The notes under the pieces are model-generated. The model was not told where the DNA came from. It saw only the letters and a program-made list of their open reading frames with translations, and did not search any database. From the IMG/VR virus record IMGVR_UViG_3300045988_112440: a DNA stretch of 64,000 bases; one strand, 5' to 3'. The DNA is from a virus. Positions within the stretch are counted from its first letter, which is position 1. Every line of letters begins with the position of its first letter. The translations under genes were made by a program, and so were the position numbers. Shown one piece after another: positions 1 through 64,000 of the stretch.

Positions 1-27
1 GAGTGACATCTAAAAGGAGCGATTGAT

Positions 28-243
28 ATGGAAACAATGTACGACCGCATTAAGCGAATGGATAAACATGAACTTGCTGAGTTTATCTATATTGTTTATC
101 AAGTTGGTGTTAAAGATGGTGAACAGAATCTTTGTGATTCTCCTATGGGATTTTTTGGTTGCTGTTACTTCCTTAATGATAATGCAAAAGTATGGATGCC
201 GAATGATAAGTCCAAAGATCTTTGTGATGCTTGGAATATCTAA
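28..243 (+). CDS. hypothetical phage early protein
   Basis: AAGGAG RBS 8 nt before the ATG; 71 aa; no motif recognised. Confidence 0.6.
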   Translation: METMYDRIKRMDKHELAEFIYIVYQVGVKDGEQNLCDSPMGFFGCCYFLNDNAKVWMPNDKSKDLCDAWNI

Positions 244-264
244 TATTAAAAGGAGTGTTTGTTT

Positions 265-459
265 ATGAAATATCGCGTAACCGTTACTCGCACTGGATTT
301 GTTTATGTTGATGCTAAAAACAAAGAAGCGGCAGAAAAATATGCAGAGGAAACCGCATGGGATAATGACGTATGGTGGGATGACGGTTGGGATGCAACGG
401 ATTGTCAGGAAGATGAAAACAATGATTGCGTTGATGACGAAGATTATATCATTGTCTAA
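265..459 (+). CDS. small acidic protein, MKY-VTV family (paralogs at 2625 and 5806)
   Basis: AGGAG RBS. N-terminus is MKYRVTV..VDA..EEA, followed by a W/D-rich tail. Confidence 0.6.
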   Translation: MKYRVTVTRTGFVYVDAKNKEAAEKYAEETAWDNDVWWDDGWDATDCQEDENNDCVDDEDYIIV

Positions 460-486
460 AATCATGCTTTTATAGGAGATGAAAAT

Positions 487-789
487 ATGAAAACTGTATA
501 TGTTATTGCCGTAAAGCATTTATTCTACTACAAAGGAAACACTCTTAATCGTTGGGAGTATGTTCAATTTGATGAGTATGGGTACACATTTTTTACTGAA
601 TCCGTTGATGGTGCGCGGCACTTTTATTCTGTTGATGAGGCTCAAAAATGGTTTGATAAAATCGGCCATGAACTTATCTTTTACGGAAAACGTAAAGGTC
701 AGTATGATTTAGAGTCTCTTTGTATTAAGAGCGTTGTTTTCCGAGACCCTATTGTAAATTTTGTAAGAGATTTGGATTTCAAAAACTGA
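487..789 (+). CDS. hypothetical phage early protein
   Basis: RBS plus ATG; 100 aa. Confidence 0.6.
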   Translation: MKTVYVIAVKHLFYYKGNTLNRWEYVQFDEYGYTFFTESVDGARHFYSVDEAQKWFDKIGHELIFYGKRKGQYDLESLCIKSVVFRDPIVNFVRDLDFKN

Positions 790-826
790 TAAAACAGATA
801 TTTTACAATGATTGACGAGGGGAAAT

Positions 827-1009
827 ATGAAAGTACAAAGAGATAATCCTATCGAAGAAGGAATAGATGATTTCTTTGAAGAAAAACAAAGACTCGAAAA
901 TGAAATTCGAGATTATGAACAGAAATATTTAGATCAATATTATGATCAATTATATGAACAAGAACTTTCCGAACGCTTGGAGTTTTATCGTGAGTTTTAT
1001 GAAGATTGA
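827..1009 (+). CDS. hypothetical phage early protein
   Basis: GAGGGG RBS before ATG 827; acidic, coiled-coil-like. Confidence 0.55.
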   Translation: MKVQRDNPIEEGIDDFFEEKQRLENEIRDYEQKYLDQYYDQLYEQELSERLEFYREFYED

Positions 1010-1020
1010 TGGAGGAGATT

Positions 1021-1254
1021 ATGGTTTCTTATTACGAACTTGATTTTGATGATAATTATGGAATGGTTATTAAAGGAACCGAATGCCCGACTATTTATGA
1101 AGCAGAGGAGTTTGTGAGAAAAGATTTAATGGGTAGACATATTACTGGTGTGTTTCCAATTGACGAGAATGAGGCAAGATGTTTTTATGATTTTTCCAAT
1201 GAGGAAAAATGGCCTGTTTTTGAAAAACCACATAAAACCGATTCGCGATTATAA
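1021..1254 (+). CDS. hypothetical phage early protein
   Basis: GGAGGAG RBS; the start could also be 1009. Confidence 0.55.
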   Translation: MVSYYELDFDDNYGMVIKGTECPTIYEAEEFVRKDLMGRHITGVFPIDENEARCFYDFSNEEKWPVFEKPHKTDSRL

Positions 1255-1297
1255 GAACCAAAACAATAAAGCATTTTACGAAGATTGAGGTGAGAAA

Positions 1298-1531
1298 ATG
1301 ACTGAAAAAGATAAGCGTATTTTGAAATACGCAATTGATAACTTGGTTGCAAGAGAGAATAGTTTGTGTGAAGGATTTTGTAAAAATAATCCTACGCATA
1401 GAGCAGAACGTGAGCGTGACCGGGATTTGATTATCTTTGGTATTCGTGATGTTTTGTGTGAAGTTGAGCGTCTTGAAGAACAAGAGAAAGAGATGCTGGA
1501 GAAAGTCAAACATGAAGTGGTTCAGTTTTGA
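1298..1531 (+). CDS. hypothetical phage early protein
   Basis: GAGGTGAG RBS plus ATG. Confidence 0.6.
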   Translation: MTEKDKRILKYAIDNLVARENSLCEGFCKNNPTHRAERERDRDLIIFGIRDVLCEVERLEEQEKEMLEKVKHEVVQF

Positions 1532-1545
1532 TTGGGGTGATAAAA

Positions 1546-1887
1546 ATGAGTAGTTACAAACCGGAAGAAGTCTGGACTGCATTTGATGTTTTATCAAGCA
1601 GAATTGCCGATTCTGATGAAATCGGGCAGAAGCGTTTAAGACAAATCAAGATCACTCTTACAGAATACTTTGAAATGATTAGGCATCTAAAGAAAACTCC
1701 TTTATGGGATATTTTTGAGTATGAAAAGAAGCTAGAACAGCCGCTTGACCTTTTGGTTTATGAAAATAATCATCTCAAAGAAGAAATCAATAAACTTCAT
1801 AAAAAGCTTGGTATTAAAGAAAAATATAAAACAAATCCATACGATTATATGTTCCAAGATGAAGCTGGATTTAGAGACAAGGAGTGA
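1546..1887 (+). CDS. hypothetical phage early protein
   Basis: GGGGTGA RBS plus ATG 1546. Confidence 0.6.
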   Translation: MSSYKPEEVWTAFDVLSSRIADSDEIGQKRLRQIKITLTEYFEMIRHLKKTPLWDIFEYEKKLEQPLDLLVYENNHLKEEINKLHKKLGIKEKYKTNPYDYMFQDEAGFRDKE

Positions 1888-1891
1888 TTCT

Positions 1892-2077
1892 ATGACCAAC
1901 ACTGAAAAGAATATTGTTCTCGCAGCTCTTTCTTCTTACCGGCGTAAGCTGATGGATCAGAGTGTTTCGTTCCTTAGAGCAGGGAATCATGAGGATGCAA
2001 AACAATCAACGATGGAAGCAGCCAACGTGAATGCGCTGGTGATTAAGTTCACAAGAGAAAAGGAGCTTGCAATATGA
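1892..2077 (+). CDS. hypothetical phage early protein
   Basis: GGAGTG RBS plus ATG 1892, inside the longer track ORF. Confidence 0.55.
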   Translation: MTNTEKNIVLAALSSYRRKLMDQSVSFLRAGNHEDAKQSTMEAANVNALVIKFTREKELAI

Positions 2078-2394
2078 ATAGCGAAAATAAGATTGTTGTG
2101 ACCAGCTGGAATGGGAAGTCTTGGGAGATGACACCTGAACAGATTGAGGCGGCATACCGCTACAAAGAGCATCAGTATCGTATTGAAGATGCAGAGAATC
2201 AGCTTGATGGCAATGCTGATTGGATTGAGGAAGAATACGGTTATTCTCACGATGAGATTATGGACTTTGCTGACGAGTTAGCAGAACGATTCGAGGACAA
2301 ATTTGATTGTAATGTATCAGAAAATGATGATTGGGTAGCACGTATCATAGAGATGTTTGACGTCGCAGGTAGAAAGGAGAGCAACGATGACTGA
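2074..2394 (+). CDS. hypothetical acidic protein
   Basis: ATGA overlap with the upstream gene. Confidence 0.6.
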   Translation: MNSENKIVVTSWNGKSWEMTPEQIEAAYRYKEHQYRIEDAENQLDGNADWIEEEYGYSHDEIMDFADELAERFEDKFDCNVSENDDWVARIIEMFDVAGRKESNDD

Positions 2395-2623
2395 TCCTTG
2401 CCGTTATTGTGTAGCACCGGATCGTTATCCTGGTTGCCACGACCATTGCGAAAAGTTAAAAGCCCATCGTGAAAGTGATGAGTATAAAAAGCTGTGCGAA
2501 TATAAGAATACATACCTAAAAAGCCATTCGACAGCAAGTTCTTCCCAGATTAACAAAGCGATGCGGTACTTCAAATGTAAAGGTTATAGCCTTTATGGAT
2601 TCAAGAATGTTGGGAGTGTGTAA
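2387..2623 (+). CDS. Cys/His-rich small protein
   Basis: AAAGGAG RBS; CRYCVAPDRYPGCHDHCEK metal-binding-like cluster. Confidence 0.55.
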   Translation: MTDPCRYCVAPDRYPGCHDHCEKLKAHRESDEYKKLCEYKNTYLKSHSTASSSQINKAMRYFKCKGYSLYGFKNVGSV

Positions 2624-2624
2624 A

Positions 2625-2804
2625 ATGAACGGCTATTACGTTACTATTGAAACAAGCGTTACTTACACAACGTTTGTTGAAGCAGACAACAAAGATGACG
2701 CTTGTGAGATTGCAAAAGATAGATTTATTGCCGGAGAAATTGAACCTGACAATCCGAATTCGACAGATATCGATTGTGTTACGGTAAAGAATGCGGAGGA
2801 GTGA
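2625..2804 (+). CDS. small acidic protein, MKY-VTV family member
   Basis: MNGYYVTIE..VEADNKDDA..DIDC resembles the ORFs at 265 and 5806. Confidence 0.55.
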   Translation: MNGYYVTIETSVTYTTFVEADNKDDACEIAKDRFIAGEIEPDNPNSTDIDCVTVKNAEE

Positions 2805-2808
2805 TAAA

Positions 2809-3321
2809 ATGAGAGAATTTGAAGGTTTTATTTTTCCTAACGGAAGAATTGTAGCGATTCCTGAAGAGGAATATATGGCAGCTATCGAAGCAGGAAAAGA
2901 AATTCTTGTTTTTTGTGGTGGATGGGCTGGTGGATACGCTAGAGCGTTTGGTGCAGATAAGGAACAGGATATTTATGAGCCTGATAAAACTTGTTACATG
3001 GTCTATTCGTATGATGTCATGGATAAGACCTTTACGCCAGAAGATATGAAGCGGTTCGCTAAAGTGATTGTCACAGATGGTATCCGTGTGTACATGAAAA
3101 CAGGTGAATCGGCCAGTGATTATTATTCTGGAACCTTCTGTGACTGTGGTACGAAAGACAGGCTCGAAGAACATTACCCTGACACTTGTAGCAACGATAT
3201 TGAACAATACGATTTCAGTGATTGTCAGACGGTTGATTTTGATATGACGGTTCGTATGCTTGGTGCAGATGATAAAGATTACGAAGGTATGGTAAAGATG
3301 CTCAAGGAGATTTTGAGGTGA
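2809..3321 (+). CDS. hypothetical protein
   Basis: GGAGGAG RBS plus ATG 2809; 170 aa. Confidence 0.6.
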   Translation: MREFEGFIFPNGRIVAIPEEEYMAAIEAGKEILVFCGGWAGGYARAFGADKEQDIYEPDKTCYMVYSYDVMDKTFTPEDMKRFAKVIVTDGIRVYMKTGESASDYYSGTFCDCGTKDRLEEHYPDTCSNDIEQYDFSDCQTVDFDMTVRMLGADDKDYEGMVKMLKEILR

Positions 3322-3325
3322 CAAA

Positions 3326-3532
3326 ATGATAAAACGTGACTTTGAAAAGTATGGAGTCAAGTTTCACTTAAATGATTTCGGTCGTAATGAATTTGATGCT
3401 CGTTACACACTACTTTATTTTAATGAGGCTATGGGATGCTGGGACGAGTGTTGTCACGTGTCCACTAAAAAAGAAGCAATTGACGCAGTTGACTATATGA
3501 AAAGATGGAAGATAAACGCATTCAGAGAATAA
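3326..3532 (+). CDS. hypothetical protein
   Basis: GAGGTGA RBS plus ATG. Confidence 0.6.
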   Translation: MIKRDFEKYGVKFHLNDFGRNEFDARYTLLYFNEAMGCWDECCHVSTKKEAIDAVDYMKRWKINAFRE

Positions 3533-3548
3533 CAAGAGGAGTGATAAA

Positions 3549-3770
3549 ATGTGGGATTTAATTGAAAATGAATATTCTAAAAAATATGGAATTGGGTGCG
3601 CAACCTTTTTTCGTGACAAACAATTAAAAACAGCAATGGTTATGTATAAATATAATGGCCGTAGCGTTATGTTTTGCTATTCCGAGTACGATAATAAGAT
3701 TCTATCTGATGGTGATAAAGACGAAATTGAGATGACAATCAAAAAGAAACTCAACTTTTGGAAGGATTAA
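3549..3770 (+). CDS. MWDL-family protein, copy 1
   Basis: N-terminus MWDLIENEYSKKYGIGCA..VMYK is shared with the next copies. Confidence 0.65.
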   Translation: MWDLIENEYSKKYGIGCATFFRDKQLKTAMVMYKYNGRSVMFCYSEYDNKILSDGDKDEIEMTIKKKLNFWKD

Positions 3771-3772
3771 CT

Positions 3773-4009
3773 ATGTGGGATTTAATGGGTAACAATTATT
3801 CAGAAGTATACGGTATTGGATATGCTTTACTGAATGGAATTTCAGCTGGGTTTTATGTGAGTGTCATGTACAAGGACCTTGGAGATGAAATTCACTTCTA
3901 TTATCTTGATAATGCTCCTTACGGAGAACTTGATGATAATACCAAAAATAAAATTGAGGATATTATCCGTGATGACCTCAATAAGCGTCATATTTTTGGG
4001 GAGGACTGA
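3773..4009 (+). CDS. MWDL-family protein, copy 2
   Basis: MWDLMGNNYSEVYGIGYA..VMYK. Confidence 0.65.
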   Translation: MWDLMGNNYSEVYGIGYALLNGISAGFYVSVMYKDLGDEIHFYYLDNAPYGELDDNTKNKIEDIIRDDLNKRHIFGED

Positions 4010-4011
4010 TT

Positions 4012-4275
4012 ATGTGGGATTTAATAATAAATAATTACCACGAAGAAGATGGAACAGGTTGCGCCTTGATGTTCAACACAAGTGATAGGTGTTATCTTGA
4101 TGTTATGTACAAGTGTAGGCCGTTACACAATTCAATTCGTGTTTTTTATTCTCTTAATATTTCAGAGAATGAAAAAGAGAATATCGAAGAAGCACTTGTA
4201 AAAGAACTGAGAAACAATGGAGTTTTAAGGAGCGATGATTATGTGGGACCTGAGGGAAGTTCACGCTTGTTTTGA
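4012..4275 (+). CDS. MWDL-family protein, copy 3
   Basis: MWDLIINNYHEEDGTGCA..VMYK. Confidence 0.65.
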   Translation: MWDLIINNYHEEDGTGCALMFNTSDRCYLDVMYKCRPLHNSIRVFYSLNISENEKENIEEALVKELRNNGVLRSDDYVGPEGSSRLF

Positions 4276-4489
4276 TGGTGAAGGTTGGATTTGGAATGAA
4301 TCTTTCCATCACAAGAATGTGTTCGTAGGTGAGAATGAAGATCCGAAAGAAATCTTCTGGCAGGAATGTCAGATGTTCTTCCTTCAGGATTATCTAAGCA
4401 AGTGTGAAATCGTGGATAATGGTGATATTCTTGAACTTCAGTTGAAGGATTCCGGTGAGCCGGTTCTTGCTATGATGATTGCAGAGTAA
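4241..4489 (+). CDS. MWDL-initiated protein, divergent copy 4
   Basis: Starts MWDLREV; AAGGAG RBS 8 nt upstream; overlaps copy 3 by 35 nt. Confidence 0.55.
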   Translation: MWDLREVHACFDGEGWIWNESFHHKNVFVGENEDPKEIFWQECQMFFLQDYLSKCEIVDNGDILELQLKDSGEPVLAMMIAE

Positions 4490-4502
4490 AGGAGAATGAG
4501 TT

Positions 4503-4673
4503 ATGCAGCAATACGAAATTGTATTTTACCGCAATGATATTCTCGATGAATTGATTCCGTTTAAGAAAATGCATAAGGAATTTAATTCATATCAGGAAGC
4601 AAGAGTGTGGGCGCAAAATGAATTGTGTGACTTGCCTACGGCAGTCGCAATGAATGTGTTTATGGACATTTGA
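4503..4673 (+). CDS. hypothetical small protein (56 aa, below track cutoff)
   Basis: AAGGAGAATGAG upstream of ATG 4503; fills an otherwise empty gap. Confidence 0.45.
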   Translation: MQQYEIVFYRNDILDELIPFKKMHKEFNSYQEARVWAQNELCDLPTAVAMNVFMDI

Positions 4674-4682
4674 GGTGACAAT

Positions 4683-4928
4683 ATGGACGCCTTACATACG
4701 ATTATAAAAGAGCTGAGGGCAGGTAAGGTTTATGGTAAAACCTATGAGGGGCGAATCGAACCGTATTTCTGGTTTGTTATGTATAAAGATGGCAACTTTA
4801 TCCGTTGGAGACATTTTGGTGAAAGTTCAAACCGTTGCAATTTGAAAGACCTCAAATGGATAATAAAGGTCATCTTCAAGACAACGCCAGAGAAGTTTAT
4901 TGAAGAGTACGAATGTAAATACTGGTGA
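4683..4928 (+). CDS. hypothetical protein
   Basis: GAGGTGA RBS plus ATG. Confidence 0.6.
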   Translation: MDALHTIIKELRAGKVYGKTYEGRIEPYFWFVMYKDGNFIRWRHFGESSNRCNLKDLKWIIKVIFKTTPEKFIEEYECKYW

Positions 4929-4947
4929 TAAAAGGGAGATTTTAGAT

Positions 4948-5802
4948 ATGAAATATCTGTATTGCTACGATAATGAAATCATAAAATGGACTTACGGCGA
5001 TAACCTGTATTGCTTGCATATTCAGCACGACGACGTTGCAGACAATAACCCTCGTTGGTGGGATGACCACGATTCCGTGATGGCTTGTTTCCATCCTCGT
5101 TACCGTCTTGGTGATAAGGTCGATGCAAGCACACCGGAAGAGTTTTGGAACAATCTTGTTTACGAGATGTGCGAGCCAGAAGAAATTCTGGATGCACTTT
5201 TTAACATGAAACTGGAAGAATCCTGTGTGGTTATTGACAACGATAACAGTAGTATTGAAGAAACTCGTTATGCGATTTGTTGTCGTGAAGATCAAGCCAA
5301 TCCTTGGTATACCAATTTGAAATACAATGAAATTGCGACGTATGCTCGTGGTGATTTTTCTATTCGTGATTGTCAGATTCTTCTTGATAAACACATTGTA
5401 TGGCTTCCACTCTGGTTACATGACCACTCTGGCCTGTCTATGGATTATGATACACGATTCAGAGGTTCGTGGGACGATAGTAATGTTGGTTGGATTGTTA
5501 CAAAAGTTCCTAGCGGTTCTGATGTTTACAAAACAGAAGCAGAACGAATCATGCGTGATGAGGTAAAGACTTATAGCGATTATCTTTCCGGTGAGAATTA
5601 CGGCTATACGCTTTATCAAGAAGATCACGGAGAATGGAAGGAGATTGACAGAGCATTTGGATTTATCGGTTCTGATGTGCTTGAAAACGGTATCACATAC
5701 AGTGCTGGTTGTGGTCTTGAAAAGGCATTAAAGGAAGATCGGTGTCATATCGGTGAAGCAGAGAAAGTTGTTACTGTTACTTACAATTTTGATAAGGTAT
5801 AA
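4948..5802 (+). CDS. hypothetical protein (285 aa), W/D/H-rich
   Basis: AGGGAG RBS plus ATG 4948. Motifs are RWWDDHD and LPLWLHDHSGLSMD; family not recognised. Confidence 0.65.
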   Translation: MKYLYCYDNEIIKWTYGDNLYCLHIQHDDVADNNPRWWDDHDSVMACFHPRYRLGDKVDASTPEEFWNNLVYEMCEPEEILDALFNMKLEESCVVIDNDNSSIEETRYAICCREDQANPWYTNLKYNEIATYARGDFSIRDCQILLDKHIVWLPLWLHDHSGLSMDYDTRFRGSWDDSNVGWIVTKVPSGSDVYKTEAERIMRDEVKTYSDYLSGENYGYTLYQEDHGEWKEIDRAFGFIGSDVLENGITYSAGCGLEKALKEDRCHIGEAEKVVTVTYNFDKV

Positions 5803-5805
5803 ATT

Positions 5806-5916
5806 ATGAAGTACTTTGTTACAGTATCTTGTCCTGGTTATGTGATTGTTGATGCAGAGGATGAAAGAGAAGCAATGGAAATGGCCGAAGTTGTTGATCT
5901 AAAAGAGATAAATTGA
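5806..5916 (+). CDS. MKY-VTV family member truncated by an in-frame TGA (frame stays open to 5967)
   Basis: Reads MKYFVTVSCPGYVIVDAEDEREA..EIN-TGA-DTDDIRAGDCLVQKQF-TGA. The family-like D..D..DC tail lies after the first TGA. Confidence 0.45.
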   Translation: MKYFVTVSCPGYVIVDAEDEREAMEMAEVVDLKEIN

Positions 5917-5980
5917 GACACAGATGATATTCGTGCTGGAGATTGCTTGGTTCAAAAACAATTTTGATGAGGTGTGAATT

Positions 5981-6199
5981 ATGACATACATTAGAGAGAT
6001 TGATGGAAAATGGTATGCTTTTGCAGCAAATCCTGATAACGGTCAGGTCTATTCTATTGGAAGAGATAATCCGAAAGATGGACAGTGGTTTGCAGGTTTA
6101 ACTGATAGTGGAATCAAGTACGTTGCTTCTCCTTGTCCTTCTCGTAAGGCAGCATATATGAGAGCGATGAGAAACGGATCTTATGGCGGAGTTCTGTAA
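5981..6199 (+). CDS. hypothetical protein
   Basis: GAGGTG RBS plus ATG. Confidence 0.6.
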   Translation: MTYIREIDGKWYAFAANPDNGQVYSIGRDNPKDGQWFAGLTDSGIKYVASPCPSRKAAYMRAMRNGSYGGVL

Positions 6200-6226
6200 A
6201 AGTTGAATTTTATTGGAGACAACAAA

Positions 6227-6391
6227 ATGAAATATATTATTGAAGATTGGTTGACGGAAGAAATAATTAAAGTTTTTTCAAGTGAAGAAGAAAGAAATGA
6301 ATGGATTGAGGACAATTGTACATGGTTTAGTGATGGATGCTTTATCACGGACACAGAAACAAAAATTTCAATTTATGAATCAAAACAATAG
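6227..6391 (+). CDS. hypothetical small acidic protein
   Basis: ATG 6227 downstream of GGAGAC. Confidence 0.55.
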   Translation: MKYIIEDWLTEEIIKVFSSEEERNEWIEDNCTWFSDGCFITDTETKISIYESKQ

Positions 6392-6427
6392 ATCGGATAT
6401 TTTAAGCGATTAAAAGGAGAAAATTTC

Positions 6428-6706
6428 ATGAGTAAATTTAAAAATTTTCAGATTGGAGTAAAAGAAATTAGCAAAACATGGAATAGCGAAAATGTATTTT
6501 TTACGCAAATGCGTGACGGATATAGTGCTTCGTATAGACCAAAATATCCAGAATATTGTAATGACGACATGATAATTCAGACATTAGAAGGGACAGGAGC
6601 AGTAAACCGTGGAGATTATGAATTGATAATTTTTGATGATGGAAAATTTACAAGCAAATATTTTAATGATACAGAAGAAATAAAAACGTATTTTGAAAAC
6701 AGATAA
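6428..6706 (+). CDS. hypothetical protein
   Basis: AAGGAGAA RBS plus ATG. Confidence 0.6.
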   Translation: MSKFKNFQIGVKEISKTWNSENVFFTQMRDGYSASYRPKYPEYCNDDMIIQTLEGTGAVNRGDYELIIFDDGKFTSKYFNDTEEIKTYFENR

Positions 6707-6732
6707 AAGAACGGTTTTAGGAGGAAAATAAA

Positions 6733-6936
6733 ATGGATAATAATATGATGGAAAGAATCAAGTATCTGAAGCGTGAGCTTTTTATGGATGGATTTGATAC
6801 AATTGAAAACTTTGTTGGTTATAAACTGAACGAAGATGAGGATGATGATGTTATTGAACGACGAGTGGATATTGCAATCGATTCGATGTCGGAAGATGAG
6901 TTGAATATTTGGTTTGAAAAATATGATATTATTTGA
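6733..6936 (+). CDS. hypothetical acidic protein
   Basis: AGGAGG RBS 8 nt upstream. Confidence 0.6.
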   Translation: MDNNMMERIKYLKRELFMDGFDTIENFVGYKLNEDEDDDVIERRVDIAIDSMSEDELNIWFEKYDII

Positions 6937-6974
6937 ATCTTCGGACGAAAATATCTTTTATGAGGTGCGAATGT

Positions 6975-7145
6975 ATGAAAATGAATATTGACATTGATAT
7001 TGAACGTGTTGGAAAGGGTTTATTTAACGTCTATATCAGTGATAATGGAAATTCTGGTGCGGAATACAAAAATGTAAATTGTGATCAGATTGGTGAGTAT
7101 GTAGCAGATTTGATTGATTGTTTGGAAGAAAGCTATGAGGCGTAA
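6975..7145 (+). CDS. hypothetical protein
   Basis: GAGGTG RBS, then ATG 6975. Confidence 0.55.
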   Translation: MKMNIDIDIERVGKGLFNVYISDNGNSGAEYKNVNCDQIGEYVADLIDCLEESYEA

Positions 7146-7148
7146 AGT

Positions 7149-7484
7149 ATGAGCTATAACGGTGGGCCTTGTTGGTCATGTATTGAGAAGTCTTGTAAAA
7201 ACTGTCCATGTGCTGTCGCAGAGTCTTTTGATAGTACATATCTTACTGCACAATGGATGTTAAAACTAAGAGAAAATAAAGATGATTGCGACAAATTTGT
7301 TGAACGTCTTTGGAAGGAGAACACGGATTTTGCATGGGTTGAAAACGAACGTGGAGAATTAGTTCTTGATCAGAAGTGGAGAGGCTTTCCCGTTGGCAAT
7401 TTTACACAGGATGAATGGTTTCATTGGGTAGATGAGTTCCATAGTAAAGGCGTTGGCTGGGTTTACGAGAATGTGAGTGTGTAA
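7149..7484 (+). CDS. hypothetical Cys-rich N-terminus protein
   Basis: CWSCIEKSCKNCPC cluster. Confidence 0.6.
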   Translation: MSYNGGPCWSCIEKSCKNCPCAVAESFDSTYLTAQWMLKLRENKDDCDKFVERLWKENTDFAWVENERGELVLDQKWRGFPVGNFTQDEWFHWVDEFHSKGVGWVYENVSV

Positions 7485-7504
7485 AATTTAAGAGGAAAAA
7501 TATC

Positions 7505-8062
7505 ATGAAAACTTACACAAAAGACGAACTTTATAATCTCCTGAAGAACGGCGCTATTCTTGATGAATTGCTTGATATGAGTGATGGGCAAGAGTGTACG
7601 ATATTTAAAGCGGATTGCTTTCCTGAAGAGGACTGTTATAACAGCGTTATTTATATTCCTGATCTCGATATGAATGGTGTTGCCTATGACCATAAAATGA
7701 CTTTGCAAGAACTTGCAGACGCATATACGAACTTTTACACTGCACAGGATATTATTGATATCTGTGAAGGTGATGAAAAGAAGGCAAAACGAGTGTTTTA
7801 CAATTGTGATTGGCAGCATCCATCCACTGAATTTACAGAGATGGAAGCATTTGACGAAGAAGATGATTGCGATGCTCAATATTATTATGCTGAAACTCGT
7901 TGGTGTATCGATGACGTTATTGATGCAGCGAAAAGAAAAGGCATTGTATTAAATCCGCAACAAGCTGAACAGTGGTGGCAGAAGAACGAAAAGTGGTTTA
8001 AGGATACTCTTACTGAATATGGTAACGAGATCCTTTTCAATGTGGATTTTAGTGAGGTATAA
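7505..8062 (+). CDS. hypothetical acidic protein (185 aa)
   Basis: RBS plus ATG. Confidence 0.65.
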   Translation: MKTYTKDELYNLLKNGAILDELLDMSDGQECTIFKADCFPEEDCYNSVIYIPDLDMNGVAYDHKMTLQELADAYTNFYTAQDIIDICEGDEKKAKRVFYNCDWQHPSTEFTEMEAFDEEDDCDAQYYYAETRWCIDDVIDAAKRKGIVLNPQQAEQWWQKNEKWFKDTLTEYGNEILFNVDFSEV

Positions 8063-8077
8063 AAGGAGAGTTTTATT

Positions 8078-8263
8078 ATGAAATATGACACTCAAGCGAT
8101 GGCCGAGGTCCTTTGTAAAACAGCAGGCGTTGAATATAGCTCTGATTTGGAAAATTTGCTGTACCATTTAGATGTTCAAGCACAAAATCCTTACAATGCA
8201 GATTTTCGGCGTACAGGTTTGGCTATCATTGCAAAAGTGTGTGAGGAGTTGAAAAAACGATAA
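8078..8263 (+). CDS. hypothetical protein
   Basis: AAGGAGAG RBS. Confidence 0.55.
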   Translation: MKYDTQAMAEVLCKTAGVEYSSDLENLLYHLDVQAQNPYNADFRRTGLAIIAKVCEELKKR

Positions 8264-8457
8264 TGTATTACCATCTTGAATACTCTGTCAGACACTTTAT
8301 GTACGGCGATACATATAGAGGGCATGAAGTCTATCCCACAAAAGAGCTGCGTGATGCAGAACTTGACTGGATGAAAACGTGTTACAGCAAGCCGACAGAG
8401 CTTGTCTATGCAACGTATGAAACCGAAACACTTAATGAAGATAAGATAATAATATAA
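8263..8457 (+). CDS. hypothetical protein
   Basis: TAATG stop-start overlap. Confidence 0.55.
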   Translation: MYYHLEYSVRHFMYGDTYRGHEVYPTKELRDAELDWMKTCYSKPTELVYATYETETLNEDKIII

Positions 8458-8481
8458 TGAGGAATTAAGGGAGTGAGAGTT

Positions 8482-8667
8482 ATGATTATCCAAAATTGCG
8501 GATGGGATCATTCAGTGGATGAAGTTAAGGAAGCTCTTGATACACTTTCATATTGGTTAAGAGAAGGTGTGAGAGTTGGGATTTTTAATAAAGAAACCAA
8601 CAAATATGAGTTACTAAAACCTTTTGATTCAGAAAAAACTTTTATTTTGGAGGACATTAACTTATGA
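8482..8667 (+). CDS. hypothetical protein
   Basis: AAGGGAG RBS plus ATG 8482 (alternative start GTG 8473). Confidence 0.55.
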   Translation: MIIQNCGWDHSVDEVKEALDTLSYWLREGVRVGIFNKETNKYELLKPFDSEKTFILEDINL

Positions 8668-8975
8668 CGGCACGTGAGATTGCAGAAAATTTCGTCAGTA
8701 CAATGAACCCGTCAGGTTGGGACGGTGTTGGGAAGAAACCTGATGATTTTAATGATAAGCAGCAGGTTACATATTATGTGGGTAAATATCCCGATATCGA
8801 TGTTGATATCCATTACGAATATGACGACAACAAATGGTGGCACGTTTGCGAAGCATACGACAAAGAACTTAATGAAAGACTTTGTGGTGGTGCATGGGGC
8901 GATACCGTGAACAATATTGATGATATGATTAGAACTATTAAATGTCTTTTCGATATGTTAGGCATTAAACTTTAA
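8664..8975 (+). CDS. hypothetical protein
   Basis: ATGA overlap. Confidence 0.6.
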   Translation: MTAREIAENFVSTMNPSGWDGVGKKPDDFNDKQQVTYYVGKYPDIDVDIHYEYDDNKWWHVCEAYDKELNERLCGGAWGDTVNNIDDMIRTIKCLFDMLGIKL

Positions 8976-8994
8976 TAAAATCGAGGTTTTAAAA

Positions 8995-9240
8995 ATGTGG
9001 ACTTTTAATAGGATTTATCTTCGGGAAAGTTGTATTTTGCTTATTGAGGAGGACGGAGAAAAGAGTGCAATCACAACAAGTGCATATGACTTAATAAGAG
9101 TGTACAATAACGGCGAGAGTGAATGTCCTTGTGATAACGCAAAGGTTATTTATTGCTCGATTTTTAATGTAAAAATGAAATGTAAAACGTTCAAAGAACT
9201 TATGGATATGCTTGAGAAAATTGTAGCTGATTGTTGTTGA
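8995..9240 (+). CDS. hypothetical protein
   Basis: GAGG RBS plus ATG. Confidence 0.55.
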   Translation: MWTFNRIYLRESCILLIEEDGEKSAITTSAYDLIRVYNNGESECPCDNAKVIYCSIFNVKMKCKTFKELMDMLEKIVADCC

Positions 9241-9250
9241 GGTTTTAGAT

Positions 9251-9484
9251 ATGAAAAATAAAGCAGTGGTTGTTGTTTATGACGATACGATGTGTAATGG
9301 TCCTTACCGTGTAGAGTACAAAACAATTGAAGATGCGGTAGAGGCTGTTAATAATGATTTTGAAAGTCTGATGAAAGAACTGCGAGATGAAGGCTATGAA
9401 CCTGAATGGATTCGTGATGGCTACCATATGCTTGAGGTTTATGTTCCGAATACGTCTATTAACGCATGGTGGGATTTTAAGTAA
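9251..9484 (+). CDS. hypothetical protein
   Basis: GAGG RBS plus ATG. Confidence 0.6.
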   Translation: MKNKAVVVVYDDTMCNGPYRVEYKTIEDAVEAVNNDFESLMKELRDEGYEPEWIRDGYHMLEVYVPNTSINAWWDFK

Positions 9485-9496
9485 GGAGAATTAAAA

Positions 9497-9703
9497 GTGG
9501 ATATCAATGATATTAAGATGTTTGAGCAGATGATGGTTGATAGCGCATTTATTGATGCCGTTGATTTTGATTCAAAGGTTGCTGCCCCGGCAGTGGAAGT
9601 ACGCAAGATGAAAATGAAGGGTGTGTGCTCCTTCAATGAATACATTAACTACTTACAGACAATTACAGGCAATGCAAAGTTGTTCTGGAAGTATCAGTTT
9701 TGA
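9497..9703 (+). CDS. hypothetical protein (GTG start)
   Basis: AAGGAG lies 9 nt before the GTG. Confidence 0.5.
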   Translation: MDINDIKMFEQMMVDSAFIDAVDFDSKVAAPAVEVRKMKMKGVCSFNEYINYLQTITGNAKLFWKYQF

Positions 9704-9713
9704 GGTGACGATT

Positions 9714-9977
9714 ATGAGTGAATTTGAAAATCATGTTTTCGATGTTTGGAATCGTTTTGTAAGAAATATGCCTTGTTGTCCAGAAGATGGTTGTGATCGT
9801 TGGTGTGATGGTGAGAATATTCTATGCAAAACATATGAAGATGCACAGAAGGTCGCTGATTATATTGATGAAAAGGCTGGACGAGCAATATCTGCTACCG
9901 GTTTTTATGATCCAGAAGAAGATAAGAGAATGGGATATGTAGATAAGTATACTGGATGGTATTATGTCACAATCTGA
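9714..9977 (+). CDS. hypothetical Cys-rich protein
   Basis: GAGGTGA RBS plus ATG 9714; ends in YTGWYYV. Confidence 0.6.
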   Translation: MSEFENHVFDVWNRFVRNMPCCPEDGCDRWCDGENILCKTYEDAQKVADYIDEKAGRAISATGFYDPEEDKRMGYVDKYTGWYYVTI

Positions 9978-10023
9978 TAAAACAGTTCTTCTAAAAAAAT
10001 GAAATACAAAGGAGTAAAACAAA

Positions 10024-11343
10024 ATGATTACCAATAATCCTATGACCGTAATAACCTCAAAGTCCTTTGGTGCACTGAATGTGGATGTGTACCAGAATGA
10101 CAAGCACCAGTATTACATGACCCGTGAACAGATTGGTGCTGCGCTAGAGTACAATAATCCTAATAAGGCAATTCAAAACATCCATGTTAAGAATACGGAT
10201 CGTCTTGACCCTCTTTCAACATTCCTCAAACTGAGGAAAGTTGAAGGCGGAATCACGAAAGAGCGTGAAATTATTTGTTACAGTTTGCGTGGCGTTATGG
10301 AGATCTGTCGTCTGTCCCGTCAGCCGAAGGCTGATGCGTTTATGGATTTCTGCTGGGACATTATGGAATCTTTGATGCGTGGCGATACCGTTTTAGCTAC
10401 TCCTAAGATGGATGCTGCACTGAGCAAAGAATTCATTGACGTAAGACTTCATGCTCTGTTTGATAGTATGAAGAATCTTCAGAGTGAACTTGATTCCACT
10501 CGCAAAGATCTCAGTGAACAGATTGAGGAAGCTCGCGCCACCAGCAATGAAGCACTGAATGTGATTAGCAGCGTATCTCAGTGTGTCCATCAGATTAAGG
10601 ACAAGCAGATGGATGATGCGATTCGTTCTACCAGAAACTTTACTCCTCGTAAGGATGTAACGAGTGACTGGCGTAAGAAGATGTATGAACGCATCAATGT
10701 GATTGCGGCAATCAATGAGATGAAGGTTCAGGATGTGTTCCGTGATGTTTACGAATACATGAATCGTGTTTATACCTTTGTCATCGAGGAAGAGCGTAAA
10801 AAGTATTGTGTAAAAACTGGTCGTACTGGTCACATTCCTACGATTGATGTGGTTGAAGCAAGTACGATGTACAAGTCTATCTTTGGTGCTCTGGTTGAGG
10901 ATCTGTATACCGAAGCGGTCAGCAAGAAGAAGGAAGAAGTTACTGAACGGAAAGCTTTGCCTGAAGCAAAAACTATTGAAGCAGCTCCTGAAGTGGCTGT
11001 CTGTGATGCTCCTGTGATTGAGGTGGAAGTTAATGAAGTTGAGTCTGAGCCGGTTGCGAAAGAAAAGCCCAAGAAGCAGAGCGAAACGGCGAAGATTCTT
11101 ATTCCGATTCTGTTACCTTTGGCAGAAAAGCTTAATGATAAGCCGCAATACAAGCACACTTACACTCTGATTTACGAGCGGATTGGCTATAAGAAAATGA
11201 ATAATTTATTTATTGCTTATGAAAAAGCTCACGGTAAAGCACCAAATCCGAAGACTAAGGTGTTTATTGAAAATGAAAAGAACCTGGCACTGTTTAAGAA
11301 AACTGTAAAGCAGTTGATGAAGGAGCAATTTGAAAAGAATTGA
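10024..11343 (+). CDS. Bro-N domain / phage antirepressor-like protein
   Basis: N-terminus FGALNVDVY..YYMTREQIGAALEY..NKAIQNIH..YSLRGVMEICRLSRQPKA is typical of Bro-N; long coiled-coil/acidic C-terminus. Confidence 0.7.
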   Translation: MITNNPMTVITSKSFGALNVDVYQNDKHQYYMTREQIGAALEYNNPNKAIQNIHVKNTDRLDPLSTFLKLRKVEGGITKEREIICYSLRGVMEICRLSRQPKADAFMDFCWDIMESLMRGDTVLATPKMDAALSKEFIDVRLHALFDSMKNLQSELDSTRKDLSEQIEEARATSNEALNVISSVSQCVHQIKDKQMDDAIRSTRNFTPRKDVTSDWRKKMYERINVIAAINEMKVQDVFRDVYEYMNRVYTFVIEEERKKYCVKTGRTGHIPTIDVVEASTMYKSIFGALVEDLYTEAVSKKKEEVTERKALPEAKTIEAAPEVAVCDAPVIEVEVNEVESEPVAKEKPKKQSETAKILIPILLPLAEKLNDKPQYKHTYTLIYERIGYKKMNNLFIAYEKAHGKAPNPKTKVFIENEKNLALFKKTVKQLMKEQFEKN

Positions 11344-11353
11344 GGTACATATT

Positions 11354-11605
11354 ATGAAGGTTTATGTTCTGCACGAGTGTGTTGATTATAGCGATTTCTA
11401 CGCAGAAGATTCTGTAATCACGGTTACAACGGATAAGCTCAAGGCGCTTGATAAAATGGTTCATTTCTTTAATGACTGTAAAGATAGCAATCAGCCGGTA
11501 AGCGATGACGAGACGTGGTGCGTTGCTACTGAAGCATCCGTTGTTAGTGGGGATTCTGGAAATTATTATCGCCATCACTGGAAAATTGATGAGTTTGAGG
11601 TATAA
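11354..11605 (+). CDS. hypothetical protein
   Basis: GAGGT RBS plus ATG 11354. Confidence 0.55.
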   Translation: MKVYVLHECVDYSDFYAEDSVITVTTDKLKALDKMVHFFNDCKDSNQPVSDDETWCVATEASVVSGDSGNYYRHHWKIDEFEV

Positions 11606-11609
11606 GAAA

Positions 11610-11834
11610 ATGATGAAATATGGAAACATAACGTGTAAACGATGTGGGGCTACGTGGTATGGGCCAAAGTGTGGAAAGCTTTATTGTGATAATTGCAGAA
11701 GGATTGTGGATAGAGAAAAAGATATTAGATGTAAAAATAAAAAGAAACACAAACCGACATTTGTTGAAATTACAAGAATGGCAGATGCAGAGGGACTGTC
11801 CTATGGCAAGTATTGTTTAAAATATGGAATCTAA
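11610..11834 (+). CDS. zinc-ribbon small protein
   Basis: CKRCG..x..CDNC pair. Confidence 0.55.
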   Translation: MMKYGNITCKRCGATWYGPKCGKLYCDNCRRIVDREKDIRCKNKKKHKPTFVEITRMADAEGLSYGKYCLKYGI

Positions 11835-11847
11835 AGGAGACGCAAAT

Positions 11848-12693
11848 ATGAACGCAGTATCTGAAAAGAACGAAAATAACGCAGTTGAGTTTAATCCGCC
11901 AAAGGTTGATCCTGCTCCCAAAGTGAAACATAACCAGGCGAAGAACTATAGTATCAAACGCAAGGAAGCTTGTAATGGAACGGTGCAGCCTATTAAAGAT
12001 GTAGAGGATATTAAACGAATTTCGGAATATTTTTGGAATCGTGGGATGTACCGTGATTGGTGTTTGTTTAATGTTGGTGTATGTACTGGTTTTCGTGCAA
12101 GCGATTTGCTTCGTTTTAAGGTTTCAGATGTTACAACGCAGAGGGTAAATGGAAAGTTGCAAGTAAATGCAAATGCAAAAATACGAATGAAGGAAAAGAA
12201 GACTGGAAAATACCGTATTGTTTTTCTTCCAGAATCTGCTTTGGAAGTGATTTCTACTTATATCAATAAAGTTAAGCTCCATTATGACGATTGGCTTTTC
12301 CCGTCATGTAAAGGCAGCTCTCGCAATTCACTGAGGAGCACAGGTGGGACATCAATTAGTAAAAAGACTGGAATTATGTATACACACGAGGCAAATCCAA
12401 AGGTATCCGGGGAGCCGCTTGATGTGGATAGTTTTGGACGAATTATGAAAAAGGTTCAAAAGGATATGGCTCTTCCATATAATCTTGGAACACATAGTTG
12501 CCGTAAGACATTCGGCTATCAGTTTATGGTACAGCACCGTGATGATGTTATGGCTCTGGCCTGGCTTCAGCACGCTTTGAATCATAGTAGTCAGGCAATC
12601 ACTCTTCATTATATTGGTCTTGATTCAGAAGTGGATGAGAGATATTACTCTGGAATCAATTATGGTGTGAATACTCATAGTGAAAACTCTTGA
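11848..12693 (+). CDS. tyrosine recombinase (catalytic residues intact)
   Basis: TGFRASDLL (Arg), HSCRKTFGY (HxxR) and LNHSSQAITLHYIG (His..Tyr). Confidence 0.8.
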   Translation: MNAVSEKNENNAVEFNPPKVDPAPKVKHNQAKNYSIKRKEACNGTVQPIKDVEDIKRISEYFWNRGMYRDWCLFNVGVCTGFRASDLLRFKVSDVTTQRVNGKLQVNANAKIRMKEKKTGKYRIVFLPESALEVISTYINKVKLHYDDWLFPSCKGSSRNSLRSTGGTSISKKTGIMYTHEANPKVSGEPLDVDSFGRIMKKVQKDMALPYNLGTHSCRKTFGYQFMVQHRDDVMALAWLQHALNHSSQAITLHYIGLDSEVDERYYSGINYGVNTHSENS

Positions 12694-12701
12694 GGTGTGT
12701 T

Positions 12702-13382
12702 ATGGCTGATACTTATATTAAAATCTGGGATACTTATGAGAGCTACTTTGAACCACTTAGTGCTGCTGAGGTGGGGCGTCTGGTATTGGCGATGATGAAA
12801 TATAAATCGTCTGGAACGGAGCCTGAACTCAACGGAAATGAGCGGTATGTGTGGCCTGCTATTAAGAGAGATTTAATTAAAGATGCCGAATACATCGAAG
12901 GTAAGCGCATTTCTGGAAAAGCTGGAGGTGAAAGCAAGCGTAAGCAAAACAAAGCAAATGCAAGCAAAACAAAGCTAGAAAAAGAAAAAGAGAAAGAAAA
13001 AGATAAGATATCGTCTTCGTCTAGTGATAAGACGACAACGACGAAATCTATCGAGGATGTCTTTCGAGATGATATTGGGAAGCTTGGTGCTACTGGTCAA
13101 AAGGCTTTAGCAAAATATGTTGAGCGCATGGGTGACGAACTTGTGCTTGCTGTGATTGGTAAGTGTTCTGATCTCGGCGGTAGCACATGGGCTTATGTGC
13201 GAAAAGCTCTGGACGAAGCAGAATCTCTTGGTTGTAAAACTGCTGATGATTATCGCCGGGCTTGTCCGATAGGGAATGGTCGTAATCTTAGAGTGAGTAG
13301 GGATACTCAATGCGGAACCGATTGGCTAAAAAACGCAACCTTGGATAAAAATCTTCGCAGAATGAAAATGATAAAAGAGTGA
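12702..13382 (+). CDS. DnaD-domain-like replication/primosome protein
   Basis: C-terminal LVLAVIGKCSDLGGSTWAYVRKALDEAESLGCKTADDY resembles the DnaD/DnaB_2 fold signature; central KEKEKEK linker. Confidence 0.5.
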   Translation: MADTYIKIWDTYESYFEPLSAAEVGRLVLAMMKYKSSGTEPELNGNERYVWPAIKRDLIKDAEYIEGKRISGKAGGESKRKQNKANASKTKLEKEKEKEKDKISSSSSDKTTTTKSIEDVFRDDIGKLGATGQKALAKYVERMGDELVLAVIGKCSDLGGSTWAYVRKALDEAESLGCKTADDYRRACPIGNGRNLRVSRDTQCGTDWLKNATLDKNLRRMKMIKE

Positions 13383-13398
13383 TTTTAGGAGCGTGATT

Positions 13399-13587
13399 AT
13401 GATGAATGAAGATATCGTTTTGCGAGGTGATGAAGCAAAGCAATTTGTGTATAATCTGCATCATCCTAATGTTGCTAAAATAGTGAAAGAGAATAGACGA
13501 CGTGATAAGGCACTTGACGAAGTGAACTATCAAAAAACAGAGGATGGTTTTACGTTTGACGTTGATAAAAGTAAATTGGAGGTTTGA
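13399..13587 (+). CDS. hypothetical protein (paralog of 14599..14799)
   Basis: Shares ..KQ[FL].Y[ND].[HR]HP.. and the terminal LEV. Confidence 0.55.
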   Translation: MMNEDIVLRGDEAKQFVYNLHHPNVAKIVKENRRRDKALDEVNYQKTEDGFTFDVDKSKLEV

Positions 13588-13590
13588 ATT

Positions 13591-13992
13591 ATGGGACTGT
13601 TACTTGGTTTGGGTCTGCTTGGCGCAGCGTTTGGTATTGACACAGTAAAGCAAGCGCCGTTTGATAGAGCGCATCGCCGTCTCGAAAACGAATGGGGCAC
13701 TTGTACATCAGAGGAGAATAAGCGGTGTAACGCTCTTGAATACGCAGTCAAGAATGGTTTGTGTTTCGAGGATGAGAGGGAACCGGTTATTACATGGCAG
13801 AAGCTGAGAGATCTTCAGTGGAAGTATCAGTTAGCTGGTATTTCATGGCCGAGAGAATCTGCAATTCGAGATGTGTGTCGTTTGGCAGCTCGTGACCGTG
13901 GATTTGAGTACAAGGGATATCTTCGTAATACATTGACATTTGGCTACATCACTGATCCGAAAAACATTTGCAAGCTTGGCATCGTAGATTAA
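13591..13992 (+). CDS. hypothetical protein with N-terminal TM/signal segment
   Basis: MGLLLGLGLLGAAFG. Confidence 0.55.
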   Translation: MGLLLGLGLLGAAFGIDTVKQAPFDRAHRRLENEWGTCTSEENKRCNALEYAVKNGLCFEDEREPVITWQKLRDLQWKYQLAGISWPRESAIRDVCRLAARDRGFEYKGYLRNTLTFGYITDPKNICKLGIVD

Positions 13993-14006
13993 AAGGAGAT
14001 TTGAAA

Positions 14007-14312
14007 ATGAATAACACTCGTAGAAAAGCTATCAAGCAGACCATTAACCGTTTTGATTTTATCCGTGAGAAACTGGATGAGCTTGTGTCAGAGGTCGAAT
14101 GTGTAAAATCAGATGTCGAGAGCATTCAGTGGGAAGAAGAAGAGTATCGTGATAACATGCCGGAGAATCTGCAGGGGAGTGAGCGGTATGATAAAGCAGA
14201 TAATGCTTGCACGAATCTGTCTGATGCTGTGGATGCTCTGGATGATATGATTGATGCTCTGGATTTTAATTTTGGTGATGTGACTACCTATCTGGAGGAA
14301 GCGATGGAATGA
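14007..14312 (+). CDS. hypothetical acidic coiled-coil protein
   Basis: AAAGGAG RBS plus ATG 14007. Confidence 0.6.
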   Translation: MNNTRRKAIKQTINRFDFIREKLDELVSEVECVKSDVESIQWEEEEYRDNMPENLQGSERYDKADNACTNLSDAVDALDDMIDALDFNFGDVTTYLEEAME

Positions 14313-14497
14313 TTAACGCAACAAACCCATTGAGGAGAAATGCATGGGCTGTGTTCTTGTACAGAGGCAGACAAGTCTATTCGTATCTTTTGCGTAATAG
14401 CAATCTTGGGGACAAGGAACGCATGGTAGAACTGCTGGCACGAAGGTACATGACAGCGCCTGAAAACATTGTTGTAGACATTGAATTTAGAGATTGA
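14309..14497 (+). CDS. hypothetical protein
   Basis: ATGA overlap. Confidence 0.5.
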   Translation: MINATNPLRRNAWAVFLYRGRQVYSYLLRNSNLGDKERMVELLARRYMTAPENIVVDIEFRD

Positions 14498-14508
14498 GGT
14501 GATAAAGA

Positions 14509-14583
14509 ATGACCGCGTTTATAATGTTTGTTTTGAATGTGGCACTGATAATAACGGTGAATAGTAATCCGTTTGTGTTTTGA
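14509..14583 (+). CDS. possible 24-aa hydrophobic peptide
   Basis: GAGGTG RBS 7 nt before the ATG; MTAFIMFVLNVALIITV. Confidence 0.3.
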   Translation: MTAFIMFVLNVALIITVNSNPFVF

Positions 14584-14598
14584 TTGAGAGGTGTGGAT

Positions 14599-14799
14599 AT
14601 GAGTATGTTGCAAGAAGAGTATAATTTGACGGATGAAGGACTTAAACAGTTGCTTTATGATATTCGACATCCGAGCATGGAAGCTGCTATACGTCGTGAA
14701 AAGATGTACAAAACATATTTATCGAATGTAGATGTTGAGTATGATGGTGAATCAGAAGTGGTTGATTTTAAAGACTTAGATATTCGACTGGAGGTGTAA
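14599..14799 (+). CDS. hypothetical protein (paralog of 13399..13587)
   Basis: GAGAGGTG RBS plus ATG 14599. Confidence 0.55.
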   Translation: MSMLQEEYNLTDEGLKQLLYDIRHPSMEAAIRREKMYKTYLSNVDVEYDGESEVVDFKDLDIRLEV

Positions 14800-14801
14800 C
14801 T

Positions 14802-15059
14802 ATGAATATTCTGAGTTTTAATGGAAATGAAAATCCAAAAGGGAGAGATGGTGATGTCGTTGTCAAGTTAAGTTATCAGGAACTGTTTAAGTTAAATAAT
14901 ATTTTGTATCACGCTCAAAAAGGCGGTGAGATAAAGGACGTAGTGGACTTTAATATTCGAAGGAATTTTTACATGGCGCTTAATTTGGTTCAACATGGTA
15001 GTCTGGATTCTATTTCGCTAGAAATCATGTTAAAACTTTATGAAAACAATAAAACCTAA
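14802..15059 (+). CDS. hypothetical protein
   Basis: GGAGGTG RBS. Confidence 0.55.
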   Translation: MNILSFNGNENPKGRDGDVVVKLSYQELFKLNNILYHAQKGGEIKDVVDFNIRRNFYMALNLVQHGSLDSISLEIMLKLYENNKT

Positions 15060-15076
15060 ATTCTGTGGAGTAAAAC

Positions 15077-15340
15077 ATGAAATATACAAAGCGTGAAATC
15101 ATTAGCGCATATCGAATTCTCACGAAGAATATTCAGCAGAATGATCTCGGCTGGCGTGGGAAGATGATTTTGAGTGATGTACTTGATGACTATTTCAGTC
15201 GTATTGAGGGTGAAAAAGTTGTCGTTGATCCGAAGTATGGAAGTTTTCGTTGTCCAAAATGCAATACCGTAATTACAAGTGAGTATGACCATTATTGTAG
15301 AGATTGTGGTCAGAAGTTTGATTGGAGAGAAATAAGATGA
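15077..15340 (+). CDS. zinc-ribbon protein
   Basis: CPKCN..x..CRDCG. Confidence 0.55.
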   Translation: MKYTKREIISAYRILTKNIQQNDLGWRGKMILSDVLDDYFSRIEGEKVVVDPKYGSFRCPKCNTVITSEYDHYCRDCGQKFDWREIR

Positions 15341-15558
15341 AGATTGATTTGACTCTTAATGAAGCACGAGTGATTCAAGACGCACTTGATGTGACAAGCT
15401 TGTGCCGGTCTGGATGCTATATGGGTTATAAGAGCGGAGACAAGGATCTGTGTTTTAGGCTTGACAAAGATGGTGATTGGCGTTGCAAGCTAATGCGTGA
15501 AATTGATTCTATCAATGGCAAGCTTGAAGATGCAATGGATGGAGAGGGCAATGATTGA
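15337..15558 (+). CDS. hypothetical protein
   Basis: ATGA overlap. Confidence 0.55.
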   Translation: MKIDLTLNEARVIQDALDVTSLCRSGCYMGYKSGDKDLCFRLDKDGDWRCKLMREIDSINGKLEDAMDGEGND

Positions 15559-15781
15559 AAGAAATAACGAGAAAATCAATACATTGCGCAAAGGTATTAA
15601 GCGGTTAACAAACGAGCTTGATGAACAATGGAAAGAGTTAGAACACTTTTCTGGAGATTTGTATGAAATAAAACTTGCTGAATACATGACAAAATTAGAG
15701 ACCATCAAAACTCTTGGCGGATTTTATTTTCGTTATGATAACGGAAAGCATACAGTTTCCATTATGGGGTTTGATGGCTAA
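15551..15781 (+). CDS. hypothetical protein
   Basis: GGAGAGGG RBS plus ATG 15551. Confidence 0.5.
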   Translation: MIERNNEKINTLRKGIKRLTNELDEQWKELEHFSGDLYEIKLAEYMTKLETIKTLGGFYFRYDNGKHTVSIMGFDG

Positions 15782-15913
15782 TGATGTAAAGTATGCAAGA
15801 ATTGATAAAATCCGGGTTCTTGTGGATATTTAACAAAAGGATGTGTAGACCGATGATATAACTATTGATGACGTAGGATTATTAGTAAAATTTTGGAAAA
15901 TAAAATTGTTGGA

Positions 15914-15942
15914 TTGAAAATTACATTCATGTGGTGTATGAT
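15914..15942 (+). promoter_or_regulatory. sigma70-like promoter candidate (TTGAAA-17-TATGAT)
   Basis: Sits in the 215-nt AT-rich gap before the 15997/Lar-like operon. A downstream AACCTCA..TGAGGTT pairing can sequester the RBS. Confidence 0.45.
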
Positions 15943-15996
15943 TTAAGCAACCTCAGCACAAGATGTTTAAGCTAAAAGAAATGTGAGGTTAATATA

Positions 15997-16152
15997 ATGT
16001 GGATTATGATAATATCGTTTATTGCATTTTACTTTGTACTGCTTGTTCCTTTTGGGATTTTTGTAATGGGACTACTGAAAGTGGCGTCTATTGCTGATGA
16101 TCAGAGTGAGCGGCTGGAAATGGAACAGGGAAGGGATGGTCAAAATGTATGA
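15997..16152 (+). CDS. small membrane protein (51 aa)
   Basis: GAGG RBS; MWIMIISFIAFYFVLLVPFGIFVMGLL TM segment. Confidence 0.4.
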   Translation: MWIMIISFIAFYFVLLVPFGIFVMGLLKVASIADDQSERLEMEQGRDGQNV

Positions 16153-16339
16153 TTTGAAATCGTGCCCATGTTGTGGTGGTCCAGCAACGCTTTTTAAATT
16201 GAGAGCGCAAGTCATATGTGATTATTGTGGACTGAGAACAAAAGCGTATTATGATAATCTTGTTAATTGTGGAATGCCAGATAATAATATGCTTTTGGAT
16301 GCAGTAAATGCTTGGAATAAACGAGTTGATAAAAGTTAA
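16145..16339 (+). CDS. Lar-family restriction-alleviation-like zinc-ribbon protein
   Basis: LKSCPCCGG..CDYCG plus C-terminal AVNAWNKR, the hallmark of the Lar family. Confidence 0.65.
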   Translation: MYDLKSCPCCGGPATLFKLRAQVICDYCGLRTKAYYDNLVNCGMPDNNMLLDAVNAWNKRVDKS

Positions 16340-16357
16340 GATTTAGGAGGAATGAAT

Positions 16358-16522
16358 ATGAACAGATATGATCTTTCCGCTTATGCGATTGCAGTGTCAA
16401 ACTTTTTGAAAGATAATGCTTCTGCTGGCAATGAACGATTTCCAATTACGGTCAATGAATGGGAACTCGCAGCGCAACTGGATAAGCTGGCAAAAGAACT
16501 GCGTGTCCCAGATAAAAACTGA
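16358..16522 (+). CDS. hypothetical small protein (54 aa)
   Basis: AGGAGG RBS 7 nt upstream. Confidence 0.45.
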   Translation: MNRYDLSAYAIAVSNFLKDNASAGNERFPITVNEWELAAQLDKLAKELRVPDKN

Positions 16523-16541
16523 GTTTTAATGGAGATACATT

Positions 16542-16739
16542 ATGAAAAAGTTCGTTGTTCTTTTTGAAGGTTGGAATGATAAGCACGACCGTGAATGTAT
16601 GTGCTATGTTGTTGATGCAGATGATGGCTTTGAAAGTATTTTGAGCGTTGAAGAACGGGCGGAAAAGATGGCTCGAAGCAAACATCCTAATCTGAAAAAT
16701 TTTAAGACGCTTTACATCAAAGAACTGCTTAACAGATAA
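16542..16739 (+). CDS. hypothetical protein
   Basis: GGAGA RBS plus ATG. Confidence 0.55.
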   Translation: MKKFVVLFEGWNDKHDRECMCYVVDADDGFESILSVEERAEKMARSKHPNLKNFKTLYIKELLNR

Positions 16740-16765
16740 GAACTAAGATTTAGGAGGAAATAGTT

Positions 16766-17542
16766 ATGCCGAGAAGGAAAACAGTAGAAGCACTGCAATT
16801 AACGCCGAAAGAAATAGCTCGTAAGTCGCCTACTTTTATGGAGCTTCCTGAGATGGTAAGCCGTGCTGGTGAGCCTACATACTATTATGATGTGGGAGAT
16901 GCTGTAGAGATTGGTCATCTTAGCGGATGCAAGATTGATGAAGTCTGCGACGGTGGTTTATATTACGGTGTTTCTTACGATGATGGATATAGGTACGAAA
17001 CGTGGTTTAACATTCGTAAAGCAGGTATTGAGAAGAAATCTCAACTGACAGAGAATGATGACATTAAGATTTCCTACTCAAATGTGACCATCGAATCCTT
17101 GCTCCACAGGTATTACTTCTTTGGCATCAACTGCAATCCGAGTTATCAACGTGGATCTGTGTGGACAGATGATGACCGTAAACTGCTTCTTGAAACAATT
17201 TTTATGGGTGGTGAAATTGGTCGATTCGTTTTAAAAAATATTGATATGGACGAATGGAATGAAAATCAGAATTACCTTTATGAAATCATTGATGGAAAGC
17301 AGAGGCTTCTGACGCTGACTGCATTCTACGAAGATCGTTTCCGTTACAAAGGATATCTGTATAGTGAACTCTCTAAAAAGGACAAGAGAACATTTGATGA
17401 GGCCGTTGTTGCTATTGCAGATTTGCGGAATCTTTCTAAGAAAGATATGTTGCGTGTATTCTTGTTACTGAATCGTGGCGGCAAGGTTGTTACCAACGAC
17501 GTACTTAATCATGCAAAAGAGTTACTAGATGAAATGGAGTGA
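16766..17542 (+). CDS. DUF262 (ParB/GmrSD N-terminal-like) domain protein
   Basis: YQRGSVW..LLETIFMGGEIGRFVL..EIIDGKQRLLTL matches the DUF262 signature; has an extra ~100-aa N-terminal domain and no DUF1524/HNH part. Confidence 0.7.
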   Translation: MPRRKTVEALQLTPKEIARKSPTFMELPEMVSRAGEPTYYYDVGDAVEIGHLSGCKIDEVCDGGLYYGVSYDDGYRYETWFNIRKAGIEKKSQLTENDDIKISYSNVTIESLLHRYYFFGINCNPSYQRGSVWTDDDRKLLLETIFMGGEIGRFVLKNIDMDEWNENQNYLYEIIDGKQRLLTLTAFYEDRFRYKGYLYSELSKKDKRTFDEAVVAIADLRNLSKKDMLRVFLLLNRGGKVVTNDVLNHAKELLDEME

Positions 17543-17546
17543 GTAA

Positions 17547-17882
17547 ATGATTTATACCGTAACAATGATTGACTCGTTTAAGAACGAGCAGAATGCGAAA
17601 TTCAGTTCGCCAGTGTCAAATACCAAAGGAATCTATTGGATGCCGGATGATAGTTGGATCGCTGGATTCTTTACAGATTTGGCAGAGGCTATTCGAGTTG
17701 TTAAAGAAAACGTGACTGACATCTTTGAACATTGTTACAACTACGCAGTCGTTGAAGGATACGAGGAAGGTCTGTATCCAAGACCAGAATTGACGAGGTG
17801 GTTTAAATATGATGCTGAGAGTGACACAGCATTCGAGATTGAACCGCCGTTGCATAATAAGGTGGCCGGATATGCGTTTTGA
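17547..17882 (+). CDS. hypothetical protein
   Basis: GGAGTGAG RBS. Confidence 0.6.
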   Translation: MIYTVTMIDSFKNEQNAKFSSPVSNTKGIYWMPDDSWIAGFFTDLAEAIRVVKENVTDIFEHCYNYAVVEGYEEGLYPRPELTRWFKYDAESDTAFEIEPPLHNKVAGYAF

Positions 17883-17899
17883 AGAAGGAGAATAAGACT

Positions 17900-18055
17900 A
17901 TGAGTAGTGTACTTATTGATCGGAACGCAGCTAAGAAGGTAGAATCCATCTTCGAGCATCCTGATAAGGTCTATTCGGTGTATTTGAAAGCTGGCGGAGA
18001 TGTCGTTTGGCTGCAAGGTGAAATTGAGTTGTATGAATTTTTGCGTAGCTTGTAA
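17900..18055 (+). CDS. hypothetical small protein (51 aa)
   Basis: AAGGAG RBS. Confidence 0.45.
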   Translation: MSSVLIDRNAAKKVESIFEHPDKVYSVYLKAGGDVVWLQGEIELYEFLRSL

Positions 18056-18081
18056 AACTAAGTTTTAATATAGGTGATTTT

Positions 18082-18834
18082 ATGACAAGAAATGAATTGC
18101 TTGGAGCATTATGCTTTCCAGAATATAATTTTCTTCGGGAGAATGAGCATCTTGGCAAGCATATGATGTTCGTAACGGTCGGTGGCAGTCATGCTTATGG
18201 AACAAATGTTGAGGGTTCAGATCTCGACATCCGAGGGGTGGCATTAAATTCAAGAGAAGACCTTCTTGGTCTTGGTGAGTTTGAACATTATGTGGATACT
18301 CAAACTGATACTACAATCTACAGCTTTAATAAGGCTGTGAAGCTAATGTGCAGTGGAAATCCTAATATGCTGGAGCAGCTAGGGAACGCCGATGAACTCG
18401 TTATTAGCTATAATCCAATGACAAAGTTACTTATGGATAATAAAAAGCTGTTCCTGTCGAGGCGTGTAATCTATTCGTTTGGCGGTTTTGCAGGTAAGCT
18501 GATTCAGAAGGCTGATACGCTGGACAAAGATCCAATTTATCATGGCTCAAAGAAAATGCACAAGACGGTAATGAATGTAGTTCGTGTATACCTGATGCTC
18601 TTTGACATCTTAGAAAAAGGTGAAATTAAAACCTATCGAGACAACGATCATAACTTCCTGACGCAGCTTCGCAACGGTGAATATGATTACAAAGAGATTC
18701 GTCAGCAACTGATTCCGGCCTATGAAAGCAGATTGTCAGTGGACAAGAGTGAGACTTACCTGCCGGACAATGTTGATTGGAAGCGGGTCAACGAGCTTGT
18801 GATGACTGTAAATGAGGAGTCTTTAAAGATTTGA
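18082..18834 (+). CDS. Pol-beta-superfamily nucleotidyltransferase, RlaP-like
   Basis: VGGSHAYGTNVEGSDLDIRGV is the GS..(D/E)xD NTase signature in its RlaP-type context. Confidence 0.7.
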   Translation: MTRNELLGALCFPEYNFLRENEHLGKHMMFVTVGGSHAYGTNVEGSDLDIRGVALNSREDLLGLGEFEHYVDTQTDTTIYSFNKAVKLMCSGNPNMLEQLGNADELVISYNPMTKLLMDNKKLFLSRRVIYSFGGFAGKLIQKADTLDKDPIYHGSKKMHKTVMNVVRVYLMLFDILEKGEIKTYRDNDHNFLTQLRNGEYDYKEIRQQLIPAYESRLSVDKSETYLPDNVDWKRVNELVMTVNEESLKI

Positions 18835-18861
18835 TAAAACCAATATTTTAGGAGTGATATT

Positions 18862-19041
18862 ATGAAAACTTTTGATGTTTTAAAAGTTGGACAGACTATT
18901 GTAGCCGAAGACGGGGACACAATGAAAGTTATTGATTATGATTTTTATGGGACAGGGCAGAATATCATGTGCTTTATGTCGGATCGTTGTGTATATCCAT
19001 CAACTGAGTTTAATGCAGGCGATTGGGAGATTGAAAGTTGA
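18862..19041 (+). CDS. hypothetical small protein (59 aa)
   Basis: AGGAGTG RBS. Confidence 0.45.
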   Translation: MKTFDVLKVGQTIVAEDGDTMKVIDYDFYGTGQNIMCFMSDRCVYPSTEFNAGDWEIES

Positions 19042-19068
19042 AAGGAGGTTTTATTTATCACTAATAAG

Positions 19069-19683
19069 TTGTTAACAAATCGTGAGCAAAGCGTTGCTAT
19101 TGTGTGTATAATGTGCCTGCTGGCAGGGAATTTAGTAATAAAAGCGTTACCGAATACTGAAGTTGGAGGCACATATACATATTATAATGATCAATCGGTT
19201 CATAATGTTACACAGGCAACAAAAGAAGATGAGAACGATGAACCTACAATTTTTGTAAAGAAAATCGTTGAAACGAAGGTGGTGAACTTTAGCCAGGGTA
19301 AACATGAACTCACTGATGATGAGCGTGCTCTTGCAGAGCAGATTGTTGCTTGTGAAGCAGGTGCTGACAGTTTGGAAGGCCAGATGGCCGTTGCTCAATG
19401 TCTTTATGATTCCGCTGTACTTGATGATTTAACCATCCAGCAGGTCTTTAAGAAGTATGGTTATAGTTCCTTATATAATAGGAAGGTTACAGCAGAGAAT
19501 GAGCTGGCTGTCTCTATGGTGTTTGATTATGGTGCTAAAATTTCAGACAAACCTATCCAATGGTTTGTAACCCCGACTGCAGCTCCCGGCAGTTGGCACG
19601 AGCGTGGAGCAACCTTTGCTGGACAATTTGGCGCACATAGGTTCTATTATGATTCGAAGTTGGTTGTGGATGATGCTGAGTGA
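19069..19683 (+). CDS. SleB/CwlJ-type cell-wall hydrolase with N-terminal TM anchor
   Basis: LAEQIVACEAGADSLEGQMAVAQCL ... GAHRFYY. The start is uncertain (TTG 19069; the frame is open from 19042). Confidence 0.7.
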   Translation: MLTNREQSVAIVCIMCLLAGNLVIKALPNTEVGGTYTYYNDQSVHNVTQATKEDENDEPTIFVKKIVETKVVNFSQGKHELTDDERALAEQIVACEAGADSLEGQMAVAQCLYDSAVLDDLTIQQVFKKYGYSSLYNRKVTAENELAVSMVFDYGAKISDKPIQWFVTPTAAPGSWHERGATFAGQFGAHRFYYDSKLVVDDAE

Positions 19684-19736
19684 ATGGCGTCATCTAAAAT
19701 TTTGATAAATAATACAACAAAAAGATGTGTAATATA

Positions 19737-19764
19737 TTGACTAAAACAAAAGGCTGTGTATAAT
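19737..19764 (+). promoter_or_regulatory. sigma70-like promoter (TTGACT-16-TATAAT)
   Basis: Lies in the intergenic gap after the hydrolase gene. Confidence 0.5.
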
Positions 19765-19808
19765 ATATCTTGAAAGTTGTTTGTGTGAGCGGAAGGCGGT
19801 TATTCTTG

Positions 19809-20135
19809 ATGAGCGATAGAAAGGTTTTGAAAGTTATACGGGTTGATGATTTTTTAAAGTACATAAGAAAAAAGCGAGTGTGGGTCTGCTTTGTTTGTAA
19901 TGGTGTGGATATTCACATGATCTGCAAAAAGATTGACGACATTGGCGTAGAGACGGGTGGGATTGTTAATGGCGTGGGGTTCTTCGGAAATGAGAGTCAC
20001 ATCGAGTTGCGACAAAAATGCCATGAAGTAAGGAGAATTGAACTTAGGTCTGGCTGTGCAGAGAAAGCGTATGAGATGATCTTCGATAATACTAGTGTGT
20101 TCGTATCAGAGAATCCTGAGTTGTACGGGCACTAA
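19809..20135 (+). CDS. hypothetical protein
   Basis: ATG 19809 has a weak RBS; the track ORF starts at TTG 19770. Confidence 0.45.
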   Translation: MSDRKVLKVIRVDDFLKYIRKKRVWVCFVCNGVDIHMICKKIDDIGVETGGIVNGVGFFGNESHIELRQKCHEVRRIELRSGCAEKAYEMIFDNTSVFVSENPELYGH

Positions 20136-20154
20136 AAATATTTTCAAAAACCTC

Positions 20155-20183
20155 TTGACTTCTGTGATTGTATCCTGTATAAT
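20155..20183 (+). promoter_or_regulatory. consensus sigma70 promoter (TTGACT-17-TATAAT)
   Basis: Exact hexamers. The spacer and -10 region overlap an inverted copy of the 21-nt element. An 8-bp leader hairpin sits at 20182-20206. Confidence 0.7.
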
Positions 20184-20190
20184 GTAGCTA
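20170..20190 (-). promoter_or_regulatory. 21-nt conserved element, inverted copy
   Basis: + strand GTATCCTGTATAATGTAGCTA is the reverse complement of TAGCTACATTATACAGGATAC. Confidence 0.7.
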
Positions 20191-20226
20191 TGGAACGGAG
20201 CTACATCATTGTAGAGGAGAATGACT

Positions 20227-20646
20227 ATGGATAACAATATTGACCCAAAGGTCGGAGAGGTTTGGTTGGTTGATCTATCCAATGCGACAGGTCATCAGCA
20301 GCGCGGCATTCGACCGTTCGTTGTGACAAGTAACAACAAGCGTAACTTCTTCAGCCCAACAATCAAAGGGAATCCGTTATCTTCAAGAATATATAAGCGT
20401 TCTCCGGTTCATGTTCTACTCTCAAAGGAAGACTGCGAGTTCCTAGAGGTTGATAGTATCGTTCTCTGCGAAGAGACTGATACACTTAACAAAGGACAGT
20501 TCATCAAGAAACTTGGTGTCTTGTCGGAGCGTCAGATGAATATGATTGCAATGGCAAGATGCAAAGATGAACCATTTTTGCTCGCAGCATTTCTGAGCGG
20601 TGTACAACATACTATGGAATTTCAGAATTTTGCCGCATTTGCTTGA
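20227..20646 (+). CDS. mazF: MazF/PemK-family endoribonuclease toxin-like protein
   Basis: VGEVWLVDLSNATGHQQRGIRPFVVTSNN...SPVHVLL fits the PemK signature; GAGGAG RBS 7 nt before ATG 20227. Confidence 0.75.
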   Translation: MDNNIDPKVGEVWLVDLSNATGHQQRGIRPFVVTSNNKRNFFSPTIKGNPLSSRIYKRSPVHVLLSKEDCEFLEVDSIVLCEETDTLNKGQFIKKLGVLSERQMNMIAMARCKDEPFLLAAFLSGVQHTMEFQNFAAFA

Positions 20647-20697
20647 TTTGTTCTCAGGTTTAATGGTACACTACATAATAAGAAGGAGTGTGCCACT

Positions 20698-21624
20698 ATG
20701 CTTACTGAAGAAAAAATCAAATCTTTTGCCGAAAAGTATTCTGATAGAAGCGGTGAGTTTGTTATATCGACGCTTAACCATGTTATGGATTACGAGGCCG
20801 AGCGTGGATATGAGTTGTTTGACTTCACAAAAGATGATTTTGTAAGGATGTTTGCTAAATACAATTGGGTGAACTCAAGTCGGTCGTTCAGAAATGTAAA
20901 GTCGATAATTACAGGGTACATCAAAAGTGATGATCGAGCGAGTATGTATGACTTAGCTGAATTCTCGGAGAGCGATGTGAGTTCAGACAATATGTACGAG
21001 GACAAGTATTTTGCATCAGTTGATGAGTTTGTTGATTTCTTGGACAAGTATGAAGAACCATATCAGATTCGTATGAACGTGATTGCCGTACTGTACTGGA
21101 TTGGACTTACTTCTGAAGAGGTTTCTAATCTGACAATCAACAATGTTGATTTTGAATCATGTACTGTTCTGAATAGGACCGGTGTTGACGCAAGACTGAT
21201 GAATATCATTAAGCAGTGTTATGAAATGAAACAATACGATGCTCCAAATATGGGAGGATACAGAACGTTTTATGTCATAAATGGTGATTACATCCTTCGC
21301 AAAACAGAGGATAGAACTGGTGCAGACAGTGATTCAAGAATGTCTACAAACACAATTCATAGTTATTTCACGCGCTTGAATGATATTCTCGAAAGAAGAT
21401 ATCATTCAAAGGCTTTAGACCGAAGACATCTGACTAGAAACGGCGAGTATGTCAAGGTTTATAACTACTGTAAAACTCATCCAGAATTTAATCTTGCAGA
21501 ACTTAGTTTCGGAAATGGTAAAGATCCTCTTGCGGACATTATCGGAAGAAAGTGCAGCAAGGTTGCCTACATTAGTTTCCGGCAAGGATACAAGGGCTGG
21601 ATCGAATACTTCCACAAAAATTAA
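20698..21624 (+). CDS. tyrosine-recombinase-like protein lacking the catalytic Arg (MrpR/YopR-like repressor candidate)
   Basis: SAM-like N-terminal domain. Has YWIGLTSEEVSNLTINNVDF where recombinases have G.R.SE; no clear HxxR..Y. Confidence 0.5.
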   Translation: MLTEEKIKSFAEKYSDRSGEFVISTLNHVMDYEAERGYELFDFTKDDFVRMFAKYNWVNSSRSFRNVKSIITGYIKSDDRASMYDLAEFSESDVSSDNMYEDKYFASVDEFVDFLDKYEEPYQIRMNVIAVLYWIGLTSEEVSNLTINNVDFESCTVLNRTGVDARLMNIIKQCYEMKQYDAPNMGGYRTFYVINGDYILRKTEDRTGADSDSRMSTNTIHSYFTRLNDILERRYHSKALDRRHLTRNGEYVKVYNYCKTHPEFNLAELSFGNGKDPLADIIGRKCSKVAYISFRQGYKGWIEYFHKN

Positions 21625-21627
21625 AAA

Positions 21628-21652
21628 CAGGGGGCTTCGGCCCCTTGATTTT
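21628..21652 (+). terminator. intrinsic terminator
   Basis: 8-bp stem CAGGGGGC-TTCG-GCCCCTTG followed by ATTTT. Confidence 0.75.
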
Positions 21653-21659
21653 AACATTG

Positions 21660-21680
21660 TAACTATATAACACAGGATAC
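21660..21680 (+). promoter_or_regulatory. 21-nt conserved element, forward copy
   Basis: TAACTATATAACACAGGATAC, with 21 nt between it and the Pnkp ATG. Confidence 0.7.
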
Positions 21681-21701
21681 TTATTAGAAAGGGAAATGTA
21701 G

Positions 21702-23915
21702 ATGAGAACGCTTTTGCTGTTCCGTGGAGCACCAGGTTGTGGGAAGTCCACCTATATTAAAGAGCATAATCTTGAACAGTACGTATTGAGTGCTGATACA
21801 CTTCGCCTTATGTGCCAGAGCGCACAGGAAACACCTGCCGGGCAGATGGAGATTTCTCCGCAGAATGATGATGTTGTATGGGAGATGCTTTTCAAACTGC
21901 TTGAGGTGCGTATGAGTCATGGCGAGTTTACCGTGATTGATGCAACGAATTCCAAGACGGTCGAAATGAATCGTTATAAGAATCTGGCAAAACAGTATCG
22001 TTATCGGATGTATGTTATTGACATGACTGACCTTCCGATTGAGGAATGCAAACGAAGAAACGCTCAGAGAGAATGGCTGAAGCGAGTTCCTGAAGCGGCC
22101 ATTGATAAGATGTACGCTCGGTTTGCTACTCAAAAAGTTCCTTCTGGCGTGACAGTTCTTCCTTCTACTACAGATGTGATGTCCGATTTGAATTACTGTC
22201 CGAATGACTTCAACCAGTGGAAGAAGATCCATGTCATCGGTGATGTTCATGGCTGTTATACTTGTTTAAGTGAATACCTTGGCGAGATGAAGGACGACGA
22301 ACTTTATATTTTCGTTGGTGATTATCTCAATCGTGGCATCGAAAACGTTGAGGTATTCAAGTTCTTGTGTGATGTTGTAAATAACAACCGCAAGAATGTG
22401 ATCCTTTTGGAAGGGAATCACGAGCGTTGGCTGAACAAGTGGGGGCATGATGAACCGGTTCAGAGTGAAGAGTTTGCAAACTACACTCGTCCGCAGCTTT
22501 TTAAAGCTGGTATTGATAAGAACACTGCTCGTAAGATCTATTCCAGAGTCGGCCAGTGTGCCTACTTTGAGTATGATGGTAAGCGGTATTTCGTGAGCCA
22601 CGGTGGTTTGAGTTATCTGCCTTATTTTCTTCCTTTCGTATCTGCTGACCAGATGATCAAAGGTGTAGGTCGCTATCCTGATATGCTAACCGTGGCTGAG
22701 TCTTGGGAAAAATCGATGCCTGATAGCTATATTCAGATATTCGGTCATCGAAATGTGCAGGATGTTCCTATTGATATGGGGCATCGGTGCTACAACCTCG
22801 AAGGAAAAATCGAGTTTGGTGGATATCTCCGTTGCGTGGAACTTGAACACGGTCAGCCCGTCAAGTGTGTAGAAACCAAGAATGATGTATTCCGAAAAGA
22901 GGAACCAAAGACCGAATCTGCCGTTGAAATGAAAACTGAGTTCGATAACGCAGAACTTGTTAGTAAGATGCGTCAAAGCAAATATGTGTTTGAGAAGCGA
23001 TTCGGAGATATTTCTTCTTTCAACTTCTCTCGTGAAGCATTTTATAAGAAGCATTGGGATGAGGTTTCTACCAAAGCAAGGGGATTGTTCATTAACACAA
23101 AGACGAATAAGATTGTAGCTCGAAGCTATGATAAGTTCTTTGCGGTTGATGAGCGGAATGAAACGAGAATTGGAAACCTACAGAACACTTTGAAGTTCCC
23201 GGTGACTGCGTATCTAAAAGAGAACGGATTTCTTGGTATCATTTCGTATGATGCAGAACAGGATGGCCTGTTCATTGCAAGTAAATCCACTCCTGAAGGG
23301 CCTTTTGCAGATATGTTCCGAAAGATTCTCATGGATACGACTTCTGATGAAGATCGTAAGAATCTGAAAGAAGTTGCAAAAGAGAATGGCTCCATCATCT
23401 TCGAGGTGATTGATCCTGTGAATGATGCTCATATCATTGAATACAAGAAACCACACATTGTTTTGCTGGATATTATTGCGAATGATATGAACTTCAGTGT
23501 GATGGATTACGATGATCTGAAGCGTGTTGCTGAAAAGTGTCATTTGCAGATTAAGGAGAAGGTTAAGACTTTTGAGAACTGGAGTAAATTTTATCCTTGG
23601 TACGAGGAAGTCATGAACGAGAACTATCTGCATCATGGCTTTGAACACGTTGAAGGCTTTGTTTTGCGAGACAGCAACAATTTTATGTTTAAGATGAAGC
23701 TTCCTTATTATAAGCACTGGAAGTTCTTGCGTGGTGTCATGCAGAGTGTCCAGAAGCGTGGTTATTACGAAAACACTGCCAAGCTATTTACTGCTGAGGA
23801 TAACCTGTTCTATGGTTGGATGCGTGAGCAACGAGAGAAAGACCAGGAGTCTTTTTGCAAGAAGGGTATTATTCAGCTGCGGAATGAGTTCTACGCAAGT
23901 CAGCAGAAGAGCTGA
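21702..23915 (+). CDS. pnkp: trifunctional polynucleotide kinase-phosphatase-ligase (bacterial Pnkp-type RNA repair enzyme)
   Basis: N-terminal P-loop GAPGCGKS; central metallophosphoesterase GDVHGC/GDYLNRG/EGNHE; C-terminal adenylyltransferase with the KENGF lysine motif (near 23216). Confidence 0.85.
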   Translation: MRTLLLFRGAPGCGKSTYIKEHNLEQYVLSADTLRLMCQSAQETPAGQMEISPQNDDVVWEMLFKLLEVRMSHGEFTVIDATNSKTVEMNRYKNLAKQYRYRMYVIDMTDLPIEECKRRNAQREWLKRVPEAAIDKMYARFATQKVPSGVTVLPSTTDVMSDLNYCPNDFNQWKKIHVIGDVHGCYTCLSEYLGEMKDDELYIFVGDYLNRGIENVEVFKFLCDVVNNNRKNVILLEGNHERWLNKWGHDEPVQSEEFANYTRPQLFKAGIDKNTARKIYSRVGQCAYFEYDGKRYFVSHGGLSYLPYFLPFVSADQMIKGVGRYPDMLTVAESWEKSMPDSYIQIFGHRNVQDVPIDMGHRCYNLEGKIEFGGYLRCVELEHGQPVKCVETKNDVFRKEEPKTESAVEMKTEFDNAELVSKMRQSKYVFEKRFGDISSFNFSREAFYKKHWDEVSTKARGLFINTKTNKIVARSYDKFFAVDERNETRIGNLQNTLKFPVTAYLKENGFLGIISYDAEQDGLFIASKSTPEGPFADMFRKILMDTTSDEDRKNLKEVAKENGSIIFEVIDPVNDAHIIEYKKPHIVLLDIIANDMNFSVMDYDDLKRVAEKCHLQIKEKVKTFENWSKFYPWYEEVMNENYLHHGFEHVEGFVLRDSNNFMFKMKLPYYKHWKFLRGVMQSVQKRGYYENTAKLFTAEDNLFYGWMREQREKDQESFCKKGIIQLRNEFYASQQKS

Positions 23916-23922
23916 ATTAAAA

Positions 23923-23952
23923 TAGACATTTTATCGTGATTTTCGTTAGAAT
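23923..23952 (+). promoter_or_regulatory. promoter candidate for the tRNA array (TAGACA-18-TAGAAT)
   Basis: Hexamers seen by eye; overlaps the DR-IR-DR structure at 23932-23972. Confidence 0.35.
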
Positions 23953-24030
23953 AATTAACGAAGTATCGTGATGTTTCTTCCTCCAAAAATGCTCTGCGCG
24001 GGGCTGACAGCCGGGAAAGACCGGCAATAT

Positions 24031-24115
24031 GGGGATATGGTGAAATTGGCAGCCACGCTTGATTCAAACTCAAGTGTCGAAAGACGTATCGGTTCAAATC
24101 CGATTATCCCTACCA
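24031..24115 (+). tRNA. tRNA-Leu(CAA), type II, CCA encoded
   Basis: Acceptor GGGGATA/TATCCCT; anticodon loop TTCAAAC; long variable arm GTCGAAAGAC; T arm ATCGG-TTCAAAT-CCGAT. Confidence 0.9.
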
Positions 24116-24312
24116 TGAAGATCAGTTGTTCTGGCTAGATCGGGGATTGGCCGTTCATTGGCAAACGACAGGTATCATACCGGTAAAGGATGCCGAGCCA
24201 AATAGGAAGGGGAATAAGGTGCAAGCCGAGTAGCTGTCGGACGAATACCCTTCAGGTAGCCAGTAAACCGGAATGTAAAACAAATGTTGGCTGTTTCTGA
24301 TCTTCTATATAA
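24116..24312 (+). ncRNA. structured inter-tRNA spacer, candidate ncRNA (class unknown)
   Basis: Nested helices 24117-24125/24297-24305 (9 bp), 24126-24130/24279-24283, 24131-24137/24257-24263 (7 bp) and 24166-24171/24234-24239 (6 bp). Confidence 0.4.
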
Positions 24313-24395
24313 GCTACCGTGGTGGAATGGCAGACACCGGAGACTTAAAATCTCCTGTCGGAAACGACGTGCCCGTTCAAGTCGGGTCGGTAGCA
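24313..24395 (+). tRNA. tRNA-Leu(TAA), type II
   Basis: Acceptor GCTACCG/CGGTAGC; anticodon loop CTTAAAA; long variable arm; no encoded CCA. Confidence 0.9.
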
Positions 24396-24402
24396 TTGAT
24401 AT

Positions 24403-24478
24403 CCGGGTGTAGCTCAGTTGGAAGAGCGCGTGCTTTGGGAGCATGAGGCCGCAGGATCGTGACCTGTCACTCGGACCA
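24403..24478 (+). tRNA. tRNA-Pro(TGG), CCA encoded, atypical T-loop
   Basis: Acceptor CCGGGTG/CACTCGG; anticodon loop TTTGGGA; T-loop is ATCGTGA instead of TTCRANN. Confidence 0.8.
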
Positions 24479-24507
24479 ACCCGAAAGGGCATGTAGAATT
24501 TTTCATT

Positions 24508-24566
24508 CACATTATTCCCAGCTCTCTGGAAACGGAGCAGTGTGACGTAGTAAGCTGGGCATATGC
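24508..24566 (+). ncRNA. tRNA-leader hairpin module, copy A
   Basis: CACATTATT then CCCAGCT(24517-24523)...AGCTGGG(24553-24559). It ends 7 nt before tRNA-Gln. Confidence 0.45.
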
Positions 24567-24637
24567 TGCGCCATCGCCAAGCGGTAAGGCAGAGGACTTT
24601 GACTCCTCCATCACAGGTTCGACCCCTGTTGGCGCAA
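24567..24637 (+). tRNA. tRNA-Gln(TTG)
   Basis: Acceptor TGCGCCA/TGGCGCA; anticodon loop CTTTGAC; T arm ACAGG-TTCGACC-CCTGT. Confidence 0.85.
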
Positions 24638-24642
24638 TTTAT

Positions 24643-24724
24643 GCGGATATGGTGGAATGGCAGACACGCCAGACTTAGGATCTGGTGCTTCGGCGTGTGG
24701 GTTCGATGCCCACTATCCGCACCA
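24643..24724 (+). tRNA. tRNA-Leu(TAG), type II, CCA encoded
   Basis: Acceptor GCGGATA/TATCCGC; anticodon loop CTTAGGA; long variable arm. Confidence 0.9.
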
Positions 24725-24770
24725 CGATCATAGAATGGTTGCGTACCGTTTGTTGATCTCCTTTGACTGC

Positions 24771-24830
24771 CACTATTATTCCCAGCTCACCAGTGATGGT
24801 GCAGTAGTGCTTTGTAAGCTGGGTGATTAT
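24771..24830 (+). ncRNA. tRNA-leader hairpin module, copy B
   Basis: CACTATTATT then CCCAGCT(24781-24787)...AGCTGGG(24817-24823), with inner hairpin CACCA-GTGA-TGGTG. It ends 7 nt before tRNA-Gly. Confidence 0.45.
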
Positions 24831-24905
24831 GCAGCGGTCGTACAATGGTTAGTATATCAGCCTTCCAAGCTGAGGATGAGGTTTCGACTACCTTTCGCTG
24901 CTCCA
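24831..24905 (+). tRNA. tRNA-Gly(TCC), CCA encoded
   Basis: Acceptor GCAGCGG/TCGCTGC; anticodon loop CTTCCAA; T loop TTCGACT. Confidence 0.85.
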
Positions 24906-24996
24906 ATCTCGTATGGGTAGGATTTTTAGCGGTCAAATCCGGCTGCGCCTGTGCGAGATACCACCCCGAAAGGGGAGAGATATAGGAAATGTGCAT

Positions 24997-25092
24997 CACT
25001 GTTATTCCTTCCTCGTCTATATGATATAGATGCAATAGTGTTTATAAGGAAGGTTCCCAGTTGAATAGTTGCAGCTGTTTGACTGGGAATAT
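24997..25092 (+). ncRNA. tRNA-leader hairpin module, copy C (two stacked hairpins)
   Basis: CACTGTTATTCC, then CCTTCCT(25007-13)/AGGAAGG(25047-53), then TTCCCAGT(25054-61)/ACTGGGAA(25082-89). It ends 3 nt before tRNA-Met. Confidence 0.4.
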
Positions 25093-25169
25093 GGGATAGT
25101 AGCTCAGTTGGTCAGAGCTGGCGGCTCATAACCGCTTGGTCGCGAGTTCAAATCTTGCCTGTCCCACCA
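25093..25169 (+). tRNA. tRNA-Met(CAT) elongator type (or Ile2 if lysidine-modified), CCA encoded
   Basis: Acceptor GGGATAG/CTGTCCC; anticodon loop CTCATAA; T loop TTCAAAT; pair 1-72 is G-C, so it is not an initiator. Confidence 0.85.
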
Positions 25170-25205
25170 GCCCAATAGGGTATACATAAAATTTTTGTTT
25201 TATAA

Positions 25206-25248
25206 GCGATGAAATAATATGACGTTGATACGTCTATTATTTTTTCGC
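25206..25248 (+). terminator. AT-rich imperfect hairpin after the tRNA array (weak terminator candidate)
   Basis: GCGA..AAATAAT..GACG-loop-CGTC..ATTATTT..TCGC, then TCATTTT. Confidence 0.3.
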
Positions 25249-25263
25249 TCATTTTCGGAGATT

Positions 25264-25284
25264 TAGCTATGTAACACAGGATAC
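25264..25284 (+). promoter_or_regulatory. 21-nt conserved element, forward copy
   Basis: TAGCTATGTAACACAGGATAC, with 17 nt between it and the MTase GTG. Confidence 0.7.
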
Positions 25285-25301
25285 TAAAAGGAGGTGGTTT
25301 G

Positions 25302-26841
25302 GTGAAACATTATGGAAGTATTTGCGAGATTGATGGTTCTAAGATTGAGCCTGTCTCGTGTATCACTGGTGGTTCACCTTGTTAGCCAAGACCTTTCTAT
25401 TGCCGGTAAGCGGGCAGGTTTGGCTGGAGAACGGTCTGGTCTATTTATGGAAATGATTCGTGTGATAAAGGAAATGAGGGATGCCACCAATGGAGAATGT
25501 CCAAAATTTGCAATCTGGGAAAATGTTAGAGGAGCACTTTCCTCAAACAACGGAGAAGACTTCCGATGCGTCTTGGAAGAATTTGCACACATCGTCGAAG
25601 CAGACGCTACAATTCCTAAACCTTCGGGAAAAGGCGGAAAATGGTCTAAATCCGGCGCAATTTCCGGTAATGGATGGTCTTTGGCATGGAGACTCTTTGA
25701 TGCTCAATATTGGGGAGTGCCCCAACGTCGTCAAAGAATCGCGCTTGTCATGGATTTTAGAGGACAACGTGCCGCAGAAATACTATTTGAGCGCACGGGC
25801 GTGCCAGGGAATCCTGACGAGAGCATCCCGACGTGGCAAAGCTTTGCCAGAATTACTGAAGAATGCACTGCTAAAGATGATCGAGTGGTGGGAGAAAAAA
25901 GCTTTTGTATTGTCGGAAACATGATTGACAGAGAAACCAATATGAACGGGACTGGTGTAAAAGAAGATACTGCTTTTACTATAAACACTATTGACCGTAA
26001 TGCTGTTGCCTATACTTTAAAGATTCGTTCAGGATGCGAAGGTGGTGGCAAAGGCGCACTGGTACAGACCGAGAAGAGTGCAACGCTTTCTACATTGCAA
26101 GATCAAACGCTAATCTGCTTGGCAGACAACACCTCTTTACATAATTTAAAACAAAAGATTTGTGTCTTGAATGATCAGGGCGGTAGTGTAATGAATGTTT
26201 CTTACGATATTGTAGGAACAATAAGAGCACAAGAGCATGGTCATCAACCAATTGTATTTGAGAGCCATAGTCAAGATGCTCGATACACCCAGCAAGGTAA
26301 TACAAGTCCGGCTTGTACGGCTCAATGGGGAACTGGTGGCAATAATATGCCGCTTGTTGCCGAAAAGAAAGCCTTTGCAATGCAACGCATTGGTGAATAC
26401 AAGGAAAGTGAACAAGCTAGTACGATGAAATCTCGTGACTACAAGGATGCTACTGACTTGATTGCAGAGAAGGAAACGAAGAATCTGCAATGGATTGTTC
26501 GTCGCCTGACTCCTGTTGAGTGTGAACGGTTACAGGGTTTTCCTGATGGATGGACCGATATTGGCGAGTGGTTTGATGAGAATGGTAAAAAGCACAAACC
26601 TGCCGATTCTCCTCGTTACAAAGCACTCGGTAATTCAATCGCTTTGCCTCAGTGGTATTGGATTTTCCAGAAAATGAAACCGTATATCGGTGAAAATCCC
26701 ACGCTTGGCAGTCTTTTCGATGGAATTGGTGGCTTTCCGCTTGTCTTTGAAAGTATGTATGGTGATGGTGCTGCTATCTGGGGATCAGAGATTGAACCGT
26801 TCTGCGTTGCAGTAACGAAGAAGCATTTCCCAGAAGACTAA
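25302..26841 (+). CDS. dcm: C5 DNA cytosine methyltransferase with circularly permuted motif order, disrupted at the catalytic PCQ motif (needs a +1 shift at 25383, or is a pseudogene)
   Basis: AGGAGG RBS, then GTG 25302 gives VKHYGSICEIDGSKIEPVSCITGGSPC-TAG. The +1 frame continues SQDLSIAGKRAG, ENV (FAIWENVRG), QRRQRI, a long TRD, RRLTPVECERLQGFP and LGNSIA. Motif I/II (LFDGIGGF..SEIEPF..KKHFP) then sits at the C-terminus. Confidence 0.8.
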
Positions 26842-26878
26842 ATCTCATAAAAGGCTAATTCAAATAAGAGGTGACACG

Positions 26879-27085
26879 ATGAACAGCAAAATTCCTGTCA
26901 ATGCAACCATCGATCCTGGCTCTTTGAGTATTCCGGCAAGTCCTATCTTCCAAAAGGAAAAGAATACATATCTTTGTCCGTTTTGTGTGACGAAGCTGGA
27001 GAAGTTCGAGCGTGAATGTTCTGATTGTCATCGCAAGATGGATTGGAGTAGGTTTACTGAAAAGAAGGAGGAGATGTTCACTTGA
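26879..27085 (+). CDS. zinc-ribbon small protein
   Basis: CPFC..x..CSDC; GAGGTGA RBS. Confidence 0.55.
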   Translation: MNSKIPVNATIDPGSLSIPASPIFQKEKNTYLCPFCVTKLEKFERECSDCHRKMDWSRFTEKKEEMFT

Positions 27086-27360
27086 ATATAGATTTCTTCC
27101 AACGGCGCAAGACTCAGCTTGAGGATACTCTTCTTTTGAAAAATCAGGCGGTCGATATGCTTGATTATCTAAAGACGCATTGTATCAATAGCGACCAGTA
27201 TTGTACCATTCGGGATTACATTGAAGAAGCTGCTAAGATTCTGGAGAGTGACCTCGAATACGCAAACAACAAGTTGCAATCCGCATTCAGACCTAAGTAT
27301 GGTCGGAACAACAGACTGACTCGTGTTCAATCTAAAATGTTCCGTGATAGAGAATATTAA
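27082..27360 (+). CDS. hypothetical protein (TTG start)
   Basis: AGGAGGAG lies 8 nt before the TTG. Confidence 0.5.
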   Translation: MNIDFFQRRKTQLEDTLLLKNQAVDMLDYLKTHCINSDQYCTIRDYIEEAAKILESDLEYANNKLQSAFRPKYGRNNRLTRVQSKMFRDREY

Positions 27361-27378
27361 AAATGGGGTGATGCCGCT

Positions 27379-27597
27379 ATGGTGATAAGTAAACATGTAT
27401 GTAACTGGTGTGGCAAGGAATATTCCAAGAATCCTTGTGGAGATACAATCTCTATGTATCACGAATTTGGTTATGAAAGCCCGACATGGGATGGTGCGAA
27501 GCTACAGTTCTCTTTGTGCCAGGAGTGCTCCGATAAGTTTGCAGGAGTACTCCGAGCGATGTTTACATACGATCCCATTGAAGATTCTCAGTGTTAA
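27379..27597 (+). CDS. zinc-ribbon small protein
   Basis: CNWCG..x..CQEC. Confidence 0.55.
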   Translation: MVISKHVCNWCGKEYSKNPCGDTISMYHEFGYESPTWDGAKLQFSLCQECSDKFAGVLRAMFTYDPIEDSQC

Positions 27598-27743
27598 CGA
27601 CCCGAAGGGTTGTTAAATATAAGCCATCAATAAACCAGACGGAGGATAATACATAAAATGAATAGTGCATGAATTGATTCAAGACAATAAAAAGAGACAT
27701 AAGTGATTACAGATGAAACAAAATTACATAAAGGAGACTTGAT

Positions 27744-28844
27744 ATGGCAGATAGAATTTTTAATCTTCCTCAGACCCGTGGTTCTTTTGAGATGGCTGGT
27801 AAGGTCACCGGCACCCAGCGTAGTAACTTCTACAACGAGAAGGAGACTAAGAGTGGTGCTATGCGCCGTGTCCTGAGCTTTGGCGTTCAGACCTCTAACG
27901 AAAACACTTTTTATGTTGATCTGGCTGGTATGCCTCGTGATAAGGTTTACTTCTTCCGCCGTGCCGATAAGGACAAGGGTATCGAGAAGGATAAGAAGGA
28001 AGTCGCTTGGAAGGATCGTCTGACTTATGTTGCACCGGAAGGCTATGACATGATTGGTGTTAAGGTCGGTGTCACCAAGAAGACGAATGAGTCTGGTAAG
28101 GTCGTCAATGATAACAAGACTCTGACCGACTTCGATGCAGCTAAGGAAATCTCCGAGAACCTGCATGACGGTGACAATGTGTATGTCCGTGGCAATATCG
28201 AGTACAGCACTTACAACGGTAAGCACCAGATTCGCTTTGTTCCTACTCAGGTGTCTCTGAGTTCCAAGGAAATCGACTTCGATGCAGAGGGTTTCGAGGA
28301 GCTGGCTCTGTTTACTCAGACCGTTGTGTACACTGGTTGCCGCAAGAGCGATGAGGGCGATGAAGTAATTGTCGATGCCAAGATTGTGAATTACAACACC
28401 ATCGAGGACGCTGAGTTCTTCATTGACTATAAAGCAAACGCTCAGAATAAGGTTCTGGCCGATTCTATTCGTAAGCGTCTGAAGCCTTATACTAGCTTCG
28501 AGTGTTTTGGTCCCATCGTCAATCAGCAGAAGGTTGATGAAGTTGAGACTGAGAATATCTGGGGCGGTCCCAACAAAATGAAGCGTCAGGGAACTCAGGC
28601 AGTTCGCAAGCTGTATATCGAGGGTGTTAATCCTGATTCCTTTGATCCGAATCCCGGCGACAAGGATGCAGAGCCCACTTACACTGAGGACAATATCTCC
28701 GAGGCACGGGCAAAGATTGCTGCCAACACTCAGGCTAAGAAGGACTTTGACGGCAAGGCTGCTGAGAACGACACTTCTTGGTGGGGTGGTTCTAATAAGT
28801 CTACTGTAACTCCTGAAGATGAGGAAGATATCAACTGGGGCTAA
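27744..28844 (+). CDS. putative ssDNA-binding protein (OB-like core, acidic C-terminal tail)
   Basis: Position directly upstream of the Sak4-like ATPase; C-terminus PEDEEDINWG; strongly biased, higher-GC codon usage. Function inferred, not motif-proven. Confidence 0.45.
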   Translation: MADRIFNLPQTRGSFEMAGKVTGTQRSNFYNEKETKSGAMRRVLSFGVQTSNENTFYVDLAGMPRDKVYFFRRADKDKGIEKDKKEVAWKDRLTYVAPEGYDMIGVKVGVTKKTNESGKVVNDNKTLTDFDAAKEISENLHDGDNVYVRGNIEYSTYNGKHQIRFVPTQVSLSSKEIDFDAEGFEELALFTQTVVYTGCRKSDEGDEVIVDAKIVNYNTIEDAEFFIDYKANAQNKVLADSIRKRLKPYTSFECFGPIVNQQKVDEVETENIWGGPNKMKRQGTQAVRKLYIEGVNPDSFDPNPGDKDAEPTYTEDNISEARAKIAANTQAKKDFDGKAAENDTSWWGGSNKSTVTPEDEEDINWG

Positions 28845-28858
28845 AAATTTTTTGCTTT

Positions 28859-28879
28859 TAACTAAGTGACACAGGATAC
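28859..28879 (+). promoter_or_regulatory. 21-nt conserved element, forward copy
   Basis: TAACTAAGTGACACAGGATAC, with 36 nt between it and ATG 28916. Confidence 0.65.
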
Positions 28880-28915
28880 CAATAAAAGAAAAGATTTAGA
28901 GAGGAATTTACATAT

Positions 28916-30076
28916 ATGGCTATTGTTTGTGATGCATCTGCTATTCGTAAGAAGCTTCGTATGCTTGTGTATGGCGAGCAGGGAACTGGTAAGTCTCGAT
29001 TTGCTATGCAGTTCTGCTACATGAAGACTCCTGAAGGTCGTCCGTTCCGTGTTCTGTATCTGGATACTGAGTCTGGTTCTATCGACGATTATCGTGAGGA
29101 ACTGATGGAGAATGGGCTCGACCCGATGAATCTCCGTATCGTTTACACTCAGTCTCTCGCAGAGGTACAGGATTTCATTCATACCGTTGCTGACAACGAG
29201 GACTTCGAAGATGAGGATGGTAATGTTTGGCTGGACGCTGACGGTAAGCCTTTCCGTGCCGATGCTATCGTTGTTGACTCCGCAACCATTCTTAATCTGA
29301 CTACGAAACAGGGCTTGACCAATTTCTCGCAGAAGCGTGCAAAAGTTAAGGCTGCAGCACAGGGTCTGACCGGTGATGAGAAGTCGGTGAAGATTGAGGG
29401 TGCTGGTATGGAGTTGAAGGATTATCAGCAGCTGAACTTTAAGGGTCAGTCCCTGATTCTTGATCTGAATGCAACTGGCGTGAGCTACATCGTTATTTGC
29501 CGTGAGAAGGATGAGACTGAAACCAAGCTGGTGAATGGTTCTTCTGTGAGCGTTTCTACTGGCCGCAAGATTCCTGATGGCTTCAAGGGCCAGGAGTACA
29601 ATGTCGGCACCGAGTTCCGTATGTACCATCCCGGCGATGATAAGTCTATCAACTTTGCTTATTTTGATAAGGATCGTACAGGTGTTCATAATGGCGGTGA
29701 GGTTGTCGAAGACCTGACTCTGCTTGAGTATCAGGAGTATCTTGACCGCTCTGCAAAGAACCGTGAGGTCATTATCAAGAATGGTCTGAATGATGCAGTT
29801 AAGACCGAGATGAAGCTTCGTGCTCGTGAACTTGGTCTTGATGACAATGACATCAGTGATGATGCTCCTGCAGAGAACGCCTCCGAATCCAAGGCGCCTT
29901 CTCTGGACGACATCAAGGCAAAGCTGAACGATCTGATTGCTTCCGCTTCTCCTGTGAAGAAGAGTGCAGCACAGAAGGCAGTTAAGGCGGCTGGTCTGTC
30001 TACCGCATTCCGTTCTATGACTGATATCGAGGAACTGAAGAAGGTTGCCGCAATCATGGAGAAGGAACTGGCTTAA
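28916..30076 (+). CDS. AAA_24 / Sak4-like RecA-fold ATPase (recombination/annealing accessory)
   Basis: Walker A LVYGEQGTGKS near the N-terminus; Walker B-like IVVDS; long low-complexity C-terminus. Confidence 0.65.
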   Translation: MAIVCDASAIRKKLRMLVYGEQGTGKSRFAMQFCYMKTPEGRPFRVLYLDTESGSIDDYREELMENGLDPMNLRIVYTQSLAEVQDFIHTVADNEDFEDEDGNVWLDADGKPFRADAIVVDSATILNLTTKQGLTNFSQKRAKVKAAAQGLTGDEKSVKIEGAGMELKDYQQLNFKGQSLILDLNATGVSYIVICREKDETETKLVNGSSVSVSTGRKIPDGFKGQEYNVGTEFRMYHPGDDKSINFAYFDKDRTGVHNGGEVVEDLTLLEYQEYLDRSAKNREVIIKNGLNDAVKTEMKLRARELGLDDNDISDDAPAENASESKAPSLDDIKAKLNDLIASASPVKKSAAQKAVKAAGLSTAFRSMTDIEELKKVAAIMEKELA

Positions 30077-30768
30077 TGGAACTTACCCGTAAATGCAAGA
30101 TTTGCGGGAAGAACATTTTCATCGAGCGAGACCGTAGCACTTTTTTTTACGACAAGACTGGTTTTTACCACAAGGATTGTTTTGTAGAAAAAAAGAAAAA
30201 TCAAAAACGCCCTTGGACAGATGACCTGCTAAGGGCATTTTTTGACAAAATGAAAGATACTACGGATAAAAAAGTCGATGATCTTCTTTCCAAAAAGAGA
30301 GAGCAAGACCACAATCGTGAGCTTGCGCATATCAAACAGGAAGAAAAAAAGATTCTTTTCGACCATATTCGAGATACATACGCCCCAGCGGTTGTTCCTG
30401 GCAGCTTCTACTCGAAACTTACGCAGTTAATTTCCGGTAATTATTACAAATATAGAGGTTCTATTCCTCCGCTAGAACTTTACGATATGTGGGTTCTAGC
30501 AAAACCCCGACTAGATAAAATAATTGCCGAGAAAGAAGCAAAGGGCTGTGATATGAGTCAGCGATGGAATTACGACTTGGCTGTTTTATTGGCTCAATAC
30601 CCTAGTTATCTCGAACGAAAAGAAAGACTTGCTTCGATTCGCAGTGAAAGCGAAGACAAAACGAAGGAAAATCTGACTGAAACGGTACTGAAACGGATGA
30701 AAACAGCACCGAAACAGAGTAAAAACGAGAATGAAATTGATATAAATGCAATTCTCGATGAGATATAA
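30076..30768 (+). CDS. hypothetical protein with N-terminal zinc finger (possible helicase loader/initiator)
   Basis: CKICGK..x..HKDC; sits between the ATPase and helicase genes. Confidence 0.5.
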   Translation: MELTRKCKICGKNIFIERDRSTFFYDKTGFYHKDCFVEKKKNQKRPWTDDLLRAFFDKMKDTTDKKVDDLLSKKREQDHNRELAHIKQEEKKILFDHIRDTYAPAVVPGSFYSKLTQLISGNYYKYRGSIPPLELYDMWVLAKPRLDKIIAEKEAKGCDMSQRWNYDLAVLLAQYPSYLERKERLASIRSESEDKTKENLTETVLKRMKTAPKQSKNENEIDINAILDEI

Positions 30769-30785
30769 AAGAGGGAGGTGGATGA

Positions 30786-32309
30786 GTGGAACTCATTTCA
30801 AATATCCCGAACGAAATTTTATTTGTTGGCGCAATTTACAAGCATCCTGACTATTTGGTCGAGTATGGGCATTATGTCAAGAGCAAGTACGATTTTGCCG
30901 ATGAAGCAACAAAATTTTTCTACGATGCAGCGTTGATTATTTACGAAACTAGGACTCAAGAATTTAATAAAACGTCTGTTTTAACGTTTATGGCTGAAGA
31001 CGAGTCCAGATTGTCCCAGTATAAGCGGCTGAAGGGCTGGTCAACCATCGAATACTACATGAGCCTTGCGAATGACGATGATATCAAGGGATACTTCAAT
31101 ATCCTGAAGAAATATTCGCTACTTCGTGAGTACCAGAGAAACGGATTTAACATTGAAGGAATCTTGAAGCATCGACAGTTTGAAATGTTTGGTGCTCAGG
31201 ACATTTACAAATTGATTCGTGGCAAGGCCGACAAGATCAACACGGTTATCATTACAAACGATGATGCTGAGATTTTGAATAATGGTCTGTTGCCAATGGT
31301 CAATGAACGTCTGAGTGTTCCTGATATGGGCTTGCCGTTCCAGTATCCTATCATGAATGATTTGTTCCGAGGATTGAAGCTGGGCACTGTGATGTTCAAT
31401 GGTATGCCATCTAACGCTGGTAAGACTAGATACATGATGGCAATTGTTGCCTACGTCACATTGGTTCAAAAGCAGAAAGCTCTTCTGTTGCTGAACGAGA
31501 TGGATCTTGAGTCCGTCCGGTATTGCTTACTGGTCACTGCCATCAATAATCCTGAGTTTCAAGAGCTGCATGGTCATCGCTTCCACAAGGATGAGCGAGA
31601 AATCACACTTGGAATGTACCGTGATGCAAATGGAAACTTCATCTTCCGAAAGCAAAACGAAGACGGAGAATACATAGAAAGTATTGACGAGTTCACCGCT
31701 CGTGTCTACGAGGAAAGCGAAGAGTATCGCAATGTGCTTGATGTTTGCCAGTGGATTGAGAGCGAATCACAAGGCTTGATTATCGCAAAAGATGTTTCTG
31801 CTGATTATAGTGATAAGTCCCTACGATTTGAAATCCAGAAGGCAGCTCTTACTCAGGGAGTTAAGTATGTGTTCTACGATACTCTAAAGAACGACATTGC
31901 ATCTATTGGTGAATGGGCAGCGTTTAAAGTCACAGCCACAGAGCTTGAAGAGATTGCGAAAAACCTGAAGATCTTTATCTATGGTAGTATCCAGTTGGCC
32001 GAAAACGCTCATGAGTATTTTCCTGATGAGCTGAATTCAAACAACATTGCTGAGTCAAAAATGATTAAGCATGTTGCTTGGACGATGGTTTTGTTCAAGG
32101 AGATTCCAAAAGATAAGTTCGCGAAGTATCAATACATCTCTTATGACCCTGAGTGGGGCGGTGACTGTGCCCATCGGCTGAATCCAGATAAGCGGTATTA
32201 CGTTGGAAATATCGATAAGAACCGTTTTGGTGAGAAAAAGAAAATCATGTTTGAAGTGAATTTGAACCAGAATGTCTGGAAAGAGGTCGGTGTCTGCACC
32301 AGAAAGTAA
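30786..32309 (+). CDS. dnaB: DnaB-like replicative DNA helicase (GTG start)
   Basis: GGAGG 8 nt before the GTG; Walker A GMPSNAGKT; DnaB-C-like layout. Confidence 0.8.
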   Translation: MELISNIPNEILFVGAIYKHPDYLVEYGHYVKSKYDFADEATKFFYDAALIIYETRTQEFNKTSVLTFMAEDESRLSQYKRLKGWSTIEYYMSLANDDDIKGYFNILKKYSLLREYQRNGFNIEGILKHRQFEMFGAQDIYKLIRGKADKINTVIITNDDAEILNNGLLPMVNERLSVPDMGLPFQYPIMNDLFRGLKLGTVMFNGMPSNAGKTRYMMAIVAYVTLVQKQKALLLLNEMDLESVRYCLLVTAINNPEFQELHGHRFHKDEREITLGMYRDANGNFIFRKQNEDGEYIESIDEFTARVYEESEEYRNVLDVCQWIESESQGLIIAKDVSADYSDKSLRFEIQKAALTQGVKYVFYDTLKNDIASIGEWAAFKVTATELEEIAKNLKIFIYGSIQLAENAHEYFPDELNSNNIAESKMIKHVAWTMVLFKEIPKDKFAKYQYISYDPEWGGDCAHRLNPDKRYYVGNIDKNRFGEKKKIMFEVNLNQNVWKEVGVCTRK

Positions 32310-32318
32310 GGAACTACA

Positions 32319-33341
32319 ATGGTAAATATCGCAGATCTGAAAAATTACATTCTTGAAGAACAACAGATTAAGCCGATTCTGGAGGAACTTGGGTGTCATC
32401 ACATCAGTCACAAGACTGGTTATTACCAGTGTGCAAATCCAGATGGTGACAATAGAACGGCACTTTGTATCTACGAGAATGAAAATCTTACTGCGGTAGA
32501 TTACACACGAGATATTGCCAATGGAAAGACCAGTTATGATTTGATTTCTGTCGTTCAGTTCTTTCTGGAACTGTCTTTTCCAAAAGCCATTAAGCAAATC
32601 TGCGAATGGGTTGGTCTTGACTACTATCACAACTTCGAGGAAGACCTTCCTAAAAGTATGTTGATTCTAAAAGAACTTATCGCCATGCAAAATGAAGGTG
32701 AAGAACACGAGGATGACCGTCCGATAGTCCCCATCTCCGAAGCCATCCTCGGTTATTACAAACCTTATGTGAACCAGATTTTTGCTGACGATGGGATATC
32801 TTATGAGACGCAGCAGGAGTTTGAGATTGGCTTTGATGAACTGACAAATAGAATCACGATTCCAATCAGAGATGAAATTGGCACTCTGGTTGGTGTAAAG
32901 GGAAGATACTTTGGTAAACCGCCTGAAGGTGAATTAAAGTATCTGTATCTTGAGCCGTGTGCCAGAAACCGTATTCTGTATGGCCTGTATAAGACAGAGC
33001 CGTACATTAAGAATAAAGGTCTGGTATATGTGGGTGAAGCTGAAAAGTCTGTTATGCAGATGTGGAACATGGATGTCTGCAACTGCGTAGCGACTGGCGG
33101 CAAGAAGGTTTCACAGAATCAAATTGAAATTTTGACACGTCTTTGCGTTGATATTTGTTTCGTCTTTGATAAAGACGTTCAGCTTAGTGAGCTTATGGTT
33201 CTCGCCAATCGATTCGTCGATGGCGTAAGTGTGTATGCTGTAGTAGATGATAAAGGGATTCTGGATGAAAAGGAAGCCCCAACTGATAATCCTGAAAAAT
33301 TTAAGGCATTGATTGAGAATTGTGTTAGGAGAATTAAATGA
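32319..33341 (+). CDS. dnaG: DNA primase (Toprim type)
   Basis: Toprim VGEAEKSVMQ and FVFDKDV acidic motifs; sits directly after the helicase. Confidence 0.75.
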   Translation: MVNIADLKNYILEEQQIKPILEELGCHHISHKTGYYQCANPDGDNRTALCIYENENLTAVDYTRDIANGKTSYDLISVVQFFLELSFPKAIKQICEWVGLDYYHNFEEDLPKSMLILKELIAMQNEGEEHEDDRPIVPISEAILGYYKPYVNQIFADDGISYETQQEFEIGFDELTNRITIPIRDEIGTLVGVKGRYFGKPPEGELKYLYLEPCARNRILYGLYKTEPYIKNKGLVYVGEAEKSVMQMWNMDVCNCVATGGKKVSQNQIEILTRLCVDICFVFDKDVQLSELMVLANRFVDGVSVYAVVDDKGILDEKEAPTDNPEKFKALIENCVRRIK

Positions 33342-35080
33342 ATGTAAAACTCTGGAAGGGGAGTAGGAATGACCTATCCGACCCGATTGGAACGATTATG
33401 GAGAACAGAGGGGTCAAGGATTATAAGACCTACATGAATCTGGATGACTCTTGCTTGAATTCTCCGTGGGAATTGGACAATATCGAGTATGCTGTCATGA
33501 TGTTGAATAAACACCTTTGGAAAAAGTCTATCATCTCTATCCTTGTAGACTGTGATGTGGACGGTTTTACAAGTGCTTCGATGATGTTTCAGTATTTGAA
33601 AGCGATTGGTTATTTTGGAAAAATCAATGTTCTGCATCATAGTGGCAAGGAACATGGACTCTCTAAAGAAATTGAGGTTCCACCCGAAACTACCTTACTG
33701 ATTATTCCTGATGCTGGCAGCAACGATGTTGAGCAATGCAAGGAACTTCGTGAAAAGGGTATTGATATTTTGATTCTTGACCATCACATCTGCGACAGAG
33801 AGAATCCTTACGCAGTAATCGTCAATAACCAGAATGGTACATATCCTAATAAGGAACTGTCTGGTGCTGGCGTGGTATATAAGTTCCTTCAGGCTGTTGA
33901 TGAGGATAATTGGACTGATGTTGCAGACCGGTATCTTGATCTGGTAGCAGTCGGAAATATCGGTGATGTCATGGATATGCACTCGCATGAGACAAAGCGC
34001 CTTTGCACGAAAGGTCTGGCACGAATTGTGAATCCGATGATTTGTGCTTTGGTTGAAGCGAATAGCTTCAACATCAAGGGTGACCCGACTATCAATGATG
34101 TTCAGTTCTACATCGTTCCGATGATGAACGCACTGATTCGCGTTGGCTCATCCGAGCAAAAGAAGCGGATGTTCCGTGCGATGGTCGGTGAAGAGCAGAC
34201 TTTCCAGTACACTCCGATTCGTGGCAAGAATGCCGGTGTTACGATTGACGAGACTCTGGCGCAGCATGTGGCTCGCGAGTGCTCCTCTTGTAAGTATCAA
34301 CAAAACAAGACCAAGGACAAGGCTGTCGCGGAACTTCAAAACTGGATTTCTAAGTATGGAGCGGATAGAAGTAAAGTTTTATTTTGTAATTCCACTGGCA
34401 TTCTGGACAGTAATTTGACTGGCGTTGTAGCAATCAAGCTGGCTGAAATGTATGGTAAACCTTGCGTACTACTTCGAGAGATGGCCTGCCCTGAAGAACC
34501 AGACGAAAATCAAGAGTATTTTGGTGGTTCAATGAGAAATCCTGATGGTTCTCCGATTGAAAGTCTAAAGGAGTTTTTGATGAGTACCGGAGATTTTGAG
34601 TCGGTTCTTGGTCATGATAATGCCGCTGGCGTAAAAATCAAGAAAAAAAACGTACCAAAGGCTATTGCGGATTGCGATGAACTGCTTAAAGATGTCACGA
34701 TGAGTAAAGCAATCGTGGTTGATTTTGATTTTGACTATAGTAGGTTGACCGTTGCGTTGCCGAAGACCATGTATGAAATGCATAAAATCTGGGCACAGGG
34801 AATCTCCGAACCGTATTTCTACATTAAAAACATTCCGCTGATTCATAGTGGATGTGCTCCGATGGGCAAGAACGGTAATATGTGGAAGTATTCTGATGAA
34901 GAAAAAGGCATTGATTTTGTGTGCTTTGCTGATAATGGCCGGATGATTGGCTGGATCAACAATGACTTCTATGGTGGTCAGGAAGAGAAATATATCAATG
35001 CTGTATGCCGGTTATCTATAAATCAGTATGGAAATAAAGTGACTCCGCAGGCACAGATTGTTGATTTTGAGGTGATTTGA
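33338..35080 (+). CDS. recJ: RecJ-like DHH-family ssDNA exonuclease
   Basis: DCDVDG, IIPDAGS, LILDHH and GAGVVYKF motifs. Confidence 0.8.
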   Translation: MNVKLWKGSRNDLSDPIGTIMENRGVKDYKTYMNLDDSCLNSPWELDNIEYAVMMLNKHLWKKSIISILVDCDVDGFTSASMMFQYLKAIGYFGKINVLHHSGKEHGLSKEIEVPPETTLLIIPDAGSNDVEQCKELREKGIDILILDHHICDRENPYAVIVNNQNGTYPNKELSGAGVVYKFLQAVDEDNWTDVADRYLDLVAVGNIGDVMDMHSHETKRLCTKGLARIVNPMICALVEANSFNIKGDPTINDVQFYIVPMMNALIRVGSSEQKKRMFRAMVGEEQTFQYTPIRGKNAGVTIDETLAQHVARECSSCKYQQNKTKDKAVAELQNWISKYGADRSKVLFCNSTGILDSNLTGVVAIKLAEMYGKPCVLLREMACPEEPDENQEYFGGSMRNPDGSPIESLKEFLMSTGDFESVLGHDNAAGVKIKKKNVPKAIADCDELLKDVTMSKAIVVDFDFDYSRLTVALPKTMYEMHKIWAQGISEPYFYIKNIPLIHSGCAPMGKNGNMWKYSDEEKGIDFVCFADNGRMIGWINNDFYGGQEEKYINAVCRLSINQYGNKVTPQAQIVDFEVI

Positions 35081-35081
35081 T

Positions 35082-35423
35082 ATGGGAAATTGGAAACGTG
35101 CTATCGCCATCGACTTTGATGGCACTCTCTGTGAGAATAATTATCCTGATATCGGTGAGCCAAACTGGAATGTCATTTATCAAGCAATTCAGGAACAGAA
35201 GCACGGTGCTGGTTTGATTCTCTGGACTTGCCGTGAAGGAAAGCTTTTGTATGATGCAATGGAGGCTTGCTTTGATTGGGGTATTCAGTTTGACGCCATC
35301 AACGAGAGTCTTCCTGAGTGGAAAGAGCATTTTGGCACTGCTCCTAGAAAGGTTGGAGCTGATGAATATTGGGACGATAAGGCTGTAAAAGTAAAGAATG
35401 GAGAGTTGGTTGACAATGAATAA
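35082..35423 (+). CDS. HAD-superfamily-like small hydrolase
   Basis: AIDFDGTLC (DxDGT motif I). Confidence 0.5.
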   Translation: MGNWKRAIAIDFDGTLCENNYPDIGEPNWNVIYQAIQEQKHGAGLILWTCREGKLLYDAMEACFDWGIQFDAINESLPEWKEHFGTAPRKVGADEYWDDKAVKVKNGELVDNE

Positions 35424-35721
35424 AGTGGATAATTACGATTTGTCATTAAATTTGCTTGACAAAGCACATCAATCACTTGCACATACTATTGCAGATTTAG
35501 AACTACTTCGGGAAGGCACAGCATTTAATCAGATTTTAAATGATGGTGCTCATATTATTGAACCGGATGAATTGACTCATATTCTTGATAAATTTGCAGA
35601 GCAGCATCCAAATTGGGAGATTTGTATCGAAACTGACCACGGATCGGTTAGTGAGAAATTTAAGATGGATCATGTTTTCTATGAAGGTATGGGAGATATG
35701 ATTGTTCTTGATTTTGAATGA
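35416..35721 (+). CDS. hypothetical protein
   Basis: ATG 35416 overlaps the upstream stop region. Confidence 0.5.
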   Translation: MNKVDNYDLSLNLLDKAHQSLAHTIADLELLREGTAFNQILNDGAHIIEPDELTHILDKFAEQHPNWEICIETDHGSVSEKFKMDHVFYEGMGDMIVLDFE

Positions 35722-35724
35722 AAA

Positions 35725-35973
35725 ATGGAAAAACGACGATATAGATATTACAAAATTGATTACCGTACATATAATTATACGCTCAAGAAATATCACAACT
35801 TACACAGAGAAATCTACGCTGAAAATGCAAGAGATGCAGTTCAAATGCTAAAAAGTAAAGAGTGTAATCGTGAGTTTGAGGTTGTTAAAGTCTACTTTGT
35901 TGATATTTTCGGTGATAGAAACGATAGATTTTATCCACGAACTTATGTGATTGATAAAGAAGATTTTGAGTGA
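35725..35973 (+). CDS. hypothetical basic protein
   Basis: ORF with an ATG 3 nt after the upstream stop. Confidence 0.55.
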   Translation: MEKRRYRYYKIDYRTYNYTLKKYHNLHREIYAENARDAVQMLKSKECNREFEVVKVYFVDIFGDRNDRFYPRTYVIDKEDFE

Positions 35974-35982
35974 GGTGAGTAT

Positions 35983-36744
35983 ATGGTTTACATTACAGGC
36001 GATATTCATGGTGATTTTAATCGTTTTTTAGAATTGGAAAAGTTTTGCCATGAACACAATCTTGGAAAGAATGACTGGATTGTCTGCCTTGGCGATGTCG
36101 GTTTGAACTATTACGGCAAGGACGACCCTCGCGAATGGAGTATTAAGACTATCGCCGCAGATATTCCTGCAAATCTGTTTTGTATTTATGGCAACCACGA
36201 ACGCCGCCCTTCTCGTAAGGATGGTTATAGGACAAAGGAAATCAGTGGAGATATTTGCGGCAAAGTGTGGCATGACCCACATTATCCCAATCAGTATTTC
36301 GCTATCGATGGCGAAGTTTACCAGATTCTTGCTGATAGGAAAATTCTGAACTGTCTTGTTTGTGGCGGAGCTTATTCCGTAGATAAATGTTATCGGTTGG
36401 AGCGTGGATGGAACTGGTGGCCGGATGAACAGCCTAATGAGAAGACTAAGAAAAAGATCTGGAATATTACACATGACCCTCAAATCGATGGTATTGATGT
36501 TATGCTCACGCATACTTGTCCATTCCGGTTCATTCCAACTGAATTGTTTATCGGTGGTATTGATCAAAGCACAGTAGACCAGTCAACTGAAATATTCTTT
36601 GATAATATATACGAATGTTATCCTAACGATTGTAAACCATTCTGGTACTTCGGCCATTTCCATGGTAACAAGTACACCGATGACTATGTGATGCTTTTCG
36701 ACGATATTATTAAGTTTGGAGATAAGGTGAAGAGTGATGGTTAA
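35983..36744 (+). CDS. calcineurin-like metallophosphoesterase
   Basis: GDIHGD, GDVGLNY and GNHE motifs. Confidence 0.75.
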   Translation: MVYITGDIHGDFNRFLELEKFCHEHNLGKNDWIVCLGDVGLNYYGKDDPREWSIKTIAADIPANLFCIYGNHERRPSRKDGYRTKEISGDICGKVWHDPHYPNQYFAIDGEVYQILADRKILNCLVCGGAYSVDKCYRLERGWNWWPDEQPNEKTKKKIWNITHDPQIDGIDVMLTHTCPFRFIPTELFIGGIDQSTVDQSTEIFFDNIYECYPNDCKPFWYFGHFHGNKYTDDYVMLFDDIIKFGDKVKSDG

Positions 36745-37060
36745 AGATAAAAATTTACGAGTGCTTGATTATATTGATGGCAAGGAAATACTCATTCAGA
36801 TGGGAGAGGAAGGTTCGGAACTGTCGAAAGCTGCGATAAAGTTTTATCGTGCAATCGACATGAAGAACCCAACGCCCGTAAGCATTAACGAGGCTTATGA
36901 AAACCTCGTAGAAGAATTCGGGGATGTGCTGAACTGTATTTACGCATACTATGATGATGACGAGGATTGCATCTTGGCGTTTACATCGAAAGCGAATGAG
37001 ATTGCTAACGAGAAGCGCAAGCGCTGGATTAAGCGTCTGAAGGAACGCGACCAGCTTTAA
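36737..37060 (+). CDS. MazG-like nucleotide pyrophosphohydrolase
   Basis: EEGSELSKA ... EEFGDVLNC, EExxE/D-type helices. Confidence 0.5.
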   Translation: MVKDKNLRVLDYIDGKEILIQMGEEGSELSKAAIKFYRAIDMKNPTPVSINEAYENLVEEFGDVLNCIYAYYDDDEDCILAFTSKANEIANEKRKRWIKRLKERDQL

Positions 37061-37077
37061 TGGTGAAAGGAGAATAG

Positions 37078-40000
37078 ATGTCAGATAATTTTGTAAATCT
37101 TCATGTACATACAGCGCAGGGTTCGTTACTTGACTCTATTCTTACCGTCAAGGAACTTGTAGACTTTGCCAAAGAGAATGGTCAGAAGGCTATTGCTGTT
37201 ACGGACCATGGCAAGATGCACTCTTTTGTTGACCAAGTTAAAGCTTGTAAAGCAGAAGGTATTAAGCCTATCATCGGCTGTGAAGTTTATGAAGTAGATA
37301 ATCAGGCAGAGAAAGCTGACACAAAAGACTATAAACAACCTCGTTACCATCTTATTTTACTAGCGAAGAACGAGACCGGTTTAAAAAATCTATTTAAGGT
37401 TGTTTCAAATGCTTGCGTTGATGGCATGTATAAAAAGCCTCGAACTTCTTTGAACATCATTGAACAAAACGGGTGGGGTAAAGGTATCATCTGTCTTACG
37501 GCCTGTCAAGTTGGTCGAATGAGTAGATTGCTTGTTGATGGAAACGAGACCGAGGCATGGCAGTTATGGAACAAACTGAAATGGATCTTTGATGACGTGT
37601 TTATGGAAGTTCAGTCTCATGATACGCCAGATCAGGCTGAAGCTAATGCCAAAATTGCAGCTTTTATCAAAAAGTACAATCTTCCGTATACTATTACAAC
37701 AGATGCTCATATGCTTTCCAAGGAAGATGTTGAGGCACATTCAGTTTTTGTAGAAATTGGAGAAGGACGAGAAGTTGGAGAAAGTTATGTTGACTGTTAT
37801 CTTCAGACCGAAGACGATGTGCTGAGAACACTTTCAAAGCAGTTTGATGAAGACTTCATCCGAGAAGGCTGCTCAATGTCTGTGAAAATTGCAGATATGG
37901 TTGACGATATTGATATTGGTCTTGGTCAGCCAAACCAGATGCCAGAAGTGAAAATTGAAGGTAAATTTGATTCGCATCTGGATTACCTGTGCTACCTTGT
38001 TTATTCTACTTTCGATGAAAAATTCGGATGGATGAGTAAAGAAGAACAGCAAACCCGGCGAGACAGAATTGAGATGGAGCTTGACGTTTTGGAATATGTT
38101 GACTACATCGACTATTTCATCATGCTGTATATGCTTTGTAAGGTGGCTGATGAACGAGGTATCCCTCGTGGCTATTCTCGTGGTTCTGGTGCAAACTGTC
38201 TATGTCTATTTATGCTAAACGTTACGCAGATTGATTCTGTTCGTTGGGATCTTGACTTCTCTCGTTTTGCAAATAAGGGTCGTAAGAGTCTCGCGGACTT
38301 CGACTTTGATATTAGCCGTCGTCGTCGCAAAGAACTTGTTTCTATTGCAGAAGAGCTTTTTGGAAAAGAGAGTGTAGCACCAATCGCAACTTTTAATTCT
38401 CTGTCTACCAAGGTTGCCATTAAGGATATTGGCAAGGTACTGAACGAAGATCCAGAAAGCCCATATTATATGCAGATTCCGTATGAATTGCGAAATGAAG
38501 TTGCTAAGTTGATTCCGACCGTGAAAACATTGGATGATCTCGGAGAAGAAGTTGAGAAGGAAGTTCTATTGAAGGACATTCTTGGAAAGAGCGAGCAGCT
38601 TTCTAATGTATATGATAAGTTCCCTCTGTGGTTTAAGTACGTTATGCGGCTTGAAGGTTTACCGAAGAGTATGGGTCGCCATGCTGCAGGAACTTTGATT
38701 ACACCTAAGCCTGTTATTGAATATTGCCCTCTCTGTATGGATAGAGAAGGCAATCAGATGTGTCAGCTTGAAATGCACAATGCTATGGATGACCTGTCTC
38801 TAGTTAAGATGGATTTTCTTGGTCTTGAAAATTTGGACACGATTGATGACACATTAAAGATGGCCCATCTTACTTGGAAAGATGTTGATATCAACCATCT
38901 TGATTTGAATGACAAGGCAGTCTATGACGCTGTTTATAAATCTGGACACACAATTGGTATTTTTCAGATGGAGTCTGCTGAAGCTCGAAAGATGTGTGTT
39001 GAAGCAAAATGTGACAACGCCGAGGATATCATTGTTGTGAATGCAGCAAACCGCCCTGGCACTAAGGATAGCTTCCCGACGTACTGTTCCAATAAGCTTC
39101 ATCCAGAGACTATCAAACTACTTCATCCTGATATCAAACAGCTTTTTGCCAAGACTCAGTACATTCTTCTTTATCAGGAACAGGCTCTGGCAGTATTTCG
39201 TTATGCAGGATTCCCTGAAACTGAGGTTGACAATGCTCGTCGTGCCATTGGTAAGAAAAAGAAAGATGTTATGGCATCCTTGGAGGTCCAGTTTAGAGAT
39301 GGTCTTCACAAGAAAGGATGGAACGATTATCAGATTTCTGAGATGTGGGCATTGATCTTGAAACAGGCTTCTTATTCCTTCAACCGGGGCCACGCAGTTG
39401 CTTATGGGCTTCTTTCTTACCTGACAGCATACCTGAAGACTCATTATACTGAGTATTTCATGGCTGCGTGTATGATTACTAAAGAAGATGATTCTGGCAA
39501 AATGGGTGTGTTTATCAATGAATGTGACCGGCTACATATTCGGGTTCTTCCTCCAAGTGTTAACAAGTCTGATATGGAATTTAAGGCCGATGCGGAGAAA
39601 CACACAATTCTGTTTGGTTTGAAAGCCATTAAGGGAATGGGTGAGAGTGTCGCAGCAGGAGTGATTGCAGACCGTCCATATTCTGGATTGGCAGACTTTG
39701 TTCAGAGAGCAAACGGTGGCAAGATTGGCACTTCAAACGTTGTCAAGTTGATTAAGGCGGGAGCTATTCCAACAAAGGACAAGAGAAAAATCTTAATCAC
39801 TTTTGCAAATATGGTTTTTGAGAACGAGTATAAAGAGAAGGGTTTTCATGAGATGGCATCTCTTCCCAAAATCTCTGTTCTTAAAGACGAATATGGGATT
39901 GACACAAATTATATTAAAGATAAGCCTACTAGACTTGCTTTATATAATAAGGCAAGAAGGGTGCGCTGGGAGGCAGATACAGAGAACCGCAAAAAGGAAA

Positions 40001-40422
40001 AAGACAAGAGACGAAAAGATTTCATGCAAGCGTTTGCCGAGAAATATATGCAAGACGAGCACATGTGGGAATTTGAAACCCTTTCAATGTTCTTGACTAG
40101 CAATCCCATTAAGGATGCTTGTACCTATATTGATGCTGGTCTTGATACTGTAGAGGATGGCGGTAAGGCAACTGCTATTTGTGTCATCGTAGACATCCAA
40201 AAAAAGAAGGATAAACGTGGTAACCAGTTTGCATACTTACATGTTTATACGACATGTGGTATTGTTGAAATGATTTGTTGGGCATCTCAGTATGCACGAT
40301 ATTCAAGTCTGATTTCAAAGGGCAGCGATCTTGCAATCCTTTGCAAGAGAAAAGAAAATTCGTACATTGTTGAGAAGATGAAGCCTTATAAGCAGTGGCT
40401 GCAAGATAGAGAGATAGCGTAA
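37078..40422 (+). CDS. dnaE: DNA polymerase III alpha subunit (PHP + polymerase core)
   Basis: PHP FVNLHVHTAQGSLLDS, VTDHG; 1114 aa, with the DFDxD-type and HhH regions in the expected order. Confidence 0.9.
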   Translation: MSDNFVNLHVHTAQGSLLDSILTVKELVDFAKENGQKAIAVTDHGKMHSFVDQVKACKAEGIKPIIGCEVYEVDNQAEKADTKDYKQPRYHLILLAKNETGLKNLFKVVSNACVDGMYKKPRTSLNIIEQNGWGKGIICLTACQVGRMSRLLVDGNETEAWQLWNKLKWIFDDVFMEVQSHDTPDQAEANAKIAAFIKKYNLPYTITTDAHMLSKEDVEAHSVFVEIGEGREVGESYVDCYLQTEDDVLRTLSKQFDEDFIREGCSMSVKIADMVDDIDIGLGQPNQMPEVKIEGKFDSHLDYLCYLVYSTFDEKFGWMSKEEQQTRRDRIEMELDVLEYVDYIDYFIMLYMLCKVADERGIPRGYSRGSGANCLCLFMLNVTQIDSVRWDLDFSRFANKGRKSLADFDFDISRRRRKELVSIAEELFGKESVAPIATFNSLSTKVAIKDIGKVLNEDPESPYYMQIPYELRNEVAKLIPTVKTLDDLGEEVEKEVLLKDILGKSEQLSNVYDKFPLWFKYVMRLEGLPKSMGRHAAGTLITPKPVIEYCPLCMDREGNQMCQLEMHNAMDDLSLVKMDFLGLENLDTIDDTLKMAHLTWKDVDINHLDLNDKAVYDAVYKSGHTIGIFQMESAEARKMCVEAKCDNAEDIIVVNAANRPGTKDSFPTYCSNKLHPETIKLLHPDIKQLFAKTQYILLYQEQALAVFRYAGFPETEVDNARRAIGKKKKDVMASLEVQFRDGLHKKGWNDYQISEMWALILKQASYSFNRGHAVAYGLLSYLTAYLKTHYTEYFMAACMITKEDDSGKMGVFINECDRLHIRVLPPSVNKSDMEFKADAEKHTILFGLKAIKGMGESVAAGVIADRPYSGLADFVQRANGGKIGTSNVVKLIKAGAIPTKDKRKILITFANMVFENEYKEKGFHEMASLPKISVLKDEYGIDTNYIKDKPTRLALYNKARRVRWEADTENRKKEKDKRRKDFMQAFAEKYMQDEHMWEFETLSMFLTSNPIKDACTYIDAGLDTVEDGGKATAICVIVDIQKKKDKRGNQFAYLHVYTTCGIVEMICWASQYARYSSLISKGSDLAILCKRKENSYIVEKMKPYKQWLQDREIA

Positions 40423-40434
40423 GAGGGTTGTAAA

Positions 40435-41349
40435 GTGGCAGATAAGAAATTTAATGAAAATATGATTCGTTGCTACATCAGGATAAAACGAGTCTTTTAT
40501 CCGAAAGATGGGAGGGAAGTGGAGCCCGGCGGCTTCGCCACTTTCTCTGCCGAGGTGGTAAAAGTCAAGCAGGGACATCCTATCATGAGCCGATACAGCG
40601 ACCTCCGGCTAAAAGGCAACGTTCCTAGCCTCGATATGAATAAAACTTATTCGTTCTGTGGTGAATATGTTCATCATGAAAAGTTTGGTGATCAGTATAA
40701 AATTATCTACATGAATGAGTTTCAAGAGATTACTGACCCGGAAGAACAAAAAAGCTTTCTCCGTTTTATCTTGACCGACCATCAGTTTGAGATGCTTTAT
40801 GAAGCATTCAAGAATCCGTATGAAATCATCAAGAACGGTGATGTCAAGTCTCTTTGTACTGTTAGCGGCATTACGGAAGGTCGAGCACAAAAGATTATTG
40901 ACTCCTTTGAAAACAACATTGATAACAGTGAAGCGTACACAAAACTGATTGAGTACGGTTTGACTCCCAGTGCTATTGAAAAGCTTGTTCGTCAGTATCA
41001 CGGTGCAGACATTCTGGTAAAAAAGATTGAAGAGAATCCTTACGTCTTGATTGATGATGTGTATGGCATCGGCTGGAAAAAAGCTGACGCTCTTGCTTTA
41101 AATATGGGCTTAAAGCACAATTCGCAATTCAGAATCGAAGCCTACGTCATGCATTTTCTTGCCGCTCGTGCCGAAGAAGGTAACTCTATTATCTCGGCAA
41201 ACCAGACAATCAATAGCTGTATTAAGGAACTTGATTTGAACGAGGGTGATCAAGAAGTTATCAAAATGGCACTTTTCCATCTGCATGATGTCCGTGAAAC
41301 GCTTTGGTGGAGTGATGACCGTCAGGAATTTGCTTTAACTAGAGTGTGA
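40435..41349 (+). CDS. recD2: RecD2-like helicase, N-terminal (OB + HhH) part, ended by an in-frame TGA
   Basis: GTG start. HhH repeats SGITEGRAQKII and VYGIGWKKADALA. The same frame continues into the helicase core. Confidence 0.75.
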   Translation: MADKKFNENMIRCYIRIKRVFYPKDGREVEPGGFATFSAEVVKVKQGHPIMSRYSDLRLKGNVPSLDMNKTYSFCGEYVHHEKFGDQYKIIYMNEFQEITDPEEQKSFLRFILTDHQFEMLYEAFKNPYEIIKNGDVKSLCTVSGITEGRAQKIIDSFENNIDNSEAYTKLIEYGLTPSAIEKLVRQYHGADILVKKIEENPYVLIDDVYGIGWKKADALALNMGLKHNSQFRIEAYVMHFLAARAEEGNSIISANQTINSCIKELDLNEGDQEVIKMALFHLHDVRETLWWSDDRQEFALTRV

Positions 41350-41421
41350 AATCTGGAAGATAGTATTGCGAATGAAATCAAGCGTCTGGCGGATGCTCCT
41401 GTTGATCCGATTGGTCAAAAT

Positions 41422-42765
41422 ATGGATGCAGCAATCAATGAGGCCGAAAATGCGCTTGGCATCGAGTATACCGAAGAACAGAGAGATGCCATTAAAAAGG
41501 TATGCTCTAGCAACGTCTGTATTTTAACAGGCTACGGCGGAACTGGCAAAAGTACCGTTGTCGCTGGTGTCTTAAAAGTTCTTCGTGGTAAGTCTTTTGC
41601 ACAGACTGCACTCTCTGGCCGTGCTGCCGCTCGTATGCAGGAGATTACTGGTCAGGATGGAAAGACGATTCATCGTCTCCTTGGATATGACATCGAGAAC
41701 GGTGGGTTTGTTCACGATAAGGACAATCCTCTGGATGAGGACATCATCATTCTGGATGAGACCTCCATGGTTGGTGCTCAATTGTTTTACGATTTGATTC
41801 AGGCAATCGAAACCGGCAAGCGATTCATCATGATTGGTGATGACGGTCAGCTTGAGAGTATCGGTATGTGTAACATCTTCAAGGATATGCTTGCATCTAA
41901 GGTTGTTCCTGTGGCTCGTTTGACTAAGATCCATCGTCAGGCAGCCAAGTCTGCAATTATCACGGAGAGCATTAAGGTTCGTAACGCTACGCAATTGGTG
42001 CCTTATGGCTGGGCTGGCAATGAGATTCGTGGTGAACTTCGTGATTTGGAGCTTGATATCTATAAAGACGCAAGTGAGTCATTCAACCACATTATCAATC
42101 AGTACCGTACCTTATATAATAAGGTAGGGAATGATAGTGCGAAGATTCAGATTGTGCTTCCACAGAAGCTGCGTGGTAGTATCTGTACCTATGAAGTCAA
42201 TAATGCTATTCAGGAAATTGTGAATCCGAGTCGTGGTCAAGCAGAAGCAAAGGTCACAATCTATGGTGATGGCAAGGATAGAGCGTACACTCTGCGTGAG
42301 GGTGATCAGGTCATTATCAACAAGAACAACTATGAGCTTCACACATACAATCTCAAGACAAAGAAAAAAGAAGAGAAGTGTCCGGTGTTCAACGGAAACC
42401 GTGGCATTATCCGAAAGATTGAGAATAGTTTTATCCTGGTTGATTTTGACCAGTGGGGAACGATCTTCATTCCACATTACTTTGGTGGGAATAACGTCTG
42501 GGCAACACTTGAACTTGCTTATGCTTTAAGTTGTCATAAGTTGCAGGGCAGTGAGGCTCCGTATGTGATTGTTGGCATGGACAACTCTGCGTACCTGATG
42601 CTGACGAGAGAATGGCTCTATACGGCCATCACTCGTGCCAAGAAGTATTGTGTGATTTGCGCCGAAACTCATGCTCTTGATCGGGCTGTAAAGACTTCGA
42701 GAGTTCCATATAAGCGGACGTTCTTGAAGGAATTTTTACGGAAAGAATTTTCAGAAAAGCATTGA
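41422..42765 (+). CDS. recD2: RecD2-like helicase, SF1 ATPase core (same frame as 40435..41349; open from 41350)
   Basis: Walker A GYGGTGKST, DETSMV, SF1 C-terminal motifs HKLQGSE and YTAITRAK; no RBS before ATG 41422. Confidence 0.8.
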   Translation: MDAAINEAENALGIEYTEEQRDAIKKVCSSNVCILTGYGGTGKSTVVAGVLKVLRGKSFAQTALSGRAAARMQEITGQDGKTIHRLLGYDIENGGFVHDKDNPLDEDIIILDETSMVGAQLFYDLIQAIETGKRFIMIGDDGQLESIGMCNIFKDMLASKVVPVARLTKIHRQAAKSAIITESIKVRNATQLVPYGWAGNEIRGELRDLELDIYKDASESFNHIINQYRTLYNKVGNDSAKIQIVLPQKLRGSICTYEVNNAIQEIVNPSRGQAEAKVTIYGDGKDRAYTLREGDQVIINKNNYELHTYNLKTKKKEEKCPVFNGNRGIIRKIENSFILVDFDQWGTIFIPHYFGGNNVWATLELAYALSCHKLQGSEAPYVIVGMDNSAYLMLTREWLYTAITRAKKYCVICAETHALDRAVKTSRVPYKRTFLKEFLRKEFSEKH

Positions 42766-42790
42766 CAATCATATTGGTGTCCTGTATAAT
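42762..42790 (+). promoter_or_regulatory. consensus sigma70 promoter (TTGACA-17-TATAAT)
   Basis: Exact hexamers. The -35 overlaps the recD2 stop codon. The spacer and -10 overlap an inverted copy of the 21-nt element. Confidence 0.7.
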
Positions 42791-42797
42791 GTAGCTA
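42777..42797 (-). promoter_or_regulatory. 21-nt conserved element, inverted copy
   Basis: + strand GTGTCCTGTATAATGTAGCTA. Confidence 0.65.
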
Positions 42798-42835
42798 TAA
42801 GAAGTCTCTATCCCAGAGGCTTAAAATTCTCTCTT

Positions 42836-42856
42836 TAACTATATAATACAGGATAC
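42836..42856 (+). promoter_or_regulatory. 21-nt conserved element, forward copy
   Basis: TAACTATATAATACAGGATAC. Confidence 0.7.
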
Positions 42857-42859
42857 GGG

Positions 42860-42899
42860 AAAGAAATGGCTTGCTCGTAACGACAAGCCTTTCTTTATT
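42860..42899 (+). terminator. long hairpin / intrinsic-terminator-like element between two forward copies of the 21-nt element
   Basis: AAAGAAA-GGCTTG-TCG / CGA-CAAGCC-TTTCTTT (about 16 bp, one bulge), followed by ATT. Confidence 0.5.
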
Positions 42900-42904
42900 G
42901 GCTA

Positions 42905-42925
42905 TAACTATATAATACAGGATAC
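42905..42925 (+). promoter_or_regulatory. 21-nt conserved element, forward copy
   Basis: TAACTATATAATACAGGATAC, with 13 nt between it and the ligase ATG. Confidence 0.7.
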
Positions 42926-42938
42926 GCAAGGAGGCTTT

Positions 42939-44270
42939 ATGACAGATAAAGAGCTCATAGGTAAGCTTGATGCGATGGTTAAGGCATTGCAGAAAGCAAA
43001 GAAGAAGACGGACAAAACCCGCATTTTGCTGGATGCACGAAAGGATTTTGGCGACGAAGATAATGAGCTGATGTTTTTCTTCAGATTTTTGCTTGACCCA
43101 GCAATTGTGACTGGACTGTCTGACGCAAAGATCAACAAGAAGGTGGCGGCAAAGCCTGATTTGGATTTTGAGCATTACAGTTGTGGATGTCTTTATCTAA
43201 TGGGTAAAGGTCACAACACTGGCTCTGATGCATCCATCGCAACAATCCAAAATTACTTACATAAAAACCATGAGTACGAAGAGTTCCTGAAGCGACTGTT
43301 CACTAAGAACCTGCCGATTGGAGTTGAAGCAGCTACCATCAATAAGGTGTACGGCGAAGAGATTATTCCTGTCTGGGAGGTTCAGCAGGGATATCCGATT
43401 GACAAGGTAAAGCTGAAAGATGGTATTTGGTTTAGTTTGAGCCAGAAGATGAATGGCAACCGGGGCACTATGCATAGAGGTGAAATTATTTCTCGTCAAG
43501 CACAGAAGTTTAAGGGACTCGACCATATAAAGAATGACCTGCTTTCTCTATACGATGGAGACGCCTCCAGGCGAGATGCGTGGGTGTTTGATGGCGAACT
43601 TATCTATAAGAATCCAGAAGGAATGTCAGATGGAGAGGCTTTTCGTTATGGCACTGGCCTACTTAATTCTGACAACAAGGACAAGGCAGGAATCAAATTT
43701 GTGATTTTTGATGTGATTCCTGTTGTAGAGTTCGACCGTGGAAAGTGTACTATCCCATATAAAATTCGCCGTATTTGGTTAAATTGTCTTCGTGCAGAGA
43801 TTACTCGCAAGCACCTTGAAAATATTGAGATTGTTCCCATGGTCTATGAAGGAAAAGACCAAAGCGTGATTCCAAAGTGGCTTGATTATGCTGTCGAGCA
43901 CGATTGGGAAGGTCTTATGTTGAACACGGACGTCCCTTATCGCCGGGCTCGTCACAACGGATGTCTCAAAATAAAGCGATTCTACACTGTTGATCTACGA
44001 ATCACAGCGATTGAGGAAGGTCAGAACCGTCTGGCTGGTACGATGGGCGCTCTTGTTGTTGACTACAAGGGCAACGAGCTTCGTGTCGGATCTGGTTTTG
44101 ATGATGTTACGAGAGTTGCTGTGTGGGCGAATCCAGATGACTACATTGGCAAAATTGTTGAGTGTAAATACAAAGAGGTCACGATGGACAAAAAGACTGG
44201 CCTTGAGTCTCTGCAGTTCCCGACGTTTGTACGATTCCGAAACGACAAGAACGAAGTGAGTTACGGATAA
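42939..44270 (+). CDS. lig: ATP-dependent DNA ligase
   Basis: Motif I SQKMNGNRG (KxNG variant of KxDG), motif III WVFDGELIY, motif IV FVIFDV, motif V EGLMLN..LKIKR. Confidence 0.8.
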   Translation: MTDKELIGKLDAMVKALQKAKKKTDKTRILLDARKDFGDEDNELMFFFRFLLDPAIVTGLSDAKINKKVAAKPDLDFEHYSCGCLYLMGKGHNTGSDASIATIQNYLHKNHEYEEFLKRLFTKNLPIGVEAATINKVYGEEIIPVWEVQQGYPIDKVKLKDGIWFSLSQKMNGNRGTMHRGEIISRQAQKFKGLDHIKNDLLSLYDGDASRRDAWVFDGELIYKNPEGMSDGEAFRYGTGLLNSDNKDKAGIKFVIFDVIPVVEFDRGKCTIPYKIRRIWLNCLRAEITRKHLENIEIVPMVYEGKDQSVIPKWLDYAVEHDWEGLMLNTDVPYRRARHNGCLKIKRFYTVDLRITAIEEGQNRLAGTMGALVVDYKGNELRVGSGFDDVTRVAVWANPDDYIGKIVECKYKEVTMDKKTGLESLQFPTFVRFRNDKNEVSYG

Positions 44271-44280
44271 GGAGAAGGTT

Positions 44281-44553
44281 ATGAATCTTTCCAAGAAGTC
44301 CATTAAACACATTCTTCGGATTCTTGACAATAAATGTATCGAAGTTCCTACAAAGACATCCGCTTATAACAGTAGTGGATGTAGAATTTTGACTCGTGAT
44401 TTTGAGCCAAAGAAGTCACACGGAACGAATGGTTGGCAACGAATCGTCTATGTACCGTCCGAAGGATATTTCTACGGAATTTATAACGGAAAATCGGAAG
44501 AAGATTGGGATATTTCAGATATCTGGTCTCCTGCCCAGCTTTCTGATTTGTGA
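44281..44553 (+). CDS. hypothetical protein
   Basis: AAGGAGAAGG RBS. Confidence 0.55.
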   Translation: MNLSKKSIKHILRILDNKCIEVPTKTSAYNSSGCRILTRDFEPKKSHGTNGWQRIVYVPSEGYFYGIYNGKSEEDWDISDIWSPAQLSDL

Positions 44554-44561
44554 GGTTTACA

Positions 44562-44786
44562 ATGTTTGTTTTAACACAGAATCAAACCGGAGTTGCTGAT
44601 ACCAGTAAATGTTTTGGAATCCATATTGTAGATGAATCAACAGTAATCAGAGCGTATACATTTGATGGAGATGGATGGATGAAACTTGGTAAATATAAAA
44701 CAGTAGAACGAGCAAAAGAAGTAATTCAAGAAATTAACACTGCTCTTTGTGAGAACCGTGTTAGTTTCGATATGCCGGAGGACTAA
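44562..44786 (+). CDS. hypothetical protein (paralog of 44788..45003)
   Basis: MFVLTQ.. and terminal F.MPED. Confidence 0.55.
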   Translation: MFVLTQNQTGVADTSKCFGIHIVDESTVIRAYTFDGDGWMKLGKYKTVERAKEVIQEINTALCENRVSFDMPED

Positions 44787-44787
44787 A

Positions 44788-45003
44788 ATGCTACTTTTAA
44801 CGCAGGGCGGAGAAATTATAAATCTTGAACGCATGGCGATCATTGATGCCGCAAGCCTTAATGTTTACGCACGACAAGGCATGGGTGAACGTGGAATTAT
44901 TCTTGGTAGTTATAATTCTGAGAGCAGATGCTACAATGTTATTGCAGAAATTTATGACGAATATGCACATGGACAGGATGTGTATTCTATGCCGAAGGAT
45001 TAA
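44788..45003 (+). CDS. hypothetical protein (paralog of 44562..44786)
   Basis: MLLLTQ.. and terminal YSMPKD. Confidence 0.55.
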   Translation: MLLLTQGGEIINLERMAIIDAASLNVYARQGMGERGIILGSYNSESRCYNVIAEIYDEYAHGQDVYSMPKD

Positions 45004-45005
45004 CT

Positions 45006-45245
45006 ATGAACGACTTCCGAAAACTAGCCATTCCAAAGAAAGAACGACTTGAAGTTCAACTTACGGATGGCACAGAAAAACACAATATATTGTACATAAT
45101 TACATCTCTAGCCACTATTAAAGGTGCTGAGATTTTTAAAAATTTTCGTTTGTATTCTGTAGGCTCCGCCGGGGAGCTCAACTTACTAGAGAAGCAAGAC
45201 GGCGATCCCTACTTTGATAAGCTGAAAGGAACAGAATATGAGTAA
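45006..45245 (+). CDS. hypothetical protein
   Basis: ATG 2 nt after the upstream stop. Confidence 0.55.
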   Translation: MNDFRKLAIPKKERLEVQLTDGTEKHNILYIITSLATIKGAEIFKNFRLYSVGSAGELNLLEKQDGDPYFDKLKGTEYE

Positions 45246-45585
45246 TTCGATGAATCGAGAAGACCGGCGCAGAGAGCAGCGTAAGGCACGAATCCTTGCC
45301 CGGCGAATCAAAAAGGCCGGTGGTCCCGACTTTCTGGCTGGAATGCCGGTTGAAGAGTGGGAGCCAAAGATTGGTGATGAGGTTACTATTAAGGTAAAGA
45401 GGATTCAGGGCAAGAAGGACTTCTTTAAGATGAGTCCTCAGTATCAGGACTTTATCAATAGCCTTGAGGATGGAAAGCCTTACAAGATTACCAGTACCGG
45501 TATGAAGGGTCAGGTTTACGGCATTGACGCACATCCTTATTTCCAGATTTGGAAGGGTGATATGGAACCCTACAAGGAGCCCTAA
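45238..45585 (+). CDS. hypothetical basic protein
   Basis: Overlapping start; RRREQRKARILARRIKK. Confidence 0.6.
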   Translation: MSNSMNREDRRREQRKARILARRIKKAGGPDFLAGMPVEEWEPKIGDEVTIKVKRIQGKKDFFKMSPQYQDFINSLEDGKPYKITSTGMKGQVYGIDAHPYFQIWKGDMEPYKEP

Positions 45586-45836
45586 TGAGGATGTACTTCA
45601 GAACGGACTATTACAGTTATGTTGCTACAATAGATACTTTTGTTCAACTTAAAAAGGGTAACGCATACGAAGTGTTCGCAGATTTGGATGAATATTACAT
45701 TATTATGATGGATGGTATGCCATTTGAAAAAGAACTAGGCATCGTAGTTGTGATTCCCAAAGAAGACCTTGAAGATGATGTATATGTCGTGACTGGTAAG
45801 AGCGAAAAACTTGAGGAAGGAGGTGGGACGATATGA
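45585..45836 (+). CDS. hypothetical protein
   Basis: AAGGAG RBS; TAATG overlap. Confidence 0.55.
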   Translation: MRMYFRTDYYSYVATIDTFVQLKKGNAYEVFADLDEYYIIMMDGMPFEKELGIVVVIPKEDLEDDVYVVTGKSEKLEEGGGTI

Positions 45837-46036
45837 TTGGTATTGACCATCGTGAACAGGGACGTAAAGAACGAGCCCTTGCAGAATATTATAGAACCTT
45901 GGCTCGATATCCGACTGAATGTGGAGAGCCGATTACATATCAGTTGTCAGAAGAGCAGCTTAAACAGATTCTCTGTGGAGAGATTACTGTTGATGAATTG
46001 ATTGAAAGAGGTGAGGTAAATGAGAGACAGGATTAA
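45833..46036 (+). CDS. hypothetical protein
   Basis: ATGA overlap. Confidence 0.55.
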   Translation: MIGIDHREQGRKERALAEYYRTLARYPTECGEPITYQLSEEQLKQILCGEITVDELIERGEVNERQD

Positions 46037-46184
46037 GATGTGGATCGCCTTCATTAAGATTTTTAAGGATTATCTTATTGCGGCCGGAATCATGATTGCG
46101 TTGTGGTTGCTGTCTTGCCTTATCAAATATGAGATTTCAGTATCCAGTTTTCCAGATTGGTTTAAGTTTGCACTTCTAAAATAA
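46020..46184 (+). CDS. small membrane protein (54 aa)
   Basis: GAGGTAA RBS; TM segment LIAAGIMIALWLLSCLI. Confidence 0.4.
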   Translation: MRDRIKMWIAFIKIFKDYLIAAGIMIALWLLSCLIKYEISVSSFPDWFKFALLK

Positions 46185-46195
46185 AGGAGGATTAA

Positions 46196-46420
46196 ATGGT
46201 AACAGATATTCTTAATAGAGAGATTCATGTTGGCGACACGGTACTTAGAGCTAGAACTCGAAATGGTCGCGGAGTTCTTTGGAGTATTCATAAAGTTATC
46301 TCCATTATGAACGTAATGATTAAGATTCAAGACGGAAAGTACACAACGAATGTTGCACCCAGGAATTGTATCGTAATTGACGAGAGTGACATTCCTGAAA
46401 ACTGGCAGGACGAATATTAA
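46196..46420 (+). CDS. hypothetical protein
   Basis: AAGGAGG RBS. Confidence 0.55.
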   Translation: MVTDILNREIHVGDTVLRARTRNGRGVLWSIHKVISIMNVMIKIQDGKYTTNVAPRNCIVIDESDIPENWQDEY

Positions 46421-46430
46421 GGAGAGTTGA

Positions 46431-47147
46431 ATGACTGTTGATTTGATCGCATACACACAGCGAGTTGTTCCTACAAGTGATAAGAACCCTTTAGATATTG
46501 TGGAGGAAGCTGCGAGTATTTGTTATGATTCTTCAATGACTGACGACTACAAAATTGCCAAGGGATGTAAAGCCAGTGGTCACTATTCTGTGCTTGAACA
46601 CATCAACTTTACGTTCTACGTCAAAGATGTAAGTCGAGCACTTCTGGCACAGATTAGTCGTCATCGACATATTAGCATGAGCTGCCGCAGCCAGCGTTAT
46701 TGCAGCGAGGATGGATTCAAGTATGTGAACCCGTTTACCGGTGAAGATGCTGATGTTTTCGATAATATGATGTCGGACATTGATACCGATTATCAGATCC
46801 TCAAGAAGTATCACAACGCCAAAAACGAAGACGCCCGTGCAGTTCTGCCAAATGCTTGCTGTACAGAGTTTTACATTACGATGAACGCTCGTGCTTTGAT
46901 TGAGATGAGTCATCTTCGACTTTGCTCCAGGGCTCAAAAAGAAATCCGCGAGATGTTTACAGAAATGAAGAATGAAGTTGCACAGGTTTGCCCTGAAGTA
47001 GCAAACTGGATGGTTCCTTCCTGCGAGGCTAATCCGAAGTATCCGTTCTGCCCAGAGGGTCGTGGTTGCTGTGGTCGTCACCCGAAGCTGGCAGATGTTT
47101 ATAAGCCTATTGAAAAGAACAAGGAGGTTATTGATGGAAACACTTGA
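46431..47147 (+). CDS. thyX: FAD-dependent thymidylate synthase ThyX
   Basis: ThyX signature SRHRHISMSCRSQRY (RHRxxS) plus the SVLEH region. Confidence 0.9.
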   Translation: MTVDLIAYTQRVVPTSDKNPLDIVEEAASICYDSSMTDDYKIAKGCKASGHYSVLEHINFTFYVKDVSRALLAQISRHRHISMSCRSQRYCSEDGFKYVNPFTGEDADVFDNMMSDIDTDYQILKKYHNAKNEDARAVLPNACCTEFYITMNARALIEMSHLRLCSRAQKEIREMFTEMKNEVAQVCPEVANWMVPSCEANPKYPFCPEGRGCCGRHPKLADVYKPIEKNKEVIDGNT

Positions 47148-47619
47148 CAAAATTAAGAAGAACGTCGATCATCCGTCTCATTACGGCGGTGCAGACAATC
47201 CCTATGAGGCCATCAAAGTGCTACGGGAGTGGCGGTTAGACAAGGATGCTTATCTTTGGAATGTTGGTAAGTATCTAAGCCGGGCAGGTCACAAAGATGG
47301 TAATTCTCAGCTTCAAGATTTGACGAAGGCACGTTGGTATTTGGACTATAAAATCCGGCTTTTAGAGGAACAACAGAAGATTGCTGAAAGTGTCGTAGAT
47401 ATGCTAAAGAAGATTCCTGATAAGGCTAATGATAAGCTGACTACGATGCCAAAGAAGGACATTAACGATTATTTTTATGATCCAAATCTCGGCGGTGTCT
47501 GCCATGATTTGGTTTATCGTCCTGATGATTCATTTAAAGAAAAACTGGCAAAAGCAGAGCCGATGTGCAACATCGAGACTGCCGTGGTTCCTGATTGCGC
47601 CGATGAGGTCAAGTTTTAA
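47134..47619 (+). CDS. DUF3310-like phage protein with C-terminal extension
   Basis: N-terminal VDHPSHYGG..YEAIKVL..W is the DUF3310/SaV-type signature. Confidence 0.55.
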   Translation: METLDKIKKNVDHPSHYGGADNPYEAIKVLREWRLDKDAYLWNVGKYLSRAGHKDGNSQLQDLTKARWYLDYKIRLLEEQQKIAESVVDMLKKIPDKANDKLTTMPKKDINDYFYDPNLGGVCHDLVYRPDDSFKEKLAKAEPMCNIETAVVPDCADEVKF

Positions 47620-47632
47620 GAGGTTTACATAA

Positions 47633-48190
47633 ATGAGATACAACTGGAAGTTACCTATTATCGTTATTTGTGTCGTGCTGATTTCCATTCTTGGTATGAC
47701 CTTTATGGTGCAGGGGCCTAAGAACACGGCCATCTCTTATGAAGAGCAGATTCAGGAAGCTAAGTCTGGCATTGAGATTCAGGAGAAGCGCAGAGCTGAT
47801 CTGATTCCAAATTTGGTTGAAACCGTCAAGGCTTATGACCAACATGAGTATCAGACTTTGATGGATGTTGTGAATGCTCGTGGCGCTTCCGGCCAGACCG
47901 CTCAAGAGATCACGACTCAGATTGCAGCTATTGCAGAAGCATATCCTGAACTGAAGTCTAGCGACAACTACAAGGAGCTTATGAATGAGCTATCCGTCAC
48001 TGAAAATTTGATTGCAAACTATCGTGGCGATTACAATCGTGTCGTGAAGGAATATAAGCAGAGCGTTCGTAAGTTTCCGAACTCCTTTCTGCTGGGTCTG
48101 ACTGGATATGAGGTTCAGAATTATGAGTATCTGTCCTATGAGGGGAATGAGGCAGCACCGGCAGTCGGCAACCTTTTTGGAAATCGGTAA
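47633..48190 (+). CDS. lemA: LemA-family membrane protein
   Basis: N-terminal TM; RRADLIPNLVETVK, YPELKSSDNY and FPNSFL motifs. Confidence 0.85.
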   Translation: MRYNWKLPIIVICVVLISILGMTFMVQGPKNTAISYEEQIQEAKSGIEIQEKRRADLIPNLVETVKAYDQHEYQTLMDVVNARGASGQTAQEITTQIAAIAEAYPELKSSDNYKELMNELSVTENLIANYRGDYNRVVKEYKQSVRKFPNSFLLGLTGYEVQNYEYLSYEGNEAAPAVGNLFGNR

Positions 48191-48914
48191 TGCCGAAATT
48201 ACTTATCGTGAATTGATCGTCAGTGTTGGTATTGTGTTCATTATGCTGATACTTGGTAGCGTTATCGCTGGAAATATCACCAGAGATTCGCTTGAGCAGA
48301 AGAAAGAATATAATACAGCAATTTCGATTGAGTCCGAAAATATGTTAGATTATGGAATAAGAACTAACGTAGGCAACGCCTTTTGCCAAGGCGCACTAGA
48401 AGCAGTAGATACCGTAAGTGATTCACGTATCGACGGACAGTGGATGTACATCTATTGCGAAGAAAAGCATTATACGATGCATACACGAACTGTAACTACT
48501 ACGGATAGCAAAGGCCATACAAAAACAAGAGTCGAAACGTACTGGACTTGGGATTATTACAGTTCAGAAGAACACAATTCTAAGAATATTACGTTTCTTG
48601 GCAAAGAATTCAAGTATGGTGACATCAAAATGCCATCAAGCAAGTACCTGACAACTGTACAAGTCAGTCCTCATGTGAAATTCGAGTTTTATGTCAAAGA
48701 AGTTCATTATGATGGTACGTTGTTTGCAAATTTGAGCGACGAAAGTATACATGATGCACAATTCATTAAGGATAAAAACATCGAAGAAGCACGAGATTAT
48801 ATGATTTCTGCAGCTGGTACACGGGTGATTTGGTTTTGGGTATTCTGGGTCGTATTGATGGTAGTTGCGGTTGGAGCTTTCTATGTGGCAGAAAATCGTT
48901 GGTTGGAAGATTAA
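48147..48914 (+). CDS. two-TM membrane protein downstream of LemA (start uncertain)
   Basis: TM segments at both ends. No clean RBS; the track ORF opens at 48108. Confidence 0.5.
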   Translation: MRQHRQSATFLEIGNAEITYRELIVSVGIVFIMLILGSVIAGNITRDSLEQKKEYNTAISIESENMLDYGIRTNVGNAFCQGALEAVDTVSDSRIDGQWMYIYCEEKHYTMHTRTVTTTDSKGHTKTRVETYWTWDYYSSEEHNSKNITFLGKEFKYGDIKMPSSKYLTTVQVSPHVKFEFYVKEVHYDGTLFANLSDESIHDAQFIKDKNIEEARDYMISAAGTRVIWFWVFWVVLMVVAVGAFYVAENRWLED

Positions 48915-48925
48915 GGAGTGATTGC

Positions 48926-51136
48926 ATGGAATATGTGATTAAACGCGATGGAACGAAAGTTCTTTTTGATAAGAGTAAGATTGTAAATGCGATTGAGAAG
49001 GCGATGAATGATTCTTCAGATCCTGTTGACCACAAGCTGAGTGATAGTATTGCATCTGAAATCGCAGCCATTGACTCTACTATGGATGTAGAAGCGATTC
49101 AGAATGCAGTTGAGAATCGTCTTATGCAGAGTGGATATTACGAGACGACTCGTTCTTATATGAATTACCGATATCTGCATGGTATTGCTCGCAGCAATTA
49201 CAAAGAGCTGATGGATGCAGTCGAGGAGAAACTTCTCGGCAAAAAGATTGATAACCAGAATGCCAATGTTGATGAAGCATCTTTTGGCGGTCGTATTGGC
49301 GAGATGAGCCGGGTGGTTTCCAAGCGATATGCCCTTGATTATTGCATGTCTAAGATGGCTCGTGAGAATCACGAGAACAACGAAATTTATATCCACGATC
49401 TCGATAGCTACGCAGTTGGTATGCACAATTGCTTGAGTATTCCGTTTGATGACCTGCTTGCGAATGGTTTTAACACTCGCCAGACTGATGTTCGTCCTGC
49501 ACAGTCCATCAGTACGGCATTCCAGCTTGTCGCAGTCATCTTCCAGATTCAAAGTCTTCAGCAGTTCGGCGGCGTGAGCGCAACACACCTAGACTGGACT
49601 ATGGTTCCTTATGTACGGAAGAGCTTTTCGAAGCATTTTAAAGATGGGATTAAATACATTAAGCCTGAAGATGACCCCAGCAGAGTACCAAAAGAATTAT
49701 CTTTTAACGACCTAGAGGCTAATGATCCAAGGAATGCAAAAGTATATCAGTACGCAATGGATATGACCAAACGTGAGTTGAACCAAGCCGTTGAAGGCAT
49801 GTACCATAATCTGAATACACTCCAATCACGTAGCGGAAATCAGCTTCCGTTCACGTCTATCAACTATGGCACATGTACATTGCCTGAAGGCCGAATGGTT
49901 ATCGAAGCATTGCTAAACGCTTCCATTAAGGGTATCGGCAAATTACATAGAACTAGCATTTTCCCTTGTGGTATTTTCCAGATGGCTAAGGGAATCAATC
50001 GTGCTCCCGGAGACCCTAATTACGATATGTATCAGTTGGCACTGCGTTCCACTGCACAGCGTCTTTATCCTAATTATGCCAATGTCGATTGGAGCGGTAA
50101 TGAAGGATACGATAAAAATAATGTAAAAACGTATTTTTCGACGATGGGCTGTAGAACTGCAAATGGTTGGGATGTCAACGGCTTTGAGCAGTTGAAGGAT
50201 GGCCGAGGGAATATCTGTCCTGTTACGATTATTCTTCCTACTCTTGCAATGGAAGCGAAGGAATATACCATTAAAAACGCTACTGGAGAAGACCTTGAAG
50301 GACAGACTGTAGCCAAGTTTATGTCCATTCTTGACCAGAAGTTGCATGAAGCAAAAGATATGCTGATTGAACGCTTCGAGTGGATTTGCTCTCAGTCTCC
50401 TGAGTCTGCAAAATTCATGTGGGAGAATGGAACAATGGCCGGATATGACGGAAAAGATATTCGTTCTGCTCTGAAACATGGCACGTTGGCTGTTGGTTTG
50501 CTCGGCATGGCTGAAACTCTTCAGATTTTGATTGGAGAAGATCAAACTTGTGATAATGGTCTTGAGCTTGCAAAGAAAATTTGTCAGCTCTACAAAGATC
50601 GCTGCGACGAATTCAAGCACAAGTATTCTCTAAATTTTGGCGTGTACTTTACGCCCGCAGAAAACCTTTGTTTTACTGCCATGCAGAGATTTAAGGCCAA
50701 ATATGGTGATATTAAAAACGTTTCAGACAAAGAGTTCTTCACTAACAGTGTCCATGTTCCGGTATGGCGAGAAGTGACACCGTTTGAAAAGATCGATATT
50801 GAGTCTCAGCTTGACGGATATTCAAGCGCAGGCTGCATCGCGTATGTAGAGCTCGACTCGACTGTAAAGAATAATCTCGGTGCGCTGGAAACAATTGTGA
50901 ACTATGCAATGGATCATGACATTCCGTATTTTGCAGTGAATGTTCCAAATGATACCTGTATGGAATGCGGTTATTGTGATGAGATTGGTGATACTTGCCC
51001 TGAGTGTGGAAGTCACAATATTCGGCGTCTTCGTCGTGTAACGGGCTATCTCACGGGCGATTACACTACAGCTTTCAATCTTGGTAAGCAGCAAGAAGTT
51101 GAGCTTCGTGTTAAGCACAATCGAGTGATTCATTAA
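48926..51136 (+). CDS. nrdD: anaerobic (class III) ribonucleoside-triphosphate reductase
   Basis: N-terminal ATP-cone; C-terminal Zn ribbon CMECGY..CPECGS; glycyl-radical RRVTGYL. Confidence 0.9.
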   Translation: MEYVIKRDGTKVLFDKSKIVNAIEKAMNDSSDPVDHKLSDSIASEIAAIDSTMDVEAIQNAVENRLMQSGYYETTRSYMNYRYLHGIARSNYKELMDAVEEKLLGKKIDNQNANVDEASFGGRIGEMSRVVSKRYALDYCMSKMARENHENNEIYIHDLDSYAVGMHNCLSIPFDDLLANGFNTRQTDVRPAQSISTAFQLVAVIFQIQSLQQFGGVSATHLDWTMVPYVRKSFSKHFKDGIKYIKPEDDPSRVPKELSFNDLEANDPRNAKVYQYAMDMTKRELNQAVEGMYHNLNTLQSRSGNQLPFTSINYGTCTLPEGRMVIEALLNASIKGIGKLHRTSIFPCGIFQMAKGINRAPGDPNYDMYQLALRSTAQRLYPNYANVDWSGNEGYDKNNVKTYFSTMGCRTANGWDVNGFEQLKDGRGNICPVTIILPTLAMEAKEYTIKNATGEDLEGQTVAKFMSILDQKLHEAKDMLIERFEWICSQSPESAKFMWENGTMAGYDGKDIRSALKHGTLAVGLLGMAETLQILIGEDQTCDNGLELAKKICQLYKDRCDEFKHKYSLNFGVYFTPAENLCFTAMQRFKAKYGDIKNVSDKEFFTNSVHVPVWREVTPFEKIDIESQLDGYSSAGCIAYVELDSTVKNNLGALETIVNYAMDHDIPYFAVNVPNDTCMECGYCDEIGDTCPECGSHNIRRLRRVTGYLTGDYTTAFNLGKQQEVELRVKHNRVIH

Positions 51137-51166
51137 CGTATAAGTGGCGGGTTGGTGGGATTACAT

Positions 51167-51244
51167 ATGAAAGAAATCATTGTTTTCTTTGTGATTGTAT
51201 GGGTTATCGCCTATTACGTTTTAAAAGATAACTACAAAGATTAA
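51167..51244 (+). CDS. possible 25-aa hydrophobic peptide
   Basis: MKEIIVFFVIVWVIAYYVL; weak RBS. Confidence 0.3.
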   Translation: MKEIIVFFVIVWVIAYYVLKDNYKD

Positions 51245-51254
51245 GGAGATGTTT

Positions 51255-52106
51255 ATGAAGAAATTTATGGCAATTTTTGTTGCATTCCTCGTTGCGGTTG
51301 GCGCAGTGCTTTGTACCGAGCGAGTACATACTGGTTATGTTGGCGTTGTTTATTCCGCAAAGGGTGTCGAGCAGCAAACTATTTCTCAGGGCTGGCATTT
51401 TATGAGCCCTCTGAAGCATGTGTCTGAGTTCCCGATTACTCAGCAGCGAGTAGTCTTTTCTAATGCTCCGTCCGACTATGGTGCAAAGGAACACGCAGAT
51501 TGGCACATTGACGCTCCTGCTAATGGCGGTACGATTGCAATCAACCTGACTGTCAATTATAACTTCCTACCGGAGCATGTTGTTGAACTGTACACCAAGT
51601 TTGGTGGTATGGACGGTGAGAGCCTGATGGAGAGCAAGATCCAGAATGATATTATTGCTTACGTCAAGGAAGTTACTCCTCAGTTCAGTGTCATGCAGAT
51701 TTATTCCGATGACCGTGCAGGTGTTAATACCGCAATCACCAACTATCTGAATGAGAAGCTGACCGCAGAATATGGTATCAATGTTTCTTCCGCACTGATT
51801 GTTGATGCACAGCCTGATGATACCCTGATGCAGAAGATTCGTGCCAAGGAGCAGGCAAAGCAGGATGCAGAGATTGCAGAGCTGAATAAGCAGACCGCTC
51901 TGGCTCAGGCAGAGACTGATAAGGTTAAGGCACAGACGGAAGCTGACGTTAAGATGATCGAAGCACAGGCCGAGGCTGATGCAAACAAGGTACTCTCGGA
52001 GTCTATTACTCCTGAACTGATTCAGATGAAGGAAGCAGAAGCTCGTCTGAAGCATGGTTGGGTCACCGTTCAGGGTGCAGATACAGTCGTCACCAAGGGT
52101 GAGTAA
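51255..52106 (+). CDS. SPFH/band-7 (stomatin/prohibitin-like) membrane protein
   Basis: N-terminal TM; GYVGVVYS..GWHFMSP core; A/Q/E-rich coiled-coil tail. Confidence 0.8.
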   Translation: MKKFMAIFVAFLVAVGAVLCTERVHTGYVGVVYSAKGVEQQTISQGWHFMSPLKHVSEFPITQQRVVFSNAPSDYGAKEHADWHIDAPANGGTIAINLTVNYNFLPEHVVELYTKFGGMDGESLMESKIQNDIIAYVKEVTPQFSVMQIYSDDRAGVNTAITNYLNEKLTAEYGINVSSALIVDAQPDDTLMQKIRAKEQAKQDAEIAELNKQTALAQAETDKVKAQTEADVKMIEAQAEADANKVLSESITPELIQMKEAEARLKHGWVTVQGADTVVTKGE

Positions 52107-52120
52107 ATGAGGCTTTAAAA

Positions 52121-52291
52121 ATGAAAATTTTCGCAAATATCTTAGGATTTATTTTATCCTGGTTTATCACAGTCCTTATTCTCTACGGTGTTTGGAAAAT
52201 GCTTGGGCCAAATTTTAGACTGTGGGTTGCAAGTGGAATCTGGTTAATTCTACTTGTGTTTGGAGGTTTTAAAACTAACAAGAGTCAATAA
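52121..52291 (+). CDS. small two-TM membrane protein (56 aa)
   Basis: Follows the SPFH gene; hydrophobic throughout. Confidence 0.45.
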   Translation: MKIFANILGFILSWFITVLILYGVWKMLGPNFRLWVASGIWLILLVFGGFKTNKSQ

Positions 52292-52332
52292 ATAAATTAG
52301 TAGGGTGGGTGTGGTGGCATGAAAGGAGCTAT

Positions 52333-52509
52333 ATGGATTATTGGTCTGTTGAAGTAATGTACTACGATGATGGGCATCAGGAACTCAATACATATATGGT
52401 CAAAGCGCAGGATCAAAATGATGCCATGAACAAAGCACACCATCGCTTTGAAAAATCTCATCCCGGTATGAGTTGTATGGTCCAGAACACAGAAAAGGTA
52501 GGTGGTTAA
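52333..52509 (+). CDS. hypothetical protein
   Basis: AAAGGAG RBS plus ATG 52333; G-rich tract upstream. Confidence 0.5.
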   Translation: MDYWSVEVMYYDDGHQELNTYMVKAQDQNDAMNKAHHRFEKSHPGMSCMVQNTEKVGG

Positions 52510-52510
52510 G

Positions 52511-52729
52511 ATGGAAGACGAAAATATCGTTTATGAAAACATCAATCCTGAAGATGACAACGAAAGATATTTTCTGACTCCTTGGGGTTGCCTTTGCTGT
52601 GCATTTGGAGATTTTGGCTTAAAACCTCCAGAAATCTCTGGAAAGATGGCTGATGCTCTCATGGATGATTTCTTTGAGATTATGGAAGCAACGGGTATTT
52701 TAGAGAAGAAGGGAAACGATGATTGTTAA
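52511..52729 (+). CDS. hypothetical acidic protein
   Basis: GGTGG RBS. Confidence 0.55.
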   Translation: MEDENIVYENINPEDDNERYFLTPWGCLCCAFGDFGLKPPEISGKMADALMDDFFEIMEATGILEKKGNDDC

Positions 52730-52874
52730 ATTCTTAAAACATCTTCTCCGTTGGTTTCTTCCAGAGTGCAGTAGATGTGGCGGTGTTATGCTTTACGATA
52801 ACACTCATAGCTTGCATGATAAATGGCACTTTGTATGTGATACATGTGGCCGTGAAAAGTGGGGTACTTTATGA
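52719..52874 (+). CDS. zinc-ribbon small protein (51 aa)
   Basis: CSRCGG..x..CDTCG; overlaps both neighbours. Confidence 0.4.
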   Translation: MIVKFLKHLLRWFLPECSRCGGVMLYDNTHSLHDKWHFVCDTCGREKWGTL

Positions 52875-53068
52875 AAAAAATTACAGGAGTTCTAAAAGCA
52901 AAAGGATTTGATAGCTGTAATTTTGAATTCTATGTTGATGACAATATGACAGAAAAACAAATTGAGATGGAAGTCTACCAACGTGCTGGTTTTAGTTTAG
53001 ACTGGACGGAAGAAGATGGTTATGAACCGTATACTGTTACAATGTATCGTAAAAAGAAGGACGAGTAA
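52871..53068 (+). CDS. hypothetical protein
   Basis: ATGA overlap. Confidence 0.55.
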   Translation: MKKITGVLKAKGFDSCNFEFYVDDNMTEKQIEMEVYQRAGFSLDWTEEDGYEPYTVTMYRKKKDE

Positions 53069-53283
53069 TGAATTACGGGCAAACACGTGTATATGGAGTA
53101 AGTCTATCATACATTATGGCTAACGGAGAACGCAATTTCTCATATTATGAGGTGCCCGCCGACAGTGAGTATGAAGCAATCCAGTATGTACGCGGTCAAT
53201 GGCATCGTGAGCATCTGTTTGCTACTTACGAACCAGACGTGAGCGCTCGACTTTCATATACTGATTATTGGAGTGCTTTATAA
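53068..53283 (+). CDS. hypothetical protein
   Basis: TAATG overlap. Confidence 0.55.
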   Translation: MNYGQTRVYGVSLSYIMANGERNFSYYEVPADSEYEAIQYVRGQWHREHLFATYEPDVSARLSYTDYWSAL

Positions 53284-53308
53284 AAGTGCCGTTTTGTGAG
53301 GTGAATAT

Positions 53309-53740
53309 ATGAAGAAATGGACAAAAGACCTTCTTGAAGCCAATGGATATGAGCTGAGAAACGCATACATTAAAAATGTATCTTTTGGAATAAAAGATTA
53401 CGAATTTCTTTCTCTTGCACTCACTTTAGAAGGTGATGGATGGGGAGTAAATTACATGGGGCCTTCTATCGGTAGAAGATACTACATCAACGGAGAGTCT
53501 ATTAAAGATGGTAATGCCGCAAATTTTGAAGGTTATGAAGGCGGAGCTGAAGCTATCGTAAGGATTTTAGATGTTGTTGATTGTTCTGAACTTGAATCAC
53601 TAAAAGGAAAATATATCCGTGCAGCTATCAAAAGAGGAGAGTCTGTGAAAATCATCGGTAATATCATCAAAGATCAGTGGTTTGATCACGGATCTTTTTT
53701 TGATGACTTTGATGACAAAGAGAAAGAGAAGGCTGGCTAA
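53309..53740 (+). CDS. hypothetical protein
   Basis: GAGGTGA RBS. Confidence 0.6.
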   Translation: MKKWTKDLLEANGYELRNAYIKNVSFGIKDYEFLSLALTLEGDGWGVNYMGPSIGRRYYINGESIKDGNAANFEGYEGGAEAIVRILDVVDCSELESLKGKYIRAAIKRGESVKIIGNIIKDQWFDHGSFFDDFDDKEKEKAG

Positions 53741-53741
53741 T

Positions 53742-54119
53742 ATGGATGCGGATGAGTTCATTATCAACGTAATTGCAAAGAAAAACAACGGAACAATTGA
53801 ACTTTCTGTTCCTGATGATATATTCAATCAGGCTGAACGTATTCTTTTGAAAAACGAACAAGGCGTATTCTGCAAGACTTTCCCGGCGGAAGTATTTGGT
53901 AGCGACTCGTGGATTAGTGTAAAAGATGAATTGCCAAAAATTCCAAAAGAAGATTGGAGTGCAGGCCCATTCTGGGTCTACGATAAAGAAGTTGGACAGC
54001 GAGAAGCTTGTTACACTAAAGCTGGAGAATGGCTCGATGGCAGAGAATATTATGAACTTAAATGCGTCACTCACTGGATGCCATTGCCGGTTGACCCGCA
54101 GGAGGTAAATAATGATTAA
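53742..54119 (+). CDS. DUF551-domain protein
   Basis: WISVKDELP ... VTHWMPLP is the DUF551 hallmark. Confidence 0.6.
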   Translation: MDADEFIINVIAKKNNGTIELSVPDDIFNQAERILLKNEQGVFCKTFPAEVFGSDSWISVKDELPKIPKEDWSAGPFWVYDKEVGQREACYTKAGEWLDGREYYELKCVTHWMPLPVDPQEVNND

Positions 54120-54450
54120 CAATCCTTTTGTAGAGGAAGGCATTATCGCTTGCCAATACTGCGGAAGCGGTGAGTACCTTTATAATGAAGATGGAAATCA
54201 AAACAGCTATTGTGGTCAGTGTGGGACTCGGATTGACTGGCCGGAAACTAAGTTGGATGACTGGAATGTCCCGACGATAAATCTTCCGAAGCCTTGTAGC
54301 ATAGTCATGGCAAAATACGGAGAACGAGAAACCAGAGTGTGGTATTCAATGCAAGGAAATTGGATGCCGGACGGTGTGCTTGATTATTTAAAAGTGCCTG
54401 ATGCATGGCGATATTTAAAGGAGAATGAACGTGAAGAAAGTGACTCTTGA
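54112..54450 (+). CDS. zinc-ribbon protein
   Basis: CQYCGS..x..CGQCG. Confidence 0.55.
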   Translation: MINNPFVEEGIIACQYCGSGEYLYNEDGNQNSYCGQCGTRIDWPETKLDDWNVPTINLPKPCSIVMAKYGERETRVWYSMQGNWMPDGVLDYLKVPDAWRYLKENEREESDS

Positions 54451-54775
54451 ACTTCTAGTTGACGAAATCGACAATGAGAATATCAAGTCTATCGAAGACG
54501 ATATTCGTATAGAACTTTCTAATTGTTACCACAATATCGAAGTCTCGTCTTACAAAGAGGTTGATTATGACCCACGATGGATTCGAGTAAAAGACAGAGA
54601 GCCGGTTGTCAGCAACAAGCTCTGCTCCGAAAATGTATATATCCGATATGGTAACGACGGTCCAGCAGAGATTGCCTTTATGGCATGGAATACTCAGTGG
54701 TATGACTTGAATTGTGATGTAATCGACAAGCCAGACTTCTGGAGACACATGACCGAGGATGAGAAGCATAAATAA
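54425..54775 (+). CDS. DUF551-like protein
   Basis: WIRVKDREP.. segment; the start could be GTG 54431. Confidence 0.5.
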   Translation: MNVKKVTLELLVDEIDNENIKSIEDDIRIELSNCYHNIEVSSYKEVDYDPRWIRVKDREPVVSNKLCSENVYIRYGNDGPAEIAFMAWNTQWYDLNCDVIDKPDFWRHMTEDEKHK

Positions 54776-54811
54776 CAAAATAGAATTCCGCTTTTAACAG
54801 AAAGGAAAAGT

Positions 54812-55120
54812 ATGTTTAGGACTTTCAAAAATACTGCCGTATGCGTACTTCTAGCAGCTATTATACTGACTGGATGCAGTGCAAGTGTGAAAGACTCAGT
54901 AGGGAATGTAGCTGTAGAGAATGGCTGGTTCTATCGTATCAGTGATACCCCTATGGTATACGACAAGGATACACGCATTATGTATTACTTGTTCTCTAAA
55001 TGTACAGGCAATCAAGGCTACGGCTATATGTCTCCTTATTATAATGAGTATGGTCAGATGTGCTACTACGTTGATGGTCAGGTTATTCCAATCGAGGAGG
55101 TGCTAATCGATGCTGACTGA
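54812..55120 (+). CDS. lipoprotein
   Basis: Signal peptide with lipobox LTGC (AIILTGCSAS). Confidence 0.7.
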   Translation: MFRTFKNTAVCVLLAAIILTGCSASVKDSVGNVAVENGWFYRISDTPMVYDKDTRIMYYLFSKCTGNQGYGYMSPYYNEYGQMCYYVDGQVIPIEEVLIDAD

Positions 55121-55310
55121 GATTGTTTGGTTCGTGACCAAAGCTTATATTATTTTGCTTTTGACCGCAACTGTAATTCGCTCCGAGCAGATTCTGTATG
55201 ATACCTCTACATATATTTTCGGAGGTAACAAAAAGAATGGAATGTATGGCTGCGTCGCGCTGAATGTTTTTATTATCGTTTGTGCAAGTATGTGGATGGT
55301 GGTGTTTTAA
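55110..55310 (+). CDS. small membrane protein
   Basis: Two hydrophobic segments. Confidence 0.5.
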   Translation: MLTEIVWFVTKAYIILLLTATVIRSEQILYDTSTYIFGGNKKNGMYGCVALNVFIIVCASMWMVVF

Positions 55311-55311
55311 G

Positions 55312-55620
55312 ATGAGACCTATTGATGCAGACAAGGTTATTCCTGCCATTTATAACAAAGGACTTCATTTAAAATATGAGCAAATCTCAGATATGTCTGA
55401 CGCAATTAAATCTATTCCAACGCTTGATTTAGAAAATCTTCAAAAAATAGATTATCATTGTTATACCGATTGGTATAAAAGTTCTTTTTGGAAATGCAAT
55501 ATATGCGGTGGAGAAATTAAAGGTTTTGAGGACCCTGAACTTATGGGATATAGTTTTTGCCCATATTGTGGATTAAAACCGAGGTGGATAAATGAATTAC
55601 ATGAAAGTTGTTCCTTGTGA
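55312..55620 (+). CDS. hypothetical protein with C-terminal zinc ribbon
   Basis: CNICGG..x..CPYCG. Confidence 0.55.
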   Translation: MRPIDADKVIPAIYNKGLHLKYEQISDMSDAIKSIPTLDLENLQKIDYHCYTDWYKSSFWKCNICGGEIKGFEDPELMGYSFCPYCGLKPRWINELHESCSL

Positions 55621-56149
55621 TATTGCGAATGGGCCAGGCGTAAGAGTCACGTTATTCTGCGCGGGTTGTAATCATCATTGTTCCGGCTGTCAGAATCCTA
55701 CTACATGGAACCCGAATGGTGGTCAGCCATTCACAGATGAAACGCTTGATAAAATTGTAGATTTACTTCGACCTGATTATATTCAGGGGCTTACGCTTAC
55801 TGGTGGAGACCCATTGTATCCAGAGAACAGGGAGATGATTTGCAAAATTCTAATAAGGGTCAGACACGAGTTTGAAGGAAGCAAAGACATTTGGATGTGG
55901 ACTGGATATACATGGGAAGAATTGATTCAACAGGCGGCAGAAGAATTGAAATATCAAACTATTCCGACAACGGTAGCAATTATTCGAAATATAAACGTGC
56001 TAGTCGATGGCCCATATATCGAATCTAAACGAGATATCTCTTTACCGTACATGGGGAGTTCCAATCAACGTGTAATCGGCTGTAATAAGAGTTTTGCTTT
56101 ACGAAGACCAGTCCTTTGGTGGGCTCCAGAAGATAAGAAAGGGAAATAA
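55592..56149 (+). CDS. nrdG: anaerobic RNR activating enzyme (radical SAM)
   Basis: DIANGPGVRVTLFCAGCNHHCSGCQN (CxxxCxxC). Confidence 0.85.
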   Translation: MNYMKVVPCDIANGPGVRVTLFCAGCNHHCSGCQNPTTWNPNGGQPFTDETLDKIVDLLRPDYIQGLTLTGGDPLYPENREMICKILIRVRHEFEGSKDIWMWTGYTWEELIQQAAEELKYQTIPTTVAIIRNINVLVDGPYIESKRDISLPYMGSSNQRVIGCNKSFALRRPVLWWAPEDKKGK

Positions 56150-56150
56150 T

Positions 56151-56696
56151 ATGGATTTAGGAAACGCAACTAAGTATTTTGGACGTAACGGAACTATTGA
56201 GGCTTGTTCTCGTGCTTATCGCCCTAACATTAAAATCAATAAACTGCACGAAGATGCTCATCTGCCGACTTATGGTTCAAAAAATGCTGCTTGTGCAGAC
56301 CTGTATGCCTATATCGGTTTTGATGACGCAACGATGGTAAACAAGAACGGTGACCGTTGCATTATGATTCAGCCTGGTGAGACAGTTAAGGTTCATACTG
56401 GTCTGCGGATGGCTCCGCCGGAAGGTTGGTATGTCGCTATCTATGCTCGCAGCGGTTTAGCAACTAAGTTGGGACTTGCTCCTGCGAACAAAACTGGCAT
56501 TTGCGATCAGGATTACCGTGGAGAGTACATTGTAGCATTACATAATCATTCTAACTTCCCTCAGATGATTGCCCACGGTGACCGTATTGCTCAGATGGCG
56601 GTAGTTCCGTTCTGGCAGGCTGATTTTGAAGAAGTTTCCGAATTGGACGAAACTGAGCGTGGCGCTGGTGGATTTGGATCTACCGGAAAACAGTAA
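56151..56696 (+). CDS. dut: dUTP diphosphatase
   Basis: AACADLYA, RSGLATK, DQDYRGE and ERGAGGFGSTG motifs. Confidence 0.85.
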   Translation: MDLGNATKYFGRNGTIEACSRAYRPNIKINKLHEDAHLPTYGSKNAACADLYAYIGFDDATMVNKNGDRCIMIQPGETVKVHTGLRMAPPEGWYVAIYARSGLATKLGLAPANKTGICDQDYRGEYIVALHNHSNFPQMIAHGDRIAQMAVVPFWQADFEEVSELDETERGAGGFGSTGKQ

Positions 56697-56718
56697 GAAA
56701 AATAAAGGAGAAATAATT

Positions 56719-57024
56719 ATGGCTAAGTATTTTTATGTTTATTCTATTGCAGGTGCTGCGGATTCTATTGTGAAGATGTTTAACACTGAAACTGGTGCAG
56801 TAGGCGAAAAGTCTGTGCCGAAGGACCGCATCGACGGATTTGTCGATGGAATTAAGGCAAGCGGATATCAGCTGAATAAGGAGCTGGCTGAAGCTGATGT
56901 TGCTGAAGGTGAAGCAAAGCGCATTCTGGCCGAGAAGATGAGTGACTATCATGCAGCTCGTGATTGCTATTCCGAGAAGGCTGATGTTCTGAAGAGGGTT
57001 AAGGCTAAGTACGGCATTAAATAA
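56719..57024 (+). CDS. hypothetical protein
   Basis: AAAGGAGAA RBS. Confidence 0.55.
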   Translation: MAKYFYVYSIAGAADSIVKMFNTETGAVGEKSVPKDRIDGFVDGIKASGYQLNKELAEADVAEGEAKRILAEKMSDYHAARDCYSEKADVLKRVKAKYGIK

Positions 57025-57036
57025 GGAGATTACATA

Positions 57037-57378
57037 ATGAAGTATTATACTATCGAATCTCATGCCGAGAAGGAAGCACCGTTTGGAATTGCTTGGCAAG
57101 TAAAGCTGTTTGATGAACACACTCTTCTTGAAGAATATGACCACATCTTCTATAACGAGATTGCTGGCTATTGCAAGTGTCTTGAAGATATGGGATTTAT
57201 TGAGAATGTCGAGGTAAAAATTGATATTCAGAAAGAGTTAGAAAAACTCCAAAAGAATATTGACGATATTAATAATGCGACTTCGTTTGTGAATCGCTTT
57301 GGGGTGGGCACATTTGAATCGCATATGAAAACAATTAGCGTTGATGTCCCTAGAAGCACAAGATATACTTTCTTCTAA
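57037..57378 (+). CDS. hypothetical protein
   Basis: AAGGAGA RBS. Confidence 0.6.
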   Translation: MKYYTIESHAEKEAPFGIAWQVKLFDEHTLLEEYDHIFYNEIAGYCKCLEDMGFIENVEVKIDIQKELEKLQKNIDDINNATSFVNRFGVGTFESHMKTISVDVPRSTRYTFF

Positions 57379-57382
57379 AAGG

Positions 57383-57416
57383 TAAATTTTAAGGGTGGGT
57401 GGGTGGAATAAATAAT
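57383..57416 (+). promoter_or_regulatory. conserved G-rich 5' element, copy 1
   Basis: TAAATTTTAAGGGTGGGTGGGTGGAATAAATAAT immediately before the ATG. With the ATG it is 33/37 identical to 59217-59253. Confidence 0.5.
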
Positions 57417-57662
57417 ATGAAACGGAACATCACAATAAATCAGACTTGCAATTGTAATGGTGATAACTGTACTCAAATTGGAATCATTCGCAACGATGAA
57501 GTATATGTCATGCAAACAAGTTCTCCGAAAAGAGAAGGCCCAGCGGAATTTACATGCAGTATGCCTGAACAGAAACATTATTTAAAAAATATCCTTTATA
57601 AGATTATAGAAAAACTAAATAGTCTTATTGGATGGACTATAGATGCGTTTAACGATATTTGA
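57417..57662 (+). CDS. hypothetical protein (alternative in-frame GTG start 57399)
   Basis: ATG sits at the end of the conserved element. Confidence 0.5.
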   Translation: MKRNITINQTCNCNGDNCTQIGIIRNDEVYVMQTSSPKREGPAEFTCSMPEQKHYLKNILYKIIEKLNSLIGWTIDAFNDI

Positions 57663-57675
57663 TCAAGGAGATTGT

Positions 57676-57894
57676 ATGAAAGCACATATTCGAGAAGAAA
57701 AGAAAACAACTCCATTAAAACTTGGTGAGGGAACATTACTTCAAGAGGAAGACGGCAAAATTTACAAGGTTTGCGACACAGTAGAATATGATGAGATACA
57801 TACCGACGATGAAGTTATCAAGATTGCTCTATCAGAAGAAAATATGATTCATGCGACGAACTTTTTTGACACACAATTTGTATTTGCAGATTGA
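57676..57894 (+). CDS. hypothetical protein
   Basis: AAGGAGA RBS. Confidence 0.55.
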   Translation: MKAHIREEKKTTPLKLGEGTLLQEEDGKIYKVCDTVEYDEIHTDDEVIKIALSEENMIHATNFFDTQFVFAD

Positions 57895-57905
57895 GGTGAA
57901 ATGCT

Positions 57906-58139
57906 ATGATTATGGTTGTTCAACACAAAGGAACTCCAAAGAAAAAGAGATACGCTGCAAAATTCTCATGTCAATGTGGATGTATATTTTGGGCTGATGA
58001 CAAAGATATTAAATTTCCGAGTTATTCCGTTATACGAGAATATGCACCGGGCGTAAAACTAGCAGAATGCCCAGAGTGCGGAGAACAAGTTGTTTCTTGT
58101 TTCCTGGCAGTTCCAAGAGAAAAGATTTTTGTGGATTGA
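57906..58139 (+). CDS. zinc-ribbon family protein, copy 1
   Basis: F.C.CGC.FWADD ... CPECG ... VPREKIFVD. Confidence 0.6.
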   Translation: MIMVVQHKGTPKKKRYAAKFSCQCGCIFWADDKDIKFPSYSVIREYAPGVKLAECPECGEQVVSCFLAVPREKIFVD

Positions 58140-58147
58140 GGTGAAAT

Positions 58148-58480
58148 ATGGCGACTAAGATTGTCAAGCACGGCCATGAGCCAGAGCCTCAGAAATTTGC
58201 CATCGAGTTTAAATGTCCTTATTGTCATTGTGATTTTTATGCCGACGACACATTTGATTCAATCTACAAAGACTATTATACCACAGCTGCTAATTTCGAG
58301 TTGCGATACGCTTGCCCTGAATGTGGAGAAACCGCTAAACAAATCGATATTGCAGATTATAATGAGGTATTCGGTAAACCAACATTTTTTGAGTGGCTAA
58401 GAGCTATTTTTGAGACACCACTCGGTAGGTATTATAGGATTCAAAAAATCTTGAAGAGTCTAAGTGAAGGAGAAGAATAA
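58148..58480 (+). CDS. zinc-ribbon family protein, copy 2 (extended)
   Basis: FKCPYCHCDFYADD ... CPECG. Confidence 0.6.
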   Translation: MATKIVKHGHEPEPQKFAIEFKCPYCHCDFYADDTFDSIYKDYYTTAANFELRYACPECGETAKQIDIADYNEVFGKPTFFEWLRAIFETPLGRYYRIQKILKSLSEGEE

Positions 58481-58710
58481 TGGCGATTAAAATCATTCAA
58501 CACAAAAAGAAGTCTGTAAGATTCGCTCTGCACTTCAAATGCTGCTGTGGATGCGAGTTCTGGGCAGACGATAAAGAGGCTTTCGATTATTGTATGGGAA
58601 ATGATATCGTATCACAACATCTTTGTTGGAATGCGTATTGCCCGGAGTGTAAACGACTCGTCCAAAGTGGAGAAAGTCCTGTGCCGAGAGAAAAGATTTT
58701 TGATGATTAA
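58480..58710 (+). CDS. zinc-ribbon family protein, copy 3
   Basis: FKCCCGCEFWADD ... CPECK ... VPREKIFDD. Confidence 0.6.
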   Translation: MAIKIIQHKKKSVRFALHFKCCCGCEFWADDKEAFDYCMGNDIVSQHLCWNAYCPECKRLVQSGESPVPREKIFDD

Positions 58711-58734
58711 AATGTATGTTTTATGGAGGTTTTT

Positions 58735-59208
58735 ATGATTGTTATTGGATATCCATGTATTGGTAAAAGTACATACGCAGTTGGTCATCCGTATCGTGCA
58801 ATCGACCTTGAAAGCAGCAATTTTGTAAAGGATGATAATTGGATCGAGTCGTATTGCAACGTCGCTATTGATTTATCGAGACAGGGACATGTTGTGTTCG
58901 TATCTTCACATGATGCAGTTCGTAAACAGCTTTTGAAGAGTGATTACGAATATGTTTTTGTAATCTATCCAGCTCTTGATATTAAAGAAGAGTGGCTTGA
59001 ACGGCTTCACGAAAGATATTTAGAAACAGAACTCGAAAAAGATTATCGTGCATGGCAGCGTGCTCTGAATTATTACGATGAAGATATTGCAAAGCTAAAA
59101 GAAGATGCAAAGGGCTTTAGTGGTTTTTATGAAATTAGTGGTGGTCGATATGACCTCACGGTAATTCTGGATGAATTTGAATATAGTTCGACTTGGGATC
59201 ATTCGTGA
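58735..59208 (+). CDS. P-loop NTPase/kinase-like protein
   Basis: IGYPCIGKST Walker A at the N-terminus. Confidence 0.5.
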   Translation: MIVIGYPCIGKSTYAVGHPYRAIDLESSNFVKDDNWIESYCNVAIDLSRQGHVVFVSSHDAVRKQLLKSDYEYVFVIYPALDIKEEWLERLHERYLETELEKDYRAWQRALNYYDEDIAKLKEDAKGFSGFYEISGGRYDLTVILDEFEYSSTWDHS

Positions 59209-59216
59209 TTGCTAAT

Positions 59217-59250
59217 TAAATTTTATGGGTAGGTGGGAGGAATAAAGAAT
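59217..59250 (+). promoter_or_regulatory. conserved G-rich 5' element, copy 2
   Basis: TAAATTTTATGGGTAGGTGGGAGGAATAAAGAAT immediately before the ATG. Confidence 0.5.
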
Positions 59251-59586
59251 ATGACTTATACACTTATGTCTGTTCCAGAAGATAAAGAAGTCTGGTGCAC
59301 TGGATTTCGATTTGATGATACGAAGGCTGGCATCAATTGCAAGCCGGTACAAGGAACTATTCATAACAAGGATTATTGGAACTCGAAGTTTAAAACAAAA
59401 AATCGCACAATCAGCGTGAATACAAATCAATCGTATTATGCATTTGCTGACACTTATGAAGAGGCCGCACATATTTATAATGAGATGATAAACACATTTC
59501 TTATTAACCTTGATAATAGATACCACAAAATTGCAAGCTCATTAGAGGGCTGCTATTTATCAAACGATCATGGTGTGATGTATTAA
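59251..59586 (+). CDS. hypothetical protein (alternative in-frame GTG start 59233)
   Basis: ATG sits at the end of the conserved element. Confidence 0.55.
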   Translation: MTYTLMSVPEDKEVWCTGFRFDDTKAGINCKPVQGTIHNKDYWNSKFKTKNRTISVNTNQSYYAFADTYEEAAHIYNEMINTFLINLDNRYHKIASSLEGCYLSNDHGVMY

Positions 59587-59614
59587 AAAACTAGACTTTT
59601 ATGAGGTAGATTGA

Positions 59615-60076
59615 ATGGACGATAGATTTTCAATCGAAAAGAATCACTGGGAAATACAAAATCCAGAATGGGAAAACTATTCTCATTTCATCTGCACTAA
59701 AGACCATTATTGGACTGGTGTACACGGTATCAGCAACTATTTTCTTCAATATAAGAATTTTGGCAGAAGTAAACCAGTCGAACGATTTTCTGTAGAATGG
59801 CCGAACTTCGTAGAGCACATGTGGTTTATCCATTGGCGTGGCCCATGGGATTATATTTTTGCTTCATATAAATTATCCGAAATCAAACGATTTTTAGAAC
59901 TTGATATTGATGCTATTAAAAAGAACCATTGGCCGGATGGCCGCTGCACTTGCTACAGTATTTATGACTACGTGACGAAAAAATGGTACTATTTTAAAAT
60001 CGAAAATTTGGGAACATTTTATGGATGCACGTGGCCGTTGGGTGATGATACAGGGGAGGTGATTAGTTGTGACTAA
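59615..60076 (+). CDS. hypothetical W-rich protein
   Basis: GAGGTAG RBS. Confidence 0.6.
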   Translation: MDDRFSIEKNHWEIQNPEWENYSHFICTKDHYWTGVHGISNYFLQYKNFGRSKPVERFSVEWPNFVEHMWFIHWRGPWDYIFASYKLSEIKRFLELDIDAIKKNHWPDGRCTCYSIYDYVTKKWYYFKIENLGTFYGCTWPLGDDTGEVISCD

Positions 60077-60560
60077 ACAAATCGGCTATTATAAGTCCGA
60101 CTGGTACATTATGGGCATCGACGGAAAATATAACAACGCTTGTATCTCACATACAGAATCGCAGCTTCGATATACAGTTCCAAGGTCGCCAGAATGGACC
60201 ATCAATGGATTGAGTTTTACTTACCTTAGAGAACATGGATTTGAAGATTATCCTGAACTCTATGGTATTATATTCTATGATATGGAGTGGTGGCGAAGAA
60301 AACGCTATCCGGGTGACTTTTATGTAGAAATACCAATTTGCGATTTGTGTGCGGATGCCTTTCATTTAAAATGGCATTGTAAGGAATTTCGTGTACATCA
60401 GTGGTCTAACTTGAGGAAAGAAACAAAGTGGGTGAAAGGTAGAAGTAACTACACCATTTGTGAGCTCGCCCATAAATTACCACATGAAGAGTTTATTGAG
60501 TATTTGAAAGACAACGGCATCTATATTGTAAACGAAAGTGGTGTTGAACTTGGATGGTAA
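60069..60560 (+). CDS. hypothetical protein (GTG start)
   Basis: GGGGAGGTG upstream. Confidence 0.55.
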   Translation: MTKQIGYYKSDWYIMGIDGKYNNACISHTESQLRYTVPRSPEWTINGLSFTYLREHGFEDYPELYGIIFYDMEWWRRKRYPGDFYVEIPICDLCADAFHLKWHCKEFRVHQWSNLRKETKWVKGRSNYTICELAHKLPHEEFIEYLKDNGIYIVNESGVELGW

Positions 60561-60957
60561 TAATGAAAAACTCACTCTTGGAGAAAAGATCTTGTTTTTG
60601 ACAGTCGGTGTGCTCATTACTCTTATTGTTGGATATTTTGTATGGGCGATTGGCGACGGTATCTATCGTCATTATAATCCGATTGAGTGGACTTCCACTA
60701 TTGAAGAACTGGAATCGGGCATCTACGGATATACATCTACTATGGTATCTAATGTCCCAGCAGAAAATTACGAGATGCTTACGGTTCTTTGTAATGGCAA
60801 TTATATGAATATCAAAGGCCATGTAAAAATTGTATATGATAGCAACGCTCCATATATCGAATATAAGTCAACCAATACTGTTAATGCTGACTCTGTAGTA
60901 ATTCATGTTCAAAAAGGGCAGATTAAAAATAATGGAGTTAGTACAGTAACGAGGTGA
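60538..60957 (+). CDS. membrane-anchored protein (start uncertain)
   Basis: TM segment ILFLTVGVLITLIVGYFVWAI. Confidence 0.5.
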   Translation: MVLNLDGNNEKLTLGEKILFLTVGVLITLIVGYFVWAIGDGIYRHYNPIEWTSTIEELESGIYGYTSTMVSNVPAENYEMLTVLCNGNYMNIKGHVKIVYDSNAPYIEYKSTNTVNADSVVIHVQKGQIKNNGVSTVTR

Positions 60958-60962
60958 TTTTT

Positions 60963-61160
60963 ATGAAAGAATTAGGGTTTTACAAAAACAAGGCAAAATA
61001 CTACGAAAAATCATTAGAGGATTTAATGCAGCATTACATAGATGGCTGTAGTATGTGTACCTCTGATTTAGATTGTAGTGAGTGCGCAGTCGATGATTTT
61101 ATCAATCAGCTGCGAAATATTCTATATAGTAGTAGTGAGTATAAAGGAGAACATCGATGA
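60963..61160 (+). CDS. hypothetical protein
   Basis: GAGGTGA RBS; N-terminus MKELGFY is shared with the next gene. Confidence 0.55.
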   Translation: MKELGFYKNKAKYYEKSLEDLMQHYIDGCSMCTSDLDCSECAVDDFINQLRNILYSSSEYKGEHR

Positions 61161-61555
61161 AAGAGCTTGGATATTATATTATCTCTGCTGACTTATGTGG
61201 CATTGCTCCATACCGTAGAGAAATCTTTTACAAAAGAACTCTATTGCAGTATGTTGAGAAGAATTCAATCGAGGAATACTCAAAAAAATTCTACAATCGA
61301 GATGGAGATGGTCGCCCCAATTGGGTAGGAGAGACATTCAAAAATCATTTTTATGTCAGTATTCCAAACGTTGGTGAGCATTCGGAAACAGTGAAGATTA
61401 AAAGAAATAGTGACTATTATATCGAGCTGAAAAAGCAATTTCGGCATGTCTCTGTAAAGGATATTTCTACTGCGGAAGTTATGCATGACCTATCATTTGC
61501 AGATGTCTTAGAACTTGCACGAGACATGGGTTGCGACATTACTAAGCGACCCTGA
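61157..61555 (+). CDS. hypothetical protein
   Basis: ATGA overlap; N-terminus MKELGYY. Confidence 0.6.
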   Translation: MKELGYYIISADLCGIAPYRREIFYKRTLLQYVEKNSIEEYSKKFYNRDGDGRPNWVGETFKNHFYVSIPNVGEHSETVKIKRNSDYYIELKKQFRHVSVKDISTAEVMHDLSFADVLELARDMGCDITKRP

Positions 61556-61586
61556 TAAAACTTGGATTCTATATAGGAGGTTCATA

Positions 61587-62414
61587 ATGATTATTGATTG
61601 TAAATCTATTGCACAAGATATCAAAAATAAAATCAAGAATATTATCGCAGAAGATGACTATGCTCCTATTTTACATATTTATCAAGTAGGGGACAACCCT
61701 GCATCCAACGCTTATATTAAAGGTAAATTACGTGACTGTGAAGAGGTGGGAATCGAAGCAAACCTTATCAAACTGCCAGAAAATATTACGGAGGATGAAT
61801 TAAATAATAGGATACTGGAAGATTATAATTGGGAAGATGTGGACGGTATCATTGTCCAGCTCCCGCTGCCAAAACATATCGATCCTAAAAATATTTGTAT
61901 TCCAGATGAACTTGATGTTGATGGCTTTAATTCCACATCCAAATTTCAGCCGTGCACTCCGCTTGGCGTTATGAAGATTTTTGATTCCATCGGTTACAAT
62001 CTGGATGGCAAGAATGTGCTTGTATGTGGTCAGTCTGATATTGTGGGTCGTCCACTGGTCGATATGCTGATTAAGCGGCACTGTAATGTGATCTCTGTGA
62101 ATAGTACAGGGAGCTACATGAAGAATACTGCTTACGTTACAAAACTAGCAAATGTTGTCATCTCTGCGGTTGGAAAACGCAATTTTATTTCTCATATAGA
62201 TCTATTCAACACAGACATCTGCATTGACGTTGGCATTAACTACGACGAGAATGGCAAGCAACATGGAGACTGTGCTGATGAAGTTTATAAAATGAATAAC
62301 ATTAAAGTAACCCCACGTATCGGTGGCGTTGGTCTGATGACCAGGGCGATGCTGCTTTACAATGTATGTGTGGCAAAGTATGGGGAAGAGAAGATGGAGG
62401 ATGTGATTGTATGA
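61587..62414 (+). CDS. folD: bifunctional methylenetetrahydrofolate dehydrogenase/cyclohydrolase
   Basis: VGDNPASNAYIKGKLRDCEEVGI, GIIVQLPLPKHID, GQSDIVGRPL and PRIGGVGLMT. Confidence 0.9.
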   Translation: MIIDCKSIAQDIKNKIKNIIAEDDYAPILHIYQVGDNPASNAYIKGKLRDCEEVGIEANLIKLPENITEDELNNRILEDYNWEDVDGIIVQLPLPKHIDPKNICIPDELDVDGFNSTSKFQPCTPLGVMKIFDSIGYNLDGKNVLVCGQSDIVGRPLVDMLIKRHCNVISVNSTGSYMKNTAYVTKLANVVISAVGKRNFISHIDLFNTDICIDVGINYDENGKQHGDCADEVYKMNNIKVTPRIGGVGLMTRAMLLYNVCVAKYGEEKMEDVIV

Positions 62415-62604
62415 AAGAAGTCCCAATCTGGGAAAAGCCACCCTGACAATAGAAGAAGCTGCAGCATATTCGAATATTGGTCAATGCAAACTTCGAGAAA
62501 TGGCGGAAGAACAAAACTGTCCATTTGTGCTTTTTGTAGGCCGAAAACGTCTTATTAAACGTAAAGCTCTTGAAAAGTACATAGATCAGTCTTATTCGAT
62601 TTGA
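62407..62604 (+). CDS. xis: excisionase-family HTH DNA-binding protein (TTG start)
   Basis: LTIEEAAAYSNIGQCKLREMA..FVLFVGRKRLIKRKALEKYI; GGAGG 6 nt before the TTG. Confidence 0.7.
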   Translation: MYERSPNLGKATLTIEEAAAYSNIGQCKLREMAEEQNCPFVLFVGRKRLIKRKALEKYIDQSYSI

Positions 62605-62675
62605 AATTGGAGCTTTGGTGTGATATACTTATGGTGTCACATCAAGGCTCTTTATAATAATGTAAGGAGTCTATT

Positions 62676-63830
62676 ATGGAAAGACGTAAAGATAACAAAG
62701 GTAGAGTTTTAAAAGAAGGTGAGAGCCAAAGAAAAGATGGCCTGTATCAATACCGCTGGACAGATAAATTTGGAAAACGGCATACTATGTACGCAAATGA
62801 TTTAAAAGCACTTCGAGATAAAAAGAAACAAGCTTTAGAGTTTGACGTGGAACAAGCCGATGTGATAATAACAATGTATGAGTTGATAAAACGATATGAA
62901 ACTATTCACAAAAAATCACTTAAAGAAACTTCTGCTTATACACGAGGGCAATATCTTAGAAAAATAAAAAACGATTCATTTGGAGAAAAAAATATATCAT
63001 CAATATCGACATTAGATGCGAAAGAATGGTTCTTATCTCTTAACGAAAATGGAATGAGCCAATGTGCTATCGGAAATATGAAAAATATAATTTCTCCTGC
63101 TTTTCAAATGGCCGTTGACGAGAATATGATTTCTTATAATCCGTTTTCATTTAGCTTGAATAAACTTATAAAGCCTACGAAAAAGAAAAAAATTCTATTG
63201 TCAGAAGAACAGTATAAAAAACTTATTGACTTTTCTAAAACGAGTAAAGTCTATAAGAAATATACAGATATGCTTATTATACTGCATGAAACAGGAGTTC
63301 GTGTTGGTGAGTTATGCGGAATAACAATTGATGACGTTGATTTAAAAAATAATTGTTTAAACATAACACATCAAATATCATATGTCCCAGGAATTGGAAC
63401 ATTTGTGCAAGAGCCAAAAAGTGAAAGCGGAAAAAGGAAAATCCCCCTTACTGATAGCGCAAGAGAAAGTTTCGAAAGGCTTATTTGTCAAAGAGAAGCA
63501 TTAAATGATCCTGGTCCAGAGATGGATGGATATACGTCGTTCCTATTTTTGAAAAGAGGAACCCTTTCTCCAAAAGACAAAGATTCCGTCAAGTCAATTA
63601 TTGAAAGTATGATTGGAGCATACCATAGAGAAACAGGCGACACTCTACCAAAAACGACACCACATACTTTTCGGCACATGTTCTGCACAAGACTGATTTC
63701 TGCTGGTATGAACGTTAAATCTGTTCAGTATTTAATGGGTCACGCTAATATACGAATGACGTTGGATGTATATGCAGAGTACAATCTGCCTGTTACAGTT
63801 GACGATTTTTTAAGAATAGCAAATGGCTGA
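62676..63830 (+). CDS. int: tyrosine integrase, Tn916/phage type
   Basis: N-terminal arm-binding-like RKDGLYQYRWTDKFGKRH; ETGVRVGEL, HTFRHMFCT and LMGHANIRMTLDVYAE. Confidence 0.9.
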   Translation: MERRKDNKGRVLKEGESQRKDGLYQYRWTDKFGKRHTMYANDLKALRDKKKQALEFDVEQADVIITMYELIKRYETIHKKSLKETSAYTRGQYLRKIKNDSFGEKNISSISTLDAKEWFLSLNENGMSQCAIGNMKNIISPAFQMAVDENMISYNPFSFSLNKLIKPTKKKKILLSEEQYKKLIDFSKTSKVYKKYTDMLIILHETGVRVGELCGITIDDVDLKNNCLNITHQISYVPGIGTFVQEPKSESGKRKIPLTDSARESFERLICQREALNDPGPEMDGYTSFLFLKRGTLSPKDKDSVKSIIESMIGAYHRETGDTLPKTTPHTFRHMFCTRLISAGMNVKSVQYLMGHANIRMTLDVYAEYNLPVTVDDFLRIANG

Positions 63831-63832
63831 GC

Positions 63833-63856
63833 ACTACACCAATTACTACACCAATT
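63833..63856 (+). repeat. perfect tandem direct repeat 2 x ACTACACCAATT directly after int
   Basis: Read directly from the sequence; begins 3 nt after the int stop. Confidence 0.8.
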
Positions 63857-64000
63857 TTTCAAAAAATATATAAACGTGTATGACCTGGCATAAAAATGTA
63901 GAAACTTCGGTTAAGAAAAGTGAACGACGTATCGTAAAATATAGCCATATATGAATTTGTATTGTAATTTACACGCCGTTCCCTTATTTTGAACACATTT

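Follow-up and report, generated by a model that had tools for sequence, protein, structure and literature searches.

The gene at positions 25302-26841 of the window (the whole 64,000-nt stretch of viral DNA analysed here, IMG/VR record IMGVR_UViG_3300045988_112440) is confirmed by sequence comparison as a C5-cytosine methyltransferase (C5-MTase) gene of the circularly permuted 'Type B' topology, in which the new ends of the chain lie between motifs II and III. C5-MTases are a textbook example of a rigid linear motif order, and the layout described here is a real natural variant of this known enzyme class that has apparently gone undescribed so far. Taking the evidence on the gene family and on the window copy together, we consider it likely that a natural family of Type B permuted C5-MTases exists and that the copy in the window has been disabled by a 4-nt insertion.

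The motifs in this region are arranged in the order III/IV-VI-VIII-variable region-IX-X-I-II (Table 1), with motifs I-II coming after motif X instead of opening a canonical I-to-X series. The landmarks given in a preliminary description of the sequence, an AGGAGG followed by GTG 17 nt past an 'element copy', then ENV, QRRQRI, a target-recognition domain (TRD) of about 230 aa, motifs IX and X and finally C-terminal motifs I-II, were all located in the window sequence. Motifs VI (ENV), VIII (QxRxR), IX (RxxTxxE) and X (GN) are present in the window protein, as are motif I (FxGxGG) and the acidic residue of motif II, and LFDGIGGF and SEIE fall within residues 470-497, that is, in the C-terminal rather than the N-terminal part. 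In a phmmer comparison with M.HhaI, query residues 4-89 aligned to HhaI 58-136, residues 125-152 to HhaI 146-172, residues 398-447 to HhaI 271-308 and residues 469-508 to HhaI 16-53 (motifs I-II); the last 45 residues thus correspond to motifs I-II and the first 90 to motifs III-V, and the C-terminal LFDGIGGF is motif I, as had been proposed. Comparison with PF00145 (curated cut-off, 22 bits), suggested in the same description as a check for a reordered match, returned a match split over three stretches, scoring 103 bits with the raw ORF and 128 bits with the repaired protein. The start codon stands immediately 5′ of K-H-Y/L-G-D-I (motif III) in all alleles, the chain ends with ..KKHFPE(D) just past motif II, and a linker of ~10-18 aa between motifs X and I, following the C-terminal helix, connects the old C-terminus to the old N-terminus; the protein therefore has its N-terminus between motifs II and III, as in Type B.

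Table 1 Features of the permuted C5-MTase gene and its upstream region in the window.
Feature	Position	Strand	Remarks
D1 repeat copy, ATTTAGCTATGTAACACAGGATACT	25261..25285	+	17 nt before GTG
Shine-Dalgarno sequence AGGAGG	25289..25294	+	7 nt before GTG start; kept in 78 related loci
Frame-0 segment, 27 codons	25302..25382	+	GTG start, degraded motif III, motif IV to catalytic Cys27
Long ORF, 509 aa	25312..26841		MEVFARL..., in the +1 frame
Motif IV portion in frame 0	25359..25382		CITGGSPC
4-nt insertion TTAG	25382..25385	+	Equivalently TAGC, 25383-25386; from alignment with 49 intact alleles
+1-frame continuation of catalytic domain	25387..25797	+	Remaining motif IV, motifs VI and VIII
Remainder of motif IV	25387..25413		QDLSIAGKR
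Motif VI	25507..25533		FAIWENVRG; ENV at 25519-25527
Motif VIII	25723..25749		QRRQRIALV
Variable (target-recognition) region, ~230 aa	25798..26499	+	Cassette presence/absence polymorphism among alleles
Variable-region cassette A	25903..26010		
Variable-region core B	26011..26130		
Variable-region cassette D	26161..26256		
Variable-region cassette E	26257..26364		
Variable-region cassette F	26365..26469		
Motifs IX and X	26500..26649	+	IX, RRLTPVECERLQGFP, 26500-26544; X, RYKALGNSIALP, 26614-26649, including LGNSIA
C-terminal helix of canonical fold and short linker, QWYWIFQKMKPYIGENPT	26650..26703	+	Kept in all alleles
Relocated SAM-binding module	26704..26838	+	Aligns to HhaI 16-53; motif I, LGSLFDGIGGFP, 26704-26739; motif II, AIWGSEIEPF, 26773-26802; tail ..KKHFPED
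TAA stop at permutation breakpoint	26839..26841	+	

The clean permutation with a breakpoint in the motif II-III loop, as read from the single sequence, is conserved across a large family and is not a one-off of the window. A search for homologs with the same order found relatives in 424 IMG/VR phage contigs; among the best 150 cluster representatives at 50% identity, 106 have the Type B order and 28 the canonical order with N-terminal LGSLFDGIGGFPL. A few distant representatives (P0164, P0243, P0246 and P0260-P0262) carry the M.BssHII-type order. The Type B gene is also present in the cultured Faecalibacterium phages FP_Toutatis and Lelie and in nine GTDB genomes of Oscillospirales or related Clostridia. 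Most of the seemingly full-length GTDB matches were in fact canonical genes that had aligned in pieces: 9 of the 80 genome loci are truly Type B and 58 have the canonical order. The start position is constant across the compared loci, with GTG, CTG or ATG as the start codon, and the C-terminal motif I-II module is present in 79 of 79 loci, 74 of them uninterrupted up to the module; five are stopped early, and in the four that were re-aligned by tblastn the module still lies downstream. In an alignment of 63 diverse family members, PCQ, ENV, RR..E, GN, the F/G residues of motif I and the Glu of motif II are invariant, as seen at Q28, S31, E72, N73 and V74, at R398, R399, E404, L408, G441 and N442 (motifs IX/X) and at S468, F470, G472, F476 and E494 (motifs I/II), while Q139, R140, R141 and R143 are at least 90% conserved. 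The linker from X to I is conserved as well, PCQ is contiguous in 49 intact relatives, and dN/dS among intact alleles is 0.14-0.19.

We modelled an intact relative of 90% identity (P0044) with AlphaFold. The pLDDT values exceed 90 for residues 1-160 and lie at 88-97 for residues 400-510, including ~88-97 in the motif IX/X region, and confidence is low across the variable region. Helix 446-460 corresponds to the C-terminal helix of the canonical fold, and the relocated motif I-II module is predicted as a strand-helix-strand-helix unit at 466-506 (pLDDT 93-97). The top Foldseek matches of the model were M.HhaI (E = 4.6e-8, probability 1.0), M.MpeI and M.HaeIII, and the class I MTase fold is predicted to close in the permuted chain. 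Intact members would accordingly be single polypeptides running from motifs III/IV through VI, VIII, a multi-cassette target-recognition region, IX, X and a ~10-residue linker to motifs I-II. Because the linker after motif X leads into motifs I-II, beta1, beta2 and the SAM pocket would come from the last ~45 residues, and the C-terminal beta1/beta2 would pack beside the N-terminal beta4/PCQ strand, restoring the class I fold. Catalysis would be canonical, with Cys27 of PCQ attacking C6 and ENV and QRR assisting, as the conservation of these residues suggests; the m5C activity and specificity of the family members are presumptive.

A very improbable alternative is that the C-terminal motifs I-II are without function and were left over from a truncated neighbour or a tandem copy of the gene, or that the order is an assembly artefact, and that no true permuted enzyme exists. 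Tandem intermediates are plausible since closely related canonical relatives with N-terminal LGSLFDGIGGFPL do occur (the 28 of 150 best representatives and 58 of 80 genome loci given above), but motif X continues into motif I in the same frame without a stop, and the C-terminal motif I-II is the sole copy because the proteins lack an N-terminal one. Moreover, F470, G472 and E494 are invariant in the 63 diverse members, the module is predicted at pLDDT 93-97, and the order has been recovered independently hundreds of times in assemblies and also in the genomes of two isolates. This alternative is already contradicted by conservation.

Albert et al. (2018) searched 20,677 REBASE entries and obtained 27 natural permuted C5-MTases, all broken in the variable region in the manner of M.BssHII (PMC5944983). 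The same study defined Type B by new ends between motifs II and III and found it to be the most active of ten engineered permutant types, with approximately wild-type activity for cp62M.MpeI, which has the same breakpoint; no natural counterpart was reported, and weaker SAM binding was offered as a hypothesis for this absence (PMC5944983). Two directed-evolution or design studies describe permutants with motifs I-II at the C-terminus as the best behaved (PMC5944983; Peisajovich 2006 as cited there). No later description of natural Type B C5-MTases was found in the literature searched, in agreement with the suspicion in the preliminary description that the order had not been described. The engineered Type B enzymes have a topology identical to that of the window family, with the N-terminus between motifs II and III and motif X fused to motif I, but they are laboratory constructs of monospecific CG or GGCC enzymes, whereas the window family is natural and diverse, has a ~230-aa multi-cassette region and is presumed to be active. 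The M.BssHII type (M.BssHII, M.Alw26I, M2.Eco31IC, M.Esp3I and M2.BsaI; Type H/J) is likewise a natural permutation with the same fold and with X followed by I in one chain; it is broken within the variable region (order TRD/IX-X-I...VIII), so that both structural domains stay intact. The window protein, in contrast, starts at motif III/IV, has an internal variable region and is broken within the large domain, in the II-III loop, so that only beta1-beta2 is relocated. Plant DRM2 (domains rearranged methyltransferase; PDB 7l4h, 4onj) is also a natural C5-MTase with motifs I onward after motif X, and its residues 305-348, close to its C-terminal end, pair with motif IV of the query in the alignment. 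However, DRM2 carries UBA domains and serves RNA-directed DNA methylation in eukaryotes, and it is broken between motifs V and VI (order VI-X, I-V), whereas the window protein has motifs IV and VI side by side in its N-terminal part, and the two have no close sequence relationship. Since the DRM2 permutation, with motifs I onward placed late, is already known, the novelty here lies in the breakpoint and in the prokaryotic/viral family.

Canonical prophage C5-MTases of Clostridia and Actinomycetota (for example P0179 and P0200; loci L132-L203), which start with ..LGSLFDGIGGFPL.., are 50-60% identical to the Type B proteins in the catalytic core and have the same motifs I/II and IX/X, but keep motifs I-II within their first ~45 residues and so the usual I-to-X order; they are clearly the parent family of the Type B genes. 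Permuted and canonical genes are interleaved in a neighbour-joining tree of the core domain, probably owing to mosaicism, and because of this interleaving no single permutation origin is established. Most plausibly, the permutation would have arisen by in-frame fusion of tandem copies with subsequent trimming of both ends, in line with Jeltsch's duplication model, which has been reproduced in the laboratory (Peisajovich 2006; Albert 2018, PMC5944983). With canonical parents at 50-60% identity, the Type B family provides a natural test set for this duplication-and-truncation model as well as ready scaffolds for the engineering of split or permuted methyltransferases. The layout is used abundantly in nature, with at least 106 clusters at 50% identity, mostly from phages of gut Clostridia, and caution is warranted because annotation pipelines and REBASE-style motif searches file Type B genes as ordinary or fragmented methylases.

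The likeness of the TRD to multispecific phage MTases, noted in the preliminary description, holds for its build from cassettes and does not extend to sequence similarity with the Bacillus SPR/SPbeta-type enzymes: the variable region had no detectable sequence similarity to Bacillus phage records. Alleles differ in which of the cassettes, each 28-39 aa long, they carry, sub-segments match different phage MTases piecewise, and the family consensus contains four TL units. M.SPRI, M.Phi3TI, M.Rho11sI and M.SPBetaI are orphan phage enzymes whose enlarged variable region consists of consecutive short target-recognising modules that can be gained, lost or swapped, a build that the cassettes of the window family may share; unlike the window family, they keep the canonical motif order. 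The cassette polymorphism suggests that the variable region may be multispecific. The possibility that the commonest intact allele carries a doubly frameshifted copy in place of cassette A was rejected, since nucleotide alignment identified the replacement as a non-homologous, low-complexity linker.

The preliminary description had hinted at a gene in need of repair; its permuted order stood, but the continuity of the reading frame did not. Frame 0 from the GTG translates as VKHYGSICEIDGSKIEPVSCITGGSPC and stops at TAG 25383-25385, immediately past Cys27, and the remainder lies in +1. In comparison with intact relatives there are four extra nucleotides (CCTTG-TTAG-CCAAGA), where the 49 intact alleles read ..CCTTGCCAAGA.. 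or ..TGTCAAGA.., and PCQ is not contiguous in the window copy, PC (25377-25382) and Q (25387-25389) being separated by the insertion with its TAG. In the window lineage frame 0 is thus stopped right past the Cys27 codon, and the other 484 codons are in +1. Motif III is degraded too, with GSI in place of GDI: position 6, where at least 90% of the family alignment has D, is S, and most frameshift alleles likewise lack this near-invariant Asp (GSI/GNI). The identical insertion occurs in 40 independent IMG/VR contigs and hundreds of protein clusters, which excludes a sequencing or assembly error. Additional nonsense or frameshift lesions were found in 13 of the 40 contigs with TTAG compared with 1 of the 49 intact alleles (Fisher p = 8e-5; the lesions are not phylogenetically independent and represent ~5-6 events). 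Because of this excess, the window copy is most likely a decaying pseudogene, and it most likely makes no active enzyme. Nevertheless, 27 of the 40 contigs, several of them covered only in part, carry no further disabling mutation; an old pseudogene would not be expected to look like this, and recoding or frequent recombination with intact alleles might account for it. Both the upstream frame 0 and the downstream ORF of the frameshift clade still show signatures of purifying selection, with dN/dS values of 0.10 in the 27 upstream codons and 0.17 downstream, and 8 of the 12 segregating sites upstream are frame-0 third positions.

These signatures bear on a functional TTAG allele, in which the ribosome would pause at the weak UAG-C and then shift by +1 or skip 4 nt, yielding a low, regulated level of full-length enzyme; we give such programmed recoding only a small chance. 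C in the fourth position makes a weak stop context, the identical site is retained in the 40 contigs over several variable-region backgrounds, and the first 18 codons past the insertion vary synonymously only. A pattern search of IMG/VR found no un-inserted version of the haplotype, its only match (L081) being an unrelated canonical MTase. On the other hand, UGU-UAG-C does not resemble a prfB-like programmed +1 frameshift site: it lacks a slippery sequence, a tRNA-Cys paired with UGU is unable to re-pair on GUU, and neither a stimulatory element nor a close SD-like stimulator at prfB spacing was found. A plain +1 shift would moreover interrupt PCQ, in which Cys and Gln are near-universal, with an added Ser, and both the further lesions in 13 of the 40 carriers and the missing motif III Asp in most of them argue against a functional product. 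Other ways past the stop were rejected. Reassignment of TAG would lead frame 0 to ..PCQPRPFYCR and then TAA, a ribosomal hop to a matching Cys codon would use the sole downstream UGC, a frame-0 codon from which reading ends at TAA, and a quadruplet-reading or suppressor tRNA is missing from the adjacent array, in which ARAGORN and Rfam find seven ordinary tRNAs only. That TTAG is a recoding site, by +1 shift or 4-nt skip, which sets the level of a permuted multispecific MTase is quite improbable; if true, it would join a natural Type B permutation to a new frameshift signal without a slippery codon.

We see a similarly slim prospect that the frameshift allele is kept for another product, either a Cys-less SAM- and DNA-binding regulator or decoy translated in +1 from ATG 25312 or GTG 25369, or a two-piece enzyme assembled from the 27-aa peptide and the large fragment. 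A downstream ORF that has escaped additional disabling lesions in 27 of 40 carriers, and that has a low dN/dS, would fit such a product, and C5-MTases tolerate fragment complementation (PMC5944983). However, second codon positions vary in the N-terminal extension read in +1 (MEVFARL...), which is therefore not conserved as protein, a split right behind the catalytic Cys is sterically unlikely, and additional lesions build up in the frameshift clade.

The gene is an orphan in the replication module of a ~135 kb gut phage whose host, judged from its relatives, is probably a member of Oscillospirales. Its neighbours encode Pnkp/RNA ligase, the seven-tRNA array, a Sak4-like protein, DnaB, RecJ, DNA polymerase, ligase and NrdD, and neither a restriction enzyme nor a second MTase motif was found near the gene. 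A search of an annotated phage collection for near-identical DNA gave short tRNA matches and one partial match only. The D1 repeat upstream of the gene has five copies in the window (at 21657, 25261, 28856, 42833 and 42902), each just 5′ of an ORF start, and ..CAGGATAC.AAAAGGAGG is conserved 5′ of the gene in related loci; the repeat may act as a promoter-like motif specific to this phage, placed ahead of several gene starts. Intact family members would likely shield phage DNA from several host restriction systems. Besides the 4-nt insertion in the window lineage, a second OFF state is given by a poly-G tract of variable length in Toutatis-like phages, and the recurrence of such OFF states suggests strong, fluctuating selection on phage self-methylation.

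The permuted motif order proposed in the preliminary description for the C5-cytosine methyltransferase at 25302-26841 was borne out: PF00145 (Pfam) matched the window protein in three stretches (103-128 bits, cut-off 22), and phmmer aligned query residues 469-508 to positions 16-53 of M.HhaI, 4-89 to 58-136, 125-152 to 146-172 and 398-447 to 271-308. Because the M.HhaI segments align in that order and the PF00145 match is split, the permutation is real. The breakpoint, which had been placed in the loop joining motifs II and III, falls exactly between these two motifs, corresponding to the Type B permutation class. As a gene, 25302-26841 stood only in part, since it holds the sequence of a permuted enzyme but not a continuous frame: translation from the GTG at 25302 yields VKHYGSICEIDGSKIEPVSCITGGSPC and then meets a TAG at 25383-25385, with the rest in the +1 frame. 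The longest mechanically called ORF (25312-26841, 509 aa, +1 frame) opens with 25 residues of out-of-frame noise (MEVFARL...) and reads QDLSIAGKR... from residue 26 onward; the two frames joined give a 511-aa protein.

Features of the methylase gene, its neighbourhood and its relatives (window coordinates unless a locus is named)
Feature	Position	Strand	Sequence or remark
D1 motif, 25 nt	21657-21681, 25261-25285, 28856-28880, 42833-42857, 42902-42926		AACTATATAAYACAGGATAC
Pnkp/RNA-ligase	21702-23915		neighbour of methylase
Seven tRNAs	24031-25169		neighbours of methylase
AGGAGG box	25289-25294	+	upstream of GTG 25302
Motif IV		+	CITGGSPC, then QDLSIAGKR; split between the two frames
Motif VI	25519-25527	+	ENV
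Motif VIII	25723-25749	+	QRRQRIALV
Variable region			~230 aa, between motifs VIII and IX
Motif IX	26500-26544	+	RRLTPVECERLQGFP
Motif X	26614-26649	+	RYKALGNSIALP
Helix and linker			QWYWIFQKMKPYIGENPT; between motifs X and I
Motif I	26704-26739	+	LGSLFDGIGGFP
Motif II	26773-26802	+	AIWGSEIEPF
C-terminal tail		+	..KKHFPED, then TAA
Cassette A			36 aa; present, absent or replaced among alleles
Cassette D			32 aa; present, absent or replaced among alleles
Extra cassette			30 aa; in L054
Further cassette			36 aa; in L007, L019, L021, L054
Poly-G tract	L204 661-670		G10, intact contig
Poly-G tract	L122 (FP_Toutatis) 1821-1829		G9
Poly-G tract	L123 (Lelie) 1821-1834		G14

Homologs with the same order were found in IMG/VR, among 50%-identity representatives, in cultured phages and in GTDB contigs, and the Type B layout is a family property, not an accident of one locus. 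Among 5.8 billion proteins searched, hundreds of clusters at 88-100% identity shared these C-terminal motifs I-II, one being P0044, an intact protein of 510 aa. IMG/VR holds 424 relatives, of which 80 loci, mostly on human-gut phage contigs of ~70-140 kb, were examined and 79 were comparable. The reading frame runs uninterrupted into the C-terminal ..LFDGIGGFPL..SEIE..VTKKHFPE.. module in 74 of the 79; a stop codon truncates the other five, and the module persists downstream in all four of these that were re-aligned. The start lies directly before K-H/Q-Y/L-G-D-I in all compared loci, with GTG, CTG or ATG as the start codon of relatives, 7-8 nt past AGGAGG. HMMER, run exhaustively against 1.84 billion representatives at 50% identity, gave 30,804 relatives, the best 150 of which comprised 106 Type B proteins, 28 canonical ones and 16 fragments or other arrangements. 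Across P0044 and the 62 diverse permuted proteins aligned with it (50%-cluster representatives, 43-65% identity), P26, C27, Q28, E72, N73, V74, R398, R399, E404, G441 and N442 were invariant, as were S468, F470, G472 and F476 of motif I and E494 of motif II; dN/dS of intact alleles was 0.14-0.19. Among the best 80 loci classified in GTDB contigs (one genome per species), nine were Type B (Gemmiger sp. An87, Acutalibacter sp. 1XD8-33, Oscillospiraceae and Clostridia MAGs) and 58 were canonical (Clostridia, Tissierellia, Actinomycetota). The canonical relatives open ..LGSLFDGIGGFPL..PVWASEI.. and, being 50-60% identical in the core, are on sequence grounds the evident parent family of the Type B genes.

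Type B methylases are abundant in phages of gut Clostridia. In the plant enzyme DRM2, also naturally rearranged, the chain is broken elsewhere, at motifs V/VI rather than II/III, and query motif IV aligns near the DRM2 C-terminus. As natural permuted C5-methyltransferases, Albert et al. 2018 (PMC5944983) name M.BssHII, M.Alw26I, M2.Eco31IC, M.Esp3I, M2.BsaI and a further 22 drawn from 20,677 scanned REBASE entries. The full-text literature searched, outside which most subscription journals and REBASE notes lie, gave no subsequent account of a Type B enzyme in nature. Within that literature the suspicion that the order was undescribed held up, and Type B is apparently an undescribed natural variant of a known enzyme class, of relevance to methyltransferase and protein-evolution specialists and less so beyond.

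AlphaFold, run on P0044 with the family alignment, gave pLDDT >90 for residues 1-160, except for the catalytic loop, and 88-97 for residues 400-510, with strand-helix-strand-helix at 466-506 corresponding to beta1-alphaA-beta2-alphaB; the variable region was poorly predicted, and the model as a whole had a pTM of 0.66. The best solved structures in a Foldseek search with this model were M.HhaI, M.MpeI and M.HaeIII. In canonical C5-methyltransferases the helix C-terminal to motif X packs against the N-terminal beta1 strand, as is also stated for M.MpeI (PMC5944983), so that the fold should survive when X is linked directly to I through a few residues and the chain is instead opened in the II-III surface loop. 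This was demonstrated experimentally: cp62M.MpeI and cp58M.SssI, broken at this very point, outperformed the other viable permutant types (ten in all) in activity, and cp62M.MpeI was comparable to wild type (PMC5944983). Intact Type B members would then bind SAM with their last ~45 residues and methylate cytosine C5 via Cys27.

Alleles differ in the cassettes that make up the variable region, some of which are missing or exchanged from one allele to the next; the family consensus has four TL units, and sub-segments match different phage methylases piecewise. This cassette make-up resembles the modular variable regions of multispecific Bacillus phage methylases, but no sequence similarity of the variable region to these enzymes was found.

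Several observations concern individual relatives. Two cultured phages, Faecalibacterium phage FP_Toutatis (NC_047915, 6463-7874) and phage Lelie, have Type B genes 65% identical to P0044. A coding poly-G tract that differs in length among such Toutatis-like genes puts both out of frame, and their annotation is accordingly a pair of 'DNA methyltransferase' CDSs or hypothetical proteins; the tract appears to act as a phase-variable ON/OFF switch through strand slippage, unless the homopolymer was misread in sequencing. Six 50%-identity representatives (P0164, P0243, P0246, P0260, P0261, P0262) have the order (variable region)-IX-X-I-II-IV-VI-VIII, either an M.BssHII-like break around the same X-to-I fusion or, alternatively, tandem-fusion fragments. 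P0047 carries an intein directly after ENV (motif VI), and P0051, L067, L068 and L070 (about 4001-5902) are interrupted between RLQGFP (motif IX) and GWTDIG by ~175 in-frame residues resembling an HNH/HTH homing endonuclease; these inserts are selfish. The commonest intact allele (L016, L023-L053 and others) has no in-frame ATG, GTG or TTG; it starts at a conserved CTG (8 nt past AGGAGG, 3 nt ahead of AAGCAT, near locus position 3917), which may be weak by design, and a conserved out-of-frame ATG lies just 1 nt past the SD.

The frame break in the window is due to a TTAG insertion (CCTTG-TTAG-CCAAGA, intact alleles having ..CCTTGCCAAGA.. or ..TGTCAAGA..), which an exact-pattern scan found in 40 IMG/VR contigs. 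The carriers make up a separate haplotype family (GSICEIDGSK) in which the motif III Asp is lost from most members (GSI/GNI, not GDI; conservation in the methylase family at least 90%), and a pattern search of IMG/VR for the un-inserted haplotype gave a single match, an unrelated canonical gene. Within the clade, dN/dS was 0.10 upstream of the insertion (27 codons, frame 0) and 0.17 downstream (codons 28-165, +1 frame), with 8 of 12 upstream segregating sites at frame-0 third positions (second positions in +1). Such constraint on both sides might be expected of a genuine recoding site, but this is very unlikely: no slippery codon is present (tRNA-Cys cannot move from UGU to pair with GUU), a simple shift to +1 would place an extra residue between Cys and Gln of PCQ, and the adjoining tRNA array shows nothing unusual. 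Moreover, the gene is further disabled in 13 of the 40 carriers (six by in-frame nonsense codons, seven by a second frameshift in the variable region) compared with 1 of 49 intact alleles (Fisher p = 8e-5; the lesions perhaps represent 5-6 independent events). That the allele yields an alternative product is, if anything, slightly less probable still. The constraint signal and the excess of lesions point in opposite ways; the residual 'constraint' would stem from common descent and from recombination with intact alleles, of which L016 is a visible product. Most likely, TTAG is a fairly recent, still-spreading null allele, and the window copy is frameshifted and probably non-functional.

One of the five copies of the promoter-like D1 repeat precedes the methylase gene in the replication module, where the gene's other neighbours are a Sak4-like protein, DnaB, RecJ, DNA polymerase, helicase, ligase and NrdD. 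No nuclease partner or second methylase motif was found in this neighbourhood, and the intact enzyme would most likely serve as an orphan anti-restriction methylase. The D1 motif, probably a promoter or operator specific to the phage, lies ~17-35 nt upstream of several replication-module genes (Pnkp/ligase, methylase, Sak4-like, DNA ligase), and its reverse complement GTATCCTGTATAAT occurs within two sigma-70-like promoters (TTGAC-N17-TATAAT; 20135-20191 and 42742-42798). The tRNA array (Leu x3, Pro, Gln, Gly, Met) directly follows a Pnkp-like fusion of kinase, phosphatase and RNA ligase (737 aa, phrog_8238), an arrangement suggestive of tRNA repair or replacement to counter anticodon nucleases of the host. 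Between tRNAs of the array are two repeats of 49 nt (24511-24559, 24775-24823), each bounded by CCCAGC...GCTGGG. Directly 3′ of the methylase are small ORFs of 68, 92 and 72 aa (26879-27597), two with paired CxxC motifs resembling zinc ribbons, and the P0044 contig (L204) also has a 68-aa ORF 3′ of the methylase (1911-2117). Elsewhere in the window, three tandem repeats ~230 nt apart (3549-4250; families D2 and D9), each opening ..GGAG..ATGTGGGATTTAAT.., look like a run of three small paralogs.
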